NCBI GenBank assembly: GCA_042571085.1
Contig: JBHPGB010000002.1
Location: 6,796-70,795, forward strand
Reading direction: 5' to 3'
DNA from: Patescibacteria group bacterium
GTDB lineage: Bacteria; Patescibacteriota; Minisyncoccia; Phycocordibacterales; JBHPGB01
DNA length: 64,000 nt
The notes beneath the pieces are model-generated. The model did no database searches. It was not told where the DNA came from and saw only the letters and a program-made list of their open reading frames with translations. How positions within the stretch are numbered: position 1 is the first letter of the stretch; each line of letters opens with the position of its first letter. A program made the position numbers and the translations under genes. This document shows, piece by piece, positions 1-64,000 of this stretch.

Positions 1-33
1 AAAAACCAATTTGTCACCTAATAATATCACAAT

Positions 34-999
34 CTATTTACCTTCCAAAGTCAAAGCTACTATATGATCAAGAAATTCGGAAAGGTTTGAGCCCACGGCA
101 TCAAGCGCCTTAGGTAAAAGAGATTCTTCTGTAAGTCCTGGCAAAGAATTGGTTTCCAAAAAATAAATACCGCGCGGTGAAAGAATAAAATCAGATCTGG
201 AATAATGTTTTAAATCAAGCGCTTTGTGCATTTTTTTCGCAGCCTCTATAATCTGCTTTTTTTCATCTTTATTGAAATTCCCTGGGCATATCTTTCGTGC
301 TTTACCATTATATTTGAGCTCTTTATCAAAGATGTTATCTCCATCTGGAGTTTGTATTTCTACTACAGGTAAGGAGTATACATCTTCATTGCGAAACTTT
401 TCTATTATCGCACAAGTTGCTTCCCTGCCTTTTACATACTCTTCTACCAAAATAGAATCTGACACTGAAAGAGCTTTGTGTATGGCCTCGGTAAGCTCAT
501 CATACTTTTTCACAAAAGAAACACCTACGGATGACCCAAGTCTGGCCGGTTTTACAATAAGCGGAAATGACATTGAGTGAAATATGTCGTGTGTTTTTTG
601 ATTTACATCTTCATTTGCTTCCACGCGTACAAAATTTGGTGTTAAAATTCCAGCCTTTTTTGCAATATCTTTTGCGATCGGCTTATTCATTGCAAACACA
701 GACGCAAGTACTTTTGAACCAGTATACGGGATAGCAAATCTATTTAATTCTTTTTGTACTCCACCATCCTCACCATATTCCCCATGCAAGCAGTTGAAAA
801 TAATGTCTACTTTTCGAGACGCTTCCTCAATAGAAACAGGCACGCCACCAATATGCCATGTACCATCTTTTGTTATTAGAATATCCTCTTTAGAATATTT
901 TTGGGGTAAGTGTTTAAGTACGTTTGCGCCAGTCTGTAGAGACACATCATATTCGTGCCCAACACCGCCACGCAAAACTCCAATTCGTGTTTTCGACAT
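34..999 (-). CDS. ddl: D-alanine--D-alanine ligase; the ORF-track start at 1149 is an upstream in-frame extension
   Basis: Translation from MSKTRIGVLRGG has the ATP-grasp Ddl architecture. Starting at the MSK Met removes a 50-aa non-homologous extension. Confidence 0.85.
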   Translation of the reverse strand: MSKTRIGVLRGGVGHEYDVSLQTGANVLKHLPQKYSKEDILITKDGTWHIGGVPVSIEEASRKVDIIFNCLHGEYGEDGGVQKELNRFAIPYTGSKVLASVFAMNKPIAKDIAKKAGILTPNFVRVEANEDVNQKTHDIFHSMSFPLIVKPARLGSSVGVSFVKKYDELTEAIHKALSVSDSILVEEYVKGREATCAIIEKFRNEDVYSLPVVEIQTPDGDNIFDKELKYNGKARKICPGNFNKDEKKQIIEAAKKMHKALDLKHYSRSDFILSPRGIYFLETNSLPGLTEESLLPKALDAVGSNLSEFLDHIVALTLEGK

Positions 1000-1104
1000 A
1001 TCTCTATTGTACGACAAGTGAAGCCTATTGCACAATACATAAGGGTGGTGTAATCTATTAATCAGGTAAGTAACACTAACGCATATCTGTTTGGGAGAAT
1101 AGAC

Positions 1105-1380
1105 ATGAGCAGTGCGGCAAGACAACTTAAAAAACCTGATTCTATTCAAAATCCTGTAATATCAAAAGAGTTAGATGAACAGCTTTCGAATTTCGCAAAA
1201 AAAGAGCTTGCTAAGGTTGTTGGAGAAGTTGGCTGTAAATTAGAAGAAATGTTGTCTGAGACTGGTTTAGACTCAGGAACAAAACAACAGATCATAAGAA
1301 ACAAATTGCGAGAAGCTAGAAATAGCGGATTGGTACTCAGGGAAACCGAGCATCAGGTCAATGAAGAAGATGATGATTAG
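1105..1380 (+). CDS. small acidic hypothetical protein (91 aa)
   Basis: GGGAGA Shine-Dalgarno 6 nt upstream of ATG. Followed by a GGCGGGAGG...CCTCCCGCC hairpin with T-run. No recognisable domain. Confidence 0.5.
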   Translation: MSSAARQLKKPDSIQNPVISKELDEQLSNFAKKELAKVVGEVGCKLEEMLSETGLDSGTKQQIIRNKLREARNSGLVLRETEHQVNEEDDD

Positions 1381-1396
1381 GTGGGAATACAAAAAA

Positions 1397-1437
1397 GGCG
1401 GGAGGTCATTCAGACCCTCCCGCCGTTATTTTTTTAT
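1397..1437. terminator. bidirectional rho-independent terminator between ORF 1105-1380 and uvrC
   Basis: GGCGGGAGG-N9-CCTCCCGCC hairpin flanked by an A-run and a T-run. Confidence 0.7.
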
Positions 1438-2714
1438 TATTTCAAAGCTTTTCGCATCTTTTTTCTGTGTCCAGTAATTGAAAATCTGTGTGCTTCGTAA
1501 TTTACAAGCAGGATTTCTTTTTCACCCACAGGGCACTTCGCATATTTTTGCACCAATTCTTTTTTACCTAAGATTTCTTTTGGTCTGTGTTTTTCATCTT
1601 TTACAACAGCAAGTACTGGGATTTTTACACCAATTTCCTTCATAACTTTTTCCGCAGCATTCTTTTGCGCCTTTCCACCGTCAACAACAATCAACCTCGG
1701 ATATTGCCATTCAGGATGAGCAAAGCGCCTTTCAAGCACTTCTTTTAGGCTCGCTACATCATTCACACCATCAACTGTTTTAATATTAAACTTTCTGTAT
1801 TCATTTTTGTTTGGCTCAGAACCATCAAGTACTGTCATAACTCCAAGCATTCCCTTCCCGCTCAAATGCGCCACGTCGTATCCTTCTATCCTGAAACCAT
1901 TCGTTTTTGTACGATTTGAATAGTTCTCTTTTAGAAGAACGACATCTTGAATATGATTAAGTGCAAAAACTTGCCGCTTTAATTCTCCAGCCTTTTCAAA
2001 TTCCTTCTTCTTTGCGTAAGCACGCATCTCCTTCTCAAGTTTTTTAATCAAACCAGGCTTCTTGCCATTCAAAAGCATTTTTATATTTGTAATAATCTTA
2101 CGATACTCTCGCTTTGAAATCTCACCAGTACAAACTCCTGGACACAATCTAATCTGACGATTAAAACACGGCTTCACCAATTTGGTGCCCCGAGTACCAA
2201 ATTGAGAGCTCGGAGCTACCAATGGTACACACTTATCGCGGAATGGAAAAATCTTTCGCACAATTTTTAGCACATCTCTCAAAATTCCACCTTGAGGAAA
2301 CGGGCCAAATATTTCTTTGATTCCTTCTGTGTTTTTTTCTAATTCCCTACCACGCTTTATAAGCACGCGCGGAAAATCCTCATCAGTAATCACGATGTAA
2401 TTATGGCTTTTATCACTCTTTTCTTTTGAGTTATATTTTGGTTGATATTTTTTAATCAAGCTCACCTCAAGAATCAACGCCTCGAGTACGGAGTCTGTTT
2501 CTTGCCACTTCACATTATTTGCCTTTTCAACCATCTCAAAAACAACAGGTCCACGCTTTTCCATCAAATCACCAGCAAAATAGCTTCGCACACGTGTGCG
2601 AATACTGGTTGCCTTGCCTATGTATAACAACTCTTTTCCTTTAAAGAATAGGTACACTCCGGATTTATCAGGCAATTTATATTTTTTTATGTCTTGACTA
2701 TTCATATTTGCCAT
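1437..2714 (-). CDS. uvrC: excinuclease ABC subunit C, short form (GIY-YIG + UVR + RNase H-like endonuclease domain, no C-terminal HhH)
   Basis: N-terminal GIY-YIG motif (GVYLF...LYIGKA). UVR-like helix (EKEMRAYAKKKEFEKAGELKRQ). Central endonuclease region. Only 425 aa. Confidence 0.8.
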   Translation of the reverse strand: MANMNSQDIKKYKLPDKSGVYLFFKGKELLYIGKATSIRTRVRSYFAGDLMEKRGPVVFEMVEKANNVKWQETDSVLEALILEVSLIKKYQPKYNSKEKSDKSHNYIVITDEDFPRVLIKRGRELEKNTEGIKEIFGPFPQGGILRDVLKIVRKIFPFRDKCVPLVAPSSQFGTRGTKLVKPCFNRQIRLCPGVCTGEISKREYRKIITNIKMLLNGKKPGLIKKLEKEMRAYAKKKEFEKAGELKRQVFALNHIQDVVLLKENYSNRTKTNGFRIEGYDVAHLSGKGMLGVMTVLDGSEPNKNEYRKFNIKTVDGVNDVASLKEVLERRFAHPEWQYPRLIVVDGGKAQKNAAEKVMKEIGVKIPVLAVVKDEKHRPKEILGKKELVQKYAKCPVGEKEILLVNYEAHRFSITGHRKKMRKALK

Positions 2715-2756
2715 TATATATTAATAAGTAGACAAAGCTACTTAGGGAGAAGCCCT

Positions 2757-3260
2757 ATGAAGATCAGAGAGGTGAGACTTCTTTTACCGAGAATTTCTGG
2801 TCTAATCGAAACAGAACTTGGTAAACTCAAATTAAACCATATAGAATTTGAAGAGCTTGCACGTTTTATTCTAGAGGAAGGCTTGTTAAAAACAGAAGGT
2901 TCAGTGACTAAATCTTATAGGTTTAATAATTTTGTACGAGAATACAAAATACAAAAACTTCGGTCACTTACAACTGCCATTAATCAGGACCCTGAATGGA
3001 GATTGCACAACAATTCGATTTCCATAGTTGCTGCCATTGAGCATGTAAAAATATGCTTAATAAAATATGATAAAATTGTTTCATATGAGGCCGCGAGAAA
3101 GATTCTACTTAATATACAATCAGAACTCTCAAAGGTCCCGGAAACCAGGTATCTGAGCATTGCCGTAAGAAGAAAACTGAAAGGTAAGAAATGGACGATC
3201 GTGTATGAAGCACCGATTGAACACCATCTTGCCAAAATGTACCGTAATGGTGAATTATAG
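2757..3260 (+). CDS. hypothetical protein (start chosen at MKIREV after a GGGAGA RBS)
   Basis: ORF in the gap between convergent uvrC and uvrA. RBS GGGAGAAGCCCTATG. No domain recognised. Confidence 0.45.
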   Translation: MKIREVRLLLPRISGLIETELGKLKLNHIEFEELARFILEEGLLKTEGSVTKSYRFNNFVREYKIQKLRSLTTAINQDPEWRLHNNSISIVAAIEHVKICLIKYDKIVSYEAARKILLNIQSELSKVPETRYLSIAVRRKLKGKKWTIVYEAPIEHHLAKMYRNGEL

Positions 3261-3292
3261 TAGCGAGTAATATTTTTTTGCTCGCTCTTTTT

Positions 3293-5902
3293 TTATAAAT
3301 GTTTTTTCAAATACTCTCCTGTAATTGATTTTTTGTTATCGGCCACCTGCTCTGGTGTACCCTTCGCAATCAAATTTCCGCCACCCTTTCCTCCCTCAGG
3401 GCCGATGTCTACTATATAATCAGCTGTTTTTACTATATCTAAATTGTGTTCAATTAAAACAACCGTGTTTCCTTTATCTACTAATTTCTGTAAAATTTCA
3501 ATCAATTTTTTCACATCTTCATAATGCAAACCAACAGTTGGCTCATCCAAAAGATAAATAGTTTTTTGCACATGAGGACGATACAATTCTGAAGAAATTT
3601 TTACTCTCTGTGCTTCTCCACCAGAAAGCGTCGTTGCTGATTGTCCCAATTCCAAATACCCAAGCCCTACATCATTCAAACTTTTTAGACGATCGTGAAT
3701 TGCTGGAATATCTTCAAAAAATTCCAGAGCTTCTTCAACTGTCATTTTAAGCACATCGTAAATATTTTTCTTTTTATACTTTACTTCCAAAGTTTCTTTT
3801 TCAAATCTTTTTCCGCCACACACATCACACTTCACATACACAGTCGGCAGAAAATGCATTTCAACAGCTATCTGCCCATTACCTTGGCATGATTCGCAGC
3901 GACCACCCTTCACGTTAAAACTAAAGCGGTTAGCTTTCCAGCCACGAAATCGCGCTTCTTCTGTTGCCGCAAACAAATCTCTAATATGTGTAAACGAACC
4001 AGTATATGTAGCTGGGTTAGATCTTGGTGTGCGTCCAATCGGTGCTTGATCTATAAGAATAGAACGAGAAACATATTCAGAACCAGTAAAGTCTGCGCAA
4101 TTATATATATCATTGCTTCTATATTTTTTATCGAAACGCGCCCGTAAGTTTTTATACAAAATCTCATGCATCAAAGAGCTTTTTCCAGAACCAGATACAC
4201 CGGTAATCACACTCATTTTCCCAAGCGGAAAATCAACATTCATGTTTTTGATGTTAAATATATTTCCTCCGCGAATTTTGATTGAACCTTTGTCTTGATC
4301 GCGGCGTTTATGCGGTACTTCTATTTCAGTATCTCCACGCAAATAATCAAGTGTTAAAGATTTTGATGGGTTTGTTTTTGCTGATAAAAGTTTTTCCAAA
4401 TCATCTGCAACAACAATCTCACCGCCATGTATACCCGCCTTTGGACCGATGTCCACAATATAATCAGAAGCAAAAATAGTATCCTCATCGTGCTCGACAA
4501 CAATGATGGTGTTGCCAAGGTCACGTAGGTTTTGAAGTGTTTTTATGAGACGGTCATTATCACGCTGGTGTAGGCCAATAGTAGGCTCATCAAGCACATA
4601 CAGTGCTCCAACCAAGCGAGAACCAAGCTGTGATGCCAAGCGAATACGCTGTGCTTCTCCACCAGAGAGTGTGTTGGCGCGTCTATCTAATGTAAGATAT
4701 TCAATTCCAACATCAAGCATGAAAAATAACCGAGCTTCAATTTCCCTCATAACAGGCTCGGATATTTCTTTATCTCTAACAGACAATTTCAAACTAGTGA
4801 AAAATTCTGCTGCTTCGCCAATAGACATTGATGTCACTTCTACTATATTTTTACCCCCGATTAAAACATTAAGCGCTTCCGATCTTAATCTCGCACCTTT
4901 ACACGTATCACATACCTCTTTACCAAAGAAATGTTTTGTACCAAGGCCATTACAAGCCTCACAAGCACCATAAGGTGAGTTGAATGAGAAAAGTCTTGGC
5001 TCAACTTCTGGATATGAAAAACCATCCTCCGGACAAGAAAACTTCGATGAAAGTATTATTTCATCATCATCTATGCGCACGCGTACAAGCCCATCAGCTT
5101 CATCAAGAGCGCGCTCTAGAGATTCCTGTAAGCGTTGTTTAGTATCTTTCGCATTCTCTTTAAAATCAAGTAAATCAATTTCATCCACCAAAACGTCGAT
5201 GTCATGCTTCTTTGTTTTGGTGAGCACAATCTGGTCACGTAAAGATTTCATTTTTCCGTCAACTCGCACATTTATATACCCTTTGCCTAGTAAATCATAA
5301 AGAAGTTGGTAATACTCACCCTTTCTCCCACGCACCACCGGTGCAAAAAGCTGTACTGAGCTAGACTTATATTCCACACCCATTACTTTTTTTGTACCAT
5401 TTTTCTTTTGTGTCTTTCCTGCACCTTTCACTTTTTTCAAAACAAAATTCAAAATCTCTTCATTAGAAAGCTTTTCAATTTCCCTACCACACTCCAAACA
5501 ATGCGGCTTTCCAATACGCGCAAAAAGTACACGCATATAATCGTATATTTCTGTAATAGTCGCCACTGTTGAACGTGGGTTGTTTGATCTACTTTTCTGA
5601 TCAATAGAAATCGCTGGAGAAAGCCCGACGATCTCATCAACATCTGGCTTCTGCATTTGACGCAAAAATTGTCGCGCGTATGCAGACAAAGATTCTACAT
5701 AACGACGCTGTCCTTCAGCAAAAATAGTATCAAAAGCAAGAGAAGATTTTCCTGATCCAGATAATCCAGTAAACACAACCATCTTATTGCGAGGCATTTC
5801 TACCGTCACATCTTTGAGATTATGTGTGCGGGCACCTTTTACTATTATTTTGCCAGACTCGAACATGTCTGATTCTTTTTTGTTATTTGTATTCTTTTTC
5901 AT
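3293..5902 (-). CDS. uvrA: excinuclease ABC subunit A (start uncertain: MKKNT at 5902 or MFESG at 5866)
   Basis: Two ABC ATPase modules ([20 protein letters not shown]), zinc-finger CxxC pairs, LSGGEAQR signatures. Confidence 0.9.
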
Positions 5903-5966
5903 GACAGAAATCGCCCCCACATCATTCATAGGGGTTATATACAAATAAATATACCAGAATACTTAG

Positions 5967-6125
5967 AGCATGTCCAAAAATTCTAGACTGCTGCGAAATT
6001 GTGTTGCGAGCTGCGAATATCGGCTCAAAAAACTCACCGTAGCTACGGCTATGGCTCATTTTCCTCGCCGCATTCTCGCCTCGCAACCCAATCTCTCGCC
6101 ACGTCAATAGTTTTTGGACATGCTC
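5967..6125. repeat. long imperfect palindrome in the uvrA/ORF6205 divergent intergenic region, with perfect 15-bp terminal inverted repeats
   Basis: GAGCATGTCCAAAAA at 5967-5981 and TTTTTGGACATGCTC at 6111-6125. Inner arms partly complementary (TTGCGAGCTGCGAAT / ATTCTCGCCTCGCAA). Centre CCGTAGCTACGG. Confidence 0.6.
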
Positions 6126-6204
6126 TGCAATTACACAAACTCTTTGTTTTTTTGTAAATACGTGCTACCTTTGTGTTAGAAATGTTTTTAAAGAGGACAA
6201 AATC

Positions 6205-6558
6205 ATGGCAATTCCGCCCCAAATATACCCAGAGCTTATACCAGAACCCCTTTCAGAAAAACAAAAACTTGAGTTAGAAAATCTTATAAAGATTATTGAT
6301 AAAAAACTCGAGAAAGCAGACAGTCCTGATTTGGTACGAGTACGAATCTCAATGGAGTGCGAAATACCAGAATGCGCAGTATTATTTGGGGTTGGCCCTT
6401 TCTACATTAAGAAAGGCTGGTACGCAATACTCTTTGACACAGAACAGGCGAAGCTTTACGAGAGCCGTCTTGAGGGATTTTGGATTCTCGATTTTTACAA
6501 AAAATCACATCTTGTGTTTGGTACAAAAACATCCAACTGGGCAACCACACGCAAATAA
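6205..6558 (+). CDS. hypothetical protein (117 aa)
   Basis: AAGAGGA RBS. Followed by a perfect 13-bp-stem terminator at 6561-6600. Confidence 0.5.
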   Translation: MAIPPQIYPELIPEPLSEKQKLELENLIKIIDKKLEKADSPDLVRVRISMECEIPECAVLFGVGPFYIKKGWYAILFDTEQAKLYESRLEGFWILDFYKKSHLVFGTKTSNWATTRK

Positions 6559-6608
6559 AAAACCGGCTACATGTTGTACACATGTAGCCGGTATCTTTTT
6601 TGTTGAAA

Positions 6609-7070
6609 CTAATTTACTGAATCAGGCTTTTCAGGGAAATCACACCCGAGATGTTCGGAAAGATCTGCCGAATCAAACTCGGAAGACTGCATCTCTGCCG
6701 GCCCTTGTTCTTTTTCATCATCCTCATTCGAGTTTTCAGACTCAATGACTTTTTCTGAGCTTGCGAACATCTGCAGCAAATCATCTGTACTCATTGTTAT
6801 TGCTTCATTTTGTGCATAATATTCACAAAACTCTATTTGTAATTCATCATCACCGCTAAATAAATACATCATGATGCTCAACCGTGCATCAATTCCTTCA
6901 GAAAAATTTGATATTAATCTAAGATCTTTATATGGATACTTAGATTTTTCGCCGGTATCTTCAAGTGAGTTAAAGAGTTCCCCGTCACCAGAAAGCCTTG
7001 CCATATCATATATATCATCAACTAATATGGACATCAATTCAAATAAATATTCTTTCTTAAACTGTTTCAT
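6609..7070 (-). CDS. highly acidic hypothetical protein (153 aa, Asp/Glu-rich C-terminal tail), immediately downstream of uvrB on the same strand
   Basis: GAGGT RBS. Folded-looking N-terminal half, poly-acidic tail DDEKEQGPAEMQSSEFDSADLSE. Probably co-transcribed with uvrB. Confidence 0.5.
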   Translation of the reverse strand: MKQFKKEYLFELMSILVDDIYDMARLSGDGELFNSLEDTGEKSKYPYKDLRLISNFSEGIDARLSIMMYLFSGDDELQIEFCEYYAQNEAITMSTDDLLQMFASSEKVIESENSNEDDEKEQGPAEMQSSEFDSADLSEHLGCDFPEKPDSVN

Positions 7071-7114
7071 TGGAAACCTCGTTTTAATTAGCTCATTCTA
7101 ACCTATTTCTACCA

Positions 7115-9142
7115 TTATTTACCCATCTTTTCAAGAATTTCTATTTCGTCTCGAAGAATTGCAGCTGTTTCAAAATCTAGAATTTTTACCGCTGCATTCA
7201 TTTGTTTCTCCTTGGTCGCAATCACCTTCTTTAGTTTCTTAGGATTATCAGCAAATTTCTTTTTATCTATTTCCAGAAGTGCGTTGACTGCTTTACCGTG
7301 CTGGCTTTCCATTTGCTCGGTAATATCATGAATTTTTTTGATGATTGTTTTGGGGGTAATTCCGTGCTTTTTATTATATTCCATTTGCAATTTGCGACGA
7401 CGGTTTGTCTCCCCTACGGCTCGGTCAATTGAACCTGTAATGTTGTCGGCATACAAGATAACTTTACCTGCCGCATTTCGTGCCGCACGTCCGATAGTTT
7501 GAATAAGGGCTGTTTCGCTACGTAAAAAACCTTCTTTGTCTGCATCTAAAATTCCAATTAGTGTAACTTCTGGCAAATCCAACCCTTCACGCAAAAGGTT
7601 TACACCAACCAAACAGTCAAATTCACCCTTACGAAATTCCGTAAGAATTTTAATCCTATCTATTGTTTTTATATCACTATGCAGATATTCGGCTTTTATT
7701 CCTTTTTCTTTTAGAAATACACTCAGATCTTCCGCCATTCTTTTTGTGAGGGTTGTTGCGATGACGCGATTCCCTTTCTTGATTTCCTTCTCTGATTCAG
7801 CAATGAAATCTTTAATCTGCCCTTTGTACTTACCTTTTTCAATAATCGGTCGGATATCAATCTCTGGGTCCAGAAGTCCTGTTGGTCTAATTATCTGTTC
7901 AACAACATTACCTTTTGACTCTTCGATCTCATATTCGGCCGGTGTTGCAGATGTATATATTACTTGTCCAACTCTCTCATCAAATTCTTCAAATCGTAGA
8001 GGTCGGTTATCTAGCGCGCTCGGTAGTCGGAAACCATATTCTACCAAAGTACTCTTTCGTGACTGGTCACCTGCGTACATACCACGAACCTGCGGCACTG
8101 TTACGTGCGACTCATCTATTACTGTAAGAAAATCTGCACTCCCGTCTTCTTTGTGTGGAAAATAGCTAAGTAAAGTTTCCGCTGGCTCTCCAGCTTTTTT
8201 ACCAGAAAGATGTCGGGAATAATTTTCAATACCATTACAATATCCAACCTCTTTGATAAGTGCCAAATCATGATTGGTACGACGCCGCAATCTCTCCGCG
8301 TCTAATTCCTTCCCATCTTTTTCTAATTTTTTTAATTGCGTAGCAAGTTCAGCTTTGATAGCTTTAATTGCTCGCTTCTTTTTACTTTCGTCAGTTAAAA
8401 AGTGTTTTGCCGGGAAAAGAAATACGTCATCCACCTCTTCCAAAATTGTACCGGATACTGGATCAATATGAGTAATTCTCGCAATTGCCCCATTGGAAAT
8501 TTCAATACGATAAACAGTACGTTGTGATGTAGACATCACCTCTACAACATTACCAACACTTCTAAATGTGCCGGGTTTCAAATCAGCTGTTGTGCGTTCA
8601 AAAAACACTGAAACTAATTTACGCAAGAGCGTATTCCGATCCATTTTATCTCCAATCTTCAAAACCAAATTCATTTCCAGATATTCTTTTGGGCTTCCGA
8701 GGCCGTAAATACATGAAACCGATGCAACAATAATCACATCTTTTCTCGAAAGCAACGCTTGTGTGGAGGCATGGCGCAACCTATCGATTTCTTCATTAAT
8801 CTGCGCATCTTTCTCAATGTATGTATCTGTCACGGGCATATAAGCTTCTGGCTGATAGAAGTCGTAATAAGAAACAAAATAGTGCACCGCATTGTCTGGA
8901 AAAAACTCTTTGTATTCTTGCGCAAGCTGAGCTGCTAGAGTTTTGTTATGAGCAATCACAAGCGTTGGTTTTTGCACGTTCTCAATCACATTCGCAACCG
9001 TGAAAGTCTTTCCGGAACCAGTCACACCTAAAAGCGTCTGGTGCTCTATTCCATTTTTCACACCGTCAATCAGTTTTTTTATTGCATTCGGCTGATCCCC
9101 AGCAGGTTTATATTCGCTTTTTAACTTGAATTTTTTCGACAT
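7115..9142 (-). CDS. uvrB: excinuclease ABC subunit B
   Basis: GVTGSGKT Walker A, helicase motifs, beta-hairpin region, C-terminal UVR domain (ILRDEIEILEKMGK). Confidence 0.9.
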   Translation of the reverse strand: MSKKFKLKSEYKPAGDQPNAIKKLIDGVKNGIEHQTLLGVTGSGKTFTVANVIENVQKPTLVIAHNKTLAAQLAQEYKEFFPDNAVHYFVSYYDFYQPEAYMPVTDTYIEKDAQINEEIDRLRHASTQALLSRKDVIIVASVSCIYGLGSPKEYLEMNLVLKIGDKMDRNTLLRKLVSVFFERTTADLKPGTFRSVGNVVEVMSTSQRTVYRIEISNGAIARITHIDPVSGTILEEVDDVFLFPAKHFLTDESKKKRAIKAIKAELATQLKKLEKDGKELDAERLRRRTNHDLALIKEVGYCNGIENYSRHLSGKKAGEPAETLLSYFPHKEDGSADFLTVIDESHVTVPQVRGMYAGDQSRKSTLVEYGFRLPSALDNRPLRFEEFDERVGQVIYTSATPAEYEIEESKGNVVEQIIRPTGLLDPEIDIRPIIEKGKYKGQIKDFIAESEKEIKKGNRVIATTLTKRMAEDLSVFLKEKGIKAEYLHSDIKTIDRIKILTEFRKGEFDCLVGVNLLREGLDLPEVTLIGILDADKEGFLRSETALIQTIGRAARNAAGKVILYADNITGSIDRAVGETNRRRKLQMEYNKKHGITPKTIIKKIHDITEQMESQHGKAVNALLEIDKKKFADNPKKLKKVIATKEKQMNAAVKILDFETAAILRDEIEILEKMGK

Positions 9143-9211
9143 ATTGCCATATTACCACAAGAATGAAGAAGAAAAGAACCCCGATGAATCGGGGTTCTAA
9201 CATTTTGCCAT

Positions 9212-9514
9212 TTAAAGCGATTTTTGCGGCCAAGAAAGTAGTCCAAAATAGTAGATGAACATTTCATAATTATCTGCTGTCCAGCTATTCATCTGTCTCC
9301 ATACCACATTGCAGATTTGCTTTTCGGCAAGTTCACGACTTTTTGTGCCACTTGCTTTTATAGGAAATCGAAGCTTGTTGGCATCGCGAAGCTTTTGATA
9401 AGTCGCAAGTGTTTTTTTGTTTTTCATAAATCGGCGATACTTTACAAGAGTATTTAGAAACCTTTCTTCCTGTTTGTTTCTTGCCAAGATTTTGATATCA
9501 AATTCTATAGTCAT
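9212..9514 (-). CDS. hypothetical protein (100 aa)
   Basis: ORF only. Flanked by terminators. Confidence 0.4.
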   Translation of the reverse strand: MTIEFDIKILARNKQEERFLNTLVKYRRFMKNKKTLATYQKLRDANKLRFPIKASGTKSRELAEKQICNVVWRQMNSWTADNYEMFIYYFGLLSWPQKSL

Positions 9515-9637
9515 AAAATTATCCTCGGTTTTTCTATATGTATTTATATCATGAAAATAAATTTTGTCTAATCTTTATATGAACTTTAAAAAGCCTTGTT
9601 TTCAGCCATATTAATCGGCTCAACCGGGTTGAGCCGA

Positions 9638-10846
<1,209 letters not shown>

Positions 10847-10901
10847 TCACCGCAGTATAACACGAAAAAAGCGCCTTGTGCGGCGCTTTTTTCAAAGATG
10901 A

Positions 10902-12620
10902 TTATTGAATATATTTATCTACATTAATATATTTCTTTATATTAACGACCGTCTTTCTCATTGAGGCATATATTGTTTTTGATCTAAGTTGAAAGTCTTT
11001 AGGAACTCTTTTTTGAGTGGATAATAGAAGTTCAAGCTCATCAAGATTTTTAGCGAGAATGTCTGAAATTTTTTGAATGTCTCTATTAATTACCACACGG
11101 TACGCATATTTTTTCTTCTCGTTTTCATTGTAATACCAATAGCTACCTCCACCACCTACAATAATAAGGAAAGCGAGCAGCATCAATATTTCCAGTAAAG
11201 TTAAATCAATAGGACCAGCCGACAAAATATTTTTTGCACCAACTCTCAAAGTAATTTCTTCTGTAGAGTAGCTGACAGCACCTCTATTATCACGTGATGT
11301 GAATATTAATTTATATCTACCTTTATCTAGACCATCGTCAATCGTAACTTCCCATTTCCCTGAAATATCAACTTCCGCAACACCTGAATAGACCTCTTCT
11401 TCCTTTTTTGAAATAAGATAATCAACAAATTCTCCTGCAATTCCTTTACCAGAAGCATGAAAAGTATCTTCTAATGTAATGTCATCTGTAATAAAATCAA
11501 TCGTTGGCATCTCTAAAGGAAGGATTTCAAATTCCAATTCATTATCTATATGATTACCAGCTTCATCAAATACATCAACTCGTATTGTGTGTTTTCCAGG
11601 TTTTTGAGGCTTTAATGTGATTGTGGTACTTGCCAATTCATAAGGATTTTGGCCGTCAACAGAAACCATGGAATGAGAATACCCGGAAAGACTATCGCTT
11701 CCAATCCAACTCATTTCAGGTGTTGGATTATCAGAAACCAGAGATGGTGTCTTTATATCAAAAGCAATTGGAGAAGTTACATCAATAGATATTTTATAAT
11801 GAGCTACAGCACCCCAACCTTTGTTATTCTTGAATTGAACATGTATATAATGAACACCCTCATCCAAAATTCCTAAATTCTTACCTGTAAACAATTCTTC
11901 CTCAGCTTCTTGAGGCTCTGTTTTTGGTTTATTGTTTACAGAAACAGCTATCTTAATAACATCATCAGGTACATCCCAGAACACAACTGTTTCTCCTTGA
12001 TACGTATACCATCGCTCCTGATCTGCATATAAAGGTATGCTGAGATCTGGTTTTATAGGTAATTCCTTAGAAATAACAGCTTCTCTTACTATTATTTCTG
12101 GTTGTTCAATAACTTGTGGTTTTGAAACCCCTTCCACTGGGACAGTCCCTTCGCCTATTGTAATACTAAGATTTTTAACAGTATTTAAAACATTTGTTCC
12201 TTTCCCGTCATTTGCTGTGACTATTGGCTTAGATATTCTTATTTCAGCCAATCCTGAATTAAGTGTTTTAAAATTGATTCTCACGATGCGAAGATCTTCA
12301 CCTTCCAAACCGCGCGTCGTGCCACCAATAAAACTTACTGTTCCATCCTCATTTGAAAACACTGGTTCTTCCACCCAGAAATCAAAAACTGAATTTACTC
12401 TATCAACACTCACAACCTCCAAAAGATTTGGTGGAAAAGATACTACAGACTGCGCTGCGTTTATATAATCTTCATCTGTATCAACTAAGATATCTACATA
12501 AAATTCTGTTTGTGTATTAACAGTATTTTTTTCAGATGAAAAATATAGAATTGCTGCTTCTGCTTGAGCAGCAGCAGACATAAATAAAGTAACAAAAATT
12601 ATTAAAAGTATTTTTTTCAT
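10902..12620 (-). CDS. secreted, C-terminally membrane-anchored surface protein with N-terminal cohesin-like domain
   Basis: Signal peptide MKKILLIIFVTLFMSAAAQA. Cohesin-like block (EFYVDILVDTDEDYINAAQSVVSFPPNLLEVVSVD...GTVSFIGG). C-terminal TM helix plus GGGGSYWYY. Confidence 0.55.
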   Translation of the reverse strand: MKKILLIIFVTLFMSAAAQAEAAILYFSSEKNTVNTQTEFYVDILVDTDEDYINAAQSVVSFPPNLLEVVSVDRVNSVFDFWVEEPVFSNEDGTVSFIGGTTRGLEGEDLRIVRINFKTLNSGLAEIRISKPIVTANDGKGTNVLNTVKNLSITIGEGTVPVEGVSKPQVIEQPEIIVREAVISKELPIKPDLSIPLYADQERWYTYQGETVVFWDVPDDVIKIAVSVNNKPKTEPQEAEEELFTGKNLGILDEGVHYIHVQFKNNKGWGAVAHYKISIDVTSPIAFDIKTPSLVSDNPTPEMSWIGSDSLSGYSHSMVSVDGQNPYELASTTITLKPQKPGKHTIRVDVFDEAGNHIDNELEFEILPLEMPTIDFITDDITLEDTFHASGKGIAGEFVDYLISKKEEEVYSGVAEVDISGKWEVTIDDGLDKGRYKLIFTSRDNRGAVSYSTEEITLRVGAKNILSAGPIDLTLLEILMLLAFLIIVGGGGSYWYYNENEKKKYAYRVVINRDIQKISDILAKNLDELELLLSTQKRVPKDFQLRSKTIYASMRKTVVNIKKYINVDKYIQ

Positions 12621-12622
12621 AT

Positions 12623-15346
12623 TTATATTTTAGACATTGATTTTAGAAAAATACTAAAATCGCTAATATTAATTATACCATTATTATCAAAATCAAGTGC
12701 ATTACGCAGTGGATTATTTTCGTCTCCCCATCTAAAAAGAAAGATACTCCAATCTGTAATATCAATTGCATCATCATCGTTCAAATCTGTATTTGCTGAT
12801 ACTTGTCCAGAAACTTTAAAAGTTATCGGATATGAATACGTACTTGTTATTTCGTTCCAAGTTTGTCTGACTTTTGCAAAATAAATACCCTCTTCAATTT
12901 CGGATGCGGGAATTTCAAATAAATATGAACCATCTGAACCAGCATCTGTTTCAAACTTATAAGTCCCATCCAAACTAAGCTCCACAACACTATTTGCAGC
13001 CGTATGACCAAACACAATCAAGTTTTCACTGAGATTTAAGTATTCCTTTTCAATACTTATTGTTGGTGACATGAGAATATTTTCAACAACAAGACTTCGC
13101 TCTGAATTAAAATCAACCCTGAAAGACATTATTCCGGTTTCGTGCTCATCTTTATCTACTGCTTTTAAAGTAATGAAATATTTACCTGTCAGAAGTGCCG
13201 TATAATCGATATAAAATTCTCCATTTTCTGTAATCCTATTTATGGCAATGGGGATATTTTGAAAAGAAGGATTGACATCATTTACCATTGAAACTAAAAT
13301 TTGGCTTCTAGGAAAAGCTTGCCCGGAAAATCTAATTTTTGTTGCAGCAGATCCGCCGCCGCCTTCTAGTACGGTTATAGATGGTCCTTCTAGTGTTGTT
13401 TCATTTGTAACATTGGAGAGTGCTGACTCATTAGGTGCCTCATCTGAAGTTTTCATTGCAAAATAATATGTCGTACCTGAATTCAAACTAGAAACGGTCA
13501 TTGATTCGCCAGTACCTGCAATAGACGGAGTCGGTTCTCCTGTGGCCTGTGTCGCACTACCCCAATTACCATCATTAATAGTTGCTGTGGAATATCTCAC
13601 GTCATATGTTGTCGCAGTGCCACTAGATCCATCGTCTCCTGGAGCAGTCCAAGACAAATCTATCGCGTAACTAGCTGGGTTAGAAGCAGCAAGATCGGAA
13701 ACAGCTGCTGGTGGTGTGGAATCTCCAGATGAGGTTGTGGTATCACTCGCTACATTTGAAAGCCCTGACTCATTGGGAACTTCATCAGAAGTCTTCATTG
13801 CAAAATAATATGTTGTGCCAGCGCTCAGACCTGTGACAGTCATTGATTCGGCTGTACTTGCAACAGACGGTGATGGTTCATCCGGAACTACAGGTGTAGC
13901 GGAAGCCCAGTTGCCATCATTAATAGTTGCTGTGGAATATCTAATATCATATGTAGTCGCTGTGCCACTAGATCCATCGTCTCCTGGAGCAGTCCAATCT
14001 AAATCAATAGTAGTATCTGTTGGAGATGATGCTGCTAAATCTGAAGTGGTTGATGGTGGAGTTGAATCTCCAGACACCCCTGTTGCAGCACTCGTAACAT
14101 TAGAAAGTCCGGATTCATTTGGTACTTCATCTGAGGTCTTCATTGCAAAGTAGTACGTAGTATCTGCACTTAGTCCAGTAACTGTCATTGATTCAGCAGT
14201 ACTAGCAACGGATGGTGATGGCTCATCTGGAACAACAGGAGTTGCTGAGGCCCAGTTGCCGTCGTTGATAGTTGCGGTTGAGTATCTAATATCATAAGTA
14301 GTGGCAGTACCTGTACTTCCATCATCTCCAGGGGCTGTCCAATCAAGATCTATAGTAGAAGTAGTCGGGCCAGAAGCTGTAAGATCAGAAGTGGTTGCCG
14401 GTGGAGTTGAATCACCAGCAGGACTTGTTGCAGCACTCGTCACATTAGAAAGCGCAGACTCGTTTGGAACCTCATCTGATGTTTTCATTGCAAAATAGTA
14501 TGTTGTGCCAGCACTCAGACCTGTGACAGTCATTGATTCGGCTGTACTTGCAACAGACGGTGATGGTTCATCCGGAACTACAGGAGTTGCTGAGGCCCAG
14601 TTGCCGTCGTTGATAGTTGCGGTTGAGTATCTAATATCATAAGTAGTGGCAGTACCTGTACTTCCATCATCTCCAGGGGCTGTCCAGTCTAGATCTATAG
14701 TCGTGCTTGTTGGACCAGAAGCAGTCAGATCAGAGGTTGTTGCTGGTGGAGTCGAGTCTGCCGGGGTGTAGGTGATAACTGTTTTTAATTGAGAAATCCT
14801 CACATCCTTACCTGCGCTTGTGTCAATAATACCAATCTCTATATCACTCCCACTTGCTTTAGTATGACTCACTGAAAAAGACTGCGTTGCTTCTGCATAA
14901 CTATTCCCTGTTGTAAGATCTGCTCCAGAACTTGTACAGGCACCATCAAAACAATAACGAGTCTGAAATGTACCACCATTTGAACCCTCTTTAAAATAAC
15001 AAGCAGTAACATCTATATTAGTAATGGATGCACCATCTGGAATACCTGATTCATCAATATCAAACGTTTGACTCACGTCAACACCGTTACTATATATGTA
15101 TGAAATATCTCCATCCGAATTAGCACATTCAGCGCCAGTGGTTTCATCAACTTCCAAATAACAATCAGCGGCATTACATGCTGTAGCACCGGTATTTAAC
15201 CAACTTGCACTGTCTTCTCCACCATCAGCGGACGGCATCAAAGAAGAGGTAACGTCTGCAGACACACTAACAACCATTATTGCGATCCAAGCAATAATAA
15301 AAGCGCCTAAAAAAATGGAGAATTTTTTGATTTCAAATTTAATCAT
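12623..15346 (-). CDS. large surface protein with 4 tandem fibronectin type III-like repeats and a C-terminal type-I dockerin module
   Basis: N-terminal signal/TM. Four roughly 115-aa near-identical repeats (TPPATTSDL...TTYYFAMKTSDEVPNES). C-terminal duplicated Ca-binding dockerin repeats DLNDDDAIDITDWSIFL and DFDNNGIINISDFSIFL. Confidence 0.7.
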   Translation of the reverse strand: MIKFEIKKFSIFLGAFIIAWIAIMVVSVSADVTSSLMPSADGGEDSASWLNTGATACNAADCYLEVDETTGAECANSDGDISYIYSNGVDVSQTFDIDESGIPDGASITNIDVTACYFKEGSNGGTFQTRYCFDGACTSSGADLTTGNSYAEATQSFSVSHTKASGSDIEIGIIDTSAGKDVRISQLKTVITYTPADSTPPATTSDLTASGPTSTTIDLDWTAPGDDGSTGTATTYDIRYSTATINDGNWASATPVVPDEPSPSVASTAESMTVTGLSAGTTYYFAMKTSDEVPNESALSNVTSAATSPAGDSTPPATTSDLTASGPTTSTIDLDWTAPGDDGSTGTATTYDIRYSTATINDGNWASATPVVPDEPSPSVASTAESMTVTGLSADTTYYFAMKTSDEVPNESGLSNVTSAATGVSGDSTPPSTTSDLAASSPTDTTIDLDWTAPGDDGSSGTATTYDIRYSTATINDGNWASATPVVPDEPSPSVASTAESMTVTGLSAGTTYYFAMKTSDEVPNESGLSNVASDTTTSSGDSTPPAAVSDLAASNPASYAIDLSWTAPGDDGSSGTATTYDVRYSTATINDGNWGSATQATGEPTPSIAGTGESMTVSSLNSGTTYYFAMKTSDEAPNESALSNVTNETTLEGPSITVLEGGGGSAATKIRFSGQAFPRSQILVSMVNDVNPSFQNIPIAINRITENGEFYIDYTALLTGKYFITLKAVDKDEHETGIMSFRVDFNSERSLVVENILMSPTISIEKEYLNLSENLIVFGHTAANSVVELSLDGTYKFETDAGSDGSYLFEIPASEIEEGIYFAKVRQTWNEITSTYSYPITFKVSGQVSANTDLNDDDAIDITDWSIFLFRWGDENNPLRNALDFDNNGIINISDFSIFLKSMSKI
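13390..14765. repeat. four tandem direct repeats of about 345 bp (FN3-repeat coding units)
   Basis: Repeat anchors TTCATTGCAAA(A/G)TA at about 13452, 13794, 14140 and 14485 (spacing 341-346 bp). Units 1-3 are nearly identical at nucleotide level. Confidence 0.8.
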
Positions 15347-15391
15347 TAAAATACCAGACTTGTTCCCCGCGCAAAAAACAAATCGTATTAA

Positions 15392-15829
15392 TTATTTTAA
15401 AAAACTCTTTACCTTATCAATAATTTCAGCAACAGAATGTTTGGACTTAACAATATAATCATCAGCCCCCAAACTTAATCCTTTTTTAACATCATCATCA
15501 CTCCCAAGAGCAGTTATAATGATAACTGGAATATTTTTTGTATGGGAATCTTTTTTAATTTTTGTTAATATGTCAAAGCCGTGAACTTCAGGAAGCATAA
15601 GGTCCAATAAAATCAACTCCGGAAGCTCAGTCCTAACCATTCTTAATGCATCACCGCCAGAAAATACAGGCTTAACTGTAAACCCGGATTTTTCTAATTC
15701 ACCACTTATAACCTGAGACAAGGTTTTGTCATCTTCTATAAATAGAATTTTTTTACCTGATGTAATCGGCTCATTTATTTCGTCTATTTTATTTATTTCA
15801 TTTGTTTCGTTTACTTCTTCCATATTCAT
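15392..15829 (-). CDS. single-domain response regulator (REC only) with N-terminal EINE repeats
   Basis: CheY-like fold residues: acidic pocket EDD, phospho-acceptor D in ILLDLMLP, conserved K in YIVKS. No output domain. Confidence 0.75.
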   Translation of the reverse strand: MNMEEVNETNEINKIDEINEPITSGKKILFIEDDKTLSQVISGELEKSGFTVKPVFSGGDALRMVRTELPELILLDLMLPEVHGFDILTKIKKDSHTKNIPVIIITALGSDDDVKKGLSLGADDYIVKSKHSVAEIIDKVKSFLK

Positions 15830-15965
15830 TTAATTATACTAGAGTTTTTCATAAGTTCCCAGTATTATGCCGTGTATTATCCACACAAAACAAAAAGCAC
15901 TCTTGTGAAGTACTTTTTTAAAACACTATTGTAAACTTTAGATGTTTACTACGGTTTTGTGTATC

Positions 15966-16352
15966 TTATCTTTTGTGTATGTTATCAAAAAATTCTGTAA
16001 CCTTTTCTACAATTTCTGCTACTGCGTGTTGCGCCTTCACAATGTAATCATCCGCACCTAATTGAATTCCTTTTTTAATATCCTCATCACTACCGAGCAT
16101 GGTAATAATAATTACTGGAATCTCTTTTGTTTCGGGAGATTGTTTCAATTGCTGCAACACATCAAAACCATGTTTTTTGGGAAGTACTAGATCAAGTAGT
16201 ATTAAATCTGGTTTTTCTGACTTTATTATATCCCAAGCCTCTTCACCGTTGTATGCATTTGCTACCTCAAAACCAGCATCAGATAATTCCTCATAAACAA
16301 CTTTTGATAAAATTTTGTCGTCTTCAACCAAGACTATATTTCCTTTTTTCAT
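15966..16352 (-). CDS. single-domain response regulator (REC only)
   Basis: VLVEDD, LILLDLVLP, YIVKA motifs. 128 aa. Confidence 0.75.
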   Translation of the reverse strand: MKKGNIVLVEDDKILSKVVYEELSDAGFEVANAYNGEEAWDIIKSEKPDLILLDLVLPKKHGFDVLQQLKQSPETKEIPVIIITMLGSDEDIKKGIQLGADDYIVKAQHAVAEIVEKVTEFFDNIHKR

Positions 16353-16421
16353 AATAATTAATTTAATCGATAATTTGCTGTAATTATATACTGGACATTA
16401 TAACATGATTATCTGGATTTG

Positions 16422-18803
16422 TTATGCAAGTTTTTTTCCACCTTTTTTAGATACTGTAGATACTGATTTTATGGGCAATTCCACAAAGAATGTGGTCCCC
16501 TTATCTTCAACAGATTCAAACCATATTTTTCCACCAAGAAGATCGACGGCTTTTTTGGCTATGTACAAACCAAGACCAGTTCCTGATGTGTTTGTAAGTT
16601 TTGCGTTGTCACCCCTTGTAAATTTATCGAAAATGGTTTTCTGCGCGCTTATTGGAATACCTATACCAGTATCCTTAACAGTAAAAGTGAATGTTTTGTT
16701 ATCTTTTTTCTTTAGGACAATTTCTATCTTACCACCTTCGGGTGTATATTCAAGCGCATTTGAAATCAAAGATTGTATTATATTTCGCAAAGCACCCTTA
16801 TCTGTAAGTATTTCCAATGAATCTGGATGCTCGTCAAAAGTTATAGTTAAGCTTTTCTTTGTTGTCATTGGTACTATTTCATTCAAATATCTTTTCAAAA
16901 GATCAACAAGTTCTATCGGTTGGACTTGTACCTCTACAGCACCACCCTCAATACGAGATACATTAAGCAATATATCAACAAGTTCGGAAAGCTCTTCGGT
17001 GCTTGAGTGAATATCTTCAAGATATTCTTTTCCTTTTTTTGAAACCTTTTCTTTTTTCAAGAAATGTTCTATTACCCACCTGATACCGGTGATTGGTGTT
17101 CTCAACTGATGAGATGCTGTCGAAATGAAGTCCGTTTCCATTTTGTCAATTTCCCTTTCTCTAGTTACATCTCGAAAAACAACTACACAACCAAGAATTT
17201 TTCCATCCAGATCTTTTATCGGAGCAGCGCTATCATCAACAGGTATTTCCACTCCATCTTTATTGATTATTAAAGCGTCCTTTTCTATCTTTGTCTTTTC
17301 CCCCATTTGCATTGCTTTTGCAATAAAATCCTCAACTGGGGTTTTTTCAACCTCTGATATAAATTTAAGATACTTATCGTAATGCCTACCAGTAACTTCA
17401 CTAGCTGTAAAGCCAGTTAATTCTTCAGCAACGGCATTAAACAGCATAATCTTTCCATCTCCATCACAAGCCATAAGCGCATCACCAATGGAAGCCAAGA
17501 TTGCCTCATCTTTACTTTTTTCTTCTGCCAATTCCTGATTCTTTATATTCACATCTTCAGCGATATTTAACATTGCCTCTTTGACCCCTTCCAGATCTGT
17601 TATTTTTGCGGCCAACTCTTCTGTTCTCTTTTCAACCTTTTGCTCCAAACCAGCAGCGTATTCCTGTACCTTATCTTGAGATTGTCTCAGATCAGCTGAC
17701 ATTTTATCAAACGCCTTACCTAATTGAGAGACGTCATCACCCTCTTTATCATCGGCATTAGTGATTGATCCTACATCTTCTTGAAGCTCTTTAATAGGGC
17801 GGGCGATTATTTTCGCAAATAAAATCGCTGCAACAATAATAAAGAAGGCAAATAATGCGATCATAAATCCAAGCAGGAATCTCATACTAGCAATTGGAGA
17901 AAAAGCATCTTCCGTCTTAATTTCGGCCAACAACTTCCATCCTTCCTCTAGACACATAGATGCACCAATCACTTCTTCTGCTTTATGATTTGTGTAGATA
18001 TCAATAACCTCTACAGCATGAGAACATTGTTGTACCGGGTATGTGTTGATCACAAAATCATTTTCATCTTCTGAAATAAATGGATTAATAAATGCTATAT
18101 TGTCTTCGTTTACTATATATATTTTTAAAATTCCTGATAATTCTGAAAAGGTTTCTTCGAATATACCACTTCTGCTAAAATTAAATTGATTTGAAAAAAC
18201 ATTTCGAATATCATCAATATCAAATACATTTGCAATAACACCAATAATTTCTCTAGTGTTATCATCTTCAATAGGGGCAGTAACAACAAAAATATCTTTA
18301 ATTCCAAAATGTACATGCCTTTTGAGTTCTGTTGCAAATGAAATAGATTCCTTGCCATTAATAAAATAGGACTCATTGGATTCATTTTTACCAATTTCAC
18401 TATTGTCCGTTGAAGAAATAATTACACCATTCAAATCCATAATAAAAATGCCTTTGATGTTTTCATCCAATGGTTTTTTATTTTTTATTAAATGGTTGTT
18501 GAGATTTATTATTGAATTTTCTGTGTCATCACCAGATAAAATTTGTGTAAGACTATTTTTAATGAATTCGTCTAATGCAAAATCAGCTGTCCTGCCTTTG
18601 GTCGATTCTAAGTACATTTCAAGCTGGTGCTCTTGTGCCTCAGCCAAAAGCACGATCTTGTTGAAGATTTCAGTTTTTAAATTATCTCTAGTTTCTCGTA
18701 TACTTAAAACACCAAAAATTATTAGTGGTAATAATCCAACTAATAAAAAAGTAACCAGTAATTTTATATTAAAACTCCTTATGTGTGGTTTTTTTATTTT
18801 CAT
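16422..18803 (-). CDS. membrane sensor histidine kinase (TM / extracellular sensor / HAMP / PAS / HisKA / HATPase_c)
   Basis: Two TM helices. H-box ASHQLRTPITGIRW. PAS-like segment. G-box GTGLGLYIAKK. Confidence 0.8.
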   Translation of the reverse strand: MKIKKPHIRSFNIKLLVTFLLVGLLPLIIFGVLSIRETRDNLKTEIFNKIVLLAEAQEHQLEMYLESTKGRTADFALDEFIKNSLTQILSGDDTENSIINLNNHLIKNKKPLDENIKGIFIMDLNGVIISSTDNSEIGKNESNESYFINGKESISFATELKRHVHFGIKDIFVVTAPIEDDNTREIIGVIANVFDIDDIRNVFSNQFNFSRSGIFEETFSELSGILKIYIVNEDNIAFINPFISEDENDFVINTYPVQQCSHAVEVIDIYTNHKAEEVIGASMCLEEGWKLLAEIKTEDAFSPIASMRFLLGFMIALFAFFIIVAAILFAKIIARPIKELQEDVGSITNADDKEGDDVSQLGKAFDKMSADLRQSQDKVQEYAAGLEQKVEKRTEELAAKITDLEGVKEAMLNIAEDVNIKNQELAEEKSKDEAILASIGDALMACDGDGKIMLFNAVAEELTGFTASEVTGRHYDKYLKFISEVEKTPVEDFIAKAMQMGEKTKIEKDALIINKDGVEIPVDDSAAPIKDLDGKILGCVVVFRDVTREREIDKMETDFISTASHQLRTPITGIRWVIEHFLKKEKVSKKGKEYLEDIHSSTEELSELVDILLNVSRIEGGAVEVQVQPIELVDLLKRYLNEIVPMTTKKSLTITFDEHPDSLEILTDKGALRNIIQSLISNALEYTPEGGKIEIVLKKKDNKTFTFTVKDTGIGIPISAQKTIFDKFTRGDNAKLTNTSGTGLGLYIAKKAVDLLGGKIWFESVEDKGTTFFVELPIKSVSTVSKKGGKKLA

Positions 18804-18822
18804 AAAAAAATAACTAAACTTA

Positions 18823-19539
18823 TTATATACTGAACAGTAACTTAATACCTATTAAAAACAGAGCAATTAACACAACTTTTCTAAATGTTTCTGTAGGTAT
18901 TTTCTGTACTATTTTTTTGCCAAAAAGTGTCCCGACAAATGCGATTATTATCAAAATTGGTATGTAATAATAATGCATCGTATCCAACACTATACCGTCC
19001 ATTAAGTATACTGGGATTCTGGTCATATCAATCACCAATGCAATCATTGCTGATGTTGCTATATATATTTCTTTTGGTAATGAAAAAGCATTCAAAAAAA
19101 GTGAGCGTATTGCACCTCCGGTGCCAATAAGCCCGGCAAGAAAACCTGATGCCAATCCACCGCTCACAGCAACACAATTTGTTGGCTTAAATTTAACAAC
19201 ATTTACAAGAAAGGAATACGCAACAAAGGCAACAAGAAATAACCCGAAAATAACCTGTATTGTTTCTGTATTTAGTGTTGTTATAAGCTTAGCTCCAATA
19301 AAAGCCGTCAAAATACTAGGAATTCCAAATTTCAAAAATATTTTCCAATCAATCTTTTTAAAAATAGCAATCTTGGATAAATTTCCAAATAAATGAAAAA
19401 AAGCAACTAAAACAATCGCTGTTTTTATATCCAAAATCAATAAGCTAAATGGAATTAAAATTGTCGACGTGCCGAAACCAGCCACAGCACTAATTGTGGT
19501 GGCTATAAAAGCTATTATAAAAAAGAAAATGTGCTCCAT
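18823..19539 (-). CDS. TauE/SafE (DUF81) family membrane permease
   Basis: Polytopic membrane protein with internal duplication and the GxGGG motifs typical of sulfite-exporter TauE/SafE. Confidence 0.6.
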   Translation of the reverse strand: MEHIFFFIIAFIATTISAVAGFGTSTILIPFSLLILDIKTAIVLVAFFHLFGNLSKIAIFKKIDWKIFLKFGIPSILTAFIGAKLITTLNTETIQVIFGLFLVAFVAYSFLVNVVKFKPTNCVAVSGGLASGFLAGLIGTGGAIRSLFLNAFSLPKEIYIATSAMIALVIDMTRIPVYLMDGIVLDTMHYYYIPILIIIAFVGTLFGKKIVQKIPTETFRKVVLIALFLIGIKLLFSI

Positions 19540-19591
19540 AAAAAATATTGGTGCGAGGTATAAAGAGAGATTTTATTTTTATATATTCTGT

Positions 19592-19972
19592 CTATTTAAT
19601 CTTGCTTTCAACCATTTTTATAAGATCTTCAACAGACCACTTTGTTTTAGTAAGATAATCACTTGTTCCATATTCAACAGCTTTAGCTATTCTTTCAGAA
19701 TCACTAAGATTTGTAAGGATTATTACCTCAGCATTTTTACCCCATTCATCTTCCCGCAACTCTTTAAGCATGTCCATCCCATGCATCACAGGCATAACGA
19801 TATCAAGCAAAATAACATCTGGATGTTCAGCAAAAGCAACATCTAAACCTTCTCGTCCATTTTCAGCTTTAAATACATCGAAGCCATGGTCACTGAATTC
19901 ATTATCAAGTATTCGAAGTAACTTTTCATCATCTTCAACTATTAAAATCTTCTTTTTATCTTCTGTAGTCAT
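19592..19972 (-). CDS. single-domain response regulator (REC only, CheY-like)
   Basis: ILIVEDDE, VILLDIVMP, YLTKT motifs. 126 aa. Confidence 0.75.
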   Translation of the reverse strand: MTTEDKKKILIVEDDEKLLRILDNEFSDHGFDVFKAENGREGLDVAFAEHPDVILLDIVMPVMHGMDMLKELREDEWGKNAEVIILTNLSDSERIAKAVEYGTSDYLTKTKWSVEDLIKMVESKIK

Positions 19973-20116
19973 AAATAAATATTACGGATTAATTATTAAG
20001 TTTTTATTTGATTGCATTTATTATATCAAACAAATACGTAATAAAAAATAGTGCCTGTGTGTAACACAGGCGCTATTATGATGAAAGGGTTGGAAAACCC
20101 TTGAGTGTGTTGGAAA

Positions 20117-20896
20117 TCATTTTTTTGTTTCCTCGTAATCAAGCCAATACGAGAGACGTGAGCGTAAGCGCAGGACCGCCTGACTATGGATCTGACACGC
20201 CCGTGACTCACTGACCCCTAACACCTGACCGATCTCTCTCAAATTAAGTTCTTCATCGTAACGTAGAGTTATCGCCAAGTGTTCTCGTTCTGGTAGAGAT
20301 TTTATGGCATGATCAAGATCTTTTTTAAGCTGCTTTTTCTGCAAGTTTGCAAACGGTTCAGACATAGTATCACAAGCAACGGATGTTCTTGAAACCTTAT
20401 TATTGCGGTTGTCATTACTGTCATCATGATTATCTTCAAACAAAGCACCGTCTAAACTAAAGACCCGGCAGCTTGATACATCACTTAATACAGCATGATA
20501 ATCCTTAATCCTCATATCCAGAGCTCTGGCAACTTCCATATCACTAGCCTCGCACCCCTGCTCATTTTCAATCTCACGTCTAGCCTCCGAAATCATGCGT
20601 GCCTTGCGATATACCGATCGTGGCGTCCAGTCACTGCGCCGAATCTCATCCAGCATAGCGCCGCGAATACGGATGCCTGCATAGGTCCCAAAGCTGGCAC
20701 CCTGGCTAGGATCATAGTTTCGACTTGCCTCAAGCAAACCGAGCATTCCATTCTGGATCATATCATCCGCCTGCACATTTGGCGGCAATCGATTCATCAG
20801 ATGATAGGCAATGCGCTTCACCAACGGCGCATGCCGAGTCACCAATTCATCAAAACTAGGGGGTTCCAGTGCAACAACACTATTTATTTTACTCAT
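20117..20896 (-). CDS. fliA: RNA polymerase sigma factor, FliA/sigma-28 family; GC about 48-50% versus about 35% in flanking genes
   Basis: Translation closely resembles gammaproteobacterial FliA as I recall it (APLVKRIAYHL, DMIQNGMLGLLEA, GASFGTYAGIRIRGAMLDEIRR, YDEELNLREIGQVLGVSESRACQIHSQAVLRLRSRL). Host-like AGGGAG RBS and AT-rich flanks with terminators on both sides. Confidence 0.8.
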   Translation of the reverse strand: MSKINSVVALEPPSFDELVTRHAPLVKRIAYHLMNRLPPNVQADDMIQNGMLGLLEASRNYDPSQGASFGTYAGIRIRGAMLDEIRRSDWTPRSVYRKARMISEARREIENEQGCEASDMEVARALDMRIKDYHAVLSDVSSCRVFSLDGALFEDNHDDSNDNRNNKVSRTSVACDTMSEPFANLQKKQLKKDLDHAIKSLPEREHLAITLRYDEELNLREIGQVLGVSESRACQIHSQAVLRLRSRLSYWLDYEETKK

Positions 20897-21011
20897 GATA
20901 TTCTCCCTTTCTTTTGTGTACCTATTTCAAATATATGTAAAACAGTCTCATGTGTCAAGGAAAAAATCCCACCAGAATTTTGGTGGGATTTTTCTATAAA
21001 TAACTCAAGCT

Positions 21012-21755
21012 CTAGTTAAAAAGTTTTACGAACCAACCAAATAGACTGAATTTGTCTTCATTCTCTTCTATAAATGCCTCTGCATTAGCCTTTACTTCAT
21101 TAAGTGCTTCGATTTCTGCCCCGAGCTCTGTTTTTAATTCTTCAACAACCACGGATTCTAAAACTCTTGTTAAGCGATTGATGTGATTCTCTGTGGTAAC
21201 AATCTCACTACGCAAACCACCTAAATTTTTATAATCAGCACCAATCAAAAATGTCTTAAGCTTCCCTCTTTTCCCAATCTCTTCCATAGAATTTGCAATA
21301 CGTTCTTTTGAATCATTTTGCTCTTGTGCAACTATTCGCACTTCTTCACCAATAACACCAGCTTTTTCAGCCGTATCCTTTAATTCCTTAACGAGTTCAG
21401 CGACGGCACTGCGGTGCTCGTCACCTCTTTTTTTATACTCCTTACCTTTCCCACGGCCCATTCCTTCATCTTCACCCTCCTCAATGTCAGTAGCATCTTC
21501 AACGTACTCCTCATCAGTACCATCATTTGCACTATAATCAGTAGCATTATCAACAGCGTCGTTATATGCATCATCGTCGGCAGCATTAACGTCGCCAAGA
21601 TCAGCATCAGCATCGTCTATGTTACTGGTAGTCATAACCCCAACAGCATCATTATCATCATCAGCAAATGCTGGAATTGCGGCAATAGAAAAAGTTGCCA
21701 CAAAAGCAAAAACTATAAAAGGTATTATATATGTGGATAAATTGTATGTCTTCAT
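21012..21755 (-). CDS. secreted hypothetical protein with acidic low-complexity region
   Basis: Signal peptide. D/A/N-rich low-complexity segment. Coiled-coil C-terminal half. Confidence 0.5.
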   Translation of the reverse strand: MKTYNLSTYIIPFIVFAFVATFSIAAIPAFADDDNDAVGVMTTSNIDDADADLGDVNAADDDAYNDAVDNATDYSANDGTDEEYVEDATDIEEGEDEGMGRGKGKEYKKRGDEHRSAVAELVKELKDTAEKAGVIGEEVRIVAQEQNDSKERIANSMEEIGKRGKLKTFLIGADYKNLGGLRSEIVTTENHINRLTRVLESVVVEELKTELGAEIEALNEVKANAEAFIEENEDKFSLFGWFVKLFN

Positions 21756-21922
21756 AATTATTATAATAGTTATTAATTAATAAGTAGACCAATAGAAAGC
21801 CTTTATTGATTTAATTGTACACTCACATTTAAAATAATGCCATAACAACTTATCTACAGTTACGATTGGCAATAAAAAAAGCCCGCCAGAGTGGCGGGCT
21901 TATCTCTACGACGAGGTGTTTG

Positions 21923-22429
21923 TTACTCCTTTTTTACAAGCCGCAAATCCGGCTTCTTTTGTGAAAGGCTATGTAAATGATGCAACTCTTTAGATTGTTC
22001 ATTAACAACATCTCTAAAATCAAAAAACTTTTCCGACATATTGCTAAACATTTTTCCTGCTGATGCTAATGGGTGTTTATATCTAGATGGAACACTATCT
22101 GCATGAGCTTGCAATACTCGCAATTTTAACTGATATGCGGGTTTTGCACTAACTATTAATCTATCTGCGAGTTCACGCCTCATCTGATCAACACCATCAG
22201 CATCTATCTCTGCTAATCTTTTTATATAGTCAAAATTTGACCACAAGGCATTGTCAATTTTTGCTTGAATTTCTCTCGAGCCTTGTTGACCCCGATCAAA
22301 TGAATTTGCTATACACTCCCTTATGCATACCGCGGCTTTTTGTTCAAATGCAATGGGATCCTTATGGATTAATTCAAGTAATGTTTCGAAGTCTTTTTCA
22401 AATAACTTATCTTCAAATACGGGCATCAT
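21923..22429 (-). CDS. hypothetical protein (168 aa)
   Basis: ORF with terminator hairpin (AAAAAAAGCCCGCCAGAGTGGCGGGCT) just downstream. No domain recognised. Confidence 0.4.
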   Translation of the reverse strand: MMPVFEDKLFEKDFETLLELIHKDPIAFEQKAAVCIRECIANSFDRGQQGSREIQAKIDNALWSNFDYIKRLAEIDADGVDQMRRELADRLIVSAKPAYQLKLRVLQAHADSVPSRYKHPLASAGKMFSNMSEKFFDFRDVVNEQSKELHHLHSLSQKKPDLRLVKKE

Positions 22430-22546
22430 AATGGCGTCCTCAAAGATTGTCTAATTCCATCCTAACCATATCTTCTGCATTAGTCAAGTAATTAAACCGC
22501 TGTACACCCTAAATACACAGCAGCTTTAATTATAGTTTTTTTGTTT

Positions 22547-23011
22547 TTAATTATCTGTATTGCGGACAAATTCCAATGTGTTTCCTCTATCAAGATAAAT
22601 AAGTGTTAGATTTGTATCTGTTACAGACTCAACAATATAAAACATTACCTCGCCATCACTTTCTTTGATAAGAAATGGTCCATCTGTAGCATTTGGATAT
22701 TGCTCGCTTATTTTTTCTGGCAATGTTTCCGCAATGCTCCATGAGCCAATACTTACAACTTCACCATCATAATATTCTTCAAGAAAAGCATTTTCACCAT
22801 GGGATACTTCGTATTTATTATCATCCACACTTACCCACTTGCCAATAAATTGCACTTCATTTATTTCATTACTTTCGTTAGCAGAAGCCGCAACATTATT
22901 TTCTACATTTATATTTGTTTTAACATCTTCGCTCGCTGTCCTACCACTCAGAAAAAAGAAGGTTGCCGCAATAATTATTAATATAAAAATTGTATAAAAT
23001 ATTTTTTTCAT
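22547..23011 (-). CDS. secreted/lipoprotein-like hypothetical protein (154 aa)
   Basis: N-terminal hydrophobic signal. No recognisable domain. Confidence 0.45.
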   Translation of the reverse strand: MKKIFYTIFILIIIAATFFFLSGRTASEDVKTNINVENNVAASANESNEINEVQFIGKWVSVDDNKYEVSHGENAFLEEYYDGEVVSIGSWSIAETLPEKISEQYPNATDGPFLIKESDGEVMFYIVESVTDTNLTLIYLDRGNTLEFVRNTDN

Positions 23012-23166
23012 GGGTTAATTGTATCATACGTCAAAACACACGTCAGTACTGACGTGTGTTTTGTGAAAAATTGATTCACGTCTTGGTGCCCTTTGTAGGA
23101 GCATCCGCGATGCGAATTCGAGCTTTGTGATACAGAAGCTTCGCTTCGTATCACAAACCCTAATTC

Positions 23167-23281
23167 GGCTGCCAGATAGGGACTCGCCTCTCACAAATCA
23201 AAGATTTGTTCCGAAACGCACTATTTTTATAATCGCTTCGCTCTTTAAAAATAGGCGCCTACGGTTCGAGTCCTATATCTG
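23167..23281. repeat. tRNA-associated element copy 1: conserved core of about 76 nt flanked by an inverted and a direct copy of the tRNA-Gln 3' end
   Basis: GGCTGCCAGATAGGGACTCG (reverse complement of the tRNA-Gln T-arm/acceptor 3' strand), then core CCTCTCACAAATCAAAGATTTGTTCCGAAACGCACTATTTTTATA...AAAAATAGGCGCCTAC, then GGTTCGAGTCCTATATCTG. Same core at 40405-40522. Confidence 0.75.
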
Positions 23282-23332
23282 AAAAACACGCAATAAAACA
23301 GACCTCACAAAAGAGGTCTGTTTTATTGCGAG

Positions 23333-23403
23333 CTGCCAGATAGGGACTCGAACCCCAATAGACGGCACCAAAAGCCGTAGTCCTACCATTAGACGATCTG
23401 GCA
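23333..23403 (-). tRNA. tRNA-Gln (anticodon TTG)
   Basis: Manual fold: acceptor TGCCAGA/TCTGGCA, D-stem GTCT/GGAC, anticodon stem ACGGC/GCCGT with loop TTTTGGT, T-arm TGGGG-TTCGAGT-CCCTA. CCA not encoded. Confidence 0.75.
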
Positions 23404-23475
23404 ATGATTATATTTATAGTGCATTCATCACAACACACTCGGCCGTCAATAGCGGCACCAGCTATCTAAAAACTG

Positions 23476-23505
23476 CGTAGTCCTACCATTAGACGATCTG
23501 GCAAT
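23476..23505 (-). pseudogene. exact duplicate of the 5' 28 nt of tRNA-Gln (5'-half pseudo-copy) about 70 nt upstream of the tRNA
   Basis: CGTAGTCCTACCATTAGACGATCTGGCAAT is identical to the 5' part of the tRNA gene at 23376-23405. Confidence 0.7.
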
Positions 23506-23613
23506 AAATTAGACTTGTGATCTAATAGTCTATAATTTACCGTAAAAACGGTCATTTAGCAACTTAAGAAGCGGCGAAAAGCAAAGCTTTTCGCCGCCTT
23601 CTACTATTGTTGA

Positions 23614-24645
23614 TTATTTATTATCAATCAATTTTATCACAGCAAGTTCAAGTGGCAGATGCGGAAGGTATGAATTCCCTATTTTTGTATACGCATCTAG
23701 GAATTCTTTTAGTACTTCGGAATTAATATGTGCTTCCTTGTCTTTTGCCAAGTCGGAAAGAAACGCATTATCCTCTTCACTGAAATCACTCTCAATAACT
23801 TGTGTCAAATTTTGCGCAAATCTCATAAGAAGCACTGCTCGCAATTTTCGTAAAATAAGTTTTGCATACACTGTCATATCTACATTGTATTCTGTTGCTG
23901 TATGAATTGCACCAAGAGCTTTCTCTGAATCTTTTACTGCAATTGCATAAATTAAATCATTTACCAACTTAGCACTCGGGGCGCCAAGTACTTTTTCTAC
24001 CTCCTCGCGGGAAATTTCTTTATCTGCGGATGCACTAATTACCTTTTGCACAATTCCGAGTGTGTCGCGAAATGATCCATCACCAAGCATTGCGATTAAA
24101 TCGGCAGATTCTTTTTCAATTGCGAAACCTTCTTTCTTTGCAGTATCAAGCGCAAGTTTTTTAAGCACCTCGTGACCCGGCTTTTTAAATGTAAATGTTT
24201 GGCAACGTGACACGATTGTGTCAGGTAATTTTTGTATTTCAGTAGTAGCAAGCATAAAGATGGCGTGCTTTGGTGGCTCTTCAAGTGTTTTCAAAAGCGC
24301 ATTAAAAGCCTCCTTTGTAAGCATGTGCACCTCATCAATAATATACACTTTATATGGTGACTCAAGTGGCAACACTCTCACAGCTTCTCGCAACTCACGA
24401 ATATCATCAATACCACGATTGCTCGCTGCGTCTATTTCTTGTAAGTCATTTACAGAGCACCCTATTTCATGCGCCAAAATTCTAGCAATTGTTGTTTTGC
24501 CTGTACCTCGTGTGCCAGCAAAAAGATATGCGTGAGAAATATTACCTTCTTTCACGGCGTTTTTGAGTACATCTATTACATGATCCTGACCAAGCACATC
24601 TCCCCATTTCTCCGGCCGATATTTTCTATATAAAGCTAATGACAT
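23614..24645 (-). CDS. dnaX: DNA polymerase III subunit gamma/tau, short form (start at MSLALY; the ORF-track extension to 24705 runs through the dus terminator hairpin)
   Basis: YRPEKWGDVLGQ, GTRGTGKTT Walker A, IDEVHMLT Walker B/sensor. Confidence 0.8.
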   Translation of the reverse strand: MSLALYRKYRPEKWGDVLGQDHVIDVLKNAVKEGNISHAYLFAGTRGTGKTTIARILAHEIGCSVNDLQEIDAASNRGIDDIRELREAVRVLPLESPYKVYIIDEVHMLTKEAFNALLKTLEEPPKHAIFMLATTEIQKLPDTIVSRCQTFTFKKPGHEVLKKLALDTAKKEGFAIEKESADLIAMLGDGSFRDTLGIVQKVISASADKEISREEVEKVLGAPSAKLVNDLIYAIAVKDSEKALGAIHTATEYNVDMTVYAKLILRKLRAVLLMRFAQNLTQVIESDFSEEDNAFLSDLAKDKEAHINSEVLKEFLDAYTKIGNSYLPHLPLELAVIKLIDNK

Positions 24646-24835
24646 TGCAGATAGTATATCATAATTGAATGTTCTAACGAAAAAATGCGCCTCCTCAAGG
24701 CGCACCTTTAAAACAAATTGGAAAATGGCGATATAAAATATTCAATATACGCCAAAGGAAAGAACATGAGCAAAAATAATACTTTAAACATTTAATTTTA
24801 CCTTGGAATCAACTGTGCAAGATAGTATCATTTAT

Positions 24836-25807
24836 TTATTTTTTGTGCAAAAATTTGTCAACAATTCCTTCAACCTCATCTGCATTTTTGGCATCCATTA
24901 ATTCAATTCGTAATTCTTTTGCGCCATCAAAACCTTGCACATATGCTTTGTAATGCTTTTTCATAAGTGCAAAATTTTTCACATCACCTAGCTTTTCTTC
25001 AAAAAGCTTCGTGTGTTCTACCATTATCTTTAATCGATCATTTAATTCTGTGATTTGATCACCAAAAAACCAAGGCGTGCCAAATACAGCGCGGCCGACC
25101 ATAACACCATCTGCGCCAGACTCTTTCGCTTTTTCTTTTCCATCTTCCAAACTCTCCACATCTCCATTACCTATTATTACAGCATCGCTCCCCAACTCAT
25201 CACGAATTTCTACCACACGCTTTACATGCTCCCAGCGCGCTGGCACATCACTCATTTCTTTACGAGTACGTGTGTGAACCGTAAGCGCATAAATTCCAGT
25301 GTTCAAAAGTATCGGAATCCAATCCTCAATCTCATTTTTATTGTAACCAATACGAGTCTTAACAGAGAGCGGAATATTTTTACAAGAATCTTCAATCCCC
25401 TTCTGTGTAGCCTCAATTATTTTCACAGCAAGTTCTGGATTTTTCATTAAGCTCGCACCAGCTCCTTGCTTCTCAATAATTTTATGCGGGCAACCCATGT
25501 TTATATCAATTCCATCAAAGCCGAGTTCTGCAATTATTTTTGCTGATTCATAAAAATTCTCTGGCTTCCCACCAAAAATCTGAGCAACGATTGGACGCTG
25601 CGCTTCCGTGTACTCTAAATCGCGCAGAAGCGCTTTTTTACCCTCTGGATGAGTGAGTCCATCACAAGCAACAAATTCAGTCCAAAAGACGTCTGGTGAC
25701 CCATAGCGTGCAAACATTTCTCGAAACGCCACATCTGTCACATCTGCCATCGGTGCCAGCGCAAAAAACGGGTTCTTCTTCTTTTGTAATTCTTTCCAAA
25801 AAGTCAT
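24836..25807 (-). CDS. tRNA-dihydrouridine synthase
   Basis: Dus family TIM barrel: LAPMADVTD, DINMGCP (catalytic Cys), FMN-binding residues. Confidence 0.85.
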   Translation of the reverse strand: MTFWKELQKKKNPFFALAPMADVTDVAFREMFARYGSPDVFWTEFVACDGLTHPEGKKALLRDLEYTEAQRPIVAQIFGGKPENFYESAKIIAELGFDGIDINMGCPHKIIEKQGAGASLMKNPELAVKIIEATQKGIEDSCKNIPLSVKTRIGYNKNEIEDWIPILLNTGIYALTVHTRTRKEMSDVPARWEHVKRVVEIRDELGSDAVIIGNGDVESLEDGKEKAKESGADGVMVGRAVFGTPWFFGDQITELNDRLKIMVEHTKLFEEKLGDVKNFALMKKHYKAYVQGFDGAKELRIELMDAKNADEVEGIVDKFLHKK

Positions 25808-26652
25808 TAATCTATAAATTTGTAGAATACCTTATTGCCAAATCGTAAGTCAATATACTCGAGTGGCTCTGTACTAGTTTGTATCGTATCGATTGATGAA
25901 TCTAGATTTTCAAGCAAATCATCAAAGTTTTGTTCTTCATTAAATATAATTTTTGAATCATCCGTTAAAAGTAACTCGAAATCATTTTCTTCTTTTTCAA
26001 CAAATCCAATAGTTTCAAATCCTATTTTTTCAACTTCTTTCTTGAATGCAATAAATTTTTCAAATTCACTTATTTCAAAAAGCTGATTACCAAGCACGCC
26101 ATCATCAGAATCATTCCGGAGATTAAATTCACGAGGTGTATAGAATGTAAAGAATACAGATCCTGAAAATTGAGGAGCTTCCACAAATATGTACCCAAGC
26201 TCATCCATGAAAAAACACTTTTCGCCTGTTTCTGTTTTAGATTCACACCATACATACTCTGGTTTACGTTCAAAAATTTCAACCGCAACTGAGGTCAAAG
26301 AATCTCTGTGTATATTAAGTGCTCGTATTCTTTTGTCTATAGCAAAAACAGCTTCTTCTATATCCCCTTTTGGATATATAAAAATATTATCCTTACGGAA
26401 GAGCCATAAATATTTTCCAAGCATTTCTTTACGCACACTTTCTTGTATATCAGACTCCTTCACAATTTCATTACCCGACACAGAAATTTCAGAAATCACA
26501 ACCTTTTCATTTCCAGATTGCCAAGCAAGTATCCCCATTACAAAAAGTAGGATAATAAAAATTATCAGAACCTTTCGCACAACGGTCTGACCTTTTGCAA
26601 CAACCTTTTTATATCGCGTCTTTTTAATTATAGATTTTCTTGAATAAATCAT
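25807..26652 (-). CDS. ftsQ: cell division protein FtsQ/DivIB-like (TM + POTRA)
   Basis: N-terminal TM helix then POTRA-like VISEISVSGNEIVKESDIQE. Position next to other division/wall genes is not conserved here. Confidence 0.55.
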   Translation of the reverse strand: MIYSRKSIIKKTRYKKVVAKGQTVVRKVLIIFIILLFVMGILAWQSGNEKVVISEISVSGNEIVKESDIQESVRKEMLGKYLWLFRKDNIFIYPKGDIEEAVFAIDKRIRALNIHRDSLTSVAVEIFERKPEYVWCESKTETGEKCFFMDELGYIFVEAPQFSGSVFFTFYTPREFNLRNDSDDGVLGNQLFEISEFEKFIAFKKEVEKIGFETIGFVEKEENDFELLLTDDSKIIFNEEQNFDDLLENLDSSIDTIQTSTEPLEYIDLRFGNKVFYKFID

Positions 26653-26720
26653 GATTTGTTATCTCAATTATATCATAGAAAAAAGGCGGGCTTTGCCCGC
26701 CTTTTTTCTATGATATAAGA

Positions 26721-27986
26721 TTATTTTGTTATCAAATCTTTTCCGCCCATATATTTCTGAAGTACTTCTGGAATTTTTACTGAACCATCTGCTTGCTGGA
26801 AGTTTTCTATAAGAGATACTAAAATTCTCGGGGTTGGAATAGCAGTACAGTTCAGCGAGTGAGCAAACTGCTGTTTACCAGACTCATCTTTATATTTAAT
26901 ACCAAAGCGTCGTGTTTGAAAATCATGGAAATATGAAGCTGATGAAATCTCTCTATATTTTTCTTCCATTGGCACCCACAACTCAATGTCATACTTTTTC
27001 ACTTGCCCTAATCCTAGATCACCTCCGCAGTTTATAACTGTGTGGTAAGGAATATTGAGTGACTCAATAAATTCTTCTGTATTTCTATTCAGCCAATCAT
27101 GATACTCTACAGACTTTTGATGATCTGCTTCACATAAAATCACTTGTTCTAATTTATAAAATTCATGCACACGAATAAGCCCCTTTGTATCTTTTCCATA
27201 TGAACCAGCTTCACGTCTGTAGCAGGGTGAAAAAGATAGAAACTTTTTGTCCCCATCTTTAAAATCAATTACTTCATCAGAGTAATAGCCCATCGTTGCA
27301 ACTTCAGCAGTACCAGAAAGATAGTCGCCATCTTGTGTTTCGTATAAGTCTTCTGCTTCGGTCGGTAAATGACCAGTTCCATATAAATTTGCCTTCTTAA
27401 CAATCGCAGGAACTATCATTGGTGTAAACTCTTTTTTCAAAAAGAAATCCTGTGCGTAATTCCAAATCGCCCAAGAAAGAAGTGCCCCGTCATTCTTTAA
27501 ATAATATCCACGAAATCCGTGTACTTTACTTCCCCGTTCAAAATCAACCATGTCTAGATTTTTCATAATTTCAACATGGTCGCGTGGCTCAAAATCAAAC
27601 TTTGGTTTTTCTCCCCATGTTTTAGTCTCCACATTTTCTTCATCACTTTTTCCTTCTGGCACAGACATGTCGGGGATATTTGGCACTTGTAGCATGAGTG
27701 TTTGCCACTTGGTCATAATTTCTTTCAACTCTTTCTCTTTTTCTTGTAGTGAGTCTTTTAAAATCTGCATCTGTGAGATTTTGGCATCTCTTTGTTCAGT
27801 TGGCACATTTGCAATTTGCCTTGAAACAACATTCTGTTCTGCTTTCATTTCTTCAACTTTAGACAAAAATGCTTTTCGATCATCATCAACTTTAAGTAAT
27901 TCTTCCACGTCAAATTTTACATGCTTTTTCTTAGCACCAGCTTGAATCAAATCCTTGTTTTCCCTGATGAATTTTATATCTAACAT
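26721..27986 (-). CDS. serS: serine--tRNA ligase
   Basis: N-terminal coiled-coil arm. Class II motifs 2 and 3 (FRREAGSYGKDTKGLIRVHEF, GLGQVKKYDIELW). Confidence 0.9.
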   Translation of the reverse strand: MLDIKFIRENKDLIQAGAKKKHVKFDVEELLKVDDDRKAFLSKVEEMKAEQNVVSRQIANVPTEQRDAKISQMQILKDSLQEKEKELKEIMTKWQTLMLQVPNIPDMSVPEGKSDEENVETKTWGEKPKFDFEPRDHVEIMKNLDMVDFERGSKVHGFRGYYLKNDGALLSWAIWNYAQDFFLKKEFTPMIVPAIVKKANLYGTGHLPTEAEDLYETQDGDYLSGTAEVATMGYYSDEVIDFKDGDKKFLSFSPCYRREAGSYGKDTKGLIRVHEFYKLEQVILCEADHQKSVEYHDWLNRNTEEFIESLNIPYHTVINCGGDLGLGQVKKYDIELWVPMEEKYREISSASYFHDFQTRRFGIKYKDESGKQQFAHSLNCTAIPTPRILVSLIENFQQADGSVKIPEVLQKYMGGKDLITK

Positions 27987-28021
27987 GTGTATATACTACT
28001 ATAAATGTTAGAATTAATAAA

Positions 28022-28882
28022 ATGCAAAAGGATATCAAAATTTTAAATAAAAATGAAGTTCCAGAGCAGCTTTTAGAAATTCCGGAGCCACCAGAAAAAT
28101 TATATCTACGTGGTGAATTACCAAGCGCCGATACTAAATTACTATGTGTCATTGGCTCACGCAAATATTCAAACTATGGTAAAGACGTTTGTGAAGAATT
28201 AATTAAAGGACTTGCAGGATACGACATTGCAATTGTTTCTGGGCTCGCAATTGGAATTGATGCAATTGCCCATCATGCAGCAATTAAAGCTGGACTCAAA
28301 ACAATCGCGGTTCCAGGGTCTGGAATTTCAGAAGATGTGCTTTATCCAGCAAGCAACCAACCACTTGCCAGAGAAATACTCTCTCATGGTGGTGCTCTAA
28401 TTTCAGAATTTGAGCCGAACTTCCGTGCAACTGTGTGGAGCTTTCCTAAACGCAACAGAGTAATGGCCGGTTTGTGTGATGCTGTATTAATTATCGAAGC
28501 GGCCGAAAGGTCCGGTACGCTCATTACAGCGCGACTCGCACTTGATTATAATCGCGATGTGCTCGTTGTCCCTAACTCAATATTTTCTGAACACGCAAAG
28601 GGTTCAAACTCTCTTGTGCGCCGTGGCGCAACACCAATCACCTCAAGTGCTGATTTGCTCCAGGAGCTCGGTTTTGACCAGTCTCATAAAAAAGTATCTT
28701 CTATTGAAAAGAATTTATCTGAAAACGAGCAAAAAGTAATTAGTCTACTCAACGAACCACTTGCTCGGGATGATCTAATCCGCCAACTCAAAATAGAAAC
28801 GAGCGAAGCAAATATTTTACTTTCTGCAATGGAAATTAAAGGGCTTATAAAAGAGTCTCTTGGTTTATTGCGTAAAAGTTAA
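28022..28882 (+). CDS. dprA: DNA-processing protein DprA (SMF family)
   Basis: Rossmann-like DprA core: VSGLAIGIDAIAHHAA, GTLITARLALDYNRDVLVVP. Confidence 0.85.
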   Translation: MQKDIKILNKNEVPEQLLEIPEPPEKLYLRGELPSADTKLLCVIGSRKYSNYGKDVCEELIKGLAGYDIAIVSGLAIGIDAIAHHAAIKAGLKTIAVPGSGISEDVLYPASNQPLAREILSHGGALISEFEPNFRATVWSFPKRNRVMAGLCDAVLIIEAAERSGTLITARLALDYNRDVLVVPNSIFSEHAKGSNSLVRRGATPITSSADLLQELGFDQSHKKVSSIEKNLSENEQKVISLLNEPLARDDLIRQLKIETSEANILLSAMEIKGLIKESLGLLRKS

Positions 28883-28938
28883 AATTAAAGTAATGTAAAA
28901 ATAGCAACAGTAATGAACTTGGATTTGGGAGAAAAATC

Positions 28939-29049
28939 ATGAATACTGGCTTCATATATTTTAGTATTGTTGTACTTGCTGTTATTGCAGTAATACCCAT
29001 TTTTTACGCCATGAGAATCGCAGAAAATGACGACGGATATCATGAATGA
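28939..29049 (+). CDS. possible 36-aa single-TM small protein
   Basis: GGGAGAAAAATC-ATG RBS. Hydrophobic MNTGFIYFSIVVLAVIAVIPIFYAM. Followed by a GGCCAGC...GCTGGCC terminator. Below the ORF-track length cutoff. Confidence 0.3.
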   Translation: MNTGFIYFSIVVLAVIAVIPIFYAMRIAENDDGYHE

Positions 29050-29295
29050 TAAGACAGTAGAAAAAGTTTACATCGGCCAGCACTTCGCTGGCCCTTTTCT
29101 TATGTTTTCAACATGTTAAATTTTTTGAAATTTGCATTATTCTGTTAGACTTGCTATAAACTGCTGATCAAATATGAATCCCGTTAGAGATATAAACTGT
29201 TATTTTTGAGATACGGGAAAATAATATGATATTTATGAATTATCAATCAAACATTAATCAGATACGTAAATCTTCGATTTACTATCTCTAACGGG

Positions 29296-31503
29296 ATGAA
29301 ATTAGTAATCGTTGAGTCCCCCGCTAAAACAAAAAGTGTGGGTAAATATTTAGGATCAGAATATACCGTCACTTCTAGTGTCGGCCATATTCGTGACCTT
29401 CCTAAAAGCAATAAAGCCGCAATTGATATTGAGGCTGGTTTTGTGCCGCATTATGAGGTAAGCAAGGGAAAGGAAAAGGTTGTTGCTGAAATAAAGCGCT
29501 TGGCAAAAAAAGCAGATGAGATATATCTCGCAACCGACCCCGATAGAGAGGGTGAAGCTATTGCATACCACGTGGCAGAAGTAGCTGGAGCGAAAAATCC
29601 AAAGCGTATCGCATTTAATGAAATTACAGAATCTGCTGTACAAGAAGCGATCAAACACCCGCGTGAAATTGATCAAAATCTTCTTAAGGCTCAAGAAGCT
29701 CGTCGGGTATTAGACCGACTTTTTGGTTATGACCTATCAGGCCTTATTTGGAAAAAAGTGCGCTACGGGCTTTCCGCCGGGCGCGTGCAATCTCCTGCAC
29801 TACGTATACTTATGGAGCGCGAACGAGAAATCCGAGCGTTTGACCCTGTTACTTACTGGACAATCAATGCAGAAGTAAAAAAGGATAAGATAGAATTCCC
29901 TCTTGTTTGTGCAGAAGAACCGCGTGAAAAGAAAGAGATGGAGCGAATTTTGGAAGAAGGTAAAAAAGGCGAATGGTCTGTAATGGATGTAAAAGAATCT
30001 GAACAAAAAAGATCTCCAAAGCCTCCGTTTACTACTTCAACTCTACAACAAGCCGCCAGTACACGTCTTGGTTTTGCACCAAGCCGCACCATGGGTGTTG
30101 CACAAAAATTGTACGAGGCAGGACACATCACATATATGCGTACTGACAGCACGACTCTTTCAAAAGATGCGGAGAAACAAATTGTTTCTTTCGTGCAGTC
30201 TGAATATGGAAAAGAATATACTGCGCCACGTACATACAAAACAAAAAGTAAAACTGCCCAAGAAGCCCACGAAGCTGTGCGTCCTTCTAACATCAAAAAA
30301 GAATCTGCTGGAATGAATGAGGACCAGAAAAAACTTTACCGTTTAATTTGGGCCAGAACAGTAGCTTCACAAATGAGTGACGCGAAATTACTCAAGACAA
30401 AAGTTGTTGCAAACATCAAAGAAGAGTCTATTCCAAACTTTTCTATAAATGGTTCACGCGTAATATATGACGGTTGGCTTAAGGCTGATCCTGAAGCGCG
30501 CGGTGAAGACACAGAGGTTCCAAAAGTAGCAAAGGGAGATACACTCAATTTGATTGATATAAGCTCAGAAGAAAAAGAAACAGCGCCACCAGGGAGATAC
30601 ACAGAAGCTGGACTCATAAAAGAATTAGAAAAGCGAGGCATTGGTCGCCCTTCTACGTATGCGTCTACTATTAAAACGGTTGTTGATCGTGGCTACGTAG
30701 AAAAACAAGGACGCACTCTTTTCCCTACCGACACCGGTGATGTTGTCAGCTCTTTCCTTGAAGAACATTTCGCGAAATATATTAGTGATTCTTTTACAGC
30801 AGAAATGGAAGATGAGCTTGATGATATTGCAAATGGTGATCGTGAATATGTGAAAACCCTTAAAGACTTCTATACTCCATTCACAAAAGATGTTGCTTCA
30901 AAAGAAAGTATGGAAAAAATCACAAACATGGGTGAGGCAGATCCAAAATACAAATGTCCTGAGTGTGACGGCAAAATGGTAATCAAGCTCAGCAAAGCTG
31001 GAAAATTTATGTCTTGTGCAAAATTCCCAGAATGTACTGGGGCGCGAACTATTGAAGGAGAAGAATTGGAGGGTCCCAAAAAAATCGGTAAGAAGTGTCC
31101 AAAATGTGGTGACCCAAAACAATCAACCAGAAAAAATGCTAAGAAAAAAATTCCTGGTGAGCTTGTTGAAAGAGATGGACGCTTCGGTAGATTTATATCT
31201 TGTTCAAATTATCCAAAGTGTAAATATATAGAAGAAAGTGCAGAAGAAGTTGCAAAGAAAAATACTGGCGTAAAGTGTACTGAATGTAAGGATGGTGAAA
31301 TGATAGAACGCACAGGGCGCTTCGGAATATTTTACAGCTGTTCAAACTACCCAGAATGTAAGCATGCGATTAAAGCAAAACCTACTGGCAACAAATGTAA
31401 AATGTGTGACAAGCTTATGATGGAAGGGACAAAGACTATTCCGGAAAGATGTTCCGATAAAGCATGTCCAAATCATAGACCAGACAAATTGGATAAGAAA
31501 TAA
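29296..31503 (+). CDS. topA: DNA topoisomerase I with C-terminal zinc-ribbon repeats
   Basis: TOPRIM (MKLVIVESPAKTKSV), catalytic Tyr region, three C4 zinc ribbons at the C-terminus. Confidence 0.9.
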   Translation: MKLVIVESPAKTKSVGKYLGSEYTVTSSVGHIRDLPKSNKAAIDIEAGFVPHYEVSKGKEKVVAEIKRLAKKADEIYLATDPDREGEAIAYHVAEVAGAKNPKRIAFNEITESAVQEAIKHPREIDQNLLKAQEARRVLDRLFGYDLSGLIWKKVRYGLSAGRVQSPALRILMEREREIRAFDPVTYWTINAEVKKDKIEFPLVCAEEPREKKEMERILEEGKKGEWSVMDVKESEQKRSPKPPFTTSTLQQAASTRLGFAPSRTMGVAQKLYEAGHITYMRTDSTTLSKDAEKQIVSFVQSEYGKEYTAPRTYKTKSKTAQEAHEAVRPSNIKKESAGMNEDQKKLYRLIWARTVASQMSDAKLLKTKVVANIKEESIPNFSINGSRVIYDGWLKADPEARGEDTEVPKVAKGDTLNLIDISSEEKETAPPGRYTEAGLIKELEKRGIGRPSTYASTIKTVVDRGYVEKQGRTLFPTDTGDVVSSFLEEHFAKYISDSFTAEMEDELDDIANGDREYVKTLKDFYTPFTKDVASKESMEKITNMGEADPKYKCPECDGKMVIKLSKAGKFMSCAKFPECTGARTIEGEELEGPKKIGKKCPKCGDPKQSTRKNAKKKIPGELVERDGRFGRFISCSNYPKCKYIEESAEEVAKKNTGVKCTECKDGEMIERTGRFGIFYSCSNYPECKHAIKAKPTGNKCKMCDKLMMEGTKTIPERCSDKACPNHRPDKLDKK

Positions 31504-31548
31504 AAAGAGCCGCGACTTATGTCGCGGCTCTTTAGAGCACTAAAACAT

Positions 31549-32217
31549 CTACAACAACACATCCTTATCCATTCTGTTATTAAGAACTCGCCACAACCCG
31601 ATACGATCTGAACTACCAACACGTTGTTCATTACCGAGTCTTTTAATAAGCCAAAGGCTTTCGCCATTAAAATTATAGACTGGCTGCAAATCCCTACGCT
31701 GGGATACTGGTTTAATCACACCTGTGAGATTATCTAGTACCAACGGCTCAGCATGACTGTGTTCATAATATATAAGAACCATATGTGCCACATTCAGCTT
31801 CAAAGATTTTACATAGGTTATGCGAAGTTTCTCAACAGACACACCCATCTCAAGCAAAGTAAAATATTTGGCGATAGAGTAATCTTCACAATCCGCTTGC
31901 CAAACAAAGAGCACCTCGGTCGGTGTTGCCCAATAATCTTCCCTTCCCCAAATTTCATAATCTGATCCGTATTCAGCTTTGTTGAAGAAATCATTAACTA
32001 ACTCAAGTTTTTCATGTTCGGACTTGTCTCTATTGTTTACAATAAGTCCGTGCAATTCTGTAATTCGATTTTTTACAGCTATGTCATGATCTTTGGAAAT
32101 AGCCGTATGTGAAAAAAGAATGACACATATAAAACATGAGAGAATTAGATGGGATGTTTTTTTAAAAAGATCTGTTTCTGTGCGAGATACGCACAGAAAA
32201 TTAATGCGATATTTCAT
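31549..32217 (-). CDS. bacterial transglutaminase-like cysteine peptidase (BTLCP) family protein (start at MKYRINF after a GGAGGA RBS)
   Basis: Signal peptide. Cys motif QADCEDYSIAKY, His in NVAHMVLIYYEH, Asp in LDN, matching the BTLCP Cys-His-Asp arrangement. Confidence 0.6.
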   Translation of the reverse strand: MKYRINFLCVSRTETDLFKKTSHLILSCFICVILFSHTAISKDHDIAVKNRITELHGLIVNNRDKSEHEKLELVNDFFNKAEYGSDYEIWGREDYWATPTEVLFVWQADCEDYSIAKYFTLLEMGVSVEKLRITYVKSLKLNVAHMVLIYYEHSHAEPLVLDNLTGVIKPVSQRRDLQPVYNFNGESLWLIKRLGNEQRVGSSDRIGLWRVLNNRMDKDVLL

Positions 32218-32435
32218 GTCCGTATCCTCCTTAAAAACTGGATGTTCCAAAATTAAATACTGGTTGTAAGTATAACTTAAAATTTAAAAAAGTCAAATAC
32301 TTCCATACGTACATAATACTTGTGAAAAACACCCTAAAAAAGTTTCTTACATTAAACAAAGCCGCGCTAAAGCGCGGCTTTTTGTGGAAATTGGTATCCA
32401 CTCAGAGGCACGGTCGTAAAAGACCTCATTCACAC

Positions 32436-32717
32436 CTATTTTTGATCAAGTTCAAATGGTGTTCGAGGTAAATACATACCATAAACATACCCGCCAAATG
32501 AAAACATGAAAGATAATCCGATTATACCCTGTGCGACGCCTGAAAGCGCAAAACAAAGCACGGTAATGATGGCACATACAATACCACCAATGCAGTATAT
32601 TGGAAACTTTGTATCTGCCCTACTACCGAAATACCAAGAAACTGCTCCGAGTATCATCGAGATAACAAACGCCGCAACCAAACACAAAACAACCAAAAGG
32701 CTCGTATCACTGATCAT
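32436..32717 (-). CDS. small polytopic membrane protein (93 aa)
   Basis: Three predicted TM helices. Downstream terminator AAAGCCGCGCTAAAGCGCGGCTTT. Confidence 0.4.
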   Translation of the reverse strand: MISDTSLLVVLCLVAAFVISMILGAVSWYFGSRADTKFPIYCIGGIVCAIITVLCFALSGVAQGIIGLSFMFSFGGYVYGMYLPRTPFELDQK

Positions 32718-32740
32718 GACCTATCTCCTAAAGATTTGAA

Positions 32741-33022
32741 TTAATCCGCAATCTTACCGCCGCCACTATCAACATTTCGTTTTAGCATATTATTTACAAT
32801 GACAAACCGCACAATCACAAACGAGACAAGTGCTACTGCTAAGCTTACCACGAGAATAATACCAAGTACTTGATCCGGGACAAAAAACATTACTGGTATA
32901 CCAACGCAAAAAGATAGAACGAGTCCATCAAAATCTCCACCAATTCTTCTGAAAGCAAATAATACACCAAGTAATGCAGAGCACCCTGCACATCCAATGA
33001 GGTACCAAATAAAGTCGGTCAT
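32741..33022 (-). CDS. small polytopic membrane protein (93 aa), similar size and topology to the neighbouring gene
   Basis: Three predicted TM helices. Confidence 0.4.
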   Translation of the reverse strand: MTDFIWYLIGCAGCSALLGVLFAFRRIGGDFDGLVLSFCVGIPVMFFVPDQVLGIILVVSLAVALVSFVIVRFVIVNNMLKRNVDSGGGKIAD

Positions 33023-33093
33023 TTTAAACTCCCTCTAACCGTATAATATTGTAATATATTGCCAATCTTCTATTTTTGAGTATACTGAAATAT

Positions 33094-34566
33094 ATGAATG
33101 ATGTCAAAGAAATCATTGATCTAATGAGTGAGCCCTCAGAAAAAGATGCCGCTTTAATACGCAAGGCTTACGAAGTGTCGCAAAAAGCACACGATGGGCA
33201 AACTCGGTACACTGGCGAACCATATTTTTGTCACGTTTTTGAAACCGCAAAAACATTAGCTGAATTACACATGGACTCAGAAACAATCGCTGCTGGATTA
33301 TTGCACGACTCAATTGAAGATGAGCGGTTAAGTGAAGAAAATATAAAAAAGGAATTTGGAGAAGATGTATTGTTCCTAATAAATGGAGTCACAAAACTAG
33401 GTAAACTTAAATACAAAGGACTAAAACGACATGCGGAAAGTTTGCGTAAGCTCTTTATTGCGACGTCACAAGACATGCGTGTGCTTATTATTCGCCTTGC
33501 GGACCGTTTACACAATGTAAAAACTTTGGAAGGACACCCTTCTAAAGAAAAAAGAAAGCGAATAGCAACAGAAACATTAGAAGTTTTTGCTCCACTAGCA
33601 CACCGATTAGGTATGTGGCATCTTCAAGGAGAGCTTGAAGACAACGCTTTTAAGTATGCACTCCCGGAAGAATACAAAAAAATGAAAGAGCTCTTAAAAA
33701 ACAGAAGTAAATTTGATGAAAAACTTATGGAGAAAGTAAGAAGGGCTCTCCAAAAAGAATTGGCACAACATGAAATAAAACCTGTACAAATGAGCTACAG
33801 AACGAAGCGACTTTACAGTTTATATAAAAAACTTTCACGCAAAAAGAGTATTGATGAAATATATGATTTTATAGCGATACGCGTAATAGTTGAAAATGTT
33901 GAAGATTGTTATCGCACACTTGGGATTGTTCACAAAATCTGGCAGCCATTACCAGAGCGTATCAAGGATTACATAGCAATACCAAAACCAAATGGATATC
34001 AAAGCATCCACACAACCATTTTTACCGGGGATGGTGCTGTTGTTGAAATACAAATCAGAACAGAGCAAATGAACAAAGATGCAGAATTAGGTATCGCATC
34101 ACACTTGGCATATAAAGAAGTTGGCGACAGTATCAATAAAAATCATAGATACAAAAAAACTCCTGCTTGGATTGAACAAATACTTGAATGGCAAAAAGGT
34201 GTGTCTGAATCTGGAGAATTCCTAGAACATCTTAAAATGGATTTCTTTAGTAACCGGGTATTCGCATTCACCCCCGAAGGAGATGTGATTGATCTTCCTG
34301 AAGGGTCGAGTGCTGTTGACTTTGCTTATGCAATCCACACAGATGTGGGGCAGCATATCTCTGGAGCAAAAATAAATGGAAAAATGTCGTCATTAGAAAA
34401 CACCCTACACAATGGCGACATTGTTGAAATCCTTACAAATAAAAATAGTCACCCAACAAGCAAGTGGTTAAAGTATGCAAAAACAACGCTCGCAAACAGG
34501 CGTATAAAAGCATATCTTGCAGAACATGACAGCTCAATATTTAATTTTCTTCCAAAGATTGGTTAG
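33094..34566 (+). CDS. rel: bifunctional (p)ppGpp synthetase/hydrolase, short form (HD + synthetase + TGS, no ACT); the ORF-track start at 33076 is a TTG
   Basis: HD motif HDSIED. Synthetase RelA/SpoT motif (DFIAIRVIV, YQSIHTTI). TGS domain (DVIDLPEGSSAVDFAYAIH). Confidence 0.85.
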   Translation: MNDVKEIIDLMSEPSEKDAALIRKAYEVSQKAHDGQTRYTGEPYFCHVFETAKTLAELHMDSETIAAGLLHDSIEDERLSEENIKKEFGEDVLFLINGVTKLGKLKYKGLKRHAESLRKLFIATSQDMRVLIIRLADRLHNVKTLEGHPSKEKRKRIATETLEVFAPLAHRLGMWHLQGELEDNAFKYALPEEYKKMKELLKNRSKFDEKLMEKVRRALQKELAQHEIKPVQMSYRTKRLYSLYKKLSRKKSIDEIYDFIAIRVIVENVEDCYRTLGIVHKIWQPLPERIKDYIAIPKPNGYQSIHTTIFTGDGAVVEIQIRTEQMNKDAELGIASHLAYKEVGDSINKNHRYKKTPAWIEQILEWQKGVSESGEFLEHLKMDFFSNRVFAFTPEGDVIDLPEGSSAVDFAYAIHTDVGQHISGAKINGKMSSLENTLHNGDIVEILTNKNSHPTSKWLKYAKTTLANRRIKAYLAEHDSSIFNFLPKIG

Positions 34567-34600
34567 TAAGAAAAAACCCCGCACAAGCGGGGTTTTTTTC

Positions 34601-35755
34601 TTACAATGAAAAATTCTTCATTGAATATAATTCTTCCTGATCATCCTCATCTTTTTTTTCATTATTACCTTCATTAAATGTTGTAGATTCTGAATCAGCA
34701 ATCTTATCTTCTGATTCTGAGTTTTGTATATTGTATAGATCCTCATCTGCATCACCGCCAAAAAGATTGTCACTCTCGTGAATATCATTTGAAGTATTTT
34801 TATTTTCCTGACCTGACATTTCAGCAACACTTACATATTTTTGACTTGGGTGCTCCGGAACCGAAGTGCCAAGATTTTCAATCGTGTATCCTTCGGTAAC
34901 ATTTGTTTGCATTGTCTCTAAAATTTTTCGCAAATCATCATTTGAAAAGAAATCAATAGTAACCTTTCCACCGTTTTCCTTTTTATCTATTTGTACTCGA
35001 GTACCAAATGTTACTTTAAGTTTTTGTTCTATCTCTATTATTTCAGGGTCTAAATTACTCTTTTTCCGAACTTTGTCATACGCAACACGGCGAGCAATCC
35101 CCTCTGCATCACGCACAGTAAGCTTCTTAAATGTAATCTCTTTATAGAGTGTTATTTGCTCATCTGGACGGTCTACAAGCATCAAAAGTGGTCGTGTGTG
35201 CCCTTCGGTAATCTTACCAGCGACTAATGAATCTAGGATTTCTTGCGGGAGCATAAGCATGCGCAATGTGTTTGCCACATATTCCCTACTTCTTCCAATT
35301 TTTCGCGCAACATCAGCTTTGGAGAATCCAAAATCATCAACAAGCTTTTTGAAGGCAAGTGCTCGATCAAGTGGATTTAAATCTTCACGTTGTAAATTTT
35401 CAATAATTGCAAGCTCCAATTTCATTCTGTCACTATCTTCTGTAGCCCTAATCACTGCTGGAATTTGTGACAAACCTGCAATTTTTGATGCGCGTGTTCG
35501 TCTCTCACCAGAGATCAGCTCATACTCTGTGACCAAGCCGCCATCTGACGTTTCAACTTCTCTACGAGTTACTACGATTGGTTGCAAAATTCCATATGCT
35601 CTAATTGAGCTAGCGAGTTCTCGCAACTTACTCTCATCAAATTCACGTCGTGGTTGATACGGGTTTGGTTTTATTTTTTCAGTTTCTATATAGAAAACAG
35701 AATCATATACTTTGCTTTCTTGTGTTCTATTATCGTTGTTGTTCATGATGCTCAT
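34601..35755 (-). CDS. parB: ParB/Spo0J-family partition protein with long acidic C-terminal tail; no parA in the window
   Basis: ParB box II GERRTRAS. HTH region. Acidic low-complexity C-terminus. Confidence 0.75.
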   Translation of the reverse strand: MSIMNNNDNRTQESKVYDSVFYIETEKIKPNPYQPRREFDESKLRELASSIRAYGILQPIVVTRREVETSDGGLVTEYELISGERRTRASKIAGLSQIPAVIRATEDSDRMKLELAIIENLQREDLNPLDRALAFKKLVDDFGFSKADVARKIGRSREYVANTLRMLMLPQEILDSLVAGKITEGHTRPLLMLVDRPDEQITLYKEITFKKLTVRDAEGIARRVAYDKVRKKSNLDPEIIEIEQKLKVTFGTRVQIDKKENGGKVTIDFFSNDDLRKILETMQTNVTEGYTIENLGTSVPEHPSQKYVSVAEMSGQENKNTSNDIHESDNLFGGDADEDLYNIQNSESEDKIADSESTTFNEGNNEKKDEDDQEELYSMKNFSL

Positions 35756-35835
35756 ATTTTAACACATGAAAATTAAAATCTAAAGTTCTGGAAATGTTTG
35801 ATTTTTATAAACTTTTTCAGTAGTATATGTGCATT

Positions 35836-35899
35836 GCCGGAGTGGTGGAATTGGTATACACGCACGACTCAAAATCGTGTTCCGCAAGGATTGAGGGTT
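35836..35899 (+). pseudogene. truncated tRNA-Leu(CAA) copy: the 5' 64 nt are identical to the complete gene 200 nt downstream, then diverge
   Basis: GCCGGAGTGGTGGAATTGGTATACACGCACGACTCAAAATCGTGTTCCGCAAGGATTGAGGGTT followed by GAACTCCGAGC instead of the T-loop/acceptor. Confidence 0.65.
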
Positions 35900-35931
35900 G
35901 AACTCCGAGCTAGACGAGGAGTGAAAAACCT

Positions 35932-35987
35932 TTTGAGGTAGATTAGAGTGAGGTACGAACGAATAATGTACCCAAAAGGTGTACTGA
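35932..35987. repeat. conserved tRNA-cluster motif (family 2), copy at the Leu(CAA) locus
   Basis: TTTGAGGTAGATTAGAGTGAGGTACGAACGAATAATGTACCCAAAAGGT. Related copies at 50976-51032, 51405-51452, partial at 49932-49947. Confidence 0.65.
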
Positions 35988-36033
35988 TCCTGTAAGGATC
36001 AAGTCCGGACTTGAACCCTTTAAAATTAAATAT

Positions 36034-36115
36034 GCCGGAGTGGTGGAATTGGTATACACGCACGACTCAAAATCGTGTTCCGCAAGGATTGAGGGTTCAA
36101 GTCCCTCCTCCGGCA
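36034..36115 (+). tRNA. tRNA-Leu (anticodon CAA), type II with long variable arm
   Basis: Acceptor GCCGGAG/CTCCGGC. Anticodon stem CACGA/TCGTG, loop CTCAAAA. T-arm GGGTTCAAGTCCC. Confidence 0.8.
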
Positions 36116-36228
36116 CAAAAAGAAAAATCTCAAGTTTTGCTTGAGATTTTTACTTTTTACAAACTAGACAAATGTAATCAAAAAGACTACTATGCTGCCA
36201 GGCTTCCTATGATCTAATGGAGAATATA

Positions 36229-36384
36229 AATGCCTCAGAAAAAACCTGAGCAAAAAATCCCAAAAACCAAACGTTTCGCTGTATCACATAATGTTGTGTG
36301 CCCAAACTGCTGTAAAATGAGCCGTAATGTTAAATTGGGCACACAAACATGTGTGTATTGTTGCAAAAAAATGCACGTCTATTA
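36229..36384 (+). CDS. possible 51-aa Cys-rich zinc-ribbon small protein
   Basis: GGAGAATATAA-ATG RBS. CPNCC...CVYCC motifs. Followed by a strong terminator AAAACCCTTGATC...GATCAAGGGTTT. Below the ORF-track cutoff. Confidence 0.4.
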
Positions 36385-36423
36385 AAAACCCTTGATTCTT
36401 TTTTGATCAAGGGTTTCTTTTAT

Positions 36424-36924
36424 TTACGATTGCTTTTCAATCTCAGTCCCATATTTTTCAAATATAATTTGCCGTAATTCATCTACATACTCCATTCCAA
36501 CTTTCTCCGCAATCGCCAGGGCAAAATATTCCGAAAGATATGGATTCCCTCTTCCAGATAGAATTCCTCCAACACACTCACCACATGGATGTACACCATT
36601 CACAATATCATCTAAACAAGTACACGAAGCTCCTTTACCATGCCATGGATCAAGCGCAATACAAGTGACACATGGTTTTTCTAAACAACATCGATATTCC
36701 CCTTCCATCATCATGTGTTCAATTATTGCATCTTTTTCAGTAATAAAAGCCATCCTATGCTCATCTCCACCATCCATACTCATACTCATGTGTTCATGAT
36801 TCATATCATGCATGCTGTGATTACTTGCGTCCATATTCATTCCACCAACAAAAGATATCCCAGCAACAACAGCCAATATACCAATCATAGATACAAATTT
36901 ATTTAGTTTTTTATTTATTTCCAT
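36424..36924 (-). CDS. secreted Met/His-rich and Cys-rich putative metal-binding protein
   Basis: Signal/TM. HSMHDMNHEHMSMSMDGGDEH Met/His motif. Cys cluster CCLEKPCVTCIALDPWHGKGASCTC. Confidence 0.5.
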   Translation of the reverse strand: MEINKKLNKFVSMIGILAVVAGISFVGGMNMDASNHSMHDMNHEHMSMSMDGGDEHRMAFITEKDAIIEHMMMEGEYRCCLEKPCVTCIALDPWHGKGASCTCLDDIVNGVHPCGECVGGILSGRGNPYLSEYFALAIAEKVGMEYVDELRQIIFEKYGTEIEKQS

Positions 36925-36929
36925 ATAGT

Positions 36930-37421
36930 TTAAAGTGTTAGATATGATGAAACTTCTCCATCAATTAGTTGATAAATTTCCCAAGGTTTTGTTTTGATAC
37001 CAGGCATTCCTGGAGTTCCAGCTGGCATATTTGGTAATGCAATGCCATCAATCTCTGGCTTCTCTTCAATCAAATCATTTACTACAGAAATCGGCACATG
37101 TCCTTCAATAAAGTATCCATCTATTACTGACGTATGACAACTTTCCATTTCTCTTGGAATATTATGTTCCTTTTTTACTGTGCTCATGTCTTCTATCACA
37201 ACCATATTCACATCAAAGCCTTCTTTTTCTAACTCACCAACATACCCAACACAACATCCACATGTTGGAGATTTATACACAGTAATTTTTGGTCCAACTG
37301 AGCTTTCGTTTTGCATCATACTTTCTGTTATGTTTTCTGTTTTATTTTCTTGCCCGAATATGTAGTATCCGCCCAAAGCAACAAAAATCATAACAAATGC
37401 TGTTAATATATCATTTTTCAT
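36930..37421 (-). CDS. DUF411/CopG-like metal-binding protein
   Basis: Signal peptide then YKSPTCGCCVGY plus a conserved His, as in DUF411 copper-resistance proteins. Confidence 0.6.
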   Translation of the reverse strand: MKNDILTAFVMIFVALGGYYIFGQENKTENITESMMQNESSVGPKITVYKSPTCGCCVGYVGELEKEGFDVNMVVIEDMSTVKKEHNIPREMESCHTSVIDGYFIEGHVPISVVNDLIEEKPEIDGIALPNMPAGTPGMPGIKTKPWEIYQLIDGEVSSYLTL

Positions 37422-37486
37422 AATTTGTTTTCTAAATTTAAAAGCACCTATTAAAAAATAGGTGCATGAATAAAGGTTATCGATTA

Positions 37487-37939
37487 TTATTTAATCGATA
37501 TGTTTTCATACACCAAAGTGTGTGAGAAAGAATCTTTATTCCTAATTAAAGCAAGCCATTTTTGTACTGCATACATAAAACGATTTGGTTTAATTTTTTT
37601 ATCAACATTAAATACAGAAATTAATTCTGTATTTAGCTCTAGATACTCTTTATTATTATGTATAAACAATACTGCCAAAAAAGCGAGTGCGACCAAAGAA
37701 AGTAGTAGCAAACTCACGTTCGAATTAAGTATAGATTGCATCAAAGCTTGAAATCCGGAAATATGGTGCAGTGTCATCGCAAAAGCTGTTGTAATATCAG
37801 AACACATAGCACTGGAAAGTACCGCAAACGGACAATCCATATTTCCACCATGCATAGCCATCTCAAACGCAAAAATACCAAACATCCCAACGAGCAGGAC
37901 AGACAAAATCATTAAAATTGAAGTTAATTTAAATTTCAT
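37487..37939 (-). CDS. membrane hypothetical protein with MHGGNMDCP motif
   Basis: Three or four TM helices. Met/His/Cys motif near the N-terminus. Confidence 0.4.
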   Translation of the reverse strand: MKFKLTSILMILSVLLVGMFGIFAFEMAMHGGNMDCPFAVLSSAMCSDITTAFAMTLHHISGFQALMQSILNSNVSLLLLSLVALAFLAVLFIHNNKEYLELNTELISVFNVDKKIKPNRFMYAVQKWLALIRNKDSFSHTLVYENISIK

Positions 37940-37973
37940 TGGTTTATTATATCAAACATGTAAATATTTATAC

Positions 37974-38441
37974 TTAATTCAGCATCAAAAGCGAGTAATT
38001 AAGATATGTAGCGAATGATACCCATGCAAGATATGGGATGAATAGATAGGTGGCGCGATGGTCGATACGCCAGAACAGAACCATTAGTATTATGAGTGTC
38101 GCAAGCACTGCGATAATATCCACAAAAGCAAACAGGATATTTTGCGCGCCGAAAAATAAGATTGACCAAATACCATTCAAAAAGATATGCAAAAAGAAGA
38201 GAAGAAAAACTCTTCGATTATATGTACTATCGAATGCTTTTTGCCATATTAAATAAAATGCAATACCGATAAGTATATACAAAGTAATCCAAACAGGTCC
38301 AAAAATCCAACTCGGTGGATTAAGCGCCGGTTTTGCAATGGTGCTATACCAAGTACTTACTGAAGACATTGTAAAGAGTGACCCGATAAATCCTGCCAGC
38401 TGTGGTATTAAAATTGAAACGATGAGTTTTTTGTAGTTCAT
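37974..38441 (-). CDS. tspO: TspO/MBR family tryptophan-rich sensory protein
   Basis: Five TM helices. NPPSWIFGPVWITLY motif. Confidence 0.75.
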   Translation of the reverse strand: MNYKKLIVSILIPQLAGFIGSLFTMSSVSTWYSTIAKPALNPPSWIFGPVWITLYILIGIAFYLIWQKAFDSTYNRRVFLLFFLHIFLNGIWSILFFGAQNILFAFVDIIAVLATLIILMVLFWRIDHRATYLFIPYLAWVSFATYLNYSLLMLN

Positions 38442-38443
38442 AG

Positions 38444-38956
38444 TTATATTTTACGTGAATCATACGCCCAATGCAAAAGGGCTTGGCGCTGACGTGGGCG
38501 GCACACCAAGTCTTTTGCATTACAATTATTCCTTACCGCACTTGCGTGTCTACGAAACCCTTTCCAGCGTTTTATTTGTCGCTCATCATCCTCATGTCGC
38601 CTACCCATATAGTACCTACAGTACCACTGAAACCATCCTCGCGGATCATCTTTGTGAATCCAACCTTTTTTACGCCACACAGAAAGCGGTTGACTCGCAT
38701 TTATTTTGAAATAATTTATATTTTTGTCGCGCATTTCAGGCGAGAGCTTTGCTTTAGCAAACCAGCTTGCAGGAAACTCTTTTTTACAATCTGTCATATA
38801 CTTCCCACCAAAAACACCGAGCTCCAGCATCTCTTTGGGCGTAAGCTCTGGTTTGAAATCTGGTGCAAAATTCTTTCCCACCGGTTGACTGAGCATATAT
38901 GTATACCCTTTCTGCATCTTATCCCGCACAGTAACTTTTTTCACTCTCTTTTTCAT
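38444..38956 (-). CDS. hypothetical basic protein (170 aa)
   Basis: ORF with conserved-looking Trp/Tyr-rich block WFQWYCRYYMGRR. No confident family assignment. Confidence 0.45.
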   Translation of the reverse strand: MKKRVKKVTVRDKMQKGYTYMLSQPVGKNFAPDFKPELTPKEMLELGVFGGKYMTDCKKEFPASWFAKAKLSPEMRDKNINYFKINASQPLSVWRKKGWIHKDDPRGWFQWYCRYYMGRRHEDDERQIKRWKGFRRHASAVRNNCNAKDLVCRPRQRQALLHWAYDSRKI

Positions 38957-39017
38957 AATTTAGCTTTTAAAATACGGCTCATTTGAAATGAGCCGTATTT
39001 TACACTTAAAAATAAGG

Positions 39018-39317
39018 TTAATCTAGCGTGTAAAATGTTCCTTTTGATTCTCCGCGCTGAGTGATTTTCCCTTCTTTTTCTAACTCGTCTAGATATCTAG
39101 TGGCTGTTGCATCTGAAACACCGAGCAATTCTTCAATATCATTATTTCTTATCTCTCCATTTTTTCGCAAAAAATCTAATATTTGGCTTTTGTTTTTTTC
39201 TTTTTTCTTACTGCGAGCTGAAAGCCGCTGAACTCCTCGATGAGTTATCGCACCTATATAGTACCCAACCATGATGCTTGCGAATATTATAAAAAATAAA
39301 GTTATCGTGTTTATCAT
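39018..39317 (-). CDS. membrane-anchored winged-helix (HTH) protein
   Basis: N-terminal TM helix. C-terminal MarR/ArsR-like HTH ([40 protein letters not shown]). Confidence 0.45.
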
Positions 39318-39404
39318 ATAATTTATTGTACCATATTCAATTCTTTAAAAACAAAACCTGCTCACAGGTGAGCAGGTTTTGTTTTTTATTTTAAAGATTA
39401 CTCG

Positions 39405-39545
39405 TTAAAATTCTTCCTCAATATCTACACCACAACCTTCTTCATCTTCAAAATCAGTGTCGTAATTGCCTTCTGAATCACATACAAGACAAAGCCCGTC
39501 TTCATCAAGTTCAACGTCACATTTAGAACAAAAATTTTGATCCAT
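39405..39545 (-). CDS. possible 46-aa acidic zinc-ribbon peptide
   Basis: MDQNFCSKCDVELDEDGLCLVCDSEGNYDTDFEDEEGCGVDIEEEF with two CxxC pairs. Below the ORF-track cutoff. No clear RBS. Confidence 0.3.
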   Translation of the reverse strand: MDQNFCSKCDVELDEDGLCLVCDSEGNYDTDFEDEEGCGVDIEEEF

Positions 39546-39677
39546 ATGTTGTACAAAACAATTAAATTATAATTTACTTAGTACTATACAAATACTAAGG
39601 CAAGAAATATTATTTCCTATTTCAATTATAATGTCAATACTTTTTCAGGCCTTTTTTATGTGGAAAAATGAACCATC

Positions 39678-40337
39678 TCACAAAGACCAATTTATTGGTT
39701 TTTTGTTGTTTTTTGTAAGATATTCGTTAGCTTTTTTAAAATGATCACAACCGAAAAAACCACTATATGCAGAAAAAGGAGACGGGTGTGGGGCTTCTAA
39801 TATAAGATGTTTATTTTTATCTATAAGTACAGATTTTGCACGTGCATAATTTCCCCATAGCACAAATACAACATTTTCTTTTTCATCCGATATTTTTTTA
39901 ATTACAAAATCAGTGAAACCTTCCCAGCCTTTTCCTGCATGAGACGCTGGAGAATTTTTAATCACTGTTAGTACCGCATTTAGCATAAGCACTCCCTGCT
40001 TTGCCCAACCTTCTAAATCACCATTCTCTCTTTCAATACCTACTTCTTTTAAAATATTTTTAAGAGATGGTGGAAGTTTAATTCCTTCATTTACTGAAAA
40101 ACAAAGTCCATTTGCTTGCTCTGCTCCATGATATGGATCTTGCCCGAGTATTACCACTGAAACTTTACTGAACGGACACAAATCAAAAGCACGAAAAATC
40201 TGCTTTGGTGGCGGATAAACTTCTTTTGATACATATTCTTTTTCCACAAAATCAGTAAGTGCTTGAAAATCTTCTCGTTCAAAATACTCATTCAAAATCT
40301 TTTTCCAAGATTTTTCTATCTTTATGTCTTTTGTCAT
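39678..40337 (-). CDS. ung: uracil-DNA glycosylase, family 1
   Basis: GQDPYH water-activating motif. Leu-intercalation loop region HPSPFSA. 219 aa. Confidence 0.85.
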   Translation of the reverse strand: MTKDIKIEKSWKKILNEYFEREDFQALTDFVEKEYVSKEVYPPPKQIFRAFDLCPFSKVSVVILGQDPYHGAEQANGLCFSVNEGIKLPPSLKNILKEVGIERENGDLEGWAKQGVLMLNAVLTVIKNSPASHAGKGWEGFTDFVIKKISDEKENVVFVLWGNYARAKSVLIDKNKHLILEAPHPSPFSAYSGFFGCDHFKKANEYLTKNNKKPINWSL

Positions 40338-40404
40338 GTTGGGTATTATACAATAGATGCATCACAAACAAAAAAAGAGCTGTCGCTCTTTTTTTTGGTG
40401 AAAT

Positions 40405-40522
40405 GTGCGCCGAGTAGGATTTGCCTCTCACAAATCAAAGATTTGTTCCGAAACGCACTATTTTTATAGTCGTTAAACACTCCTTAAAAATAGGCGCCTA
40501 CGGTTCAAACCCTACTCGGCAT
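40405..40522. repeat. tRNA-associated element copy 2: same conserved core flanked by an inverted and a direct copy of the tRNA-Tyr 3' end
   Basis: GTGCGCCGAGTAGGATTTG (reverse complement of the tRNA-Tyr 3' end), core identical to the 23187-23262 core over its first 46 nt and last 16 nt, then GGTTCAAACCCTACTCGGCAT. Confidence 0.75.
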
Positions 40523-40572
40523 AATAAATATAAAAAACGATAATCTTTTCAGATTACCGTTTTTTATGTTTA

Positions 40573-40658
40573 TGGTGCGCCGAGTAGGATTTGAACCTAC
40601 GTAGGACAAGTCCGGCAGATTTACAGTCTGCTGCGATTGACCACTCCGCCATCGACGC
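40573..40658 (-). tRNA. tRNA-Tyr (anticodon GTA), long variable arm, CCA encoded
   Basis: GCGTCGATGGCGGAGTGGTCAATCGCAGCAGACTGTAAATCTGCCGGACTTGTCCTACGTAGGTTCAAATCCTACTCGGCGCACCA. Confidence 0.8.
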
Positions 40659-40742
40659 ATTTATTCAATTGAATACTTAAATAATGTACCATAAAAAAAC
40701 AATCGGCTCAATAGATTGAGAGCCGATTGTTTTTTTATGTGT

Positions 40743-43454
40743 CTACACTGTTGTGGTTTTTCTTTTTGCTTTTGTAATCTTTCTTACTGTCTTTTTCTTT
40801 GTGCCCGCATTGCCACTTTTCTCTGCAGTGACAACAATTTCACCTGCTTTCATATCTACCGAAACCTTACCACCATCCACTACTCCGCGCGCAACCATCA
40901 TATTTGCGACCGCTGTGAGAATTTTATCTTGGATAAGACGCTTGAGTGGTCGTGCCCCATATTGAGGATTGTATCCTTCTTTACCAAGATAGGTAAGCGC
41001 TTTATCTGAAACAGTAAGTTTAATCCCCTTTTCTGCCAATCTTTTTGTAACAATATCAATTTGCACATCTACAATATTTCGTATTGCTTCTGGAGAAAGG
41101 ATGTCAAACACAACAATTTCATCCAATCGATTCAAAAATTCTGGGCGGAAATGATCACGCAAGCTTCCCAACACCTTATCTTTCGCATCGCTGTAATCCT
41201 CTTCGGCATCCTTGTTTGAAAATCCAATTGATTCCATTTTGTCTATATATTCTGCGCCGATGTTTGAAGTAAGAACGATAATAGTATTTTTGAAATTAAT
41301 TTTTCGGCCTTTTGCATCTGTAAGCTGACCTTCATCAAGCACTTGTAGAAGTACGTTGAACACCTCAGGGTGTGCCTTTTCAACTTCATCAAAAAGAATT
41401 ACTGAATATGGACGATGTCGTACCGCTTCTGTTAGTTGCCCTGCTTCTTCGTGCCCCACATAGCCCGGAGGTGAGCCCATAAGCTTTGAAATTGAGTGTG
41501 ATTCCATATATTCGCTCATATCCACACGCACAAGCGCTTTGTCGTCATCAAACATAAACTTGGCAAGGGTTTTGGTAAGCTCTGTCTTTCCAACCCCTGT
41601 TGGACCTAAGAATATAAATGATCCGATTGGACGATTTGGGTCTGAAATACCCACCCGTGAGCGCTTCACGGCATCTGCAACCTTTCTCACTGCTTCACTT
41701 TGTCCAATTACTCTTTCCTCCAAAACCTCTTCCATGCGCGCTAATTTTTCTGCTTCTTCTTCAAGCATGCGTGATGTTGGTACACCAGTCCATCGGGCCA
41801 CCACTTCTGCAATATCTTCCTCAGTAATTTCCTCTTTCAATATTCTGCGTGTTTTCTGTAATTTCTTTAATTTTGCAACTTTAATTTTCAGTTCCTTTTC
41901 TAGAACCGGAATTTTTCCGTATCGAATTTCTGCAGCAGTTCCGAGGTCTGCATGTATTTCTGCATTCTCTGCTTCAATACGAAATGTTTCCAATTCTTTC
42001 TTTATTGTTTTAATGCTTGTGTGTAATTCTTTTTCATTTTTCCATTTAAGCTCAAGCTCGCGTGTTTTCTCGCGCAAGTTTGCAATCTCCTTATCAATTA
42101 CCCGTACACGAGCACGCGCTTTTTTTGCGACAGCGGTTTCCCCCTCTTTTACTTCTTTTTTAAGTGCCTCTTTCTCAACATCTAGTCGCATAATCGAACG
42201 ATGCGTAGCTTCGAGTATCACCGGCTTATTTTCAAGTGTCATACGAAGAGCTGCTGCGGCCTCATCAATAAGATCGACTGATTTGTCCGGCAAAAATCGG
42301 CTTGTGATATATCTACTTGAAAGCTCCACGGAAGCAATAATCGCATCATCAGTAATACGCACGCCGTGATAAAGCTCATATTTTTCTTTAAGCCCGCGCA
42401 TAATTGCTTTTGCATCTTCTAAAGATGGTTCATCTACATAGATGGACTGGAAGCGTCGTGCAAGTGCCGCGTCCTTCTCAATATATTTTTGGTATTCTTT
42501 GATTGTTGTTGCACCAATTGCACGTAGCTCACCACGCGCCAGTGCAGGCTTTAACATGTTTGATGCATCCATTGATCCTTCTGCAGATCCAGCACCAACA
42601 ATAGTATGAATCTCATCTATAAAGAGGACAATCTTCCCTTCTGATTTTTCAACTTCCTTAATTACATTCTTTAGACGCTCTTCAAACTCACCGCGAAATT
42701 TTGTTCCAGCAACAAGAAGTCCTAGATCGAGACTCACCAATTCTTTATCTTTTAAAGAATCAGGAACCTCTCCTTTTGCAATACGCACAGCGAGCCCTTC
42801 TGCAATCGCTGTTTTTCCAACCCCTGGTTCACCAATTAGCATTGGATTATTTTTTGTACGACGAGAAAGTATTTCCATCACACGACGAATTTCATTATCA
42901 CGCCCAATAACAGGGTCTAGCTTATCTTCGGAAGCGAGTTTTGTTAGGTTGCGAGTATATTTTGCAAGAGTGCGGTATTTTTTTTGCCCTGTATCAATAT
43001 CAGTAATATTTGAACTACGTAACTCTTCTAGAATTTTTTCTGCACTATCTCTTTCAACCTTAAAACGAGCCAGTAATTCTTTTGCTGGGTTAGCTGACCC
43101 AAGCATAGAAAGGAATAGGTGCTCCGTAGAAACAAACTCGTCTTTCAATTTCTGTGTCACTTGCATTGATTCTTCTAAAATACGAGCAAGTTCGGGTGTA
43201 AGATAAATCTGGTATGAAGGAGAAACTGTGTTTGAGCTTTCGCCCTCAATGACTTCTAGAGCTGTATCAATAAGTAGTGGTGTATCTACTTCCATTCTGT
43301 CTAACATAGAAATAACCATTGATTCTTCTTGGAGTAACATTGCTGTAAGCAAATGCACTGGATTCACATGATTTTGACCACGTTCAATAGCGAGCTCGTG
43401 GGCCCGCTTAATTGCTTCTTTTGCTTTTGTTGTAAATGAATTTAGTGGTGGCAT
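40743..43454 (-). CDS. clpB: AAA+ chaperone ClpB (two NBDs with coiled-coil middle domain)
   Basis: Clp N-domain repeats, two Walker A/B modules ([16 protein letters not shown]), long M-domain coiled coil. Confidence 0.85.
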
Positions 43455-43712
43455 CGTTTACTTTTAAAGAGTAAGTAAGGTTATTTTATAAACTCACTTA
43501 CTCCTATTTAATTATCTTTAATAAGTGCAGTATAAAACACATCCCCTTATTTTTCAAGGCAAAATTAAAACCCCCGCAGTGTTAGTGCGGGGGGTGTTGA
43601 TGCGAAGTCATAGACTCCTTGTAGATATCATCCGGCGAAATCATTTCACCTTCAATTGATTATCTCTTTAAAGAACAAATTCCTTTTCGCTCTAGCCGGT
43701 GATCGATTGTGA

Positions 43713-43847
43713 TCAGGCGCAGGTCGCGGACGGTGCGGGCAGGCCGATGGTGCCGGTGTCGCGGGTCAGGCCGATGGCAGTGGTCAGGTTGGCGGTTGCA
43801 ATATTGGCATCAATACAGGTCTTGGTCAAACGGTGTCGATGGTGCAT
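43713..43847 (-). CDS. candidate small protein A (44 aa, MHHRHRLTKTCIDANIATANLTTAIGLTRDTGTIGLPAPSATCA) in a roughly 60%-GC island
   Basis: Strong SD AAGGAGAG 7 nt upstream of ATG. Near-consensus promoter TTGACA-N16-TACACT. Terminator AAAACCCCCGCAGTGTTAGTGCGGGGGGT downstream. In-frame paralogue at 61271-61357. Confidence 0.4.
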   Translation of the reverse strand: MHHRHRLTKTCIDANIATANLTTAIGLTRDTGTIGLPAPSATCA

Positions 43848-43913
43848 CGTGTCTCTCCTTACTGGCCGTTTTGGCGAAGTGGGTCAGCAACGCTTTTGCT
43901 AACCTCCCTCGTA

Positions 43914-43940
43914 GTGTACACGCCACACAAAATTTGTCAA
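43914..43940 (-). promoter_or_regulatory. sigma-70-type promoter of locus A (TTGACA -35, TACACT -10)
   Basis: Minus strand reads TTGACAAATTTTGTGTGGCGTGTACACT. Confidence 0.5.
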
Positions 43941-44031
43941 GCCTTTTCTTCAACTAACAAAACTTACTCTCCTACACACTAAAAAAATTGCTTAAAATAT
44001 AAATATTTTAAGCAATTTTCATTTTTTATAA

Positions 44032-44895
44032 TTATTCCGTTGCGGTATCAGCCTCACTTAAAGAGAGCTTTGAGCTGTAAATAAATCCTTCTATTGTGCC
44101 AGATGGAACAGTAAACACATTAGCATCTCGCACCAAATTCATTCCGGCAATATTACCGCTTACATCAAATAACATACTGCCTGAATCGTATTTTTTAAGA
44201 GTTATGTTTGTATAAATTGCGTACAAATAAGATTCTGTTGTGCTTCCTTCATCTTCCTCACCAGCAACTTCCCTTTCAGACATTTTTAAATTTGAAATGA
44301 ATCCAGAAGAAATTTTATTATTGCTGATTCCGCTTAGAGTAATCACAGTTTCCCCAAGAGAAAGCGTGCTTTCATTAGCAAAAGCAACTGGTGTAAATAA
44401 GGTGTCTACGCTTTCATTAGGAGAAAGTATGGCAATACCAACACTTTCGGTTTGATCAACCACACTCATACTAAACTCGCTACCATCACCAAGTACAATT
44501 AAGTAATCTATATCTGCACCGACTAATGCACTGTCTGTAACAACCATTCCGTCTTCTGAAACAACAAAACCAAGTGCTATAAATTCATCTTCTCCATCTT
44601 CTCCTATCGCAGCTTTTTTAATGCGTACCAAACTCTGCTTATTCTTTGCCACTGCCTCAACCAAAGCATCATCTTTTTCAACAACGATAGTTTTCACAAC
44701 TGTTGATCCTTGAGTTTTTTCGGGCACAACGGTTTCAATTGTTTTTTCAACGACCTTACTGATTGTATGTGTCATACCTGGTGGCGCTTGATCCATAAGA
44801 GAAACCGTTACAATACCAGTCGCGATTGAGGTCACAAAGCTTGTGAGCAATGTAAGGAGAATTATTTGAGATTTGTTTAGTTCCTCTATGTTCAT
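44032..44895 (-). CDS. membrane-anchored trypsin-like (S1C/HtrA-like) domain protein, possibly catalytically inactive
   Basis: N-terminal TM. Blocks resembling the HtrA His and Ser regions (TDSALVGADIDYLIVLGDG, YDSGSMLFDVSGNIAGMNL), but the His position is not conserved. Confidence 0.4.
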   Translation of the reverse strand: MNIEELNKSQIILLTLLTSFVTSIATGIVTVSLMDQAPPGMTHTISKVVEKTIETVVPEKTQGSTVVKTIVVEKDDALVEAVAKNKQSLVRIKKAAIGEDGEDEFIALGFVVSEDGMVVTDSALVGADIDYLIVLGDGSEFSMSVVDQTESVGIAILSPNESVDTLFTPVAFANESTLSLGETVITLSGISNNKISSGFISNLKMSEREVAGEEDEGSTTESYLYAIYTNITLKKYDSGSMLFDVSGNIAGMNLVRDANVFTVPSGTIEGFIYSSKLSLSEADTATE

Positions 44896-44922
44896 ATTAC
44901 GTATAGTATACTGTATTTTGTA

Positions 44923-45492
44923 TTATGCTCCAAATCTTTCACTAGCCATATCCCAGTTTATTTGCTTCATAAATGTGGAAATATAATCCGCACGAGCAAG
45001 TCCATAGTCTCTGATATAAGCATGTTCAAATACATCCATCACAATTAGTGGTTTTGCTCCGATCAAATGTCCTACATCATGTTCATTTATCCAAATATTG
45101 AAAAGTTTTCCTGAGTCTCCATCTTGAGCTAGTACCACCCAACCAATTCCTCGCATCGCACCTGTTGCTTTAAAATCTTCAGCCCATTTTTCAAATGAAG
45201 TAAACTGCTCAGTAATTTTTTTATGAAGCTCTGAATCTTCACTTAAATTTTGTGCATCTTTGCTCAAATTTCCAAAATACAATTCGTGCATACGCATACC
45301 GTCCCATTCCCAACCAAAGCGACGCTTCAACTCTGCGTATTCTGGCGTACCTGATTCCATATCATATCCTTTCTCCATGAGCTTGTTTGTATTTGCAACA
45401 TAACCTTCATATAATTTGAAGTGGTCTTGTAAGAGCTCGTCACTAAATCCTTCAGTTCCTAATAAGTGTGTAAAATCTTTTTTTTCGTACAT
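44923..45492 (-). CDS. sod: Fe/Mn superoxide dismutase
   Basis: C-terminal signature DVFEHAYIRDY. Metal ligands HELYF, WINEHD. Confidence 0.85.
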   Translation of the reverse strand: MYEKKDFTHLLGTEGFSDELLQDHFKLYEGYVANTNKLMEKGYDMESGTPEYAELKRRFGWEWDGMRMHELYFGNLSKDAQNLSEDSELHKKITEQFTSFEKWAEDFKATGAMRGIGWVVLAQDGDSGKLFNIWINEHDVGHLIGAKPLIVMDVFEHAYIRDYGLARADYISTFMKQINWDMASERFGA

Positions 45493-45653
45493 AATTTTAA
45501 GTTGTTAATTGTTAAAATATTTTATAATAACCCTCTTGCACAAGATACATAAACAATATATACTATAAGAACAAATGGCCTTCGGGCTCCGAGACTTTCT
45601 TCGCGAGGAGAAAGATCGTTGCAAAAACATCTCTTTTGAGATGTTTTTGTTTT

Positions 45654-46052
45654 TTACAAAAATTCTTTTACTAAATTTCTAACCTTTTCAAACTCTTCTT
45701 CAGAAAAGGTACGGACCTTTCTCAAAAGCCTTTTACTGCTTATTGTTCTAATTTGAGACAATATAATTGAATATTTTTCTCCATTATATTCAAATTGGTA
45801 ATAATACTTCCCTGTTTTGTTTTTGCTCGTAAGTGGCAATATCCATAACATATCTTTATTAAACTTTTTCAAAATAAGTATAGGTCTTTCAAACTTTTCA
45901 TTCTTTCCGTCTTGCTCATACCCAATATTAGCACCTAGACTTGCCCACCAGATTTCTCGTTCCTTAAAATATGGTAATTCCTCTTCGGAAATATAAATTC
46001 TAACTTTTAACTTCGTCCATTCTACGAACTTTAATAATATTTCCCTATTCAT
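45654..46052 (-). CDS. mazF: PemK/MazF-family endoribonuclease toxin homologue; start overlaps the iscS stop (ATGA)
   Basis: MazF-like blocks IWWASLGANIGYEQDG and ERPILILKKFNKDMLWILPLTS. No antitoxin ORF upstream. Confidence 0.55.
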   Translation of the reverse strand: MNREILLKFVEWTKLKVRIYISEEELPYFKEREIWWASLGANIGYEQDGKNEKFERPILILKKFNKDMLWILPLTSKNKTGKYYYQFEYNGEKYSIILSQIRTISSKRLLRKVRTFSEEEFEKVRNLVKEFL

Positions 46053-47233
46053 ATTTTAACAACCTTAAAAATATTCTTCAAACTTTTTATTGTGTAATCT
46101 AAATCTCTTTTTGTTGTACTGCGCCCCATACTGAACCTTATTGCGCTTTCGGGGTGATGTCCTTTGCCGAGTGCGCTGATCACATAAGAAGCATCCTTAT
46201 CGCTCTCACACGCGCTGCGCGATGCAACCGCGATCCCTTTCGCATCTAGCCGTAAAATCAATTCTTCACTGCCAACTCCCGGGAAAGAGACGTTCACCAT
46301 GTTCGGCAATATCTCTCCTTCACCATTAAATACGGCTTTTGGAAATTCCTTTTCTATTCTATCAACAAAATATTCACGCAATTCCTGCAGACGCGCGTTT
46401 TCTTCTTCTTTTATTTCTGCAGAGATTTTCACGGCCTCACCACAACCAACTATTCCGGTCACGTTTTCAGTACCAGCGCGCAACCCACTCTCCTGTTTTC
46501 CGCCATAAATAATATGTTCAATTTTTACTCCTCTTCTTACATACAGTATTCCAGCTCCTTTTGGCCCGTATACTTTTGACCCACTGCCTGAAAGTAAATC
46601 AACATGTAGTTTGCGTATGTCCGTTTCTAAATAGTTTAGCGCTTGTGCTGTGTCTGTGTGAAGTATAGTCTTCTGACTTCCATTTTTGTTATGTTCACGA
46701 ATTACTTTTGCAATTTCTTTAATTGGCTGTATGACTCCTGTTTCATTATTGGCATACATTATAGAAACCATTACTGTATTTTCACGCAGCGCTTCTTTTA
46801 TTTCTTTAGGATCAACAGCTCCATTTTCACCGACTTCAAGATATGTGACTTCAAGACCTCTTTTTTCAAGCCCGCGAAACACATCAAGTATTGAAGGGTG
46901 TTCGATCTTGGTCGTAATCGCATGTAATTTGCTGTCTGGTGTGCCAAATGATTCCAAGGCGTTAAAAAAGCCAGCAATCGCAAGATTGTTTGATTCGGTA
47001 CCACCACTAGTAAACACTATCTCATCTGGTGGGCACGCAAAAAAGTCTGCGACTTTTTTGCGTGCATCTTCAAGTGCTTTTTTTGCTTCTACACCTTCTT
47101 TGTGGATTGATCCTGGATTACCAAAATTTTTTCTACTGTATTCATCCATCATCTTTTTAACTCGTTTGTCTATTGGAGTGGTTGAAGCATGATCTAGGTA
47201 GATTCGTTTTTTGTTGAACATGTTTATTATCAT
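46049..47233 (-). CDS. iscS: cysteine desulfurase (IscS/NifS family, class V aminotransferase)
   Basis: PLP-lysine motif SGSGSKVYGPKG. Catalytic Cys loop SRSACESD. Confidence 0.85.
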   Translation of the reverse strand: MIINMFNKKRIYLDHASTTPIDKRVKKMMDEYSRKNFGNPGSIHKEGVEAKKALEDARKKVADFFACPPDEIVFTSGGTESNNLAIAGFFNALESFGTPDSKLHAITTKIEHPSILDVFRGLEKRGLEVTYLEVGENGAVDPKEIKEALRENTVMVSIMYANNETGVIQPIKEIAKVIREHNKNGSQKTILHTDTAQALNYLETDIRKLHVDLLSGSGSKVYGPKGAGILYVRRGVKIEHIIYGGKQESGLRAGTENVTGIVGCGEAVKISAEIKEEENARLQELREYFVDRIEKEFPKAVFNGEGEILPNMVNVSFPGVGSEELILRLDAKGIAVASRSACESDKDASYVISALGKGHHPESAIRFSMGRSTTKRDLDYTIKSLKNIFKVVKI

Positions 47234-47300
47234 TAACTTTAATTGTAAAGCATTTTTATATTAATGTAAAAAGTGTGAAATTTTTATTATTTACGATATA

Positions 47301-47792
47301 ATGAAGGGCATGAATTTTGATTTTATAACAACAGATATACTTGTGTACACACTTATCAGCCTACTCATAATCACGGTAATTTTAATCCTGCTGATTATTC
47401 GTCTAGAAATTAAATTGCGTGGAATACTGCGCGGTAAAAATGCGAAGACTCTTGAAGACACAATCAACTCTTTAGGTAACGAAATAAAAAACCTACACGT
47501 ATCAAGAGAAGAAATCGAGACTTACTTAAAAAGTGCGGAAAAGCGAATCAAAAGAAGCACGCAAGGGATAGCTACTGTGCGGTTCAATCCATTCAAAGGT
47601 ACTGGTTCTGGAGGCAATCAGAGTTTCGCCACTGCTTTTGTAGACGAACACGGAGACGGTGTTGTGATTTCAAGCCTGTATAGTCGTGACCGCATGAGTG
47701 TATATGCAAAACCGCTCAATAATCACAAGTCAGAGTTTGAACTAACGACGGAAGAAAAGGAGGCTGTCAAAAAAGCAAGTTTAAACAATTGA
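47301..47792 (+). CDS. membrane-anchored hypothetical protein (resembles the DUF4446 family)
   Basis: N-terminal TM, coiled coil, then VRFNPFKGTGSGGNQSFATAFVDEHGDGVVISSLYSRD block. Confidence 0.4.
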   Translation: MKGMNFDFITTDILVYTLISLLIITVILILLIIRLEIKLRGILRGKNAKTLEDTINSLGNEIKNLHVSREEIETYLKSAEKRIKRSTQGIATVRFNPFKGTGSGGNQSFATAFVDEHGDGVVISSLYSRDRMSVYAKPLNNHKSEFELTTEEKEAVKKASLNN

Positions 47793-47859
47793 TTACTATA
47801 TTAGCCTACTGGCTTATTACAAATTGCGCTTAGGCGCAATTTGTTGTATTCTACACAGC

Positions 47860-49365
47860 ATGACTGAAAAAACTGAACAAAAAAATATCATTGAACGACC
47901 ACCTGTAATTGCTGTTATGGGGCATATTGATCATGGTAAATCAAAATTGCTTGATTATATCCGTAAGTCAAACGTGGTAGAGGGTGAATCAGGAGGCATT
48001 ACACAACACATCTCAGCATATGAAGTTGAGAGAAAAGATGCCGAAGGAAATGTGAGACACATAACATTTCTTGATACACCAGGACATGAGGCTTTTTCAG
48101 CTATGCGTGAACGTGGTGCAAACATAGCCGATATTGCAGTTTTGATTGTGTCAGCAGAAGATGGTGTGAAGGCACAAACACTTGAGGCCCTAGAGTCAAT
48201 AAAAAATGGTGGCATACCTTTCATTGTTGCGATAAATAAAATAGACAAGCCTGCAGCAAATGTACAGAAAACAAAAAACGAACTCGTAGAACATGGTGTT
48301 TACATCGAAGGAATGGGTGGTGATATTCCATTTGTGCCGATATCAGCAATAACCGGAGAAGGTGTTGATGATCTTCTAGATACAATGCTTCTTGTTGCAG
48401 AAATGGAGGAACTCACAGCAAATACAGATGAGCCAGCAAGTGGGTTTGTATTAGAATCAAATGTTGATCCTACAAAAGGAATCTCGGCAACACTAATAAT
48501 AAAAAATGGCACACTTAAAAAAGGAATGTGTATTAGTGCAGGAGAATCAATGTCCCCTGTTCGTGCAATTGAAAACTTCTTAGGAAAACATATTGATGAA
48601 GCAAAGTTTTCTTCACCGGTTAGAATAATAGGATTTAACAGTGCTCCGGAGACAGGTGTTTCGTTTTCATCTTTTGCAGCCAAAAAAGAAGCCGAGGCTG
48701 CTTGCGGTGCATTCGAGTCACAACAAAGCTCAATTGAAATAATTGGAAATCCTGAAGCGAGTGTAATAATTCCACTTATCATAAAAACTGACGCACTTGG
48801 TACACTTGAAGCAGTAGAAAAAGAATTGGCGAAAATAAAGCACGAAAAAGTTGGTTTCAGAATAATACAAAAAGGTGTAGGTAATATTGCTGAAAATGAT
48901 ACCAAGGTTGCCTCTGGCTCACCAAACACAATCATAATTGGCTTTAGGGTAAAAGCGGACAGAGACGCAACAGCATACGCAGAAAAATTTGATATGCCTG
49001 TAAAAACATTTGCTATCATATACAACATTACTGATTATTTGGAAGAGGTTGTTAAAGAGCGAGTGCCGAAAGAACGTGTTGAGGAAGCGACAGGTAAAGC
49101 AAAAATTATTCGTATTTTCAGCAAAACGAAAGACAAGCAGGTGTTGGGTGCAAAAATGCAAGAAGGAGAAATTTCTTTGAAAGCACGTATAAATATTCTT
49201 CGCAGAGATGTTGAAATAGGTAAAGGAGTCGTGTTGGAACTGCAAGAGCAAAAAGTAAAAAAAGACAAAGTTTCTGAAGGTGCTGAGTTTGGACTTATGG
49301 TAGAATCAAAAATGGATATTGCAGAGGGAGATAAGTTAATACCATTTACAATCGTAGAGAAGTAA
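47860..49365 (+). CDS. infB: translation initiation factor IF-2, short form (start at MTEKTEQ; the ORF-track start at 47824 lies inside a hairpin)
   Basis: G-domain GHIDHGKSKLLD, DTPGH, NKID. IF-2 domain II and C-terminal beta barrels. Confidence 0.85.
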   Translation: MTEKTEQKNIIERPPVIAVMGHIDHGKSKLLDYIRKSNVVEGESGGITQHISAYEVERKDAEGNVRHITFLDTPGHEAFSAMRERGANIADIAVLIVSAEDGVKAQTLEALESIKNGGIPFIVAINKIDKPAANVQKTKNELVEHGVYIEGMGGDIPFVPISAITGEGVDDLLDTMLLVAEMEELTANTDEPASGFVLESNVDPTKGISATLIIKNGTLKKGMCISAGESMSPVRAIENFLGKHIDEAKFSSPVRIIGFNSAPETGVSFSSFAAKKEAEAACGAFESQQSSIEIIGNPEASVIIPLIIKTDALGTLEAVEKELAKIKHEKVGFRIIQKGVGNIAENDTKVASGSPNTIIIGFRVKADRDATAYAEKFDMPVKTFAIIYNITDYLEEVVKERVPKERVEEATGKAKIIRIFSKTKDKQVLGAKMQEGEISLKARINILRRDVEIGKGVVLELQEQKVKKDKVSEGAEFGLMVESKMDIAEGDKLIPFTIVEK

Positions 49366-49559
49366 AAATTAAACAGGAGTGACTATTTGAAACAAACCCC
49401 AGTGAAATATCATAGTTGTAATATGTTTTTGCAAAAACATATTACAACTATGACTATTTTAAAATTTTCTAAGAAAGGAAAATTTTAAAAATCTTTCACG
49501 GGGTGATGATTTTTATAGTCATAAAATCACTTTGTGATTTTATTCCTTAAAAATCTATC

Positions 49560-49886
49560 ATGCCTGAAAACTATTCAAAAAAGAAAGTGAGTGAGGTTTT
49601 GAAAACACTCGCTGCCGATTTTCTTCAAAAGGAGTCTAGCGGCAAATCGCTCATAACGGTGACCGATTGTACGGTTGCAGACAACCAGCGTAATGCGGTA
49701 ATATTCTTTAGTGTACTCCCAGCAGAAGCAGAGGAAGAGGCGCTGAACTTCACTAAACGACAAAGGAGAGAGTTTCGTGAGTATATAAAAAAACATTCAA
49801 GATTGCGATATGTTCCTTTTGTAGATTTCGAAATTGATCTCGGTGAAAAGAATAGACAAAGGATTGAGGAATTATTAAATGAATAA
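49560..49886 (+). CDS. rbfA: ribosome-binding factor A
   Basis: KH-like RbfA fold motifs. Conserved infB-rbfA order. Confidence 0.8.
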   Translation: MPENYSKKKVSEVLKTLAADFLQKESSGKSLITVTDCTVADNQRNAVIFFSVLPAEAEEEALNFTKRQRREFREYIKKHSRLRYVPFVDFEIDLGEKNRQRIEELLNE

Positions 49887-49893
49887 ATAGAAA

Positions 49894-49921
49894 GGTCTGG
49901 TGGCGAAGTGGTAACGTAGCG
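49894..49921 (+). pseudogene. tRNA-Cys-like 5' fragment (26 of 28 nt identical to the 5' part of tRNA-Cys 120 nt downstream)
   Basis: GGTCTGGTGGCGAAGTGGTAACGTAGCG versus GGCCTGGTGGCGAAGTGGTAACGCAGCG. Followed by a family-2 motif fragment (AAAGGAGTGAAGCGAC) rather than an anticodon arm. Confidence 0.55.
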
Positions 49922-50041
49922 CTCAATGAAGAAAGGAGTGAAGCGACTATTCTGAATTAGTGCAAAGCCGATAATCGATTCCCGTACATTATCATGTTAG
50001 AATTGTTACAATATTAAAATAAGCAAAGCTTGAAATTATAA

Positions 50042-50113
50042 GGCCTGGTGGCGAAGTGGTAACGCAGCGGTTTGCAAAACCGATATGCGCGGGTTCAATT
50101 CCCGCCCAGGCCT
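50042..50113 (+). tRNA. tRNA-Cys (anticodon GCA)
   Basis: Acceptor GGCCTGG/CCAGGCC. Anticodon loop TTGCAAA. T-arm GCGGG-TTCAATT-CCCGC. Confidence 0.75.
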
Positions 50114-50200
50114 CAATTTTCCATGCGATTTAATTATTAAACAGGTAAACGCATATATTTACGTATTGCGTATTGGTTTACCTAATGATATTATGAATAA

Positions 50201-50692
50201 ATGCACGGAAAAGAGAAAAAAAGAAGATGGTCAGAAGATGACTTAAAAAATGCTGTGTTGAATTCTACAAGTATTCGACAAGTTCTGGGTAAGCTTAATT
50301 TAAAACAAGCTGGTGGAAATTATGTGCAGGTCAAATATTATATTAAAAAATATAATATTGATATAAAACATTTTACTGGACAAGGCTGGAACAAGGGAAT
50401 GCGCGGCATTGGTAAACCTAGAATTTCTTTAAAAGAAATTCTAACAAAAAATAGTTCTTTTCAAAGTTATAAATTAAAAAAAAGACTTTTTAAAGAAGGT
50501 CTAAAAAAACCACAATGTGAAGAGTGTGGCTGGGCAAAAAAATCTAAAGACGGAAGAATTCCTTTAGAGTTAGATCATGTGAATGGTACCCGAACAGATA
50601 ATCGATTAGAAAATTTACGAGTACTATGCCCAAACTGCCATAGTCTAAAACCTACACATCGTGGATTGAACAAAAAAAAGGGCCAGTGGTGA
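50201..50692 (+). CDS. free-standing HNH endonuclease (homing-endonuclease-like), embedded in the tRNA cluster; the stop overlaps the 5' end of tRNA-Leu(TAA)
   Basis: HNH motif CEECGW...LELDHVNGTRTDNRLENLRVLCPNCH. Basic N-terminal DNA-binding-like region. Confidence 0.7.
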   Translation: MHGKEKKRRWSEDDLKNAVLNSTSIRQVLGKLNLKQAGGNYVQVKYYIKKYNIDIKHFTGQGWNKGMRGIGKPRISLKEILTKNSSFQSYKLKKRLFKEGLKKPQCEECGWAKKSKDGRIPLELDHVNGTRTDNRLENLRVLCPNCHSLKPTHRGLNKKKGQW

Positions 50693-50762
50693 AATCGGTA
50701 TACACGCAACACTTAAAATGTTGTCCGCTTTGCGGGTGAGGGTTCAAGTCCCTCCTGGCCCA
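50680..50762 (+). tRNA. tRNA-Leu (anticodon TAA), type II
   Basis: Acceptor GGGCCAG/CTGGCCC. Anticodon stem CAACA/TGTTG, loop CTTAAAA. Long variable arm. T-arm AGGGTTCAAGTCCCT. Confidence 0.75.
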
Positions 50763-50826
50763 CAAAATCTAATGCAGATTTTACGAATCTGTGTTAATAT
50801 TTTTAAATTAATGAATTGATACATAT

Positions 50827-50899
50827 CCGCCTGTAGCTCAGTTGGTAGAGCATCCGACTCTTAATCGGCAGGTCGAAGGTTCAAATCCTTCCGGGCGGA
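50827..50899 (+). tRNA. tRNA-Lys (anticodon CTT)
   Basis: CCGCCTGTAGCTCAGTTGGTAGAGCATCCGACTCTTAATCGGCAGGTCGAAGGTTCAAATCCTTCCGGGCGGA. Confidence 0.8.
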
Positions 50900-50975
50900 C
50901 ACGCAGCGTTAGCGTAGTGCACAACCGGAAGCACAGCAATTTTGAAAAAATTGCGTCATGCGGATTTGAAAAGCT

Positions 50976-51032
50976 TTTGAGATAGATTGGAGTGCGGAGC
51001 ACGAACAATATATCCAAAAGGTTGAAGTGTGA
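50976..51032. repeat. conserved tRNA-cluster motif (family 2), copy downstream of tRNA-Lys
   Basis: TTTGAGATAGATTGGAGTGCGGAGCACGAACAATATATCCAAAAGGTTGAAGTGTGA. Covarying triloop hairpin GTGC-GGA-GCAC (GTG-AGG-TAC and TGC-GAA-GCA in other copies). Confidence 0.65.
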
Positions 51033-51134
51033 TTTTTATGAACACTGAAAGACCATTTGAGTTAATTTCGAATCTGAAAGATGAAGAAAATAACCAAATG
51101 GTATACTGCTCATGTAATGAGGGCAGAATCTGTA

Positions 51135-51162
51135 AGATTCAAATCCTTCCGGGCGGACACGC
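51135..51162 (+). repeat. direct repeat of the 3' 28 nt of tRNA-Lys, about 230 nt downstream of the gene
   Basis: GATTCAAATCCTTCCGGGCGGACACGCA versus tRNA GGTTCAAATCCTTCCGGGCGGACACGCA (27 of 28 nt). Confidence 0.7.
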
Positions 51163-51185
51163 AATTTAGCGTAAAATTAAATAAT

Positions 51186-51267
51186 GCGGGTGTGGTGGAA
51201 TTGGTATACACGCTAGTCTTAGGAACTAGTGCCTCACGGCTTAAGAGTTCGAGTCTCTTCACCCGCA
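51186..51267 (+). tRNA. tRNA-Leu (anticodon TAG), type II
   Basis: Acceptor GCGGGTG/CACCCGC. Anticodon stem CTAGT/ACTAG, loop CTTAGGA. T-arm GAGTTCGAGTCTC. Confidence 0.8.
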
Positions 51268-51404
51268 CAAAACAAAAAAGTGTGATGCGTCAGCATTACA
51301 CTTTTATTGTTTTGTAGTGTGGTGGAGAAACTCGAAAAAAGCTTCCGGTATACAAGAAGCGACTGGAAGGAGCTTCTTGTCGGAAGCGACGGGGTCGCGT
51401 AGCT

Positions 51405-51475
51405 TAGATATTTTGGAGTGCGAAGCATGAACAAAATATCAAGCGAAGGCGACCGAGTCTCTTCACCCGCACAAA
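51405..51475 (+). repeat. family-2 motif copy fused to a 22-nt direct repeat of the tRNA-Leu(TAG) 3' end
   Basis: TAGATATTTTGGAGTGCGAAGCATGAACAAAATATCAAGCGAAGGCGAC followed by CGAGTCTCTTCACCCGCACAAA (identical to the tRNA 3' end plus 3 flanking nt). Confidence 0.7.
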
Positions 51476-51638
51476 TAAAAGACGAAAATGCTATGCATTT
51501 TCGTCTTTTTGCTTGTATTTAAAAAGTGATACTACCTTGACTTTTAACCTATTTTATGCTTAAATATAGCCAGAACAGTTCGGGGCTTTAGGGATTAATT
51601 CCCTCCCCTTTTGACAATTTTTTGACTGGAGAATAATC

Positions 51639-52787
51639 ATGAGTAAATTCGACTTATATTCCTATGGAATAGTTGGACTAATCATATTGCTGATTGTGTC
51701 ACTAATTATCTTTAGTAAACGCAAAAAAGCTAGAAAACCTGTTGATATTGAGATCATTGCTGAAGATGCTCTTGCGCAACGATGCGTATGGTCACGTAAC
51801 ATACATTTTGTATTTATAACAGCACTTGCTGCGTACACACCTTTCTTTGTGTCAGATTTACTATACGTCAAACTTGTACCACATCTCGGTGCGTGGTTTA
51901 GTGAATTTGAAACACCTAGAGCTACAATAATGGCTCTTTGTGTATACATAGTATGGGGCATGTATGGATACTTTCTACCGCGTAGGCTGTTGACCTTCGT
52001 GCCAAAAGTCAAGGGTTTTGTTTCGCAAGACATCTTCAAAAAAAGAGATGTAATGGTTCCTTATGGGCCAGGTCTTCATGCGTCATTCTTTTGGGAAGCT
52101 CGAGACAAAGACAGTAACGTGCCACTGGAGACATTTTCATGGTCAGATACAGTCACCATACCTACGAGCACCTCTGCTGTGGAGTTTGAATACACAGTAG
52201 TATGTCGTGCATACATGCCAAAACTGCCAGAGTTTCATGCTACAGATGAAACTGTATTGAGAGAAAAGTTTTTGCAAATATATGAAACCTTTCTTTCAGT
52301 CTGGGTAAATAAAAATATAGACGATGAGGTGAATGGTTCCATAGAAAAAGATGTTGCCTATATCGTAAAGAACGGTGTGCATGATGTAAATGAAGCATTG
52401 AAAAAAGTTTTCACCTTTAAACCTGGAGAAAGATACGTGCCAGAACAGGACGAGGAGAAACTTTTCGCATACCAGCACGGGACTCTCATCATAAGTACTG
52501 GCGTAAACAAAGTTAAATTGCCAGATGAAGTACAAAAAACTCGTGATGCACTTGCTGAATCCGAAACCATATTTGCAGGAACCGCAAGTATCCTCGGATT
52601 AAAATCAAATGAACTACGACAACGTCTTGACGGTGAAACAGTGTCGCATGAGCAATATGAGGCCGCACGAGCTGTATATCTGTCAACAAGTGGCAATGCA
52701 AAACTAGACTTTATAAACGTCACAGGAACGGCAGCCGATGCAGTAAATGCGCTAATTGGCAAACATCTGAAAGGAGGTGTTCAATGA
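51639..52787 (+). CDS. membrane protein, possible SPFH/band-7-like domain
   Basis: GGAG RBS. Two N-terminal TM segments. PGLH block reminiscent of stomatin/prohibitin-like proteins. Weak assignment. Confidence 0.45.
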   Translation: MSKFDLYSYGIVGLIILLIVSLIIFSKRKKARKPVDIEIIAEDALAQRCVWSRNIHFVFITALAAYTPFFVSDLLYVKLVPHLGAWFSEFETPRATIMALCVYIVWGMYGYFLPRRLLTFVPKVKGFVSQDIFKKRDVMVPYGPGLHASFFWEARDKDSNVPLETFSWSDTVTIPTSTSAVEFEYTVVCRAYMPKLPEFHATDETVLREKFLQIYETFLSVWVNKNIDDEVNGSIEKDVAYIVKNGVHDVNEALKKVFTFKPGERYVPEQDEEKLFAYQHGTLIISTGVNKVKLPDEVQKTRDALAESETIFAGTASILGLKSNELRQRLDGETVSHEQYEAARAVYLSTSGNAKLDFINVTGTAADAVNALIGKHLKGGVQ

Positions 52788-53239
52788 GTGCTCATGCCAA
52801 TGCGATTACTGAGGCCAAAAAGGACGGTACAGAGCGTTATGAAGTTTTCCGTACCACAACCTGGAAAATTGCTCGCCGTGTTACAAAAGCTGTTGTTTTG
52901 ATTATTATTCTTGGAACAGCGGTATTGAGTGACACACAAAAATGGCTTGCAATGCCTGATTCAGACCCGGGTGTAAATCCGGAAAAAACAGTAATGACCT
53001 CAAAAACTACGGCAAAACAACCAACCATTACACTTTCAAAAGGAGGTGTGTATGGACCATACCACGCAAGAAGGTTGTCGGAATGGAAAGTTATAAAAGG
53101 ATGTGTGCTTGTGCAACTATCCGATAGAAAGGATTATAACAAATGCGCTGGTGCGCCTGATGTACGTATTGACGTTAGTCGCCACACAACAGTGAGCTTT
53201 TTAGTACTCAGCAATACTGCTGAACTGCTGATTCGCTAA
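52784..53239 (+). CDS. hypothetical protein (151 aa) overlapping the previous gene by ATGA
   Basis: One TM helix. Terminator GGGTTACCAACCTAGTTGGTGACCC downstream. Confidence 0.45.
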   Translation: MSAHANAITEAKKDGTERYEVFRTTTWKIARRVTKAVVLIIILGTAVLSDTQKWLAMPDSDPGVNPEKTVMTSKTTAKQPTITLSKGGVYGPYHARRLSEWKVIKGCVLVQLSDRKDYNKCAGAPDVRIDVSRHTTVSFLVLSNTAELLIR

Positions 53240-53349
53240 GTTGAGCAATATTTGAGTGAGGGTTACCAACCTAGTTGGTGACCCTCTTTTTTTATTTTAT
53301 ACAAAAAACACCAGCACTATGCTGGTGTTTTTTGTAAACATTTATTTAT

Positions 53350-53649
53350 CTAAACAGGGTTTGTGAATCCAAAAGTATTGGCTAAGAATGTAACTATGCC
53401 CATAACGGAAATCATAATAAACATACCAAAGAGCCCCCACATGATATGCTTCTTGCCTTGCTCACGCGCATTTTCATCATTTGCTTGAAACAAGAAGCGT
53501 GCGATTCCCCAAAGGAATAATACAAGGGCAAGTGCAAACAAAAATCCAATAAGAGGATTTATTATGTTGTCTACAACCCTATCAATAAGTGGCTCAAGCC
53601 CAGACTCTACTACCGCAGCATGCACTGTTTGTACATTTAGAACATTCAT
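53350..53649 (-). CDS. VirB2/TrbC-like small membrane protein, paralogue 1 (start at MNVLNV; the ORF-track start at 53697 would overlap the upstream paralogue)
   Basis: Two hydrophobic helices separated by a conserved charged loop ANDENAREQGKKH. Confidence 0.45.
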   Translation of the reverse strand: MNVLNVQTVHAAVVESGLEPLIDRVVDNIINPLIGFLFALALVLFLWGIARFLFQANDENAREQGKKHIMWGLFGMFIMISVMGIVTFLANTFGFTNPV

Positions 53650-53653
53650 AGAT

Positions 53654-53977
53654 TTATATTCTTGGTAATGTGATTGTACCACCTGTCTGTACACCAAATG
53701 TATTAGCTACAACTTCAACAAGACCCCACACCGCAACCATCACGAAGAGTGCCAAGATACCATAGATCATGATGCTCTTTCCTTTTTCTTTATCTTCATC
53801 AGCCTTGAAGATGTACTGTGCCAATCCATAGAAAAATCCAATAAGAGCAACAGTCATCACAATTGGAATAATTAAATCCAATATTTGTTTAAACTTGTTT
53901 AAAACAGATATAGCATCTGCTGCCAATGCAACACTAGGAAGTGCTACTGCACCAGCAATAATAAGAAATCTTTTCAT
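53654..53977 (-). CDS. VirB2/TrbC-like small membrane protein, paralogue 2
   Basis: Signal peptide. Two TM helices. Loop KADEDKEKGKS. Confidence 0.45.
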   Translation of the reverse strand: MKRFLIIAGAVALPSVALAADAISVLNKFKQILDLIIPIVMTVALIGFFYGLAQYIFKADEDKEKGKSIMIYGILALFVMVAVWGLVEVVANTFGVQTGGTITLPRI

Positions 53978-54117
53978 ACAAATAAAATTAATTGATTAAA
54001 TTGATTAAAAAAATTAAAAGCGACCTTGTAATTTATACTTATATAATAGCCAATATACTCACAAATAACAAATCAAATGTGGAAAATTAATTTTCAACCT
54101 ACAAAATAAAGGTGTTA

Positions 54118-54459
54118 TTAAAAACCGAAAAATGTTCTCCGTACAGCAATCGCAATTCCCCACACTGCAATAAGAGCAAATAAGGCAAAAATACCAAATA
54201 CCATAGCTTTGCGCCCTTCCTCGCGAGCATTTGCATCGTCTGCCTTCAATACCATCTTCGCAATTCCCCAAAAAAATCCTGCCAAAGCGGCTGTTATTAG
54301 AATAGGGATCGCAATATCAAAAATACGTGTGAAAATACCTAGAAAATCTGCAAAATTTGTAGGAGCCGCAGCAAAAGAAATGGTTGGGCTAAGTAATAAT
54401 ACCACGTATAAAATTGCCGTAGATAAGATATTTATTCTTCTGTTTTTTAAATTTAACAT
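54118..54459 (-). CDS. VirB2/TrbC-like small membrane protein, paralogue 3
   Basis: Signal peptide. Two TM helices. Loop KADDANAREEGRK. Confidence 0.45.
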   Translation of the reverse strand: MLNLKNRRINILSTAILYVVLLLSPTISFAAAPTNFADFLGIFTRIFDIAIPILITAALAGFFWGIAKMVLKADDANAREEGRKAMVFGIFALFALIAVWGIAIAVRRTFFGF

Positions 54460-54547
54460 TTTTAAATTTCACGACTCGGCTTCGCCTCGCTGCACTGCGT
54501 TTTGTATTCAATCACTGCGTTCTTGAACAAAACGGGAGCATAATAAT

Positions 54548-54904
54548 TTACCTTAATGTGCTTATTGTTCCGCCTATCGCCTCTGCAAGAACCCATGCGC
54601 CAAGTATAATCGCTCCGCCAATGATAGACCACGTAAGTGCTGTTTTTGCTTCTCCAAGCTTTGTTTCATTACCTTGTGCCTTAATATACAAAAATCCAGA
54701 ATACACTATTGCAAGCACAACAACAGGAAAACCGATGTCAGCTACAACCTTAAGTACTTTCTGCAAAAATATATATATAGTATCAGTGCCCCTAAGAGGG
54801 TTTTCCAAATCCTGACTTATTACTGGCGTGTCTGCAAAAACAGTGTTTACGGAAGCAAAAAAAGCAACGAGTGATGTGTAATAAATTTTATTAAATAATT
54901 TCAT
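54548..54904 (-). CDS. VirB2/TrbC-like small membrane protein, paralogue 4
   Basis: Signal peptide. Two TM helices. Loop KAQGNETKLGEAK. Confidence 0.45.
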   Translation of the reverse strand: MKLFNKIYYTSLVAFFASVNTVFADTPVISQDLENPLRGTDTIYIFLQKVLKVVADIGFPVVVLAIVYSGFLYIKAQGNETKLGEAKTALTWSIIGGAIILGAWVLAEAIGGTISTLR

Positions 54905-54928
54905 AAGATTTTTATTAAAAGTATTAAA

Positions 54929-55333
54929 TTATCTCCCAAGTCTAATTGCCCAATCTTCTGCACCAAGACCTACAAGAATTGCTTTCACAATAAGCCACGC
55001 TGCAAGTATTATTACCAAGCCAATAAAAACAGATGTGAAAATTCCGTGTGCTTTTTTTATCTGTCCTGTATCCCCAGCTGCTGTAATATACATCCACCCA
55101 GCATACGCAAATGCAACCGCAGCAACAAATGGTGACGCCATTATTATAAATTCAATAATATTTTGAGCGAGTTGTACAAGCATATTAAAATCACAGTCTG
55201 GTTGTCCACTACCACCACATGGAACAAGTTTCTTCTCAGCGGCAAAAACAATAATCGGCATAAATAGCACCATACTCAATACTGTTGCATACAAAACCTT
55301 TATTATTTTGTTTTCATGTTTTAATGTTTTCAT
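54929..55333 (-). CDS. VirB2/TrbC-like small membrane protein, paralogue 5 (extra Cys pair)
   Basis: Signal peptide. CGGSGQPDC. Two TM helices. Loop AAGDTGQIKKAH. Confidence 0.45.
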   Translation of the reverse strand: MKTLKHENKIIKVLYATVLSMVLFMPIIVFAAEKKLVPCGGSGQPDCDFNMLVQLAQNIIEFIIMASPFVAAVAFAYAGWMYITAAGDTGQIKKAHGIFTSVFIGLVIILAAWLIVKAILVGLGAEDWAIRLGR

Positions 55334-55336
55334 AAT

Positions 55337-56644
55337 CTATTTAATCCTCTCCATTTGTGCATCGGCACTCATCACAGCTTCACTAGTTCGGAATCTCCCA
55401 GAAGTAACACTCTCAACCATGTCTTTAAATATAGTATATGTTTCTTTTGGATTTGGATCAAACCATCCGCGACTCAATAAAGCACTTTCATAAAAAACGG
55501 CCTTATACGCATCGCTTTGTTTTTGTGACAGCAAATCTCTGCGTATCGGTGGCACATTAATTGCTTCAGACAACTTGCCTGAAAAATCTATGCCAGACAA
55601 TATAAGAGCAACCTGAAGTGCCGTCATAGGATTGTCAGAATTTTTTGCAATTGCAACAGCACTAACGCGTCCATAAGTAAGCCTGTTTTTAACATCTTTT
55701 ATTTGTGGCACCACAGCAACGTCAAAATTTAAGTGTGGATTTTTTGTTCTTATGTCACTCAATTCACTAGCATAACCAAAGTAAATTGCTAACTCTTCAG
55801 ATATAAATGCATTTTTTGAATTCGCAATAGATCTATTCCATGAATACAGAGGGTTTGCTGTGTTTGAAAAGTCTGTATAAAAGCGAAGTACTGATTCTAC
55901 TGGTTGACTAGAAAAACCTTCGATAACTTCAGTAAGTACCGGCTCTATGACACCCTGCATATTGAATTCTGTAATATTGTTTCCTGTCTGAAGTATAAGC
56001 ATTGAAATAATATCTTTGGCGTGCAAAACATTTGAAAATTCTCCGAATGAAACCGCTGATTGTATGATGTGTTTTGATTCACCTACCTGTGTTAATTGTG
56101 GAGTAATTGATTTCAATTCAGCCCAAAACTTAGGTGGAGTTGCAATATTAGCTGATGAAAACATATCTCTGTTCCAATACATCACAAGAGGATTAACATA
56201 AAGAGGTAATGCGAGTATGCTATTTTCAGTGAGATATAATTCACCTTCTTCAGCAAATGTGCTCTTAAAATCTCTTTCAGAAATAAGCTCAAAAGAAATT
56301 GGTGACACCTTATCTTCATGACGCAATATTAAATCATGCGAAAGAAAGAACAGGTCTGGACCAACACCAGCAGCAAGTGCCTCAACTAAATCAGATTCAA
56401 ATGTGTTAGTATTTTTTTCCTCATATAAAAATGAAAATTCACCGCTGTGATCACTATTTAATTCACCCACGAGTGGATTCATGGTTTCCTCCGGTATAAT
56501 TCCCCACATTAAAACCTCTCCACCAACGCCAGTTGGAGCTTTTTGAAAACCTGGCAACACACCAGCAAAAATAAGTACTGCAATTACAATAAATCCTCCG
56601 AAAACGATTCTTAGTATTAGTTGGAAATTAGATGTTTTGGCCAT
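55337..56644 (-). CDS. membrane-anchored extracellular solute-binding-protein (family 1)-like protein
   Basis: N-terminal TM anchor. SBP-like fold length and motifs. Immediately downstream of the VirB2-like array. Confidence 0.5.
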   Translation of the reverse strand: MAKTSNFQLILRIVFGGFIVIAVLIFAGVLPGFQKAPTGVGGEVLMWGIIPEETMNPLVGELNSDHSGEFSFLYEEKNTNTFESDLVEALAAGVGPDLFFLSHDLILRHEDKVSPISFELISERDFKSTFAEEGELYLTENSILALPLYVNPLVMYWNRDMFSSANIATPPKFWAELKSITPQLTQVGESKHIIQSAVSFGEFSNVLHAKDIISMLILQTGNNITEFNMQGVIEPVLTEVIEGFSSQPVESVLRFYTDFSNTANPLYSWNRSIANSKNAFISEELAIYFGYASELSDIRTKNPHLNFDVAVVPQIKDVKNRLTYGRVSAVAIAKNSDNPMTALQVALILSGIDFSGKLSEAINVPPIRRDLLSQKQSDAYKAVFYESALLSRGWFDPNPKETYTIFKDMVESVTSGRFRTSEAVMSADAQMERIK

Positions 56645-56659
56645 AATCTTTGATAGAAA

Positions 56660-57187
56660 TTATACTTTTGTAAATACGAACCCGTAATGATGCTCTCCTG
56701 CATCAAATTCTTCTTCTAATGCAAATCCGGCACCTCCAAATAAATGCTTCGCTTTAGCTTTTTGAACGACATGTTCTGGCTGTGGCCCAAGTCCAGAAAA
56801 AGATTCTGACCATTCAACCACTAAAATCTTTCCTCCTGATTTTAATATTCTATTTGTTTCTGCAAGTAAGCCATCTTTATCTTCTGTTTGAAATAATATG
56901 TTTGAAATAATTACCGCATCAACAACATTATCAGCAATCTTGCTGCCGCCTTTTTCTTCAACATCTCCCCAAAGCACTTCCACGTTTTCAAGTTTGGCAC
57001 CAAGTGCACCGTTTCTTATTTTAGACACGAGGTCTTTCTGTACTTCCACTGCATATACCTTTCCAGACTTACCAATTTTTCTGGCAGCAGCAAATGAGTA
57101 CGCACCAATACCAGCACCAAGGTCTGCAACCTGATACCCTTCTCTAAGATGTAAATGATTTATATTTTGTTCTGGATCAGTAAACAT
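56660..57187 (-). CDS. class I SAM-dependent methyltransferase
   Basis: Motif I VADLGAGIG. Motif post-I YAVEV. Motif II DAVIISNIL. Confidence 0.75.
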   Translation of the reverse strand: MFTDPEQNINHLHLREGYQVADLGAGIGAYSFAAARKIGKSGKVYAVEVQKDLVSKIRNGALGAKLENVEVLWGDVEEKGGSKIADNVVDAVIISNILFQTEDKDGLLAETNRILKSGGKILVVEWSESFSGLGPQPEHVVQKAKAKHLFGGAGFALEEEFDAGEHHYGFVFTKV

Positions 57188-57282
57188 AGATTATTGGATA
57201 CATTATATCATCCAGTGATTTTTTTACATCTTTTATCGTTGAAAACTTTTTCAAAAATATGAAATGTTTATTGCAAAAAATC

Positions 57283-59757
57283 TTACAAGCAAACTAGTGA
57301 CGCGATACTGTCTCCTGCACGCAATTTCATGAGTCGCACACCTTGTGTTTGTCTACCAAGTGCAGGGATATCTTTCATGTCCATGCGGATCACTTGTCCT
57401 TTCTTTGAGATAGCAATTATTTCTGCATCTTCACTTGAAACAACATTAGCGGCGATAAGATCTCCAGTCTTTGAAGTAACTTTTGCTGTTTTAATACCCG
57501 AGCCACCGCGATTTTGTACTTTATATTCTTTAATGTGTGTTTTCTTTCCATATCCACCAGAACCAATAACCATCAAATCAAGGTCTCCTTTACCTCCTTT
57601 CACAACACCAGCACCAACAAGCTCATCAGCCTTGCCAAGCTTAATAGCACGCACACCACCAGCAACACGCCCCATAACCCTAATATCAGATTCATCAAAT
57701 CGAATTGATTGACCTTTTGAAGAAACTAGTGAGATTTCATCTTTCTTTTCAACAAAGAGCGCGGACAGCAATTCGTCACCCTTAGAAAGCTTGATAGCAA
57801 TAAGACCACTTCTGCGCACGTCTTTGAAACTTTCTGTACTTACCTTCTTTGCAGTACCGTGCTTTGTAACCATAAATAGATTTGAATCTTTAGACTCTTT
57901 TATTTCTTTTGTCATTGGCAATACAGAAGTAACCTTCTCATCTCCTTCAAGAGCCAAGAAGTTTACTATCGACTTGCCTTTTGTTGCACGCTTCCCTTCT
58001 GGTATTTCATACATTTTCATTTGATATACTTTTCCTTTATCAGTAAAAAACAAAAGATCGCTGTGTGTGCTTGTTGTCAAAAAGATAGTCACAAAATCTT
58101 CATCTTTTGTGTTCATATCAATAACACCCACACCGCCGCGCTTTTGCTTCTTGTATTCATCTGGATCTGTGCGCTTTATATAACCACCCTTTGTGAGTAC
58201 AAGAACTGATTCTTTTTCTTCAACCATATCTTCAGGAGAAATTGTTGTCGCTGTCCCTTTCACAATTTTAGTTCTACGATCATCACCGAATTTTTCTTTT
58301 ACTGCCTTTAGCTCATCTTTAATGATCTTTAAAATCTTTTTAGGATCAGCTAGAATCGCTTTCAATTCTTTAATCAAATCTTTCTTTTCTTTAAGCTCCT
58401 CTTCAATATTTTTTCGCTCAAGACCAGCGAGCTTTTGCAGCTTCATTTCCAAAATCGCTGATGCTTGTATATCAGAAAACTTGAATTCTTTTACCAAATT
58501 AGCATGTGCTGTTGGAGTATCTTTTGATTTCTTAATCGTCTTAATGATTTTATCAATGTGATCAAGTGCTTTTTTCAAACCTTCCAGAATATGTGCTCGG
58601 TCTTCTGCTTTTTTAAGCTCAAATTTTGTGCGACGGGTCACAACCTCTACACGGTGCGCAACAAATTCCTGAAGTATGCCCTTCAGTGACATAATTTGCG
58701 GTACTCCATCCACAAGCGCAACCATGTTGAAATTAAAGCGACTCTCAAGCTCTGTGTGTTTATATAGATAATTAAGCACCTTTTGTGGCTGTGCACCAGA
58801 TTTCAAATCAATCGCGATACGAATATCTTTTGCTGATTCATCTCGCAAACCTTTAATGCCGTCTATCTTTTTCTCGCGCGTAAGATCAGCAATTTTCATA
58901 ATCAAATCTGCTTTATTCACACGGAATGGAATAGTCGTAATTATAATTTGGAAAGATCCTGCTTTACCTTCTATAATTTCAGCTTCACCTCGACAAGTCA
59001 CCCCACCGCGACCTGTTGCGTAGGCATGATGCAAATCTTTTTTACCAAATACAATTCCACCAATTGGAAAATCAGGACCTTTCACAAATTCAAGAAGGTC
59101 TTCTGTTGTTGCTTTTTTATTTTCTGCTAGATGAATCGTTGCGTCTACAAGCTCCCCAAGATTGTGTGGTGGGATGTTTGTTGCCATACCAACAGCAATA
59201 CCAAGCGTTCCATTTAAAAGAAGTTGCGGAACAGCAGCTGGCAGGAATGCTGGCTCTTGCTTGGTCCCATCAAAGTTTGGATTCCAATTCACTGTATCTT
59301 TTTCAATATCACGAAGCATCTCATCAGCAAGCTTACTCATCTTTGCTTCTGTATACCTGTACGCAGCAGCTTTATCTCCGTCAATTGATCCGAAGTTTCC
59401 TTGTCCTGCTACCATAGGGTATCGTGCAGCGAAATCTTGTGCCATCTTTACCATTGCTTCATATACGGACGCATCTCCATGTGGGTGGTAAGAACCAAGA
59501 ACATCTCCAACCACTGTCGCAGATTTTTTAAACTTCGCGGAATAAGAAAGCCCATTCTTATGCATTGCGAAAAGAATACGGCGGTGCACTGGCTTCAAAC
59601 CATCTCGCACGTCTGGCAGAGCACGTTCAACGATCACACTCATCGCATAATCCAAAAAAGAACTCTTCATTTCAGAGCTTATGTTGATCGGTACTATATT
59701 GTCTTTTGTTTGAATTTCTTTTGATTCAGAATTTTCCTCTTTTTTCTTTTTCGCCAT
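57283..59757 (-). CDS. gyrA: DNA gyrase subunit A
   Basis: Active-site region [10 protein letters not shown] (Tyr). QRDR-like [20 protein letters not shown]-terminal beta-pinwheel repeats. Confidence 0.9.
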
Positions 59758-59896
59758 ATATGTTTTTCTTATCTTTTGCTTTTTTATTTACTCAAGTTGC
59801 ACTTATTTTAGCATATTTCTACACAATATTCCACCAAAAATGTGCATATTGTGTGCACAAACACATCCTAAAATATGGCTCAACTACAACATATTA

Positions 59897-60160
59897 TCAG
59901 TTTCCAATATCTGATTTTATTTTATTAATTCCACCAACAAAATCTTGAAATATTACTGATGTGCTATCTTTAAGAACTTTAAATGGAGACGGGGTAGATA
60001 TTGTTTCCTCAGCTTGGATTTCTTTTTCTGGAAGCACATGCCCTCGTATTGTCCAAACCCACAAGGAAACAACAACCAACATGCAAACAAAAAGGGTCGC
60101 ATATAATATTCTCCACCGTACGTATTCTGGCTTGTTTTGAATGTTTTGTAAAAAGTTCAT
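59897..60160 (-). CDS. hypothetical single-TM protein (87 aa)
   Basis: ORF with one TM helix. Confidence 0.35.
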   Translation of the reverse strand: MNFLQNIQNKPEYVRWRILYATLFVCMLVVVSLWVWTIRGHVLPEKEIQAEETISTPSPFKVLKDSTSVIFQDFVGGINKIKSDIGN

Positions 60161-60194
60161 TTAATTAGAAAAAGTAAAATGTCTCTTCTTATTC

Positions 60195-60818
60195 TTATAG
60201 TGATTTTAGTACTACAATCTCACCTTCTTTACTCTCCACATCTTTCTTTTTTATCGTAAGTTTGTCTACAGCCTTAAGCGATTCTGATCCGGCTTCTTTC
60301 AAAAACTGTTTCAAAGATTTGTCGTCATAATCCATTGGAATAATGATACTTGGTCCAAGTTTGGTAGATAGCTTGTGAGCCTCTTCTGGTGCAAGTACCT
60401 CACCACCCCCTGTTGGTACAAAAAGAATATCAATACCGTCAAGACCTTCTTTAATTTCATTTGAAAGTTCTGGGGTATTCAATACACCAAGAAATGCAAT
60501 ATTTATATTATCAATCAAAATTGAATAGATGGTATTTATTTTATTTTCCTTTTCGTAAGAAGATTCTGCTCCAAAACCTTTTACAAAAATACCACTCCTT
60601 TCATATTCACCTGGTCCTGTGATCGCAAACGGAACCTTGTCTCCGTATTTCATATCCTCAACACCATTGAAATCAACATGATTAAGAGAAGAGACAGCAA
60701 TATCCGCGCCGAATTTCGCGGCTTTAATTTTTGATTTTTTTCCGACAGGATTAATTGCGACCGTTGTATCGCCTTGTTGGATTTTGAAAAATTGTTTTCC
60801 GTAGTAAGTTATTATCAT
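60195..60818 (-). CDS. MBL-fold metallo-hydrolase
   Basis: Metallo-beta-lactamase fold length and His/Asp metal-ligand blocks (SSLNHVDFNG, VPTGGG, IPMDYDD). Confidence 0.65.
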   Translation of the reverse strand: MIITYYGKQFFKIQQGDTTVAINPVGKKSKIKAAKFGADIAVSSLNHVDFNGVEDMKYGDKVPFAITGPGEYERSGIFVKGFGAESSYEKENKINTIYSILIDNINIAFLGVLNTPELSNEIKEGLDGIDILFVPTGGGEVLAPEEAHKLSTKLGPSIIIPMDYDDKSLKQFLKEAGSESLKAVDKLTIKKKDVESKEGEIVVLKSL

Positions 60819-60990
60819 GGGCTACAGTATATCGTATTTTGTATTCTGTATCCAGTATTAAAAATGTTTATAAATGGCTTGATAAATTTTTAACTAATGT
60901 TATATTTGAATTAGAAATTAATCAGTAAAAAGAATTGTGGTGTACACTGGTGTATACCATACATACCTCCGGATATTTTATTCGGAGAAG

Positions 60991-61057
60991 AAAGGAGGTG
61001 ATCCGAGCCTTGGGGAGCAATGCAAAAACATTGACTCCTTGTATCTACGACTTCACC
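60991..61057 (-). ncRNA. isolated 16S-rRNA 3'-terminus-like segment (h44 3' strand + divergent h45 + anti-Shine-Dalgarno), with no 16S body
   Basis: Minus strand reads GGGTGAAGTCGTAGATACAAGGAGTCAATGTTTTTGCATTGCTCCCCAAGGCTCGGATCACCTCCTTTCT. Compare canonical GGGGTGAAGTCGTAACAAGG...GGATCACCTCCTT. Confidence 0.5.
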
Positions 61058-61135
61058 CTTCCCTTCAACCCTGGGTGCACCTCTTTGAGGTGCACCCATA
61101 GCTTTTTATATAAAATAAACAAGTAGGTGTTGGGG

Positions 61136-61163
61136 TTGACAAATCCTGTGGGTATGCTAAGAT
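61136..61163 (+). promoter_or_regulatory. sigma-70-type promoter of locus B (TTGACA-N16-TAAGAT)
   Basis: TTGACAAATCCTGTGGGTATGCTAAGAT. Confidence 0.5.
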
Positions 61164-61270
61164 ATCCACAGGTTCAGTTAGCGCGAGTAACATTGCTGCT
61201 GACCTAGCGAAGGTTCTGTGGCGACTGCCACAGCCTATATTGCCCTCTAGCCATACAAGGAACCAAGCCT

Positions 61271-61357
61271 ATGATTGTTCTCAATTTCAGTGCCATCGGC
61301 ACTTATCTTGATAATTCTGACACCATCCTGGCCACCGGCATCGTTGCCATCGCCTGA
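61271..61357 (+). CDS. candidate small protein B (28 aa, MIVLNFSAIGTYLDNSDTILATGIVAIA), in-frame paralogue of the locus-A peptide
   Basis: AAGGAA 12 nt upstream. Shares the in-frame blocks GCC ATC GGC, GAC ACC ... ATC ... CTG and terminal GCC TGA with the ORF at 43713-43847. 5'UTRs also homologous (GTTAGC...TTGCTGACC). Confidence 0.3.
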   Translation: MIVLNFSAIGTYLDNSDTILATGIVAIA

Positions 61358-61732
61358 TTGTCTGCCACCGGCGTAGCCCCTAAAGCAGGGCTCTCAAAGA
61401 GCAGTAGCCGTCTGGAAAACAGCTGAACGAAACGCTTGTTTTCCAGCCGGCTGGCCGCAAACCGCCAAATAACCCAAAACAATGCACGGAGGTGCACATG
61501 GGGCTATCGTATTGTACCTAATGGCGCAATGGATTGTGCCTGAACATCTGGTGTTCTACCAATAAAGGATTCGGTAGATGGTGTTCCTCATCAAGCAAAA
61601 GGGGTTTTCTCTGTCACACTAATAAAGCGCCCGTTCGGTGCTTCGCATCAAGATTGAAAGTCACTTGTTCTTCCGAGAATAAAACTTCAAAACTTAAGCA
61701 AATGCAATTTTTACGACAGTGAAAATCTAGCA

Positions 61733-61821
61733 GGACCCGCAGACGTCAAAAACGTCCCGGGTCCTTTTATTTTTTACATGGCTGGCGAGCGAAGCTCGCC
61801 AGCCATTTTTGAACTTTTGAT
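61733..61821 (+). terminator. two consecutive rho-independent terminators ending the locus-B transcript
   Basis: GGACCCGCAGACGTCAAAAACGTCCCGGGTCC followed by a T-run. GGCTGGCGAGCGAAGCTCGCCAGCC followed by TTTTTG. Confidence 0.65.
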
Positions 61822-62080
61822 TTGATGTTTTGGATTTAATATTGTATACTCTCTCCATTAACAGCGGGATTTTAAGATAACACTTTGTCGTCCACAAAAG
61901 GCAGTTTGACAAAGACTCTTGAGATTATTAACTTATCCGCATAAATTAAGCGGATTTTTTTGTGAAAATAAATGGAGTGGGTATTTGAACATACCCGCCA
62001 AATTTTTCTCTCGACAAACTCGAGAAAACTTAGGCGGGTAATATTTTTCTAAACTCACTTCGTTCATTAAGAAAAATATT

Positions 62081-63220
62081 ATGAGCATAGCAGAAACAAT
62101 AAAAGAAAAAGTTGCTGAAAAAATCGGCAAAAAAGATGACGATGAGAAACAAGCCGAAGTCAAAACAAGTGTAATGACTAAGCATATGGCAGATTTGCCT
62201 AATCCACCAGAAGTTGGTGAATTGGTAGACGGTGTAATCGTTGGATTTGGTCGTGGAGCAGTTTATTTAGACTTACCCCCATTTGGCACAGGTATTATAT
62301 ATGGACGTGAGTACATAAATGCGCGCGATGTTGTTAAAAACAGTAATATCGGCGACATGATAACAGCGAAAGTTGTTGATGTAGAAAGCGAAGATGGATA
62401 TATAGAACTATCTTTGAAAGAAGCGCGCCAGGCACTCATCTGGGGTGAAGCTGAATCAGCAATCAAAAACAAAACTCTTCTTGAACTCCCAGTAAAAGAA
62501 GCAAACAAAGGAGGTCTTATTATTGAATGGCAAGGTATCGCAGGATTCCTTCCAGCATCACAGCTTTCAGCAGAACATTACCCACGCGTAGAAGATGGAG
62601 ATAAAGACAAAATTTTATCTGAATTGCGAAATCTTGTTGGACAAAAAATATCTGTCCTTATGATCAACGCAGATCCAAAAGAAGGAAAGCTTATCTTTTC
62701 TGAAAAAGGAATCGTTGATACAGATAAAACAGAAATTATTGAGAAATATTCTGTTGGTGACGATGTTGATTGTGAAGTTACAGGTATTGTGGACTTCGGT
62801 GTATTCCTTAAGATTGAAGATGGTCTTGAAGGACTTGCGCACATCTCAGAACTTGATTGGGGCTTGGTAGAAGATCCAAAACAGCTCGTAAAAGTTGGAG
62901 AAAAAGTGAAAGCAAGAATAATTGAAATCAAAGACAACAAAATTTCTCTATCAATCAAAGCACTTAAACCAAACCCATGGGAAGGTATCGAAAAGAAATA
63001 CAAGAAAGACGATACTGTGGACGGAGTGGTTATTAAATTCAATAAATACGGTGCGCTCGTATCAATTGAAGAAGGTATTGCTGGTCTAGCACATGTTTCA
63101 GAATTTGGAGATGAAGAAAAATTGAAAGCGGCTCTTGAGCTCGGTAAAACATACAAATTCAAAATCTCTTTGTTTGAACCAAAAGAACATAAGATGACCT
63201 TAAGTCTTCAAGCGGAGTAA
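62081..63220 (+). CDS. rpsA: 30S ribosomal protein S1-like (four S1 domains)
   Basis: Repeated S1 OB-fold motifs (GELVDGVIVGF, GDMITAKVVDV, GDDVDCEVTGIV, DDTVDGVVIKF). Confidence 0.8.
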   Translation: MSIAETIKEKVAEKIGKKDDDEKQAEVKTSVMTKHMADLPNPPEVGELVDGVIVGFGRGAVYLDLPPFGTGIIYGREYINARDVVKNSNIGDMITAKVVDVESEDGYIELSLKEARQALIWGEAESAIKNKTLLELPVKEANKGGLIIEWQGIAGFLPASQLSAEHYPRVEDGDKDKILSELRNLVGQKISVLMINADPKEGKLIFSEKGIVDTDKTEIIEKYSVGDDVDCEVTGIVDFGVFLKIEDGLEGLAHISELDWGLVEDPKQLVKVGEKVKARIIEIKDNKISLSIKALKPNPWEGIEKKYKKDDTVDGVVIKFNKYGALVSIEEGIAGLAHVSEFGDEEKLKAALELGKTYKFKISLFEPKEHKMTLSLQAE

Positions 63221-63275
63221 AGACACGAAAAATAAAAAGCGGCTGCCTCTGGCAGCCGCTTTTTATTGCTTAAAT

Positions 63276-63857
63276 TTAATTAAACTTATTTGCCGCTTTC
63301 TCTCTTCCCTCTTTTATAATCATGTCGATTGCCTGCACAGCTTTTGTGGAGATTTCTTTTACAGCCTCTGCTTCGCGCGCGGTGAACTTTCCAAGTACAA
63401 ATCTTGATTGATCGCGTTGCTTTTTAATTTTTCCGAAAATATTTTTTTGCGCCACACCGATGCGCACGCGTGTGAAATTTTTTGTTCCAATATGTTTAAT
63501 AATTGAATCAATACCATTATGTCCACCTGTTCCCTTCCCGTAAGAAATTTTTATTTCTCCGAGGGGTAAGTACATATCATCGTGCACCACGATAAGATTT
63601 TCTACATCAGCATCAGACTTCACAAAATACTTCACAGACTCGCCAGAATTGTTCATATAATTATCTGGTTCTACAAGCACAGCTTCCTTATTGCCAATCA
63701 TATTTTTTACAACAAGAGATTTTGAATACTTATCTGCACTCCAATCAGAAAATCCACGCGCTTCGCGAATGGCATCAAGAACAACACGGCCAACATTGTG
63801 TCGCGTATCTTCGTATTTTTCTTCTGGATTTCCTAAACCAACGATTGTGTAAGTCAT
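63276..63857 (-). CDS. pth: peptidyl-tRNA hydrolase
   Basis: GLGNPEEKYEDTRHNVG, HDD..LPLG, GHNG motifs. Confidence 0.85.
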   Translation of the reverse strand: MTYTIVGLGNPEEKYEDTRHNVGRVVLDAIREARGFSDWSADKYSKSLVVKNMIGNKEAVLVEPDNYMNNSGESVKYFVKSDADVENLIVVHDDMYLPLGEIKISYGKGTGGHNGIDSIIKHIGTKNFTRVRIGVAQKNIFGKIKKQRDQSRFVLGKFTAREAEAVKEISTKAVQAIDMIIKEGREKAANKFN

Positions 63858-64000
63858 ATTAGTACTAGTATACCCAAAGGGCTACCGTTTTGTTCAAATT
63901 TTAATTTGATTACAAAACGCAGTGCTTTAGTGTACAGGTAAAGTATAAAGTATTTAATAAGAATTAGGAAATTAAAATAAAAAAATCAGACCGCCTTTTG

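Follow-up and report, generated by a model that had tools for sequence, protein, structure and literature searches.

A direct repeat of the 3' part of a tRNA gene, running from the T-loop and accompanied by a restored tRNA, is the textbook signature of tRNA-targeting integrases, and the T-loop is reportedly one of the sublocations used by these enzymes (Williams 2002). The element described here, located next to a tRNA-Tyr gene in a genome of the Patescibacteria (candidate phyla radiation; ∼38% G+C), shares several features with tyrosine-integrase elements of the P4 type: it appears to be inserted in the segment between the T-loop and the 3' end, the tRNA is rebuilt at one junction, the displaced 3' fragment is kept as a direct repeat of 19–30 nt, and tandem copies are possible. 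Unlike tRNA-targeting integrase elements, however, the unit measures ∼170–230 bp and contains no gene, no integrase was found in or beside it, the attachment segment is also present as an inverted copy, and the same core is combined with three different tRNA segments.

The design also resembles that of the CTX-phi attP(+) site and Xer-dependent elements and of the integron attC site, in which two inverted copies form a hairpin resembling the duplex target. Single-strand exchange followed by replication would produce the integrated order seen here (site, spacer, inverted site, element and site), and the cassettes are interchangeable and can form arrays, as in integrons. However, the target here is the tRNA T-loop rather than dif or attI, and a single-stranded form is something that we purely infer. 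The junctions GAA(CC) and GGTTCRA do not fit RYYYAAC/GTTRRRY, and there is no R/L-box consensus (GTTCRAN versus GTTRRRY).

Small size, lack of an ORF, conserved hairpins, a fixed orientation and a short target motif are shared with the IS200/IS605-derived PATEs and with REP/REPIN sequences and their RAYT. HUH (Y1) transposases mobilise those elements, which neither produce repeats derived from the target nor are specific for tRNAs; here, target-derived repeats are present. MITEs are likewise short, non-coding and repeated, with inverted repeats and a direct repeat of the target; in a MITE, however, the inverted repeats are part of the element and do not vary between copies, whereas here the arms follow the tRNA and the interior is constant. 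No description of the present insertion architecture was found in the literature searched. The combination of target-derived inverted and direct arms, interchangeable structured cores, the lack of a gene and a very high occupancy of tRNA genes in a reduced genome is unusual for tRNA-targeting non-autonomous elements and might prove to represent a new class.

The element at tRNA-Tyr and further copies of its core

The window, i.e. the whole stretch of DNA that was analysed, comprises 64,000 nucleotides, and all coordinates refer to it unless another locus is named. The features at tRNA-Tyr are:

40573–40658, minus strand: tRNA-Tyr (GTA), intact, with encoded CCA (ARAGORN, and Rfam tRNA at 60.6 bits)
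40530–40567, minus strand: t1, a terminator-like hairpin between tRNA-Tyr and the element, 17 pairs and a T run
40504–40522, minus strand: inverted arm A', ATGCCGAGTAGGGTTTGAA in tRNA sense
40424–40503, minus strand: core A, 80 nt
40467–40485, minus strand: apical loop of hairpin P2, from the alignment of the core A copies
40405–40423, minus strand: direct arm A, CAAATCCTACTCGGCGCAC, an exact 19-nt copy of tRNA-Tyr
40370–40395, minus strand: t2, a second terminator directly past the direct arm and upstream of ung
39678–40337, minus strand: ung (PF03167)

On the minus strand the order is thus tRNA-Tyr, t1, A', core A, direct arm A, t2 and ung, and the element itself comprises 118 bases (40405–40522). 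Both arms derive from the 3' part of tRNA-Tyr from C56 onward (40575–40593), in line with the original prediction that they are made from the adjacent tRNA 3' end. The direct arm extends from C56 of the T-loop to the discriminator+1 and is identical at 19/19 positions in direct orientation; read on the plus strand, 40405–40423 matches 19 nt of the tRNA 3' part as a perfect reverse complement. The inverted arm is a copy of the region from T54 to the acceptor 3' strand, with 18/19 positions identical (1–2 mismatches); the segment 40502–40522 is a near-copy of GGTTCAAATCCTACTCGGC with its orientation reversed. Together with the inverted arm, the tRNA 3' part forms a long palindrome, of which hairpin t1 is the tip. 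A second assembly (L001) has an identical Tyr locus. An assembly artefact is ruled out, as the sequences recur in independently assembled data and in different samples (L001 for the Tyr locus; neighbouring elements in L020 and L021; L026–L028).

The element had originally been recognised as the second copy of a core present near position 23187, and the sequence comparison bears this out. The 45-mer CCTCTCACAAATCAAAGATTTGTTCCGAAACGCACTATTTTTATA occurs exactly twice in the window (23187–23231 and 40424–40468), where none is expected by chance and none was obtained in 100 shuffles. The 3' part of core A is also common to both copies (repeat families D6 and D14), and the cores at 40424–40503 and 23187–23264 match save for one hairpin loop. 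A covariance model of core A gives these two copies scores of 111.5 and 106.2 bits, and no other part of the window exceeds 16 bits. The sister copy lies behind tRNA-Gln:

23168–23403, minus strand: sister copy at tRNA-Gln, whole locus
23333–23403, minus strand: tRNA-Gln
23289–23330, minus strand: t1
23265–23281, minus strand: inverted arm A'
23187–23264, minus strand: core A
23168–23186, minus strand: direct arm, 19/19 identical

The two loci share one plan, in which the tRNA is followed by a terminator, the inverted copy, the core, an exact direct copy from C56 and a second hairpin, which at tRNA-Tyr is a clear terminator. It had been proposed that the Tyr copy is probably co-transcribed with its tRNA and that the Gln locus differs from it by an intervening hairpin. 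A terminator-like hairpin, overlooked in that reading at tRNA-Tyr (40530–40567), separates tRNA and element at both loci; hence, neither proposal is supported, and the argument built on the contrast falls. On the 3' side of the Gln element (23030–23165), further hairpins are located at 23121–23160 and 23030–23062, and a stretch ending in ...CTACAAAGGGCACCA (tRNA sense) resembles another tRNA 3' end and may be the remnant of an older insertion.

Further copies were sought beyond the window. A scan of 185,579 species genomes for core A returned eight loci, all from GC-rich organisms, which we attribute to chance given their scores of 10–15 bits with the core model. A scan of metagenomes returned one true copy (104.9 bits) on contig L010. 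It is located behind a third, different tRNA, whose gene is cut by the contig end. The order in L010 is tRNA 3' end, terminator, decayed inverted arm, core A, direct arm and second terminator. The direct arm is exact (20/20 identical) and starts at C56, and of the three core A copies this is the one with a decayed outer stem. Despite their different tRNAs, the Gln and L010 copies have t1 hairpins that are ∼80% alike, which suggests that the terminator moves together with the core. Core A was found three times in total (Tyr, Gln and L010). Its borders with A' and A fall at identical positions at these three different tRNAs, while the arms differ wholly between copies, each matching the local tRNA.

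Core A consists of the hairpin P2 (18 pairs, including two G-U, and two bulges), a 7-bp hairpin P3 (ACAAATC/GATTTGT) and a 3' purine tail, GAGAGG. In the folded tRNA-sense strand, A' and A form the outer stem. The three copies differ solely in the P2 apical loop and in one compensatory P2 pair (A-U to C-G); with three sequences this pair carries no statistical weight, since 171/500 shuffles do equally well. The central stretch that had been noted to differ between copies is real and corresponds to this loop. A role of the loop as a guide was rejected: it has no other match within the window, its complementarity or identity to the cognate tRNA is no better than chance, and the L010 loop matches the D-loop of the window tRNA-Tyr over 9 nt but the loop of the Tyr copy itself does not.

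Cores and empty sites at other tRNA genes

Elements with a second type of core, family B, are present at three other tRNA genes of the window, one of them in a mirror arrangement:

51186–51509, plus strand: tRNA-Leu(TAG), same architecture with a family-B core (tRNA 51186–51268; t1 51269–51313; A' 51319–51336; core 51337–51453; direct arm 51454–51475; t2 51477–51509)
50827–51163, plus strand: tRNA-Lys, variant architecture (weak inverted arm 50960–50970; family-B hairpin within a core of ∼170 nt; direct repeat of the tRNA 3' part 51138–51163, starting a few bases before C56; repeat family D8)
35836–36116, plus strand: tRNA-Leu(CAA), mirror arrangement, repeat families D3 and D4 (displaced 5' part up to T55, 35836–35899, 64/64 identical; core B 35900–35999; short palindrome CAAGTCC/GGACTTGAACC 36000–36017; intact tRNA 36034–36116)

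The mirror arrangement is seen upstream of tRNA-Leu(CAA), in the window and in the related locus L011, and upstream of tRNA-Gln in L015. It begins with a tRNA 5' part that ends exactly at T55, followed by a family-B core and the first 7–10 nt past C56, and continues with a short inverted copy of those bases, a spacer containing the promoter-like GTTACAATARAATAT, and the intact tRNA. The displaced 5' parts are identical (64/64) to the working tRNA-Leu in each of two genomes, whose tRNA-Leu genes differ in sequence from one another. Common to both arrangements is that the core joins a displaced, non-functional fragment precisely at T55/C56, the other copy serving to rebuild the working tRNA. The hairpin of family B is conserved, with covarying pairs. 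The T-loop motif GGTTCRANYC occurs ten times in the window (1.5 expected), six times in tRNA genes and three times in inverted arms.

Extra 5' parts of tRNA-Gln (23476–23503, 28/28 identical; also present in L016) and tRNA-Cys (49894–49921, ∼96% identical) were observed ∼100–150 nt upstream of the respective genes. Behind each of them lies degraded tRNA-like sequence that has an insertion close to the anticodon stem. These extra parts may represent earlier layers of the mirror arrangement, or else duplicates that have decayed.

We fetched the orthologous loci of relatives through their ung and dnaX homologues. The architecture is carried by 10 of the 16 non-redundant tRNA loci examined, and the content of a given slot varies as follows:

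tRNA-Tyr slot, window: core A
tRNA-Tyr slot, L011 (ung 85% identical to that of the window): family-B core unrelated to core A, direct arm of ∼30 nt
tRNA-Tyr slot, L012 (ung 75% identical to that of the window): same tRNA 3' end and nothing further (empty site)
tRNA-Gln slot, window: core A
tRNA-Gln slot, L015: B-short core in two tandem units, 100% identical
tRNA-Gln slot, L016: B-long core, inverted arm perfect, direct arm decayed
tRNA-Gln slot, L019: core C
tRNA-Gln slot, L026–L028 (dnaX 71% identical, three samples): another B-like core
tRNA-Gln slot, L025: no core; 28 nt downstream, a direct copy of the tRNA 3' part in decayed form
tRNA-Leu(CAA) downstream slot: empty in the window, core C in L011

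In L011, tRNA-Tyr and the inverted arm are the same as in the window. The 34-nt terminator hairpin of t1 (40530–40567; L011 9020–9057) is present as an exact reverse complement, i.e. its loop and mismatch are reversed and the flanking arms are unchanged. This "flip/flop" suggests either inversion between the inverted arms or hairpin-mediated copying. The direct repeat also varies in length, from 19 nt at tRNA-Tyr of the window to ∼30 nt in L011 and ∼65 nt in L016, where it runs through the terminator. In L015 (12300–13215), tRNA-Gln is embedded in arrays, with three units upstream and two downstream. An upstream unit consists of a short palindrome, the promoter-like GTTACAATAGAATAT, a tRNA 5' part and a core; the downstream units measure 163 nt each and are 100% identical, and one inverted arm bears a 26-nt hairpin insertion. 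In the more distant relative L025 (11201–11260), the decayed direct copy reads TTCGAGTTCTAGTTCGACAG and is possibly the footprint of a lost element.

A candidate mobile cassette at the T-loop

The best interpretation is that the element is a mobile, non-autonomous cassette with T55/C56 of tRNA genes as its insertion point; we assign this reading a probability of roughly 55%. A mobile cassette, rather than a terminator or an RNA gene bound to one locus, is suggested by the occurrence of one core with three sets of tRNA-derived arms at a fixed junction and in a fixed orientation; core A follows one plan behind the Gln, Tyr and L010 tRNAs. It is also suggested by the interchangeable cores, empty sites and tandem copies at orthologous slots, and by the lack of a gene inside any element. 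The original prediction had left the choice between a mobile element and a processed RNA open; the mobile reading is now strongly favoured over the processed RNA by the third copy in L010 and by the turnover or absence of cores in relatives. The restriction of core A differences to the loop and a compensatory pair fits recent spread with constraint on a cis-acting sequence.

According to this interpretation, the cassette would have inserted into the T-loop of tRNA-Tyr between T55 and C56. By supplying or duplicating the tRNA 3' part it would leave the gene intact, with the displaced 3' part remaining at the far end as the direct arm and an inverted copy placed between the tRNA terminator and the core. 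The constant part would be the 80-nt core, sequence-constrained and acting in cis, and the arms would be copied from whichever tRNA was hit. The moving form may be a circle of ∼170 nt, probably single-stranded, composed of the tRNA 3' part, terminator, inverted copy and core. Within it, the tRNA 3' part and the inverted copy could fold into a long hairpin imitating the duplex target. A trans-acting enzyme encoded outside the window would then exchange one strand at T55/C56, and replication would complete the insertion. The order tRNA, t1, A', core, A would be the exact product of a crossover inside A with a circle of A, t1, A' and core. Folded as single-stranded DNA, the 170-nt unit forms three hairpins (−42.5 kcal/mol, z = −9.7), of which A/t1/A' is the longest; the strength of this fold follows from the palindromic sequence of A, t1 and A' alone. 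For such a circle, the expected junction would join the core 3' end, GAGAGG, to CAAATCC...GCGCACCA and t1 (...TTTGTGAGAGG followed by CAAATCCTACTCGGCGCACCATAAACAT), and the empty tRNA-Tyr site would be expected to read ...GGTT, CAAATCCTACTCGGCGCAC and ATTTCACC. We infer the single-strand-circle mechanism with much lower confidence than the mobile cassette as such.

Several observations bear on the details. Displaced fragments are exact, as expected if excision returns the displaced fragment to the working tRNA; judged from sequence, their exactness would fit still-excising elements and, equally, recent insertion or gene conversion. At its end, the inverted arm reaches the complement of T54 (GAA) or G52 (GAACC), and the direct arm starts at C56; this offset resembles a 2-nt stagger but could simply belong to the core. 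The arms may have been brought by the element or copied from the target at insertion, the latter being the more novel mechanism. Against a simple circle, a fixed attachment sequence predicts one target, whereas core A has perfect direct arms for three tRNAs. Core and arm modules are also shuffled: at tRNA-Tyr, the window combines core A, and L011 core B, with the same arm and terminator. The variable length of the direct repeat, 19 to ∼65 nt, argues against a fixed identity block or a fixed target-site duplication. Against mobility in general, no excised form, same-population empty-site allele or transposition event was observed, the window yielded no enzyme for the process, and core A amounts to just three copies, all hits of the species-genome scan being due to chance.

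A tentative extension of the mobile-cassette reading is that these gene-less, T-loop-specific mini-elements constitute an undescribed class. Their cores would possibly move as tiny hairpin-shaped circles, probably single-stranded, the target-matching stem being rewritten for each tRNA entered, and would populate most tRNA genes of the lineage. If so, the stem would in effect be a self-reprogramming attachment site.

A mobile element of ∼170 nt without a gene would be among the smallest site-specific elements known. It would have a universal target in the most conserved few bases of tRNA genes (GGTTC of the T-loop) and not kill the gene, and would show how arms matching a new target arise, which bears on programmable insertion. 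The elements account for tRNA fragments and strong palindromes around the tRNA genes of these reduced genomes. They matter for tRNA annotation, for the assembly of candidate phyla radiation genomes and for software in which tRNA fragments are used to predict genomic islands, and their interchangeable cores could serve as strain-level markers.

RNA, integrase-scar and repair explanations

The tRNA-sense strand of the Tyr copy folds far better (−52.9 kcal/mol, z = −8.0) than the other strand (−38.5 kcal/mol); the corresponding energies of the Gln copy are −35.2 (z = −3.0) and −28.9 kcal/mol. This asymmetry would suit a host small RNA gene, in which the core and its tRNA-like closing stem form a stable or processed RNA of ∼120 nt rather than mobile DNA, made by read-through from the tRNA or from a promoter of its own and shaped by tRNA-processing enzymes. 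Such an RNA would also be consistent with the two invariant G-U pairs of P2, which become A-C mismatches on the other strand, with the one compensatory pair, with the terminator past the element at the Tyr and L010 copies, and with an outer stem that appears to imitate the acceptor/T-stem stack. Nevertheless, we consider this explanation unlikely. A terminator-like hairpin lies ahead of the element in all copies, no promoter-like site was found in tRNA sense at the Tyr and Gln loci, and the outer stem, which would define the 120-nt RNA, is decayed in L010. Furthermore, an RNA function gives no reason for arms that copy the neighbouring tRNA, and close relatives carry unrelated cores in the same slot, or none.

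The lack of an Rfam match also argues against a known RNA. No family of Rfam 15 was found for the element at the gathering score, in the E-value scan of the whole window or in focused scans; these scans include small self-cleaving ribozymes, tRNA-like RNAs and omega/HEARO RNAs. The E-value scans gave weak matches at chance level, in which miRNA-type or generic hairpin models pick up the palindromes. No credible ORF was found in the element. The core as an intrinsic terminator was rejected, as its hairpins have no T run and the terminator-like sites are located outside it (40530–40567 and 40370–40395). The core may additionally act as an RNA, which would be compatible with the mobile-cassette reading.

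The direct repeat of the tRNA 3' part from the T-loop, the restored tRNA and the tandem copies of L015 are all expected for islands or prophages that were integrated by a tyrosine integrase in the segment from the T-loop to the tRNA 3' end and subsequently deleted down to their attL/attR ends. It is improbable, however, that the elements are such scars, because random deletions would not leave identical boundaries at three different tRNAs, one core is associated with three different attachment sequences, and the integrase signature includes no inverted attachment sequence. In addition, no integrase or phage genes were found in or beside ∼12 elements, based on Pfam scans and the gene tables of the fetched loci.

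Other searches for an enzyme or a source were similarly negative. No recombinase or integrase was detected among the window ORFs by Pfam scans; ∼45 of these ORFs are housekeeping genes, the sole nuclease-like extra being an HNH ORF. Two genes were considered as candidates:

50201–50692, plus strand: free-standing HNH endonuclease ORF (PF13392 and PF01844), between tRNA-Cys and tRNA-Leu(TAA)
L010 392–1069, plus strand: Y1 (IS200-like) transposase gene, 130 nt from the core A copy

The stop codon of the HNH ORF overlaps the first bases of tRNA-Leu (50680). Nothing ties this ORF to the elements and no homologue is found beside elements in other loci, so it was rejected as the responsible nuclease. 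The Y1 transposase gene is flanked by its own inverted repeats (AATGGGGTCAGCCACCATT), which are unrelated to the element, and a tblastn search found no Y1_Tnp homologue in the window; its adjacency to core A is treated as coincidence. Blastn searches against phage and plasmid records gave no match to the element, and five scans of viral contigs with motifs of cores A, B and C gave no real match, the sole hit (L024) being inside an HU-like ORF and not a real copy. Source regions for the cores were not found elsewhere in the genomic sequence examined.

The tRNA 3' part, t1 and A' form a palindrome that runs uninterrupted across the 3' flank as far as the terminator loop. In addition, two genomes carry t1 in opposite orientations ("flip" and "flop"). 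Both observations would also be compatible with fold-back synthesis or with recombination that involves the inverted arms. Together with the variable length of the direct repeat, they could point to a by-product of replication or repair, in which fold-back synthesis at the terminator hairpin is combined with template switching at the conserved GGTTC microhomology and the cores are captured sequence; this is very unlikely, since chance capture does not account for the presence of one identical 80-nt core at two loci and in another organism, nor for recurrent core families with conserved covarying hairpins, nor for the constant orientation.

Readings based on introns and related structures were rejected. 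For a group I tRNA intron, there is no Intron_gpI hit, the position is in the T-loop and the core has 80 nt; published tRNA introns of Patescibacteria are group I introns located at 35/36 of the anticodon loop (PMC13011429). An archaeal-type intron, a split or permuted tRNA, a retroviral-type primer-binding site and a TnpB/IscB guide RNA were each rejected on sequence grounds, which across these readings were the core size, the lack of complementarity to CCA, the truncated 3' exon in the mirror arrangement, the lack of a nearby protein and the lack of an Rfam hit.

Several features of the window outside the elements were also observed. Downstream of the tRNA cluster, a poorly conserved ORF of 382 aa (51639–52787) has no homologue but itself in the protein collection. 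It is followed by a run of small ORFs on the minus strand (53350–55333), at least two of which have T4SS_pilin domains (53350–53697 and 54929–55333). Four tandem repeats of 342–345 bp, 73–77% identical, are located at 13394–14569 inside an ORF of 907 aa (12623–15346, minus strand). This ORF adjoins an ORF of 572 aa with a bacterial Ig-like domain and probably encodes a repetitive surface protein.

Follow-up and report, generated by a model that had tools for sequence, protein, structure and literature searches.

Locus A, a GC-rich segment between a protease gene and clpB, is best read, if tentatively, as a small gene that stands alone, is functional and probably translated, and belongs to a fast-evolving, lineage-restricted family of Paceibacteria; it would be an extra copy, placed in front of clpB, of a second locus, B, in the same stretch of DNA. 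This stretch, called the window here, is a 64,000-nucleotide piece of a Patescibacteria contig. In the proposed arrangement, transcription of locus A would start from a sigma-70-type promoter and give an RNA of about 340 nt. The transcript would begin with a stabilising 5′ stem-loop, continue with a Shine-Dalgarno (SD)-led ORF of 44 codons, probably translated, and stop at a strong intrinsic terminator, ahead of a separate clpB promoter. Locus B, just upstream of rpsA, would be the conserved member of the family, and A a highly diverged additional copy, which was either inserted between the protease gene and clpB or kept there in this genome only. From the signals in the DNA, we infer that the A transcript is made and that its ORF is translated. 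Four other readings, in which A is a structured non-coding RNA, a non-functional remnant, a type-I-toxin-like gene or a leader peptide, are each weaker.

The window has a mean GC content of 0.377 (sd 0.052, in 200-nt windows). Its maximum at this scale, 0.605, is located at 43688-43887, within locus A, and the second highest value, 0.565, belongs to locus B. At 43700-43899 the GC content is 0.59, with flanks of 0.33-0.39. All elements of locus A are on the minus strand. The sigma-70-type promoter (43913..43940) consists of TTGACA at 43940-43935, a 16-nt spacer and TACACT at 43918-43913, and the context of its -35 box, TTGACAAATnnTGTG, is common to locus B. The 5′-terminal hairpin (43882..43904), GGUUAGCAA-AAGCG-UUGCUGACC, has nine base-pairs (DNA arms GGTTAGCAA/TTGCTGACC), and its base, GUUAGC/GCUGAC, is also found in B and the B orthologues. 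The SD-like motif AAGGAGAG (43853..43860) sits 5 nt 5′ of the ATG at 43847, where the 44-codon ORF (43713..43847) begins. This ORF ends with the stop codon TGA and encodes the peptide MHHRHRLTKTCIDANIATANLTTAIGLTRDTGTIGLPAPSATCA, which carries the NCBI annotation hypothetical protein ACFLY0_02090. The GC-rich core of the locus (43690..43905) has a GC content of about 0.60. Four copies of the motif CAYCGGC occur on the same strand, at 43776-43770, 43758-43752, 43749-43743 and 43701-43695, the last of them past the stop codon. An AT-rich 3′ tail (43600..43712), related to the 3′ end of the B transcript, leads to the intrinsic terminator (43561..43593), which is formed by CCCCCGCACTAACACTGCGGGGG followed by TTTTAATTTT; its stem, at 43593-43571, has eight pairs, seven of them G-C. 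A promoter-like site for clpB, TTGAAA-17-TATACT (43529..43557, minus strand), lies 3′ of this terminator and outside the element.

The GC island, promoter, 5′ hairpin, SD-like motif, 44-codon ORF and terminator listed in the first-pass annotation of this DNA are all present on the minus strand, although the leader is about 59 nt long and not 70. The translation of the ORF agrees exactly with the one given there. The reading of A as an independent small transcription unit on this strand is supported. The numbers of promoter-like and terminator-like matches around A are no higher than in shuffled sequences; what is non-random is the order in which these signals are arranged around the ORF.

The island cannot be explained as an assembly chimera, since the same sequence occurs in a second assembly (L084, GCA_042577165.1), which is 99.93% identical to the window over 6.8 kb and whose five mismatches all fall within clpB. 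As had been noted at first pass, the codons of the A ORF are unlike those of the host. Its GC3 is 0.75, against 0.30 in host genes, its mean log RSCU is -0.45, against +0.08 to +0.19, and its per-codon log-likelihood, -0.15, is under the host 5th percentile of 0.17. The same annotation had put the GC anomaly down either to selection on RNA structure or to recent acquisition. A is an insertion relative to the nearest syntenic genome, but a wholesale recent transfer from a high-GC donor is doubtful. Within A, the 5′ hairpin and the ORF are alone in being GC-rich; the promoter spacer, like the 3′ tail, has the AT-rich composition of the host, and searches of metagenomes, phages and plasmids have revealed no donor-like sequence for A. 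Because the GC richness is confined in this way, we infer that it reflects local selection on the RNA, with its hairpins and repeated CAYCGGC, and not foreign origin.

ClpB and the neighbouring proteins assign the window to uncultured Patescibacteria (Paceibacteria/Parcubacteria), and the GTDB species representatives closest in ClpB show 65-70% identity in this protein. The clpB gene, recognized by its Pfam ClpB domains, occupies 40743-43454 and is followed by genes for tRNA-Tyr and a uracil-DNA glycosylase (UDG). Upstream of A are genes for a trypsin-like protease, an Fe/Mn superoxide dismutase (SOD), a MazF-like toxin and a class V aminotransferase. Among genomes that share this gene order, the closest is L085 (GCA_042568055.1), which has the series aminotransferase, SOD, protease, clpB and UDG and a protease that is 69% identical. 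Since its protease-clpB spacer is only 63 nt, as against 577 nt in the window, A is either an insertion in the window species or a loss in its sister. The other 80 Paceibacteria clpB loci that were compared by blastn and GC profile contain neither A-related sequence nor a comparable upstream island. The ORF does not, therefore, always adjoin clpB, as it had been suggested to check, and A is not tied to that gene, with no evident regulatory link between the two. There is no pair of inverted repeats bracketing A, so the terminal inverted repeats of a MITE or IS element are absent, and the target-site duplication at A is not significant, with 310 of 500 shuffles scoring at least as high as the flanks.

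Locus B (61136..61460, plus strand) is organized in a similar order. Its promoter, TTGACA-16-TAAGAT (61136-61163), is followed by hairpin 1 (61177-61204), hairpin 2 (about 61216-61233), the SD-like motif AAGGAA (61257-61262) and an ORF of 28 codons (61271-61357), all on the plus strand. Past the stop codon there are CACCGGC and further hairpins, and the transcript would continue 3′ through 61447..61837 (plus strand) up to two terminators. The rpsA gene has its own conserved promoter downstream of these terminators. The intergenic regions between the MBL-fold hydrolase gene and rpsA were retrieved from L091, L092 and L093/L094 by means of their S1 (rpsA) homologues, which are 82-88% identical. 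Orthologues of B are present in L091, L093 and L094, with 73-79% nucleotide identity and always in this same position; B is absent from L092 and from the more distant relatives examined. The alignment of B keeps the -35 box CTTGACAAAT, an extended -10 box and hairpins 1 and 2. The SD-like motif (AAGGAA, GAGGAA or AGAGGA) is kept 7-10 nt 5′ of the aligned AUG in spite of differences in the flanking bases, and both this AUG and the UGA are kept across the orthologues.

The peptides of the B family are more variable than these signals. The window version, MIVLNFSAIGTYLDNSDTILATGIVAIA (28 aa), is hydrophobic, with a GRAVY of about 1.2 by hand calculation, and is interrupted by DNSD. The version in L093/L094 is MIVLNPRAIGTYIDNYSTIMTTQACGQVASA (31 aa). 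That of L091, MNWQNPSGAATSIRIVEEHT (20 aa), is hydrophilic and almost unrelated in sequence. The 3′ part of the locus varies even between strains, for the 389-nt 3′ segment of the window is replaced by a different segment of 193 nt in strains that are otherwise 99.9% identical. The window version of this segment is orthologous to that of L091. Directly upstream of B there is another conserved, sRNA-like unit, U (60879-61110, plus strand), with its own promoter-like site and terminator. U contains the reverse complement of the 3′ end of 16S rRNA, as a perfect 13-16-nt complement, and it carries the anti-SD-like sequence ACUCCUUGU. These observations on U and on the 3′ part of B suggest that RNA genes form a small island in the MBL-rpsA spacer.

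The first-pass annotation had proposed a paralogue of A at 61.1 kb, where B is located, and comparison of the two bears this out only in part, the similarity being colinear but weak. In local alignment, A (minus strand) and B (plus strand) give a colinear score of 66, whereas 900 shuffles preserving local composition give 34-36 ± 6.5, with a maximum of 63. The blocks shared by the two loci occur in the same order: TTGACAAATnnTGTG, the GTTAGC...GCTGACC of the 5′ hairpin base, GCCATCGGC, the stop codon with TGAT...CACCGGC, and a related 3′ tail. The tail of A (43600..43712) is related both to the 3′ end of B at 61642-61760 and to the alternative B 3′ segment found in L088/L089, so that the alternative version and the terminal part of the window version both resemble it. 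The similarity does not survive stricter tests. With a profile of B, nhmmer reaches A in two colinear same-strand matches, with E values of only 4.6 and 6.1; the covariance model of the B 5′ UTR does not recover A, and BLASTP finds no similarity between the A and B peptides. The peptide of A is about 16-37% identical to those of the other family members. Taken together, these comparisons of sequence identify A, with moderate confidence, as a distant relative of B.

Outside this family, A appears to be an orphan. The A peptide retrieves only itself, both in a word-index search of 5.8 billion clusters and in an exhaustive HMMER search of 1.84 billion representatives, and it has no match in Pfam or NCBIfam. 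Searches of phage, plasmid and E. coli collections with blastn give chance matches or nothing for A, and two pattern scans of IMG/VR are empty. A metagenome scan with three of the blocks shared by A and B gives three matches, all in coding regions of high-GC organisms and attributable to chance. At the gathering threshold, Rfam 15 finds tRNAs alone in the whole window. When A, B and one orthologous region are scanned at permissive E values, the matches are noise; the best of them reaches 22 bits, against a threshold of 50, and is to a eukaryotic snoRNA model. The idea that the A peptide is bacteriocin-like or secreted finds no footing, as it belongs to no bacteriocin or RiPP precursor family in Pfam or NCBIfam and there are no processing or export genes nearby. 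Two other origins were considered and rejected. Local alignments of A and B to both strands of E. coli 16S and 23S rRNA are within the range of shuffles, which leaves nothing in favour of an rRNA fragment. Patescibacteria are rich in diversity-generating retroelements, but A and B do not form a template and variable repeat (TR/VR) pair, since their differences are not adenine-specific and no reverse transcriptase occurs among the annotated neighbours.

Several observations favour translation. The frame of the ORF is the only one that is open in all three B orthologues, and the ORFs of the family have lengths of 20, 28, 31 and 44 codons. In the B alignment, the indels within the ORF are of 6, 9 and 39 nt, and those in the UTRs of 1, 2, 2, 3 and 3 nt. 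The chance probability of three in-frame indels is about 0.04, with the placement of gaps being uncertain. In each of the four sequences, frame 0 outscores the other two forward frames in codon log-likelihood, and the RNY periodicity is pronounced, with pyrimidines at 26 of 28 third positions in B and 33 of 44 in A, as compared with a fraction of 0.48 in host genes. The SD-like motif is itself unusual in this genome, where by approximate count it precedes only 3 of 33 long ORFs; in about a third of the long host ORFs the ATG is immediately preceded by a -10 box. Over their N-terminal halves, the window and L093 peptides agree at 12 of 15 positions, and two of the codon changes are synonymous. 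The dN/dS values, 0.72, 0.54 and 0.45, come from tiny counts and are not distinguishable from 1. As judged from these alignments, constraint on the amino acids of the family peptide is weak. The low identity of the other peptides to that of A, the host-unlike codons of A and the low confidence of its AlphaFold model likewise weigh against a constrained protein. The comparison of homologues that had been proposed for separating a coding gene from an RNA gene thus comes out in part for coding. Translation is favoured over a purely non-coding RNA by indels that keep the frame and by the conservation of the SD-like motif, the AUG and the stop codon; the weak amino-acid constraint gives no help to that side.

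The plus strand of locus A also contains ORFs, which the first-pass annotation had rightly regarded as spurious; they match no family, and nothing corresponding to them is conserved at B. One of them, with 82 codons, scores well in codon terms only because RNY periodicity is strand-symmetric. Antisense coding at A was rejected, as the equivalent frame in B is closed and the translations are unrelated.

The strongest competitor, somewhat unlikely in our estimate, is that A is a structured non-coding sRNA whose SD-like motif and ORF are incidental. A GC-rich sequence has few stop codons, and AAGGAG could serve as a functional motif of the RNA in place of a ribosome-binding site, for example by pairing with the 3′ end of 16S rRNA or with another RNA. 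Several features of the family point in this direction. The local GC enrichment includes the untranslated 5′ hairpin, and in a hand count the third codon positions of A and B are conserved as much as the others, in keeping with a dN/dS near 1. The motif CAYCGGC occurs 16 times in the window, where 5.1 copies are expected, and 7 of these 16 are in A (four) and B (three), without exception on the sense strand; each locus has one copy outside the ORF, past the stop codon. In the B alignment, 95% of the cells of the two 5′ hairpins pair, and a hairpin is present past the stop codon in all four sequences even though its sequence differs. The fold of B is better than those of shuffles (z = -3.2), and the peptide of A is an orphan. 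The changes in the 5′ hairpins are wobble-compatible single ones only and fit the sense strand alone. Against a purely structural role, there is no double-sided compensatory change in these hairpins, A is only marginally better folded than shuffles (z = -1.9), and the family has no Rfam match. In addition, the frame, the AUG, the stop codon and the SD-like motif are kept across the orthologues, with in-frame indels, and the ORF frame has a codon-like RNY periodicity.

Under the main reading, too, the hairpins and the enriched CAYCGGC speak for a role of the RNA, and our guess is that the transcript acts at both levels, as in dual-function sRNAs, with translation mattering more than the exact peptide. 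SR1/SR1P of Bacillus, SgrS/SgrT of enterobacteria and RNAIII/hld of Staphylococcus are, like A, stand-alone units a few hundred nucleotides long, each with its own promoter and intrinsic terminator. As in the A/B family, their 5′ and 3′ parts are both structured, an SD precedes an ORF of 20-45 codons, and the peptides are poorly conserved while the features of the RNA persist. A and B, too, combine an independent promoter and terminator with an ORF whose translation signals are kept in relatives. The known systems differ in that they have no sequence or Rfam relationship to A, and the A/B family occurs in only a few Paceibacteria MAGs.

That A is a non-functional remnant, either a decaying B-like duplicate or a foreign GC-rich fragment kept by chance, is unlikely. 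A has no homologues outside the family, an atypical codon usage and no counterpart in relatives, and models derived from B do not detect it. Yet its signals persist together: the -35 box is perfect and the -10 box good, the SD is optimally spaced, the ORF is intact and the terminator strong. A GC content of 60% is also kept in a genome of 38% GC, although mutation pressure should tend to lower it. The AT-rich promoter and 3′ tail, together with the failure to find a donor-like sequence, speak against the foreign-block version of this explanation.

A less probable alternative still is that A and B are type-I-toxin-like genes, each encoding a potentially harmful peptide on a structured, translationally controlled mRNA that is under the control of an sRNA. 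Type I toxin-antitoxin loci such as hok/sok, AapA1/IsoA1, TisB/IstR-1 and Zor/Orz are, like A and B, small ORFs on structured mRNAs, intergenic and present in several copies, and they likewise differ between strains and species, have narrow distributions and frequently lack relatives in the databases. The existence of two copies, the presence or absence of A between species, the exchange of the B 3′ end between strains, the rapid evolution and the structured GC-rich transcripts all agree with this picture, as does the hydrophobic B peptide of the window. In addition, RNAalifold applied to the B orthologues pairs the SD region with the 3′ strand of a terminator, and the neighbouring U, with its anti-SD-like ACUCCUUGU, has by inspection a perfect complement to an 11-nt stretch of the A 3′ tail. 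Other observations speak against it. The A peptide has a GRAVY of about 0 (hand calculation) and is modelled by AlphaFold, from the single sequence, as a helix of low confidence (pLDDT 66); the peptide of L091 is hydrophilic, so the family has no consistently hydrophobic transmembrane peptide. No antisense promoter is predicted at A or B, and the partition-function partners of the SD differ in every homologue, which speaks against a conserved long-distance structure that would sequester it. As an antisense regulator of A or B, U finds no backing in the whole-RNA duplex energies, which for U-A and U-B are no better than those of shuffles. The first-pass suggestion of a type-I-toxin-like peptide is not supported in its typical form, the A peptide not being hydrophobic and no antisense promoter being predicted.

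The complementarity of U to 16S rRNA raises another possibility, to which we give a very low probability. Together, A, B and U may constitute an RNA module, specific to this lineage, whose target is the anti-Shine-Dalgarno end of 16S rRNA. A and B, which are among the few transcripts with strong SD-like motifs and which also contain repeated CAYCGGC, could, with U, titrate the free 3′ ends of 30S subunits or an RNA-binding protein, or serve to sense them. If true, this would amount to regulation directed at the ribosome and would recall, in spirit, the SD-dependent autoregulation of bS21 in Bacteroidota.

The least probable reading makes A a leader peptide or attenuator for read-through into clpB, and B likewise for rpsA, for each lies immediately upstream of and co-oriented with a highly expressed gene, has a short ORF rich in rare codons for Thr, Ile, Ala and Gly followed by a terminator and, in B, an SD region and a terminator-like hairpin 5′ strand that could compete for the same 3′ strand; it fails in that clpB has its own promoter-like site past the A terminator and stands without A in the closest relative and in the 80 other Paceibacteria loci, that rpsA has its own conserved promoter, and that neither a run of a single regulatory codon nor an Rfam leader match is found, those that appear being noise on the opposite strand with E values of about 6-10. 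The resemblance of A to the amino-acid leader peptides (thr, ilv, his and leu) is thus limited to its short Thr/Ile/Ala-rich ORF, the terminator after it and the co-oriented gene downstream, whereas the genes downstream of A and B are clpB and rpsA.

With these alternatives weighed, the reading of A as a probably translated small gene of the B family is retained as the best one. At present locus A is useful mainly as a correction of the annotation and as a seed for family searches, and the MBL-rpsA island, including the U unit with its complement to the 16S 3′ end, may prove more interesting than locus A itself. The genomes of Patescibacteria are tiny and leave very little room between genes and, to our knowledge, almost nothing is known of their small RNAs or small proteins; a search of the literature on these subjects found nothing relevant. 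A family of small genes that keeps a high GC content, has been duplicated and differs from strain to strain may reasonably be considered a candidate for a role in regulation or conflict in these episymbionts.

Locus B, the small-ORF gene on the plus strand at 61.1 kb, upstream of rpsA and probably distantly related to the GC-rich locus A, is adjoined on its upstream side by a conserved, sRNA-like unit, U (60879-61110, plus strand). This unit has a promoter-like site, TTGATA-16-TATATT with a TG element, and a 12-bp terminator (61072-61098). Two sequences within it, AGAAAGGAGGTGATCC and CTCCTTGTATCTACGACTTCACCC, match the 3′ end of 16S rRNA in reverse complement, and its minus strand aligns to positions 1486-1541 of E. 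coli 16S rRNA. The related genomes L091 and L092 keep the promoter, the terminator and the AAGGAGGTGAT core, while the core in L093 is more diverged; Rfam does not detect the unit. One possibility is that U acts as an antisense RNA against the 3′ end of 16S; a mimic or remnant of that end is less likely in view of U's signals.

Loci A and B share a heptamer, CAYCGGC, which has more copies in the window than expected (16 versus 5.1). Seven of the 16 copies cluster on the sense strands of these two loci, at 43695-43776 (minus strand) in A and 61294-61372 (plus strand) in B, and each locus has one copy outside its ORF. Two copies are kept in L093 and none in L091.

In the 3′ continuation of the B transcript, the window's 389-nt segment 61447-61837 is replaced by a different 193-nt segment in L088 (11183-11377) and L089 (3035-3229), strains that are elsewhere 99.8-99.95% identical to this one. 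The breakpoint falls between the terminator-like hairpin of B and the rpsA promoter, and the version in the window is orthologous to that of L091. The conserved promoter, TTGAT(G/A)-17-TATACT, precedes an rpsA 5′ leader of about 230 nt with hairpins (61850-62080, plus strand), which is 75-80% identical in L091, L093 and L094 and may serve S1 autoregulation.

Near locus A, an inverted repeat, GGAGTAAGTGAG...CTTACTTACTC (43456-43497, minus strand), lies in the stretch separating the promoter-like site of clpB from its ATG. The repeat could be an operator for a heat-shock repressor, and it shows no evident resemblance to the CIRCE and HAIR consensus sequences. A MazF/PemK-like toxin gene (45654-46052, minus strand) shares 4 nt with the end of the aminotransferase gene (46049), with no obvious antitoxin start region overlapping its own stop. 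The syntenic genome L085 (GCA_042568055.1) has an unrelated 125-aa ORF in its place.

Elsewhere, five pairs of partial duplications of tRNA genes or tRNA-adjacent sequence (74-97% identity; 35824-35929/36022-36127, 23180-23275/40417-40514, 49885-49921/50033-50069, 50876-50905/51134-51163 and 51250-51276/51454-51480) resemble att-site scars from integrative elements. At 13394-14569, where GC is raised to 0.45-0.48, a unit of about 345 nt is repeated in tandem in three to four copies (73-77% identity), presumably encoding a repeat-domain protein.

Among the window's 33 ORFs of at least 200 codons, only three carry an SD-like motif no more than 20 nt from the first ATG, and in about a third a TATACT/TATAAT-like box lies 6-12 nt upstream of it, for example before the ATGs at 60818(−), 44895(−) and 33094(+), both counts being approximate since start codons are uncurated. 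Such boxes suggest that leaderless or near-leaderless mRNAs are widespread.

Follow-up and report, generated by a model that had tools for sequence, protein, structure and literature searches.

Small, protein-less insertion elements with a conserved folded core, distributed across the Patescibacteria and able to interrupt and replace a gene end without an integrase, are our reading of the duplicated tRNA ends analyzed here, with a probability of about one half. The analysis was made on a 64-kb window (the whole stretch of DNA under study, 64,000 nt), and it supports the direct repeats of tRNA ends as the two borders of small insertions. The recurring "55-nt motif" of the original prediction proved to be one helix (P2) of a conserved structured element.

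All copies shared one layout. The intact gene end (X'), often including its own terminator, is followed by its own reverse complement (rc-arm), a key feature that the original prediction had missed, then by the core, and by a second direct copy of the gene end 3' of the core (X). What had been described as a 3'-end direct repeat is X, and there is an even chance that X is the original gene end, left stranded directly after the core. The inserted cassette would then comprise X' (a replacement end, often with a terminator), rc-arm and core, the gene staying intact. In its minimal form the core consisted of helices P2 and P3, to which the full-length form adds Pa, Pb and Pc; cores measured ~70 to >200 nt and elements ~100–290 nt. 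Type 2 is the mirror image of this, with the tRNA's 5' part stranded upstream. The site in tRNA genes was the T-loop (position 55–58), and in rplK and a few other protein genes it lay ~12–15 nt before the end of the stop codon; target genes (tRNA, rplK, other protein genes) were highly expressed, and the inserts held no ORF. This anatomy was observed together with a covarying fold on the gene-sense strand, target-matched arms, a variety of targets, tandem copies and presence/absence differences between close strains, and with no recombinase encoded in the elements or beside them. Either as insertion elements or as host RNA modules they would form a new class.

Element copies in the window

The window held at least five intact or variant copies and two remnants. 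Partial copies adjoined 6/7 of its tRNA genes, beyond the tRNA cluster alone, and two core families were distinguished, A (with the motif first described) and B (at tRNA-Gln and tRNA-Tyr). The four tRNAs of the cluster were present where they had been placed, Cys (50042–50114, intact), Leu(TAA) (50680–50763), Lys and Leu(TAG). The claimed partial copies (the Cys 5' fragment, the 3'-end repeats of Lys and Leu(TAG), and a truncated Leu(CAA) gene) were real, far beyond chance (E = 8e-7 to 2e-32).

At tRNA-Lys(CTT) (50827–50900, + strand, intact), X' spans 50880–50905, the 3' part from the T-loop. A small hairpin, GCAATTTT GAA AAAATTGC (50936–50954, +), was seen in the sequence between the tRNA and the element, followed by the rc-arm GCGGATTTGAA (50960–50970, +), a degenerate reverse complement of the T-loop and T-stem. 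The element is full-length. Its helix Pa (50973–51021, +; covariance model, 34 bits), with a GA/GAA internal loop and the tip GUGC-GGA-GCAC, is the first of the motif copies originally listed, and is followed by a short hairpin at the Pb position (51027–51045, +). Helix P2 (51053–51101, +; 68 bits over 51050–51122) is a further motif copy that had not been listed. After it come the junction UAUACUG with helix P3 (CUCA UGUAA UGAG; 51102–51121, +) and hairpin Pc (GAAUC UGUAA GAUUC; 51126–51140, +), the 3' strand of which continues into X (51138–51163, +). This X, the displaced tRNA-Lys 3' end from the T-loop to the discriminator plus 5 nt, repeats 26 nt at 100% identity (E = 4e-9) and extends 5 to ~10 nt into the trailer.

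At tRNA-Leu(TAG) (51186–51268, +, intact; X' 51250–51271), an intrinsic terminator (51276–51305, +) lies 3' of the intact gene, within the inserted cassette. The rc-arm (51316–51336, +) makes 17 base pairs (2 G-U) with the 3' part of the tRNA, and its last letters, ACTCGAA, are the T-loop TTCGAGT in reverse complement; this stretch had been called a degenerate Leu 5' fragment, and consists mainly of reverse-complemented tRNA-Leu(TAG) 3' sequence. A long Pa-like hairpin (51341–51387, +) and a divergent P2-like hairpin with the tip GUGC-GAA-GCAU (51402–51444, +) follow. The latter is the second motif copy of the original prediction, present as claimed but as a divergent variant that scored 9 bits. 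X (51454–51475, +), the displaced 3' end, repeats 22 nt at 100% (E = 7e-7), and the original terminator then stands at 51477–51509. The structure of the Lys and Leu(TAG) elements was identical in three independent assemblies (NCBI, Logan and ENA) and is therefore not an assembly artefact, which had been named as a possible refutation.

The tRNA-Cys 5' fragment (49894–49921, +; repeat search), positions 1–28 with 2 mismatches, is the left border of a 148-nt insertion and aligns over 25 nt at 96% identity (E = 8e-7). The intervening 120 nt (49922–50041, +) are a decayed element in which covariance model R1 found no significant match; only a 13-nt apical-like motif, GGAGTGAAGCGAC, is retained (49935–49947). 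The "partial" motif proposed at 49932–49947 shrinks to a 13-nt match to the apical GAG..GCGA motif. The whole 148-nt insert was absent from two sister-strain contigs (L001 and L002). At tRNA-Leu(TAA) the shared motif was missing.

A gene for an HNH endonuclease lies within the cluster and is conserved at the equivalent position in a relative (L006); the ORFs near 120 element copies (within 3 kb) showed no association of it with the element elsewhere. Consensus promoter matches in the cluster numbered 10 vs. a shuffle expectation of 6.9 ± 3.2, and were not above it.

The tRNA-Leu(CAA) locus has the type 2 arrangement. A truncated gene, positions 1–55 (35836–35899, +), is 100% identical to the intact gene over 64 nt (E = 2e-32), and a family-A element (35900–36000, +; 72 bits) is inserted at T-loop position 55/56. 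The element consists of a 5' segment GAACUCCGAGCUAGACGAGGAGUGAAAAA, P2 (35929–35979), the junction UGUACU and P3 (35986–36000), C56 of the tRNA remnant being the final base of P3 at 36000. The rest of the tRNA, positions 56–62 (AAGUCC), and then the reverse complement of positions 51–62 (GGACUUGAACCC) occupy 36001–36018 (+), followed by a 15-nt leader and the intact tRNA-Leu(CAA) at 36034–36116. The motif copies claimed here and within the Lys Pa helix were borne out by the covariance model (72 and 34 bits).

The family-B duplicates lie outside the coordinates first described. The element after tRNA-Tyr (40405–40565, − strand; fold −52.9 kcal/mol, z = −7.4) comprises a terminator (40532–40565), rc-arm (40504–40520), core (40424–40503) and X (40405–40423); CCA is encoded in the intact gene end and not in X. 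The element after tRNA-Gln (23168–23327, −) is built likewise, with terminator 23292–23327, rc-arm 23265–23281, core 23187–23264 and X 23168–23186. Upstream of tRNA-Gln, a remnant (23405–23504, −) holds a 29-nt, 100% copy of the tRNA 5' end (23476–23504) and then a degenerate tRNA-like stretch; at the equivalent place a sister strain carries a complete type 2 family-A element, which is absent from the window. Recent transposition was considered for the identical family-B cores and rejected, because the same 35-nt stretch was identical in unrelated metagenomes; the identity is explained by constraint.

Fold of the core and its gene-end targets

An exact 24-mer of the core occurred at more than 118 loci in GTDB genomes, a lower bound. 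Among the matches listed, nearly all were from named Patescibacteria groups or MAGs labeled only "bacterium", the exception being two contigs of one MAG labeled Acidimicrobiales. Loci were sampled through this one exact 24-mer (at least 118 matches), and the prevalence figures are biased accordingly. Covariance model R1 found 118 copies in 99 of the loci so derived. Pair counts were taken from an alignment (A5) that had been fitted to the model: 92.9% of alignment cells were paired (slid controls ≤55%), cells with both sides changed numbered 346 vs. 77 in shuffles (0/500 shuffles reached the observed value), and there were 65 G-U vs. 18 A-C pairs. Covariation was strong on the gene-sense strand, which confirmed the covarying hairpin that had been put forward under a small-RNA alternative, and family B had two invariant G-U pairs. 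The core was the most conserved part of the element and was identical between distant lineages of Patescibacteria, its stems showing compensatory changes and its junctions being invariant; secondary structure on one strand was thus backed by compensatory changes, as in a structured RNA. In 12 full-length copies the order of helices was that of a multi-hairpin junction, and the 3' border was usually ..GUGACC or the P3 strand.

Rfam 15 at its gathering score returned tRNAs only (window and 18 related loci), and at E ≤ 10 nothing credible over the cluster or one full-length copy beyond palindrome-driven, miRNA-like noise. Hammerhead, twister and group I folds were considered by eye and set aside; the junctions GAMC and UGUACUG were unlike a hammerhead core, and no P3/P7 pseudoknot was visible. 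Viral, phage and plasmid collections gave no matches to the element. No description of such elements was found in the papers searched, the nearest subjects being the group I introns of Patescibacteria tRNA genes (PMC13011429) and tRNA gene fragments in prokaryotes (PMC9897764).

Of 120 copies, 49 lay within 400 nt of a tRNA, 38 of these downstream on the same strand, and others stood directly after rplK, with nusG upstream. The same core followed more than 15 tRNA species, rplK and other protein genes, and the original prediction of miniature elements that target several tRNAs holds to this extent, one element type being found at different tRNA species. That the motif might be a generic tRNA promoter or terminator is ruled out, as it was absent at Leu(TAA), always accompanied by duplicates, and also present after rplK and further protein genes. 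A 3'-end copy lay downstream of 42/122 tRNAs vs. 0 upstream, and a 5' copy upstream of 12/122 vs. 1 downstream. Among tRNAs that had not been used for locus discovery, 12/45 were affected (at least 27%).

X was nearly perfect (12 mismatches in 804 nt), starting at position 54–57 in 30/37 loci and ending within −4 to +5 nt of the discriminator in 35/37. The rc-arms were often imperfect or split by a hairpin, the split falling exactly at the acceptor/T junction and the hairpin having a conserved GG-containing loop. A naive scan for the longest inverted repeat, and a cognate vs. non-cognate duplex test on all copies, gave too much noise, since in full-length copies additional helices separate the arms from P2/P3; they were replaced by a test on tRNA loci only, in which the duplex of rc-arm and tRNA 3' part averaged −26.2 kcal/mol vs. 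−14.3 in controls (P = 1.6e-7). At rplK loci the rc-arm complemented X', with compensatory differences between species. For likeness to tRNA, the helix of rc-arm and X was present and X ended at the discriminator; the first 1–2 acceptor pairs were often unpaired and the T-loop was replaced. Copies after protein genes had no tRNA-like acceptor helix. Arms were copies of the local gene end, different at every locus, without terminal inverted repeats constant in the family, and the direct repeats measured 17–64 nt, bounded by T-loop and gene end. Two further ideas on X were rejected. A retro-copy signature (CCA in X' and not in X, at tRNA-Tyr and at Leu(TAG) of L006) was dropped as it fails at most loci, and X as the real 3' exon of a spliced tRNA was abandoned since its T-loop part was altered in several tRNA-Ser loci.

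Copies differed between strains 97–99% identical, tandem copies occurred, and one of two related Kaiserbacteria carried an extra tandem element. In an orthologous pair of loci from diverged species (L019 and L107), core, junctions and X were conserved and the flanks randomized, a pattern that, on the sequences compared, looks more like purifying selection acting at host level than like the free decay of a selfish insertion. That orthologues retain core and X so strongly suggests that the fold still works after insertion, for spread of the element or for the host.

No integrase, transposase or reverse transcriptase was found: Pfam on 35 proteins of the window returned only housekeeping functions, bar the one HNH endonuclease, and the ORFs clustered from the surroundings of 120 copies (3 kb) were those of NusG, L11, EF-G and further housekeeping proteins, with no recombinase or HNH cluster. 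The original prediction had suggested looking in relatives for the motif beside integrase genes, as a way to a parental element, and no integrase appeared among these ORFs.

Mechanism and alternative explanations

Under the insertion reading, the inverted arm would anneal to the gene end and recreate the target duplex beside the core. A single strand exchange or cross-over would join this mimic of the target, or X', to the gene end in the chromosome, the catalyst being a host enzyme or the core itself, and recombination of X' with X would excise the element precisely. A more far-reaching version, possible but less probable than not, is a new class of protein-less, self-guided element, in which an RNA core with an arm complementary to an abundant RNA or gene 3' end inserts there and supplies a replacement end, which would let the host gene survive. 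At tRNA targets the product of a self-guided element would also be a mimic of the tRNA top half.

Foremost among the alternatives, and possible, is a host RNA module that arrived maybe by insertion and now works as a cis- or trans-acting RNA. It could be a tRNA-like processing or "punctuation" signal, in which the helix of rc-arm and X and a hairpin with a UGGGA loop mimic the acceptor/T top half and might recruit RNase P, RNase Z or the CCA-adding enzyme; a 3'-end stabilizer or terminator module, or a stable small RNA that mimics tRNA, are other possible variants. Strong covariation and invariant junctions speak for such a module, as do the core and X kept intact in orthologues of diverged species with diverged flanks. 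The near identity of X to the tRNA end in 37 loci, its halt at the discriminator, and the hairpin with its conserved GG-containing loop, which divides the rc-arm precisely at the acceptor/T junction, point the same way. However, a processing signal does not need the neighbor's own sequence, three times over, the arms of copies after protein genes are not tRNA-like, and the first acceptor pairs are often missing, e.g. in the Tyr copy. The many tRNAs affected (6/7 in the window, at least 27% elsewhere) fit a host function, but strong terminators often lie between tRNA and element, close strains differ in presence, and tandem and decayed copies occur.

An intron-like ribozyme is unlikely. Here a self- or reverse-splicing core would use the rc-arm as guide to the exon at the insertion site, in the manner of the internal guide sequence of a group I intron, genomic copies arising via reverse transcription and recombination. 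Complementarity of the arm to the flanking gene extends over the point of insertion (in type 2, the inverted segment bridges positions 51–55 and 56–62), abundant RNAs are preferred, and tRNA genes of Patescibacteria often contain group I introns (PMC13011429). But the intact gene precedes the element (in type 2, an intact second copy follows), so that no splicing is required, and at several tRNA-Ser loci, where X has a changed T-loop portion, splicing would not yield a normal tRNA. The core is ornate and multi-helix with GNRA-type loops, yet no Rfam intron or ribozyme matched even at E ≤ 10, a P3/P7-type pseudoknot and a terminal G were not evident, and no reverse transcriptase was found nearby.

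Direct repeats of a tRNA 3' end from the T-loop are the usual footprint of a tyrosine integrase, and together with small size, multiple copies and precise loss between the repeats they favor a classical non-autonomous DNA element (a MITE with a transposase acting in trans and a long target-site duplication) or the scar of an internally deleted integrase island. We consider this improbable to the same degree as an intron-like origin. A transposase cannot bind terminal inverted sequences that are locus-specific, the repeats reach 17–64 nt, the core stems covary with a G-U bias, as in RNA, and one core serves more than 15 tRNA species and protein genes vs. one att site per integrase; neither integrase or transposase neighbors nor viral, phage or plasmid matches were found. 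Decayed integrase-borne islands, as originally proposed, are at odds with a motif that is the most conserved part and has compensatory stems, and with the lack of integrase, transposase or reverse transcriptase in the window or recurring beside the 120 copies. Homing or gene conversion, raised together with them, is a possible explanation.

A template-switch by-product (fold-back at terminator or T-loop palindromes, with no dedicated element) or an assembly artefact is extremely improbable: the forward-inverted-forward path of the gene end resembles fold-back products and the T-loop TTCGAA is palindromic, but a conserved covarying core of ~70 to >200 nt sits at the junction in over 100 lineages, rplK has the same layout without a T-loop, and three independent assemblies were identical.

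If the self-guided version is true, hundreds of lineages of a retargetable, RNA-programmed insertion system without element-encoded protein would be present in the Patescibacteria. If the insertion reading holds, very widespread, unannotated, structured non-coding elements lie at the most-expressed gene ends of genome-reduced Patescibacteria, which would account for the tRNA gene fragments that litter these genomes and provide a concrete case of target-matched insertion without an element-encoded protein. Testable questions are raised by it, namely whether the core is a ribozyme or a handle for a host enzyme, how arms are rewritten for new targets, and tRNA mimicry. Programmable insertion without a protein, or with a single host factor, would be relevant to genome engineering and to the evolution of introns and integrative elements. 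With a host function instead, the elements would still be a new, large and abundant class of bacterial RNA with a locus-specific helix.

Comparison with known systems

Integrase-borne elements and their miniature derivatives (genomic islands, prophages, CIMEs) resemble the present elements in their tRNA-gene site, often the T-loop, in the replacement 3' end, which keeps the gene intact, with the displaced end as a direct repeat, in precise removal by recombination of the repeats, and in tandem arrays. They differ in that here no integrase is encoded in cis or nearby, the insert is 100–290 nt and not kilobases, one core family is used at many tRNA species and also at protein genes, and an inverted target copy lies beside a covarying, RNA-like core. 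MITE-like repeats (Correia/NEMIS, RPE of Rickettsia, REP/BIME, ERIC) are likewise small, non-coding, multi-copy, structured and often at gene ends, and some sit within genes without inactivating them. MITEs have terminal inverted repeats constant in the family and duplications of 2–10 bp, whereas here the arms are locus-specific, the duplications are 17–64 nt, and the conserved part is internal and covarying.

Group I introns share the phylum and the host genes, and are protein-less structured RNAs with a guide complementary to the flanking exon (PMC13011429). Those of Patescibacteria tRNAs lie in the anticodon loop and interrupt the gene, splicing is obligatory, and they match the Rfam model Intron_gpI (PMC13011429); here, in contrast, a complete gene precedes, its end is duplicated, and no intron model matches. 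Plant mitochondrial t-elements, mascRNA, tmRNA and YrlA combine an acceptor/T-like end helix with a large inserted domain and are, like the present elements, possible substrates of tRNA-end enzymes. These mimics are single-copy genes or fixed signals with a sequence of their own, whereas here the helix is copied from the upstream gene and the core replaces the T-loop; the copies after protein genes are not tRNA-like, and no Rfam tmRNA or YrlA match was obtained.

In the attP hairpin of CTX-phi (XerCD) and in integron attC sites, inverted segments fold so that the stem mimics the target duplex, and structure outweighs sequence in recognition. Direct target copies outside and an inverted copy inside after integration are features of these systems and were found here. 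They depend on defined recombinases, use dif or attI targets and carry gene cargo, whereas here the targets are arbitrary, unrelated gene ends and the fold has an RNA-like G-U bias; no gene for a XerCD- or IntI-type recombinase lies within the 64-kb window. The omega RNA of IS200/IS605 and the bridge RNA of IS110 belong to elements with TnpB, IscB or an IS110 recombinase, and their target is not duplicated, in contrast to the long duplications here, with no protein and a guide fully paired with its own complement. What they have in common with the present elements is a conserved scaffold beside a target-matching sequence derived from the flank.

Partial tRNA copies in the window

Four tRNA genes (Cys, Leu(TAA), Lys and Leu(TAG)) were located at 50042-51268 using ARAGORN and Rfam, and three further tRNAs (Gln, Leu(CAA) and Tyr) were found elsewhere in the window. 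All duplicates listed in the original prediction were confirmed with a repeat finder and short-word BLAST (E-values 1e-5 to 1e-32): a tRNA-Cys 5' fragment (49894-49921), copies of the 3' ends of tRNA-Lys (51138-51163) and tRNA-Leu(TAG) (51454-51475), and a 64-nt perfect copy of tRNA-Leu(CAA) (35836-35899). That list was real but incomplete; short-word BLAST also identified repeats of the last 19 nt of tRNA-Gln downstream and of its first 28 nt upstream, and a downstream repeat of the last 19 nt of tRNA-Tyr. Partial copies are present at 6 of the 7 tRNA genes, Leu(TAA) being the sole exception. Assembly artefact had been named as a possible source of the repeats; the Lys and Leu(TAG) arrangement was the same in NCBI, Logan and ENA contigs, which excludes this.

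Pfam scans of 35 window proteins returned housekeeping functions (UvrABC, TGT, Dus, SerRS, DprA, TopA, RelA/SpoT, ParB, ClpB, GyrA, S1, Pth), with an HNH endonuclease as the lone non-housekeeping family, and no integrase, transposase or reverse transcriptase was found among them. The HNH ORF (163 aa, 50201-50692, Pfam HNH and HNH_3) is placed between tRNA-Cys and tRNA-Leu(TAA), covering the first 13 nt of the latter, and has the same position in a more distant relative (locus L006). It was not enriched beside the element in other genomes; its appearance is that of a homing-type nuclease, free-standing within a tRNA cluster. At 53350-54459, several consecutive small genes encode hydrophobic proteins (~107-115 aa); they also occur in L003 and L004, where the counterparts are marked T4SS_pilin (PF18895) in the source records. 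Proteins of 382 aa and 151 aa are encoded upstream of these genes, both lineage-specific and lacking any Pfam match.

Architecture and fold of the elements

The partial copies are parts of elements that comprise an intact gene end (X'), an arm that is its reverse complement (rc-arm), a conserved core and a displaced direct copy of the gene end (X). Two cores were distinguished. Family A holds the recurring ~55-nt motif of the original prediction, which is predicted to form a long hairpin (P2). The base of P2 (CCUUUUG/CAAAAGG) is conserved and its middle covaries; it also has a GA/GAA internal loop and a short stem tipped by a triloop. Next come a junction (UGUACUG) and P3, a hairpin whose loop is UGUAA. 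The clean layout is found after tRNA-Leu(TAG) in L006, which has the same gene order: the intact tRNA, its CCA encoded in the gene, then a terminator, AGCGAGAGAGGACTTGAA (the reverse complement of tRNA positions 54-71), P2, junction, P3 and CCTCTCTCGCTCAC (the displaced 3' end). In the window, tRNA-Lys is followed by one full-length element, with rc-arm (50960-50970), Pa (50973-51021), Pb (51027-51045), P2 (51053-51101), junction and P3 (51102-51121), Pc (51126-51140) and X (51138-51163). For full-length copies, the helices Pa, Pb and Pc and a putative GGUGAG/GUGACC closing helix are a tentative scheme, read by eye from 12 sequences.

The tRNA-Leu(TAG) element is a variant, consisting of terminator, rc-arm (51316-51336), long hairpin, P2-like hairpin (51402-51444), X (51454-51475) and original terminator. 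Its rc-arm had been read as a degenerate Leu 5' fragment. A resemblance to the 5' strand is to be expected of any reverse-complemented acceptor 3' strand, and the end of the arm is the reverse complement of the T-loop. The original observation as a whole was genuine and under-described. Leu(CAA) carries the mirror arrangement (type 2), in which the 5' part of the tRNA is stranded upstream: tRNA 1-55, element, 56-62, reverse complement of 51-62, leader and intact gene. Family B is a near-identical ~80-nt core common to the inserts after tRNA-Tyr and tRNA-Gln, ordered as reverse complement of the T-loop-to-acceptor part of the tRNA, core, and direct copy of the same part. Both inserts are predicted to fold as a three-way junction closed by the two arms (Tyr -52.9 kcal/mol, z = -7.4; Gln z = -4.6). 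At tRNA-Tyr (40575-40593 vs. 40405-40423) and at L006 tRNA-Leu(TAG), CCA is encoded in the intact end and absent from the displaced copy, a difference absent in most other loci.

To describe the fold, a family-A covariance model (R1) was built from 55 copies (E-values are rough, from a short calibration). Among the loci collected with a 24-mer, R1 finds 118 copies in 99 loci, several with two or three. In the R1 alignment, standard pairs occupied 92.9% of cells, 21 of 23 pairs showed changes on both sides, and double-change cells numbered 346 vs. 77 in shuffles (0 of 500 shuffles reached the observed value); when partners were slid, pairing fell to ≤55%. A MAFFT alignment, independent of model fitting, gave the same picture. 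Two diverged species carrying an element at the same tRNA-Ser site (L019 and L107) have wholly different sequences in the Pb-like hairpin, P2b and P3 with pairing kept, identical junctions and X, and unalignable flanks. G-U pairs exceed A-C mismatches (65 vs. 18) and two G-U pairs are invariant in family B, which argues that the fold is carried by the strand of the upstream gene's sense, as expected for RNA.

Targets and distribution

One genome per GTDB species was scanned with the 24-mer CCAAAWGGTRTACTGMTCMTGTAA, covering the P2 base, junction and P3, and at least 118 loci were identified; all were gathered through this one exact 24-mer, so that every count is a minimum and any estimate of prevalence is biased. 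Among the matches listed, nearly all were named Patescibacteria (Saccharibacteria, Paceibacterota/Parcubacteria, Nomura-, Kaiser-, Zambryski- and Taylorbacteria), with some 'bacterium' MAGs and two contigs of one MAG labelled Acidimicrobiales. The latter (L023 and L026, JBLIMJ01) hold typical family-A elements beside low-GC, Patescibacteria-like tRNA loci, and are probably a binning contaminant rather than a genuine presence outside Patescibacteria. Family B was found in five JGI metagenome contigs, one of which (L131) has the probe sequence only, with the rest of the core absent; where readable, the 35-nt 3' core is identical, P2 covaries and the arms fit a different tRNA. The family-A 24-mer pattern and the family-B probe had no match in 2.9 million viral contigs, nor did BLAST of an element copy in phage or plasmid collections. 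Neither the core nor full-length copies are represented by a family in Rfam 15, and a full-text search covering part of the literature returned no description of the element; the nearest paper (PMC13011429) concerns a different thing, group I introns that interrupt Patescibacteria tRNAs in the anticodon loop. The elements appear to be a widespread, undescribed class.

A tRNA was found within 400 nt of 49 of 120 copies among the matches listed, almost always on the same strand, and 38 of the 120 were 100-300 nt downstream of it. For the 122 evaluable tRNAs in the fetched DNA, a 13-mer of the tRNA's own 3' part recurred 15-450 nt downstream in 42 and upstream in 0, and its own 5' 16-mer recurred upstream in 12 and downstream in 1. 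Duplicates were also present in 12 of 45 tRNAs lying >500 nt away from the copy through which their locus was collected. A segment complementary to approximately positions 54-75 was found between tRNA and copy in 40/40 loci with duplicates (mean arm duplex energy -26.2 vs. -14.3 kcal/mol in upstream controls, P = 1.6e-7); in many cases a UGGGA-loop hairpin interrupts this segment at the acceptor/T junction. In the non-redundant loci, X starts at position 54-57 in 30 of 37 and ends -4 to +5 nt from the discriminator in 35 of 37; X and gene differ at 12 of 804 positions. In a Saccharibacteria MAG (L106), ARAGORN calls a tRNA with anticodon TTA ('tRNA-Stop', would read UAA) ~138 nt upstream of a core at 3286-3309, with a downstream element with matching arms; this could be a suppressor tRNA or a miscall.

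The remaining copies follow protein genes, most commonly rplK (L11) with nusG upstream, and in another case a gene for a 600-aa protein. At rplK the rc-arm pairs with the final 8-12 nt of the reading frame, the loop includes or adjoins the stop codon, and the arm varies with the codons between species (ATCGACGTGAA/TTCACGTCGAT, ATTGAAGTAAA/TTTACTTCAAT, GTTAAAGTAAT/ATTACTTTAAC and others). A second, slightly different gene-end copy with a stop codon follows the core, directly before rplA. The arm fits the upstream copy X' and not the downstream copy, which indicates that X', arm and core belong together and that X is the displaced resident end.

Strain differences, proposed insertion and comparison with known systems

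Closely related genomes differ in element content. The 148-nt insert at tRNA-Cys is exactly absent from two sister-strain contigs (97-99% identical), where one clean tRNA-Cys is left. Given the decayed look of the insert, it was more likely lost in these contigs, through recombination of the two repeats, than gained in the window. Upstream of tRNA-Gln, the sister strain has a complete type-2 family-A element and the window a mere remnant. At L125:1122-3000 (equivalent to approximately window 23012-23613), the sister strain has ~1.3 kb of extra DNA between dnaX and tRNA-Gln, including a 289-aa ORF (Asn/Gly-rich, hydrophobic N-terminus) for which no Pfam hit is recorded. After tRNA-Leu(CAA), two related Kaiserbacteria have one element in common, and a second, tandem element of ~190 nt is present in just one of the two. 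Tandem copies also occur in L012, L059 and L093; in these loci and in L014 two or three elements lie head to tail, and the arm of the second fits the gene end stranded by the first, as expected if every insertion regenerates a target. A separate 191-nt insertion was observed between the infB stop and rbfA start codons (49368-49558), which are 4 nt apart in sister contigs L001 and L002. It contains a 44-nt near-perfect, terminator-like palindrome (49410-49453) and a second inverted repeat (49504-49560) that extends to the rbfA ATG; no gene-end duplication was found and R1 scores were at noise level, and it is probably a different small mobile insert.

Most likely, the elements form a family of small inserts, each of which enters a gene at its 3' end and supplies a substitute for the sequence it displaces; this explains both the intact tRNA genes and the '3' repeats'. 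The main alternative is host-level selection: orthologous copies keep core, junctions and X, and X matches the tRNA end almost perfectly, both of which look like its product. At tRNA loci the arm:X helix and the GG-loop hairpin resemble the neighbouring tRNA's acceptor/T top half and D-arm. The element RNA could therefore be a substrate of RNase P, RNase Z or the CCA-adding enzyme, in the manner of plant mitochondrial t-elements or mascRNA; it could also act as a tRNA mimic. However, a processing signal would need no neighbour-derived sequence, terminators often separate gene from element, copies after protein genes are not tRNA-like, and the differences between close strains also speak against it. 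The two readings are compatible, as an element can arrive by insertion and later be retained. An intron-like element, a MITE or integrase scar, and a product of template switching are all less probable explanations.

For insertion with a replacement end, a step can be proposed from the layout. The rc-arm paired with the gene end would reproduce the target duplex, and a single strand exchange between this arm hairpin and the chromosomal site would yield the order X', loop/terminator, rc-arm, core, X, catalyzed by a host enzyme or the RNA itself. The recreation of the target duplex by the inverted copy and gene end has a formal likeness to the folded attP of CTX-phi and to integron attC. Entry with a replacement end would follow the logic of integrative elements in tRNA genes, which the original prediction recognized; its interpretation was half right. 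Four features set the elements apart from every family tested, namely no recombinase, one core with many unrelated targets, an inverted target copy beside the core, and the evolutionary signature of a folded RNA.

Follow-up and report, generated by a model that had tools for sequence, protein, structure and literature searches.

We propose that a small gene situated among the tRNA genes of a patescibacterial chromosome is a free-standing HNH homing endonuclease gene, active now or until recently, that has its home at the adjoining tRNA-Leu(UAA) gene, a reading to which we assign a probability of about 0.72. The gene lies in the window, by which we mean the whole 64,000-nucleotide (nt) stretch of DNA analyzed here, and the proposal is built on comparisons of sequences and predicted structures. 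The reading frame carrying the HNH sequence quoted in an earlier note on this DNA was found again, with an ATG start and 163 codons before the stop, and the protein is divided as follows.

50201 to 50692, forward strand: putative HNH homing endonuclease gene, 163 amino acids (aa), ATG start, TGA stop
50228 to 50500, forward strand: N-terminal helical region, aa 10 to 100 (AlphaFold model, weak Foldseek matches)
50510 to 50659, forward strand: HNH (beta-beta-alpha-metal) nuclease domain, aa 104 to 153 (Pfam HNH/HNH_3, invariant residues, fold matches)

When the protein was tested for an HNH / His-Me finger domain against the gathering cut-offs of Pfam PF01844 and PF13392, both profiles matched at aa 106 to 150, HNH_3 with 26.8 bits (cut-off 24.8) and HNH with 25.9 bits (cut-off 21.4), so that the HNH_3 search recommended in the earlier note gave a positive answer. 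The domain is laid out as a CxxC...CxxC zinc site with H126, N138, and H147, and the catalytic and zinc residues (C106, C109, H126, N138, C143, C146, and H147) do not vary among 18 aligned sequences; the catalytic His and Asn, on whose retention the earlier note had staked its view, are therefore in place, and that view survives. In the AlphaFold model (pLDDT 80.8), the HNH part consists of strands 123 to 126 and 139 to 142 followed by helix 144 to 148. The best Foldseek matches are the HNH domains of McrA, Cap5, and Gme, all weak (E values of at least 0.01), and a sequence search of the PDB returned, besides weak matches to McrA, nothing but an odd, weak annexin-repeat likeness of aa 54 to 101, which we took as chance.

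The N-terminal region is modeled as a three-helix HTH/Myb-like bundle (helices 12 to 20, 25 to 31, and 38 to 50) and a second small helical unit at aa 77 to 98. No Pfam family matched aa 10 to 100, and Foldseek gave weak matches to SANT/Myb DNA-binding domains. The region is kept across the family in the 18-sequence alignment, its module is doubled in relative P0002 and in many longer relatives, and we presume from the model that it is the DNA-recognition part. Because the protein has 3088 homologues (clusters at 90% identity) and evolves under strong purifying selection (dN/dS 0.035 to 0.06), the frame is a real gene and not a chance ORF. The window holds no second copy. With these 3088 clusters and at least 566 metagenome matches, the family is very common in CPR bacteria, which lends no support to the view of the earlier note that a selfish endonuclease is unusual in a reduced genome.

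The family assignment points to phages. Profile phrog_10822 matches over the full length of the protein (aa 5 to 161, E value 8.1e-47), N-terminal region included, and the top PADLOC match is the HEase "homing endonuclease" model PDLC03673 (9.1e-21, aa 76 to 157). Over those same 82 residues (aa 76 to 157), HegA of phage T5 is 48.8% identical (E value 1e-22). Phage relatives reach 56% identity and are located within tRNA clusters, and tRNA-Leu(UAA) adjoins the HNH gene in 16 of 29 of them, although the anticodon-stem type of these phage tRNAs followed no consistent pattern. In the tree, the CPR sequences form a monophyletic clade whose closest branch consists of phage loci in which the gene abuts the tRNA in the same way. 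By sequence, the protein is thus a T5 HegA-like member of the phage-type free-standing HNH homing endonuclease family, as the earlier note had supposed in calling it a homing-type gene.

Several other assignments were rejected. An intron-encoded HNH enzyme of the I-HmuI type, or a group I intron in tRNA-Leu(UAA), does not fit an ORF that lies upstream of a contiguous tRNA gene, and an Rfam search at permissive thresholds (E ≤ 1) detected no intron family; a tRNA intron or split tRNA is ruled out by the contiguity of the tRNAs in ARAGORN and Rfam. For the RNA-guided nuclease IscB, judged by RuvC and bridge-helix domains, an omega-RNA, and the NCBIfam cut-off, the score was 17.9 bits against a cut-off of 175, the HNH part alone was matched, and the protein has just 163 aa. 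ZorE of type II Zorya scored 28.1 bits against an NCBIfam cut-off of 600, and the neighbors are infB, rbfA, and tRNA genes, not ZorA/ZorB. Only HNH families matched, which leaves T4 SegB, a GIY-YIG enzyme, as a likeness in mode of action.

The tRNA genes around the ORF, and the tract in which the window departs from its closest HNH-less relative (L089), are these.

49888 to 49987, forward strand: degenerate tRNA-Cys pseudo-copy, right after the rbfA stop (repeat D3)
50042 to 50114, forward strand: tRNA-Cys(GCA) (ARAGORN; Rfam, 66.4 bits)
50680 to 50763, forward strand: tRNA-Leu(UAA), HNH-linked allele (ARAGORN; Rfam, 61.3 bits)
about 49887 to 50790, forward strand: tract differing from L089, comprising the pseudo-tRNA-Cys, tRNA-Cys, the HNH gene, and tRNA-Leu(UAA) (pairwise alignment)

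The ORF list, ARAGORN, and Rfam agree with the earlier placement of the ORF between tRNA-Cys and tRNA-Leu(UAA) and with its 13-nt overlap. The shared segment (50680 to 50692) comprises the last base of the K160 codon, G161, Q162, W163, and the TGA, so the description of "the last four codons" is correct if the stop codon is counted.

To what extent this position is fixed can be seen in 87 related occupied CPR loci, picked by similarity to the window HNH protein. A tRNA-Leu(UAA) gene on the same strand lies directly 3′ of the HNH gene in 85 of them, and in the other two the contig ends before the tRNA position, so that all 85 testable loci agree. The tRNA starts between −53 and +22 nt relative to the HNH stop, and a conserved HR motif of the protein is encoded 16 to 36 nt away from the tRNA start. 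Of 84 loci, 46 have the stop codon ahead of the tRNA and 38 have it inside, a distribution suggesting that the overlap is incidental and that the abutment itself is the conserved feature. Upstream, a forward tRNA-Cys is usual and not obligatory (55 of 87 loci, mostly within about 60 to 190 nt), and the abutment is kept whether the upstream neighbor is tRNA-Cys, Ser, Arg, Gln, or Leu(UAG). At least 32 loci repeat the full order infB-rbfA-tRNA-Cys-HNH-tRNA-Leu, with an IF2 only 29 to 53% identical to that of the window. Nearly all 87 copies are full-length, the exceptions being one that is N-terminally truncated (L007), one cut by a contig end (L068), and one that reads through (L084).

A different picture emerged from 11 relatives sampled via the neighboring rbfA gene, blind to the presence of the HNH gene. 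The site is empty in 10 of the 11. At these 10 sites, which run from tRNA-Cys through a spacer to tRNA-Leu(UAA), no trace or remnant of the HNH gene was found; the spacer is 13 to 51 nt in seven, filler of 169 nt (L096) or 217 nt (L090) in two, and an unrelated ORF in one (L098). The single occupied relative has an inverted block, in which the HNH gene still lies 2 nt from tRNA-Leu. Because the spot is occupied in many CPR bacteria and empty in close relatives, the HNH gene is probably a site-specific mobile gene of the kind described mainly in phage tRNA clusters.

In L089, a 35-nt spacer replaces the HNH block. The rbfA 3′ end is well conserved in DNA between this relative and the window, and the segment from tRNA-Lys onward is 96 to 100% identical. 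By element, identity amounts to 78% for IF2, 100% for tRNA-Leu(UAG), 96% for tRNA-Lys, 86% for tRNA-Cys, and 72% for tRNA-Leu(UAA). Either lineage could have changed its tRNA-Leu(UAA) allele in this comparison. Across two clades, the anticodon stem and variable arm are where occupied and empty alleles differ, the 5′ 26 nt, the T arm, and the acceptor being in agreement, whereas pairs of empty alleles show the opposite pattern. The window allele has the anticodon stem CAACA/TGTTG, with C30:G40. This pair occurs in 72 of 86 HNH-linked alleles and in none of 10 empty ones, as raw counts without phylogenetic weighting and with an empty sample of 10 genomes from two clades; about 8 to 14 of the 86 HNH-linked alleles have a canonical G30:C40-type stem. 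The replacement of tRNA-Leu(UAA), together with the mosaic of stem and variable arm, is consistent with co-conversion of the tRNA with the HNH gene.

The earlier note had also held the nuclease responsible for partial tRNA duplications and gene conversion throughout the cluster. This explanation fits the local replaced tract that includes tRNA-Leu(UAA); it fails for the cluster at large, since L089, which has no HNH gene, shares the tRNA-Lys 3′ duplicate. A 35-nt repeat of the downstream inserts had no copy in any of the fetched relative loci. The note appears largely right, and the other partial tRNA duplications of the cluster are probably not the HNH gene's doing. As for the pseudo-tRNA-Cys, it pairs with the intact gene as repeat D3 (49885 to 49921 versus 50033 to 50069, 86% identity); its 5′ 28 nt are like the intact copy, an insertion of about 41 nt follows, the T arm is broken, and neither ARAGORN nor Rfam called it at 49888 to 49987. 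It stands where L089 has tRNA-Cys and may be the displaced resident gene. Its signals are mixed, as two diagnostic bases match L089 and the anticodon-stem halves match the intact copy of the window. The filler of 155 nt at this position in another relative (L097) is unrelated to it.

Upstream of the ATG, a segment resembling part of tRNA-Leu and a candidate promoter were recognized.

50144 to 50152, forward strand: box GGTAAACGC, copy of the tRNA-Leu D-loop/D-stem segment (GGTATACRC), 57 nt before the ATG
50166 to 50194, forward strand: putative HNH promoter (consensus match only)
50166 to 50171, forward strand: promoter −35 element TTGCGT, weak
50176 to 50182, forward strand: inverted copy of the box, GTTTACC, within the putative promoter
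50186 to 50194, forward strand: extended −10 element TGATATTAT, 6 nt before the ATG

The D-arm box does not reach significance in the window by itself. Across the family, the motif GGTAnnC is found on the sense strand 54 to 57 nt from the ATG in 41 of 78 loci, compared with 4.0 expected from shuffles and 2 in an ORF-internal control. A longer copy, covering tRNA-Leu positions 1 to 26, is present in five loci (L048, L054, L027, L065, and L082; z of 6 to 14), and in the first two it visibly ends at position 26. This motif-based test is far clearer than an ungapped comparison with the D arm of the same locus, which gave a modest upstream signal (0.551 versus 0.504, P = 1.6e-5; P = 0.03 against the ORF control). 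Aligning the upstream region globally with the entire tRNA led to over-gapped alignments that carried no information. These data suggest that the box is a left-border element of the HNH gene.

The extended −10 motif, TGnTAnnWT, occurs in 42 of 82 loci (none in the ORF control) at a median of 6 nt before the ATG, and 16 of 43 loci carry the inverted box copy between −36 and −10 (1.2 expected). We infer that the HNH gene has its own conserved extended −10 promoter, which a generic promoter scan missed because the −35 element is weak. Expression solely by read-through of the tRNA operon ("tRNA punctuation") is disfavored: since the ATG-anchored family alignment shows the conserved extended −10, an own promoter is more likely than read-through alone, which may also occur. 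A family-wide 5′ hairpin that masks the start codon in the style of the T4 seg genes was rejected, with a mean z of only −1.0 over 44 loci and the AUG fully paired in 9 of the 44; the window 5′ region itself folds well (−22.1 kcal/mol, z −2.8).

Taken as a homing endonuclease, the protein would recognize an HNH-less tRNA-Leu(UAA) allele and nick or cut it. A cleavage site within this tRNA gene is suggested by the allele differences, and the recognized segment would most likely start at the D arm and take in the anticodon stem and the variable arm. Repair would then copy the HNH gene from an occupied allele and carry along the donor version of the tRNA, whose different anticodon stem and variable arm presumably make it resistant to cutting. 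The left edge of the inserted unit would be marked by a copy, partial or decayed, of the 5′ part of the tRNA that stops at position 26, and its right edge by the intact tRNA, with the ORF packed against it (a gap or overlap of 0 to 8 nt). As only 6 nt separate the extended −10 from the ATG, a leaderless mRNA is implied for the HNH gene, and the promoter should yield one. With the ORF reaching the tRNA or extending into it, the 3′ end of this mRNA would be trimmed when RNase P processes tRNA-Leu; in the window, this would remove the stop codon, which probably keeps HNH expression low, as proposed for T4 SegB.

Phages T4 and T5 both have free-standing homing endonucleases in their tRNA clusters. 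The HNH enzymes of the T5 tRNA region are reportedly site-specific nicking enzymes. HegA (T5.075), with HegC and HegD, resembles the window gene in its nuclease family and in standing free among tRNA genes, and in T5 the ORFs hegD, hegC, and T5.069 extend 14 to 24 nt into the 5′ end of the tRNA that follows, much as the window ORF does. The differences are that the T5 genes sit in a phage genome and the present one in a CPR bacterial chromosome; that HegA, at 228 aa against 163 aa, has a different N-terminal region and a C-terminal extension absent here; and that the window family, unlike the T5 Heg genes, is strictly tied to one tRNA species. In PMC2330249, the T5 tRNA-region enzymes are cited as F-TflI/II/IV of Akulenko et al. 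2004.

For T4, segB is a free-standing GIY-YIG gene between tRNA genes whose product recognizes a conserved tRNA-gene element; it is missing from close relatives, its homing converts neighboring tRNA genes, and an RNase P cut between its last codon and stop codon is proposed to damp expression (PMC2330249). SegB and the window gene share this outline of action with unrelated nuclease folds (GIY-YIG versus HNH). SegB reads the T-psi-C element of many tRNAs, whereas the evidence here points to the anticodon/variable region of one, and SegB acts in phage co-infection, the window gene in a cellular genome. Elements that integrate into tRNA genes and supply a replacement tRNA end likewise have a partial tRNA copy at one border and the intact tRNA at the other; unlike them, the window unit has no integrase, duplicates the 5′ 26 nt instead of the 3′ end, and consists of about 0.55 kb with a nuclease only. 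The intron-encoded GIY-YIG enzyme I-TevI reportedly represses itself through an operator resembling its homing site, as Edgell et al. are said to have shown in 2004. The target-like tRNA-Leu D-arm box, forming an inverted pair around the HNH promoter, is a similar arrangement and suggests by analogy that the HNH enzyme could bind and repress its own promoter, even though I-TevI belongs to another enzyme family and the window gene has no intron.

The HNH gene is atypical for a short-lived selfish gene in its intactness, its conservation, and its host-like GC content. At the same loci, mean pairwise identity is 63 to 65% for HNH, 41% for IF2, and 39% for RbfA, with HNH more conserved than IF2 in 99 to 100% of locus pairs, and the GC content of the gene follows that of the host (r = 0.86). 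No locus pair combined HNH identity above 80% with IF2 identity below 60%; there is therefore no direct sign of recent long-range transfer. Distance correlations among HNH, IF2, and tRNA-Leu are weak (rho 0.08 to 0.14), since HNH identity is flat at about 64%, and they do not decide on horizontal transfer either way.

These properties are what one would look for in a domesticated nuclease that benefits its host, an explanation we consider rather unlikely. In such a case the enzyme would cut incoming DNA with a canonical tRNA-Leu(UAA), such as phage tRNA clusters and competitor DNA, in cells that we take to be naturally competent for DNA uptake, their own altered allele being immune; exclusion or defense would be derived from a homing endonuclease. 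Long-lasting purifying selection (dN/dS about 0.04), conservation above IF2, host-adapted GC content, and the intactness of almost all copies speak for it, as does the resemblance of the HNH domain to those of the defense nucleases ZorE, Cap5, and McrA. Moreover, tRNA-Leu(UAA) is frequent in phage tRNA clusters, in many cases with a canonical stem, and a patescibacterial phage carrying this tRNA has been reported (PMC13059738). However, one would expect a beneficial core function in more than 1 of 11 close relatives, the setting is infB-rbfA-tRNAs without defense-island neighbors, and the top PADLOC match is the homing endonuclease model and not a defense system. Host benefit and homing can both hold.

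We are similarly doubtful of a history in which CPR bacteria have inherited the gene vertically since ancient times and lost it many times over, with a role in the cell (DNA repair or tRNA operon expression, for instance) and a position that reflects operon conservation only. The recurrent gene order in at least 32 loci with IF2 29 to 53% identical would agree with that history, as would the monophyly of the CPR clade, a GC content that follows the host, and the finding that high HNH identity goes with high host identity. It is difficult to reconcile with the 10 of 11 relatives that have the same synteny without the gene or its remnants. Nor would a deletion have altered the adjacent allele, and tRNA-Leu(UAA) is the most divergent element (72% versus 96 to 100%) and a mosaic. 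In addition, tRNA-Leu adjacency survives differing upstream contexts and a block inversion, the partial tRNA-Leu copy at the left border looks like an insertion scar, and the closest relatives are phage homing endonucleases. Finally, a generic non-specific HNH nuclease (McrA-like, for restriction or nicking) placed near tRNAs by chance, or a spurious ORF, is effectively refuted by the one particular tRNA that adjoins the gene in all 85 testable loci, the full-length match to homing endonuclease family phrog_10822 with the N-terminal region included, and a dN/dS of 0.04, even though the closest solved structures in sequence and fold are McrA-type HNH domains, matched weakly.

Under the homing reading, a gene type known from phage tRNA clusters would be a widespread chromosomal resident of CPR/Patescibacteria with a single address, the 5′ end of tRNA-Leu(UAA); our literature search found no paper on this association in CPR bacteria, which does not exclude that one exists. 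It would offer a concrete, testable case in which an essential tRNA gene has its anticodon stem and variable arm rewritten by a selfish gene as that gene spreads. The predicted target, the predicted resistant allele, and the candidate operator can all be synthesized, so the specificity of the enzyme is directly testable, and the enzyme, being compact at about 160 aa, might serve as a nuclease or nickase with sequence specificity. The gene also offers a natural marker of gene flow for unculturable organisms, and it raises the question of why a supposedly selfish gene is more conserved than IF2. One speculative answer, to which we give a small chance, is that the HNH gene and the altered tRNA-Leu(UAA) make up a "drive and immunity" cassette that has lasted a long time in much of the CPR radiation, kept because it would also exclude incoming DNA with the canonical allele, such as phage tRNA clusters or competitor DNA. 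The nuclease would then read the stretch of D arm, anticodon stem, and variable arm in the canonical tRNA-Leu(UAA) gene, the C30:G40-type allele would be the immunity determinant, and the D-arm boxes at the promoter would be the enzyme's own operator. If so, a selfish gene would have reshaped an essential tRNA in many lineages while doubling as a defense.

The earlier note had correctly located the HNH ORF, whose gene neighbours are infB and rbfA, between two tRNA genes on which ARAGORN and Rfam agreed, with a degenerate tRNA-Cys copy farther upstream:

49888-49987, degenerate tRNA-Cys copy directly after the rbfA stop codon
50042-50114, tRNA-Cys(GCA)
50201-50692, plus strand, HNH ORF with ATG start, 163 aa
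50680-50763, tRNA-Leu(UAA)

The genome belongs to the CPR/Patescibacteria, and the identical protein has already been recorded under the name 'HNH endonuclease [Patescibacteria group bacterium]'. Residues 106-150 matched Pfam HNH_3 and HNH, both above gathering cut-offs, and in the AlphaFold model (pLDDT 80.8) the C-terminal part forms a beta-beta-alpha-metal HNH domain. The N-terminal part, which is helical and matched no Pfam family, was modelled as a three-helix bundle (helices 12-20, 25-31, and 38-50), with a small helical unit at 77-98. Since the catalytic and zinc residues C106, C109, H126, N138, C143, C146, and H147 were all invariant in an 18-sequence alignment, the finding that the earlier note had named as refuting its claim, a loss of catalytic residues, does not apply. 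The middle region (aa 54-101; 50360-50500), with the profile W-N-K-G-x-x-G-I-G-K-P-R-I-x-L-x-x-I-L, gave weak summed PDB matches to annexin repeats; the match to annexin XII had a summed E value of 6e-5 with no single stretch significant, and this likeness to the K-G-x-G-T endonexin motif is probably coincidental.

The whole protein (aa 5-161) matched phrog_10822, a phage protein family with the annotation HNH endonuclease (E = 8e-47), its best PADLOC model was 'homing endonuclease' (9e-21), and T5 HegA, which is encoded in the T5 tRNA region, showed 49% identity to it over aa 76-157. Identity with ZorE or IscB was rejected, as only the HNH domain was matched and scores were far under the cut-offs. 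An exhaustive search returned 19,481 clusters (50% identity) at E <= 1e-3, so the superfamily is very large, and 345 at E <= 1e-30. Among 3088 homologues found in a word-index search, the best 120 (the window's own protein aside) are 66-74% identical, mostly 155-175 aa long, and spread over many CPR lineages (Campbell-, Magasanik-, Levy-, Moran-, Roizman-, and Nealsonbacteria). Many relatives are longer, at 210-350 aa (P0002, P0241-P0243, P0247, and others); they align with the query in two or three places and carry the N-terminal helical module in tandem copies with a single HNH domain behind.

The search for the same gene beside tRNAs of related genomes, which the earlier note had proposed, found it directly before tRNA-Leu(UAA): among 87 loci picked by similarity to the query (7 from species-representative genomes and 80 from metagenomes), this tRNA was the next downstream feature on the same strand in 85, and the two exceptions were contigs ending too early. 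The tRNA begins at -53 to +22 nt relative to the HNH stop codon, with one read-through outlier, and only 16-36 nt separate HRG, the last conserved protein motif, from the tRNA start. In the window, 13 nt are common to both genes (the last base of K160, the codons of G161-Q162-W163, and the TGA stop); tRNA ends placed by ARAGORN may in general be wrong by 1-2 bases. Since the HNH ORF terminates ahead of the tRNA in 46 loci and within it in 38, this overlap is incidental, and what is conserved is the abutment of the HNH gene on tRNA-Leu(UAA). The upstream neighbour is tRNA-Cys(+) in 55/87 loci and tRNA-Ser, Arg, Gln, Leu(UAG), an opposite-strand tRNA-Cys, or no tRNA in the others. The gene is linked to tRNA-Leu(UAA) itself.

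Relatives were also sampled regardless of the HNH gene, by searching for RbfA homologues and inspecting the contigs that carry them. The order aminotransferase-DUF4446-infB-rbfA-tRNA-Cys is common to nine independent genomes from the clade of the window, of which eight lack the HNH gene; there, the usual empty site consists of tRNA-Cys, 13-51 nt, and tRNA-Leu(UAA), and tblastn detected no HNH remnants. The ninth, L095, is occupied by an inverted block in which the end of the HNH gene is still 2 nt from tRNA-Leu(UAA). A second sample, around the occupied Staskawiczbacteria locus L046, comprised L182 and L185, both empty with spacers of 14-17 nt. Occupancy among unselected close relatives in this small sample of two clades was 1/11, the pattern classically expected of a homing endonuclease gene and not of a core gene.

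Other sequences also occupy the tRNA-Cys/tRNA-Leu(UAA) interval. Two empty loci contain fillers of 217 nt (L090, 3406-3622) and 169 nt (L096, 3404-3572) that are unrelated, GC-rich, and hairpin-rich inside otherwise AT-rich loci; the tRNA-Cys 3' end is repeated (CCCGGTCTACGCCTC) at the end of the L090 filler, and both may be small non-coding mobile elements. In L098 the interval is taken up by an unrelated ORF (3439-5016) for a 525-aa multi-pass membrane protein with no Pfam match. The spot seems open to other cargo. L098 additionally carries a serine recombinase gene just past tRNA-Lys (5236-6342, minus strand). Within a few kb of the empty tRNA-Leu site of L096 is an ORF (6054-6330) weakly resembling a LAGLIDADG_3 homing endonuclease, which serves as a reminder that these small genomes also harbour other selfish nucleases.

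The sequence of the tRNA-Leu(UAA) gene varies with the presence of the HNH gene. Against L089, the closest HNH-less relative, in which a 35-nt spacer stands in place of the window's HNH block (50115-50679), IF2 and RbfA are 78% and 79% identical and tRNA-Leu(UAG), tRNA-Lys, and tRNA-Cys 100%, 96%, and 86%, versus only 72% for tRNA-Leu(UAA), equal to the median for comparisons with unrelated CPR alleles. Between empty loci, this tRNA is still 80-100% identical at an IF2 identity of only 67%. In two clades, occupied and empty alleles have nearly identical 5' 26 nt (24-25/26), T arms, and acceptors and differ in the anticodon stem and variable arm. The empty pair L182 and L185 shows the reverse pattern, in which the acceptor and T stems carry compensatory changes and the anticodon and variable arms are the same. 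C30:G40 was present in 72/86 linked alleles, whose anticodon stems include CAACA/TGTTG (29 times), CGACA/TGTCG (13), and CAGCA/TGCTG (12); all 10 empty alleles have G30:C40 and A31:U39, the type also found in tRNA-Leu(UAA) of Escherichia coli and Bacillus subtilis. Fisher's exact test on the first 8 empty alleles, with kinship ignored, gave p = 3e-6 for this association. From these sequence comparisons, the central segment of the tRNA (about positions 27-60) is the best candidate for the recognition region of the enzyme, and the altered linked version is a candidate immunity allele.

When 82 upstream regions were aligned on their ATG codons, three conserved elements emerged, which in the window are as follows:

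50144-50152, D-arm box GGTAAACGC
50176-50182, inverted box GTTTACC
50186-50194, putative extended -10 element TGATATTAT

The box, GGTAnnC(GC), has the same sequence as the D-loop/D-stem segment of tRNA-Leu. It occurs on the sense strand in 41/78 loci, versus 4 predicted from shuffles and 2 in an ORF-internal control, and always 54-57 nt from the ATG. In five loci (L054, L048, L027, L065, and L082) the likeness spans up to tRNA-Leu positions 1-26 (z 6-14), ending at position 26 in L048 and L054. Thus, a partial, mostly decayed copy of the tRNA 5' part stands on the left and the intact tRNA on the right, and the left border is an insertion scar with the D-arm core alone retained. The extended -10 TGnTAnnWT was found in 42/82 loci and 0 in controls; a median of 6 nt separates its end from the ATG, so that the predicted mRNA is leaderless, and the window gene has no Shine-Dalgarno sequence. 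We know of no experimental characterization of CPR promoters. Between -35 and -10, 16/43 loci carry the inverted box copy (1.2 expected). Two inverted target-like half-sites around a putative promoter suggest, speculatively, autoregulation such as that of I-TevI, which binds an operator similar to its own target.

Pairs with unsaturated dS yielded dN/dS values of 0.035-0.06, indicative of strong purifying selection. Mean identity over the same locus pairs was 63-65% for HNH, 41% for IF2, and 39% for RbfA, HNH exceeding the other two in 99-100% of pairs and staying flat at about 62-65% across IF2 identities of 30-60%. Where both are known, high HNH identity goes with high host identity, and no locus pair combined HNH above 80% with IF2 below 60%. 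HNH GC is below that of the flanks in 64/68 loci, yet correlated with it (r = 0.86). In a crude neighbour-joining tree, the 82 CPR sequences form a single clade with no phage sequence within, and its sister is a group of phage contigs (L104-L106) whose ORF also abuts tRNA-Leu(UAA). The conservation, host-tracking, and CPR clade therefore identify the gene as a long-term CPR resident, not a recent distant arrival. The patchy occupancy and the allele replacement indicate that it is gained and lost over short ranges.

A domesticated HNH nuclease with an exclusion or defence role would account for this remarkable conservation, but it fits poorly with an occupancy of 1/11. Purely vertical inheritance with repeated losses would leave both the differing adjacent tRNA allele and the border scar unexplained, and a generic HNH nuclease placed beside tRNAs by chance is excluded because adjacency is 85/85. 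We favour a free-standing HNH homing endonuclease gene with the HNH-less tRNA-Leu(UAA) gene as its target, and assign this mechanism as a whole a probability of about 0.7. The analysis established the family, the fixed address and its empty sites, the intact active site, the allele mosaic, the purifying selection, and the conserved motifs; enzyme activity, target, immunity, promoter function, and the RNase P effect are inferred. The enzyme would cut or nick the central part of the HNH-less gene, and the break would be repaired from the occupied allele, importing the promoter and ORF and converting the adjacent tRNA part to the resistant version. Transcription would run from the gene's own promoter onward into tRNA-Leu, and RNase P would split the mRNA from the tRNA; in the window, this cleavage would take off the stop codon and would be expected to reduce the amount of protein made.

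The earlier note had also suggested that the enzyme offers a mechanism for the cluster's partial tRNA duplications. Behind tRNA-Lys(CUU) and tRNA-Leu(UAG) are inserts of 200-260 nt (50901-51163 and 51269-51480), each closed by a direct repeat of the tRNA's 3' end (51134-51163, 97% identical; 51454-51480, 93%). Both contain a 35-nt motif (50980-51014 and 51406-51440), of which no further copy was found in the window or any fetched locus. A tRNA-Lys duplicate, with a different insert, is also present in L089, which has no HNH gene; therefore, these duplicates are not products of the HNH enzyme, and their appearance is that of att-type scars left by small integrated elements. The degenerate tRNA-Cys copy has a tRNA-like 5' 28 nt, an insertion of about 41 nt, and a broken T arm; it lies within a tract differing from L089, its diagnostic bases conflict, and it may be a displaced resident gene. 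A similar pseudo-tRNA-Cys adjoins the real one in L093 (about 3340-3420, minus strand). Elsewhere in the window, a perfect 22+22-nt palindrome directly downstream of infB (49410-49453) has a terminator-like score, yet rbfA comes next. A run of five small proteins (53350-55333, minus strand; 107-134 aa), each with a signal/TM segment and a second TM, resembles TrbC/VirB2-type pilins (an L091 relative was weakly flagged as PF18895 T4SS_pilin) and is followed by a 435-aa periplasmic-binding-like protein.

Free-standing homing endonucleases in tRNA clusters, with ORFs touching a tRNA, are already known from phages. The T5 ORFs hegD, hegC, and T5.069 each share 14-24 nt with the 5' end of the tRNA that follows. 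The GIY-YIG enzyme SegB of T4, whose gene is missing in close relatives, was shown experimentally to recognize a conserved tRNA-gene element and, in homing, to replace recipient tRNA genes (PMC2330249), and HNH genes have been reported to belong to the core of certain tRNA clusters in phages (PMC6409571). In the literature searched, we found no description of a CPR-wide chromosomal clade with tRNA-Leu(UAA) as its single invariant address, a linked altered allele of this tRNA, a left-border partial tRNA copy with a D-arm box, a leaderless promoter of the HNH gene, or HNH conservation above that of IF2. IMG/VR relatives are at most 56% identical and nearly all within tRNA clusters; among the 29 relatives at 43% identity or more, 16 are directly beside tRNA-Leu(UAA), which lies 50-98 nt upstream of the match in 11 and abuts the ORF end in 5. 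More distant phage relatives (about 35-43%; L117 and L126-L139, e.g., L127, L129, L130, L132, and L134) adjoin other tRNAs, namely, Leu(CAA), Gln, Asp, Arg, Phe, and Leu(GAG)/Leu(UAG). They suggest a broader endonuclease family, each member of which is tied to a particular tRNA gene.
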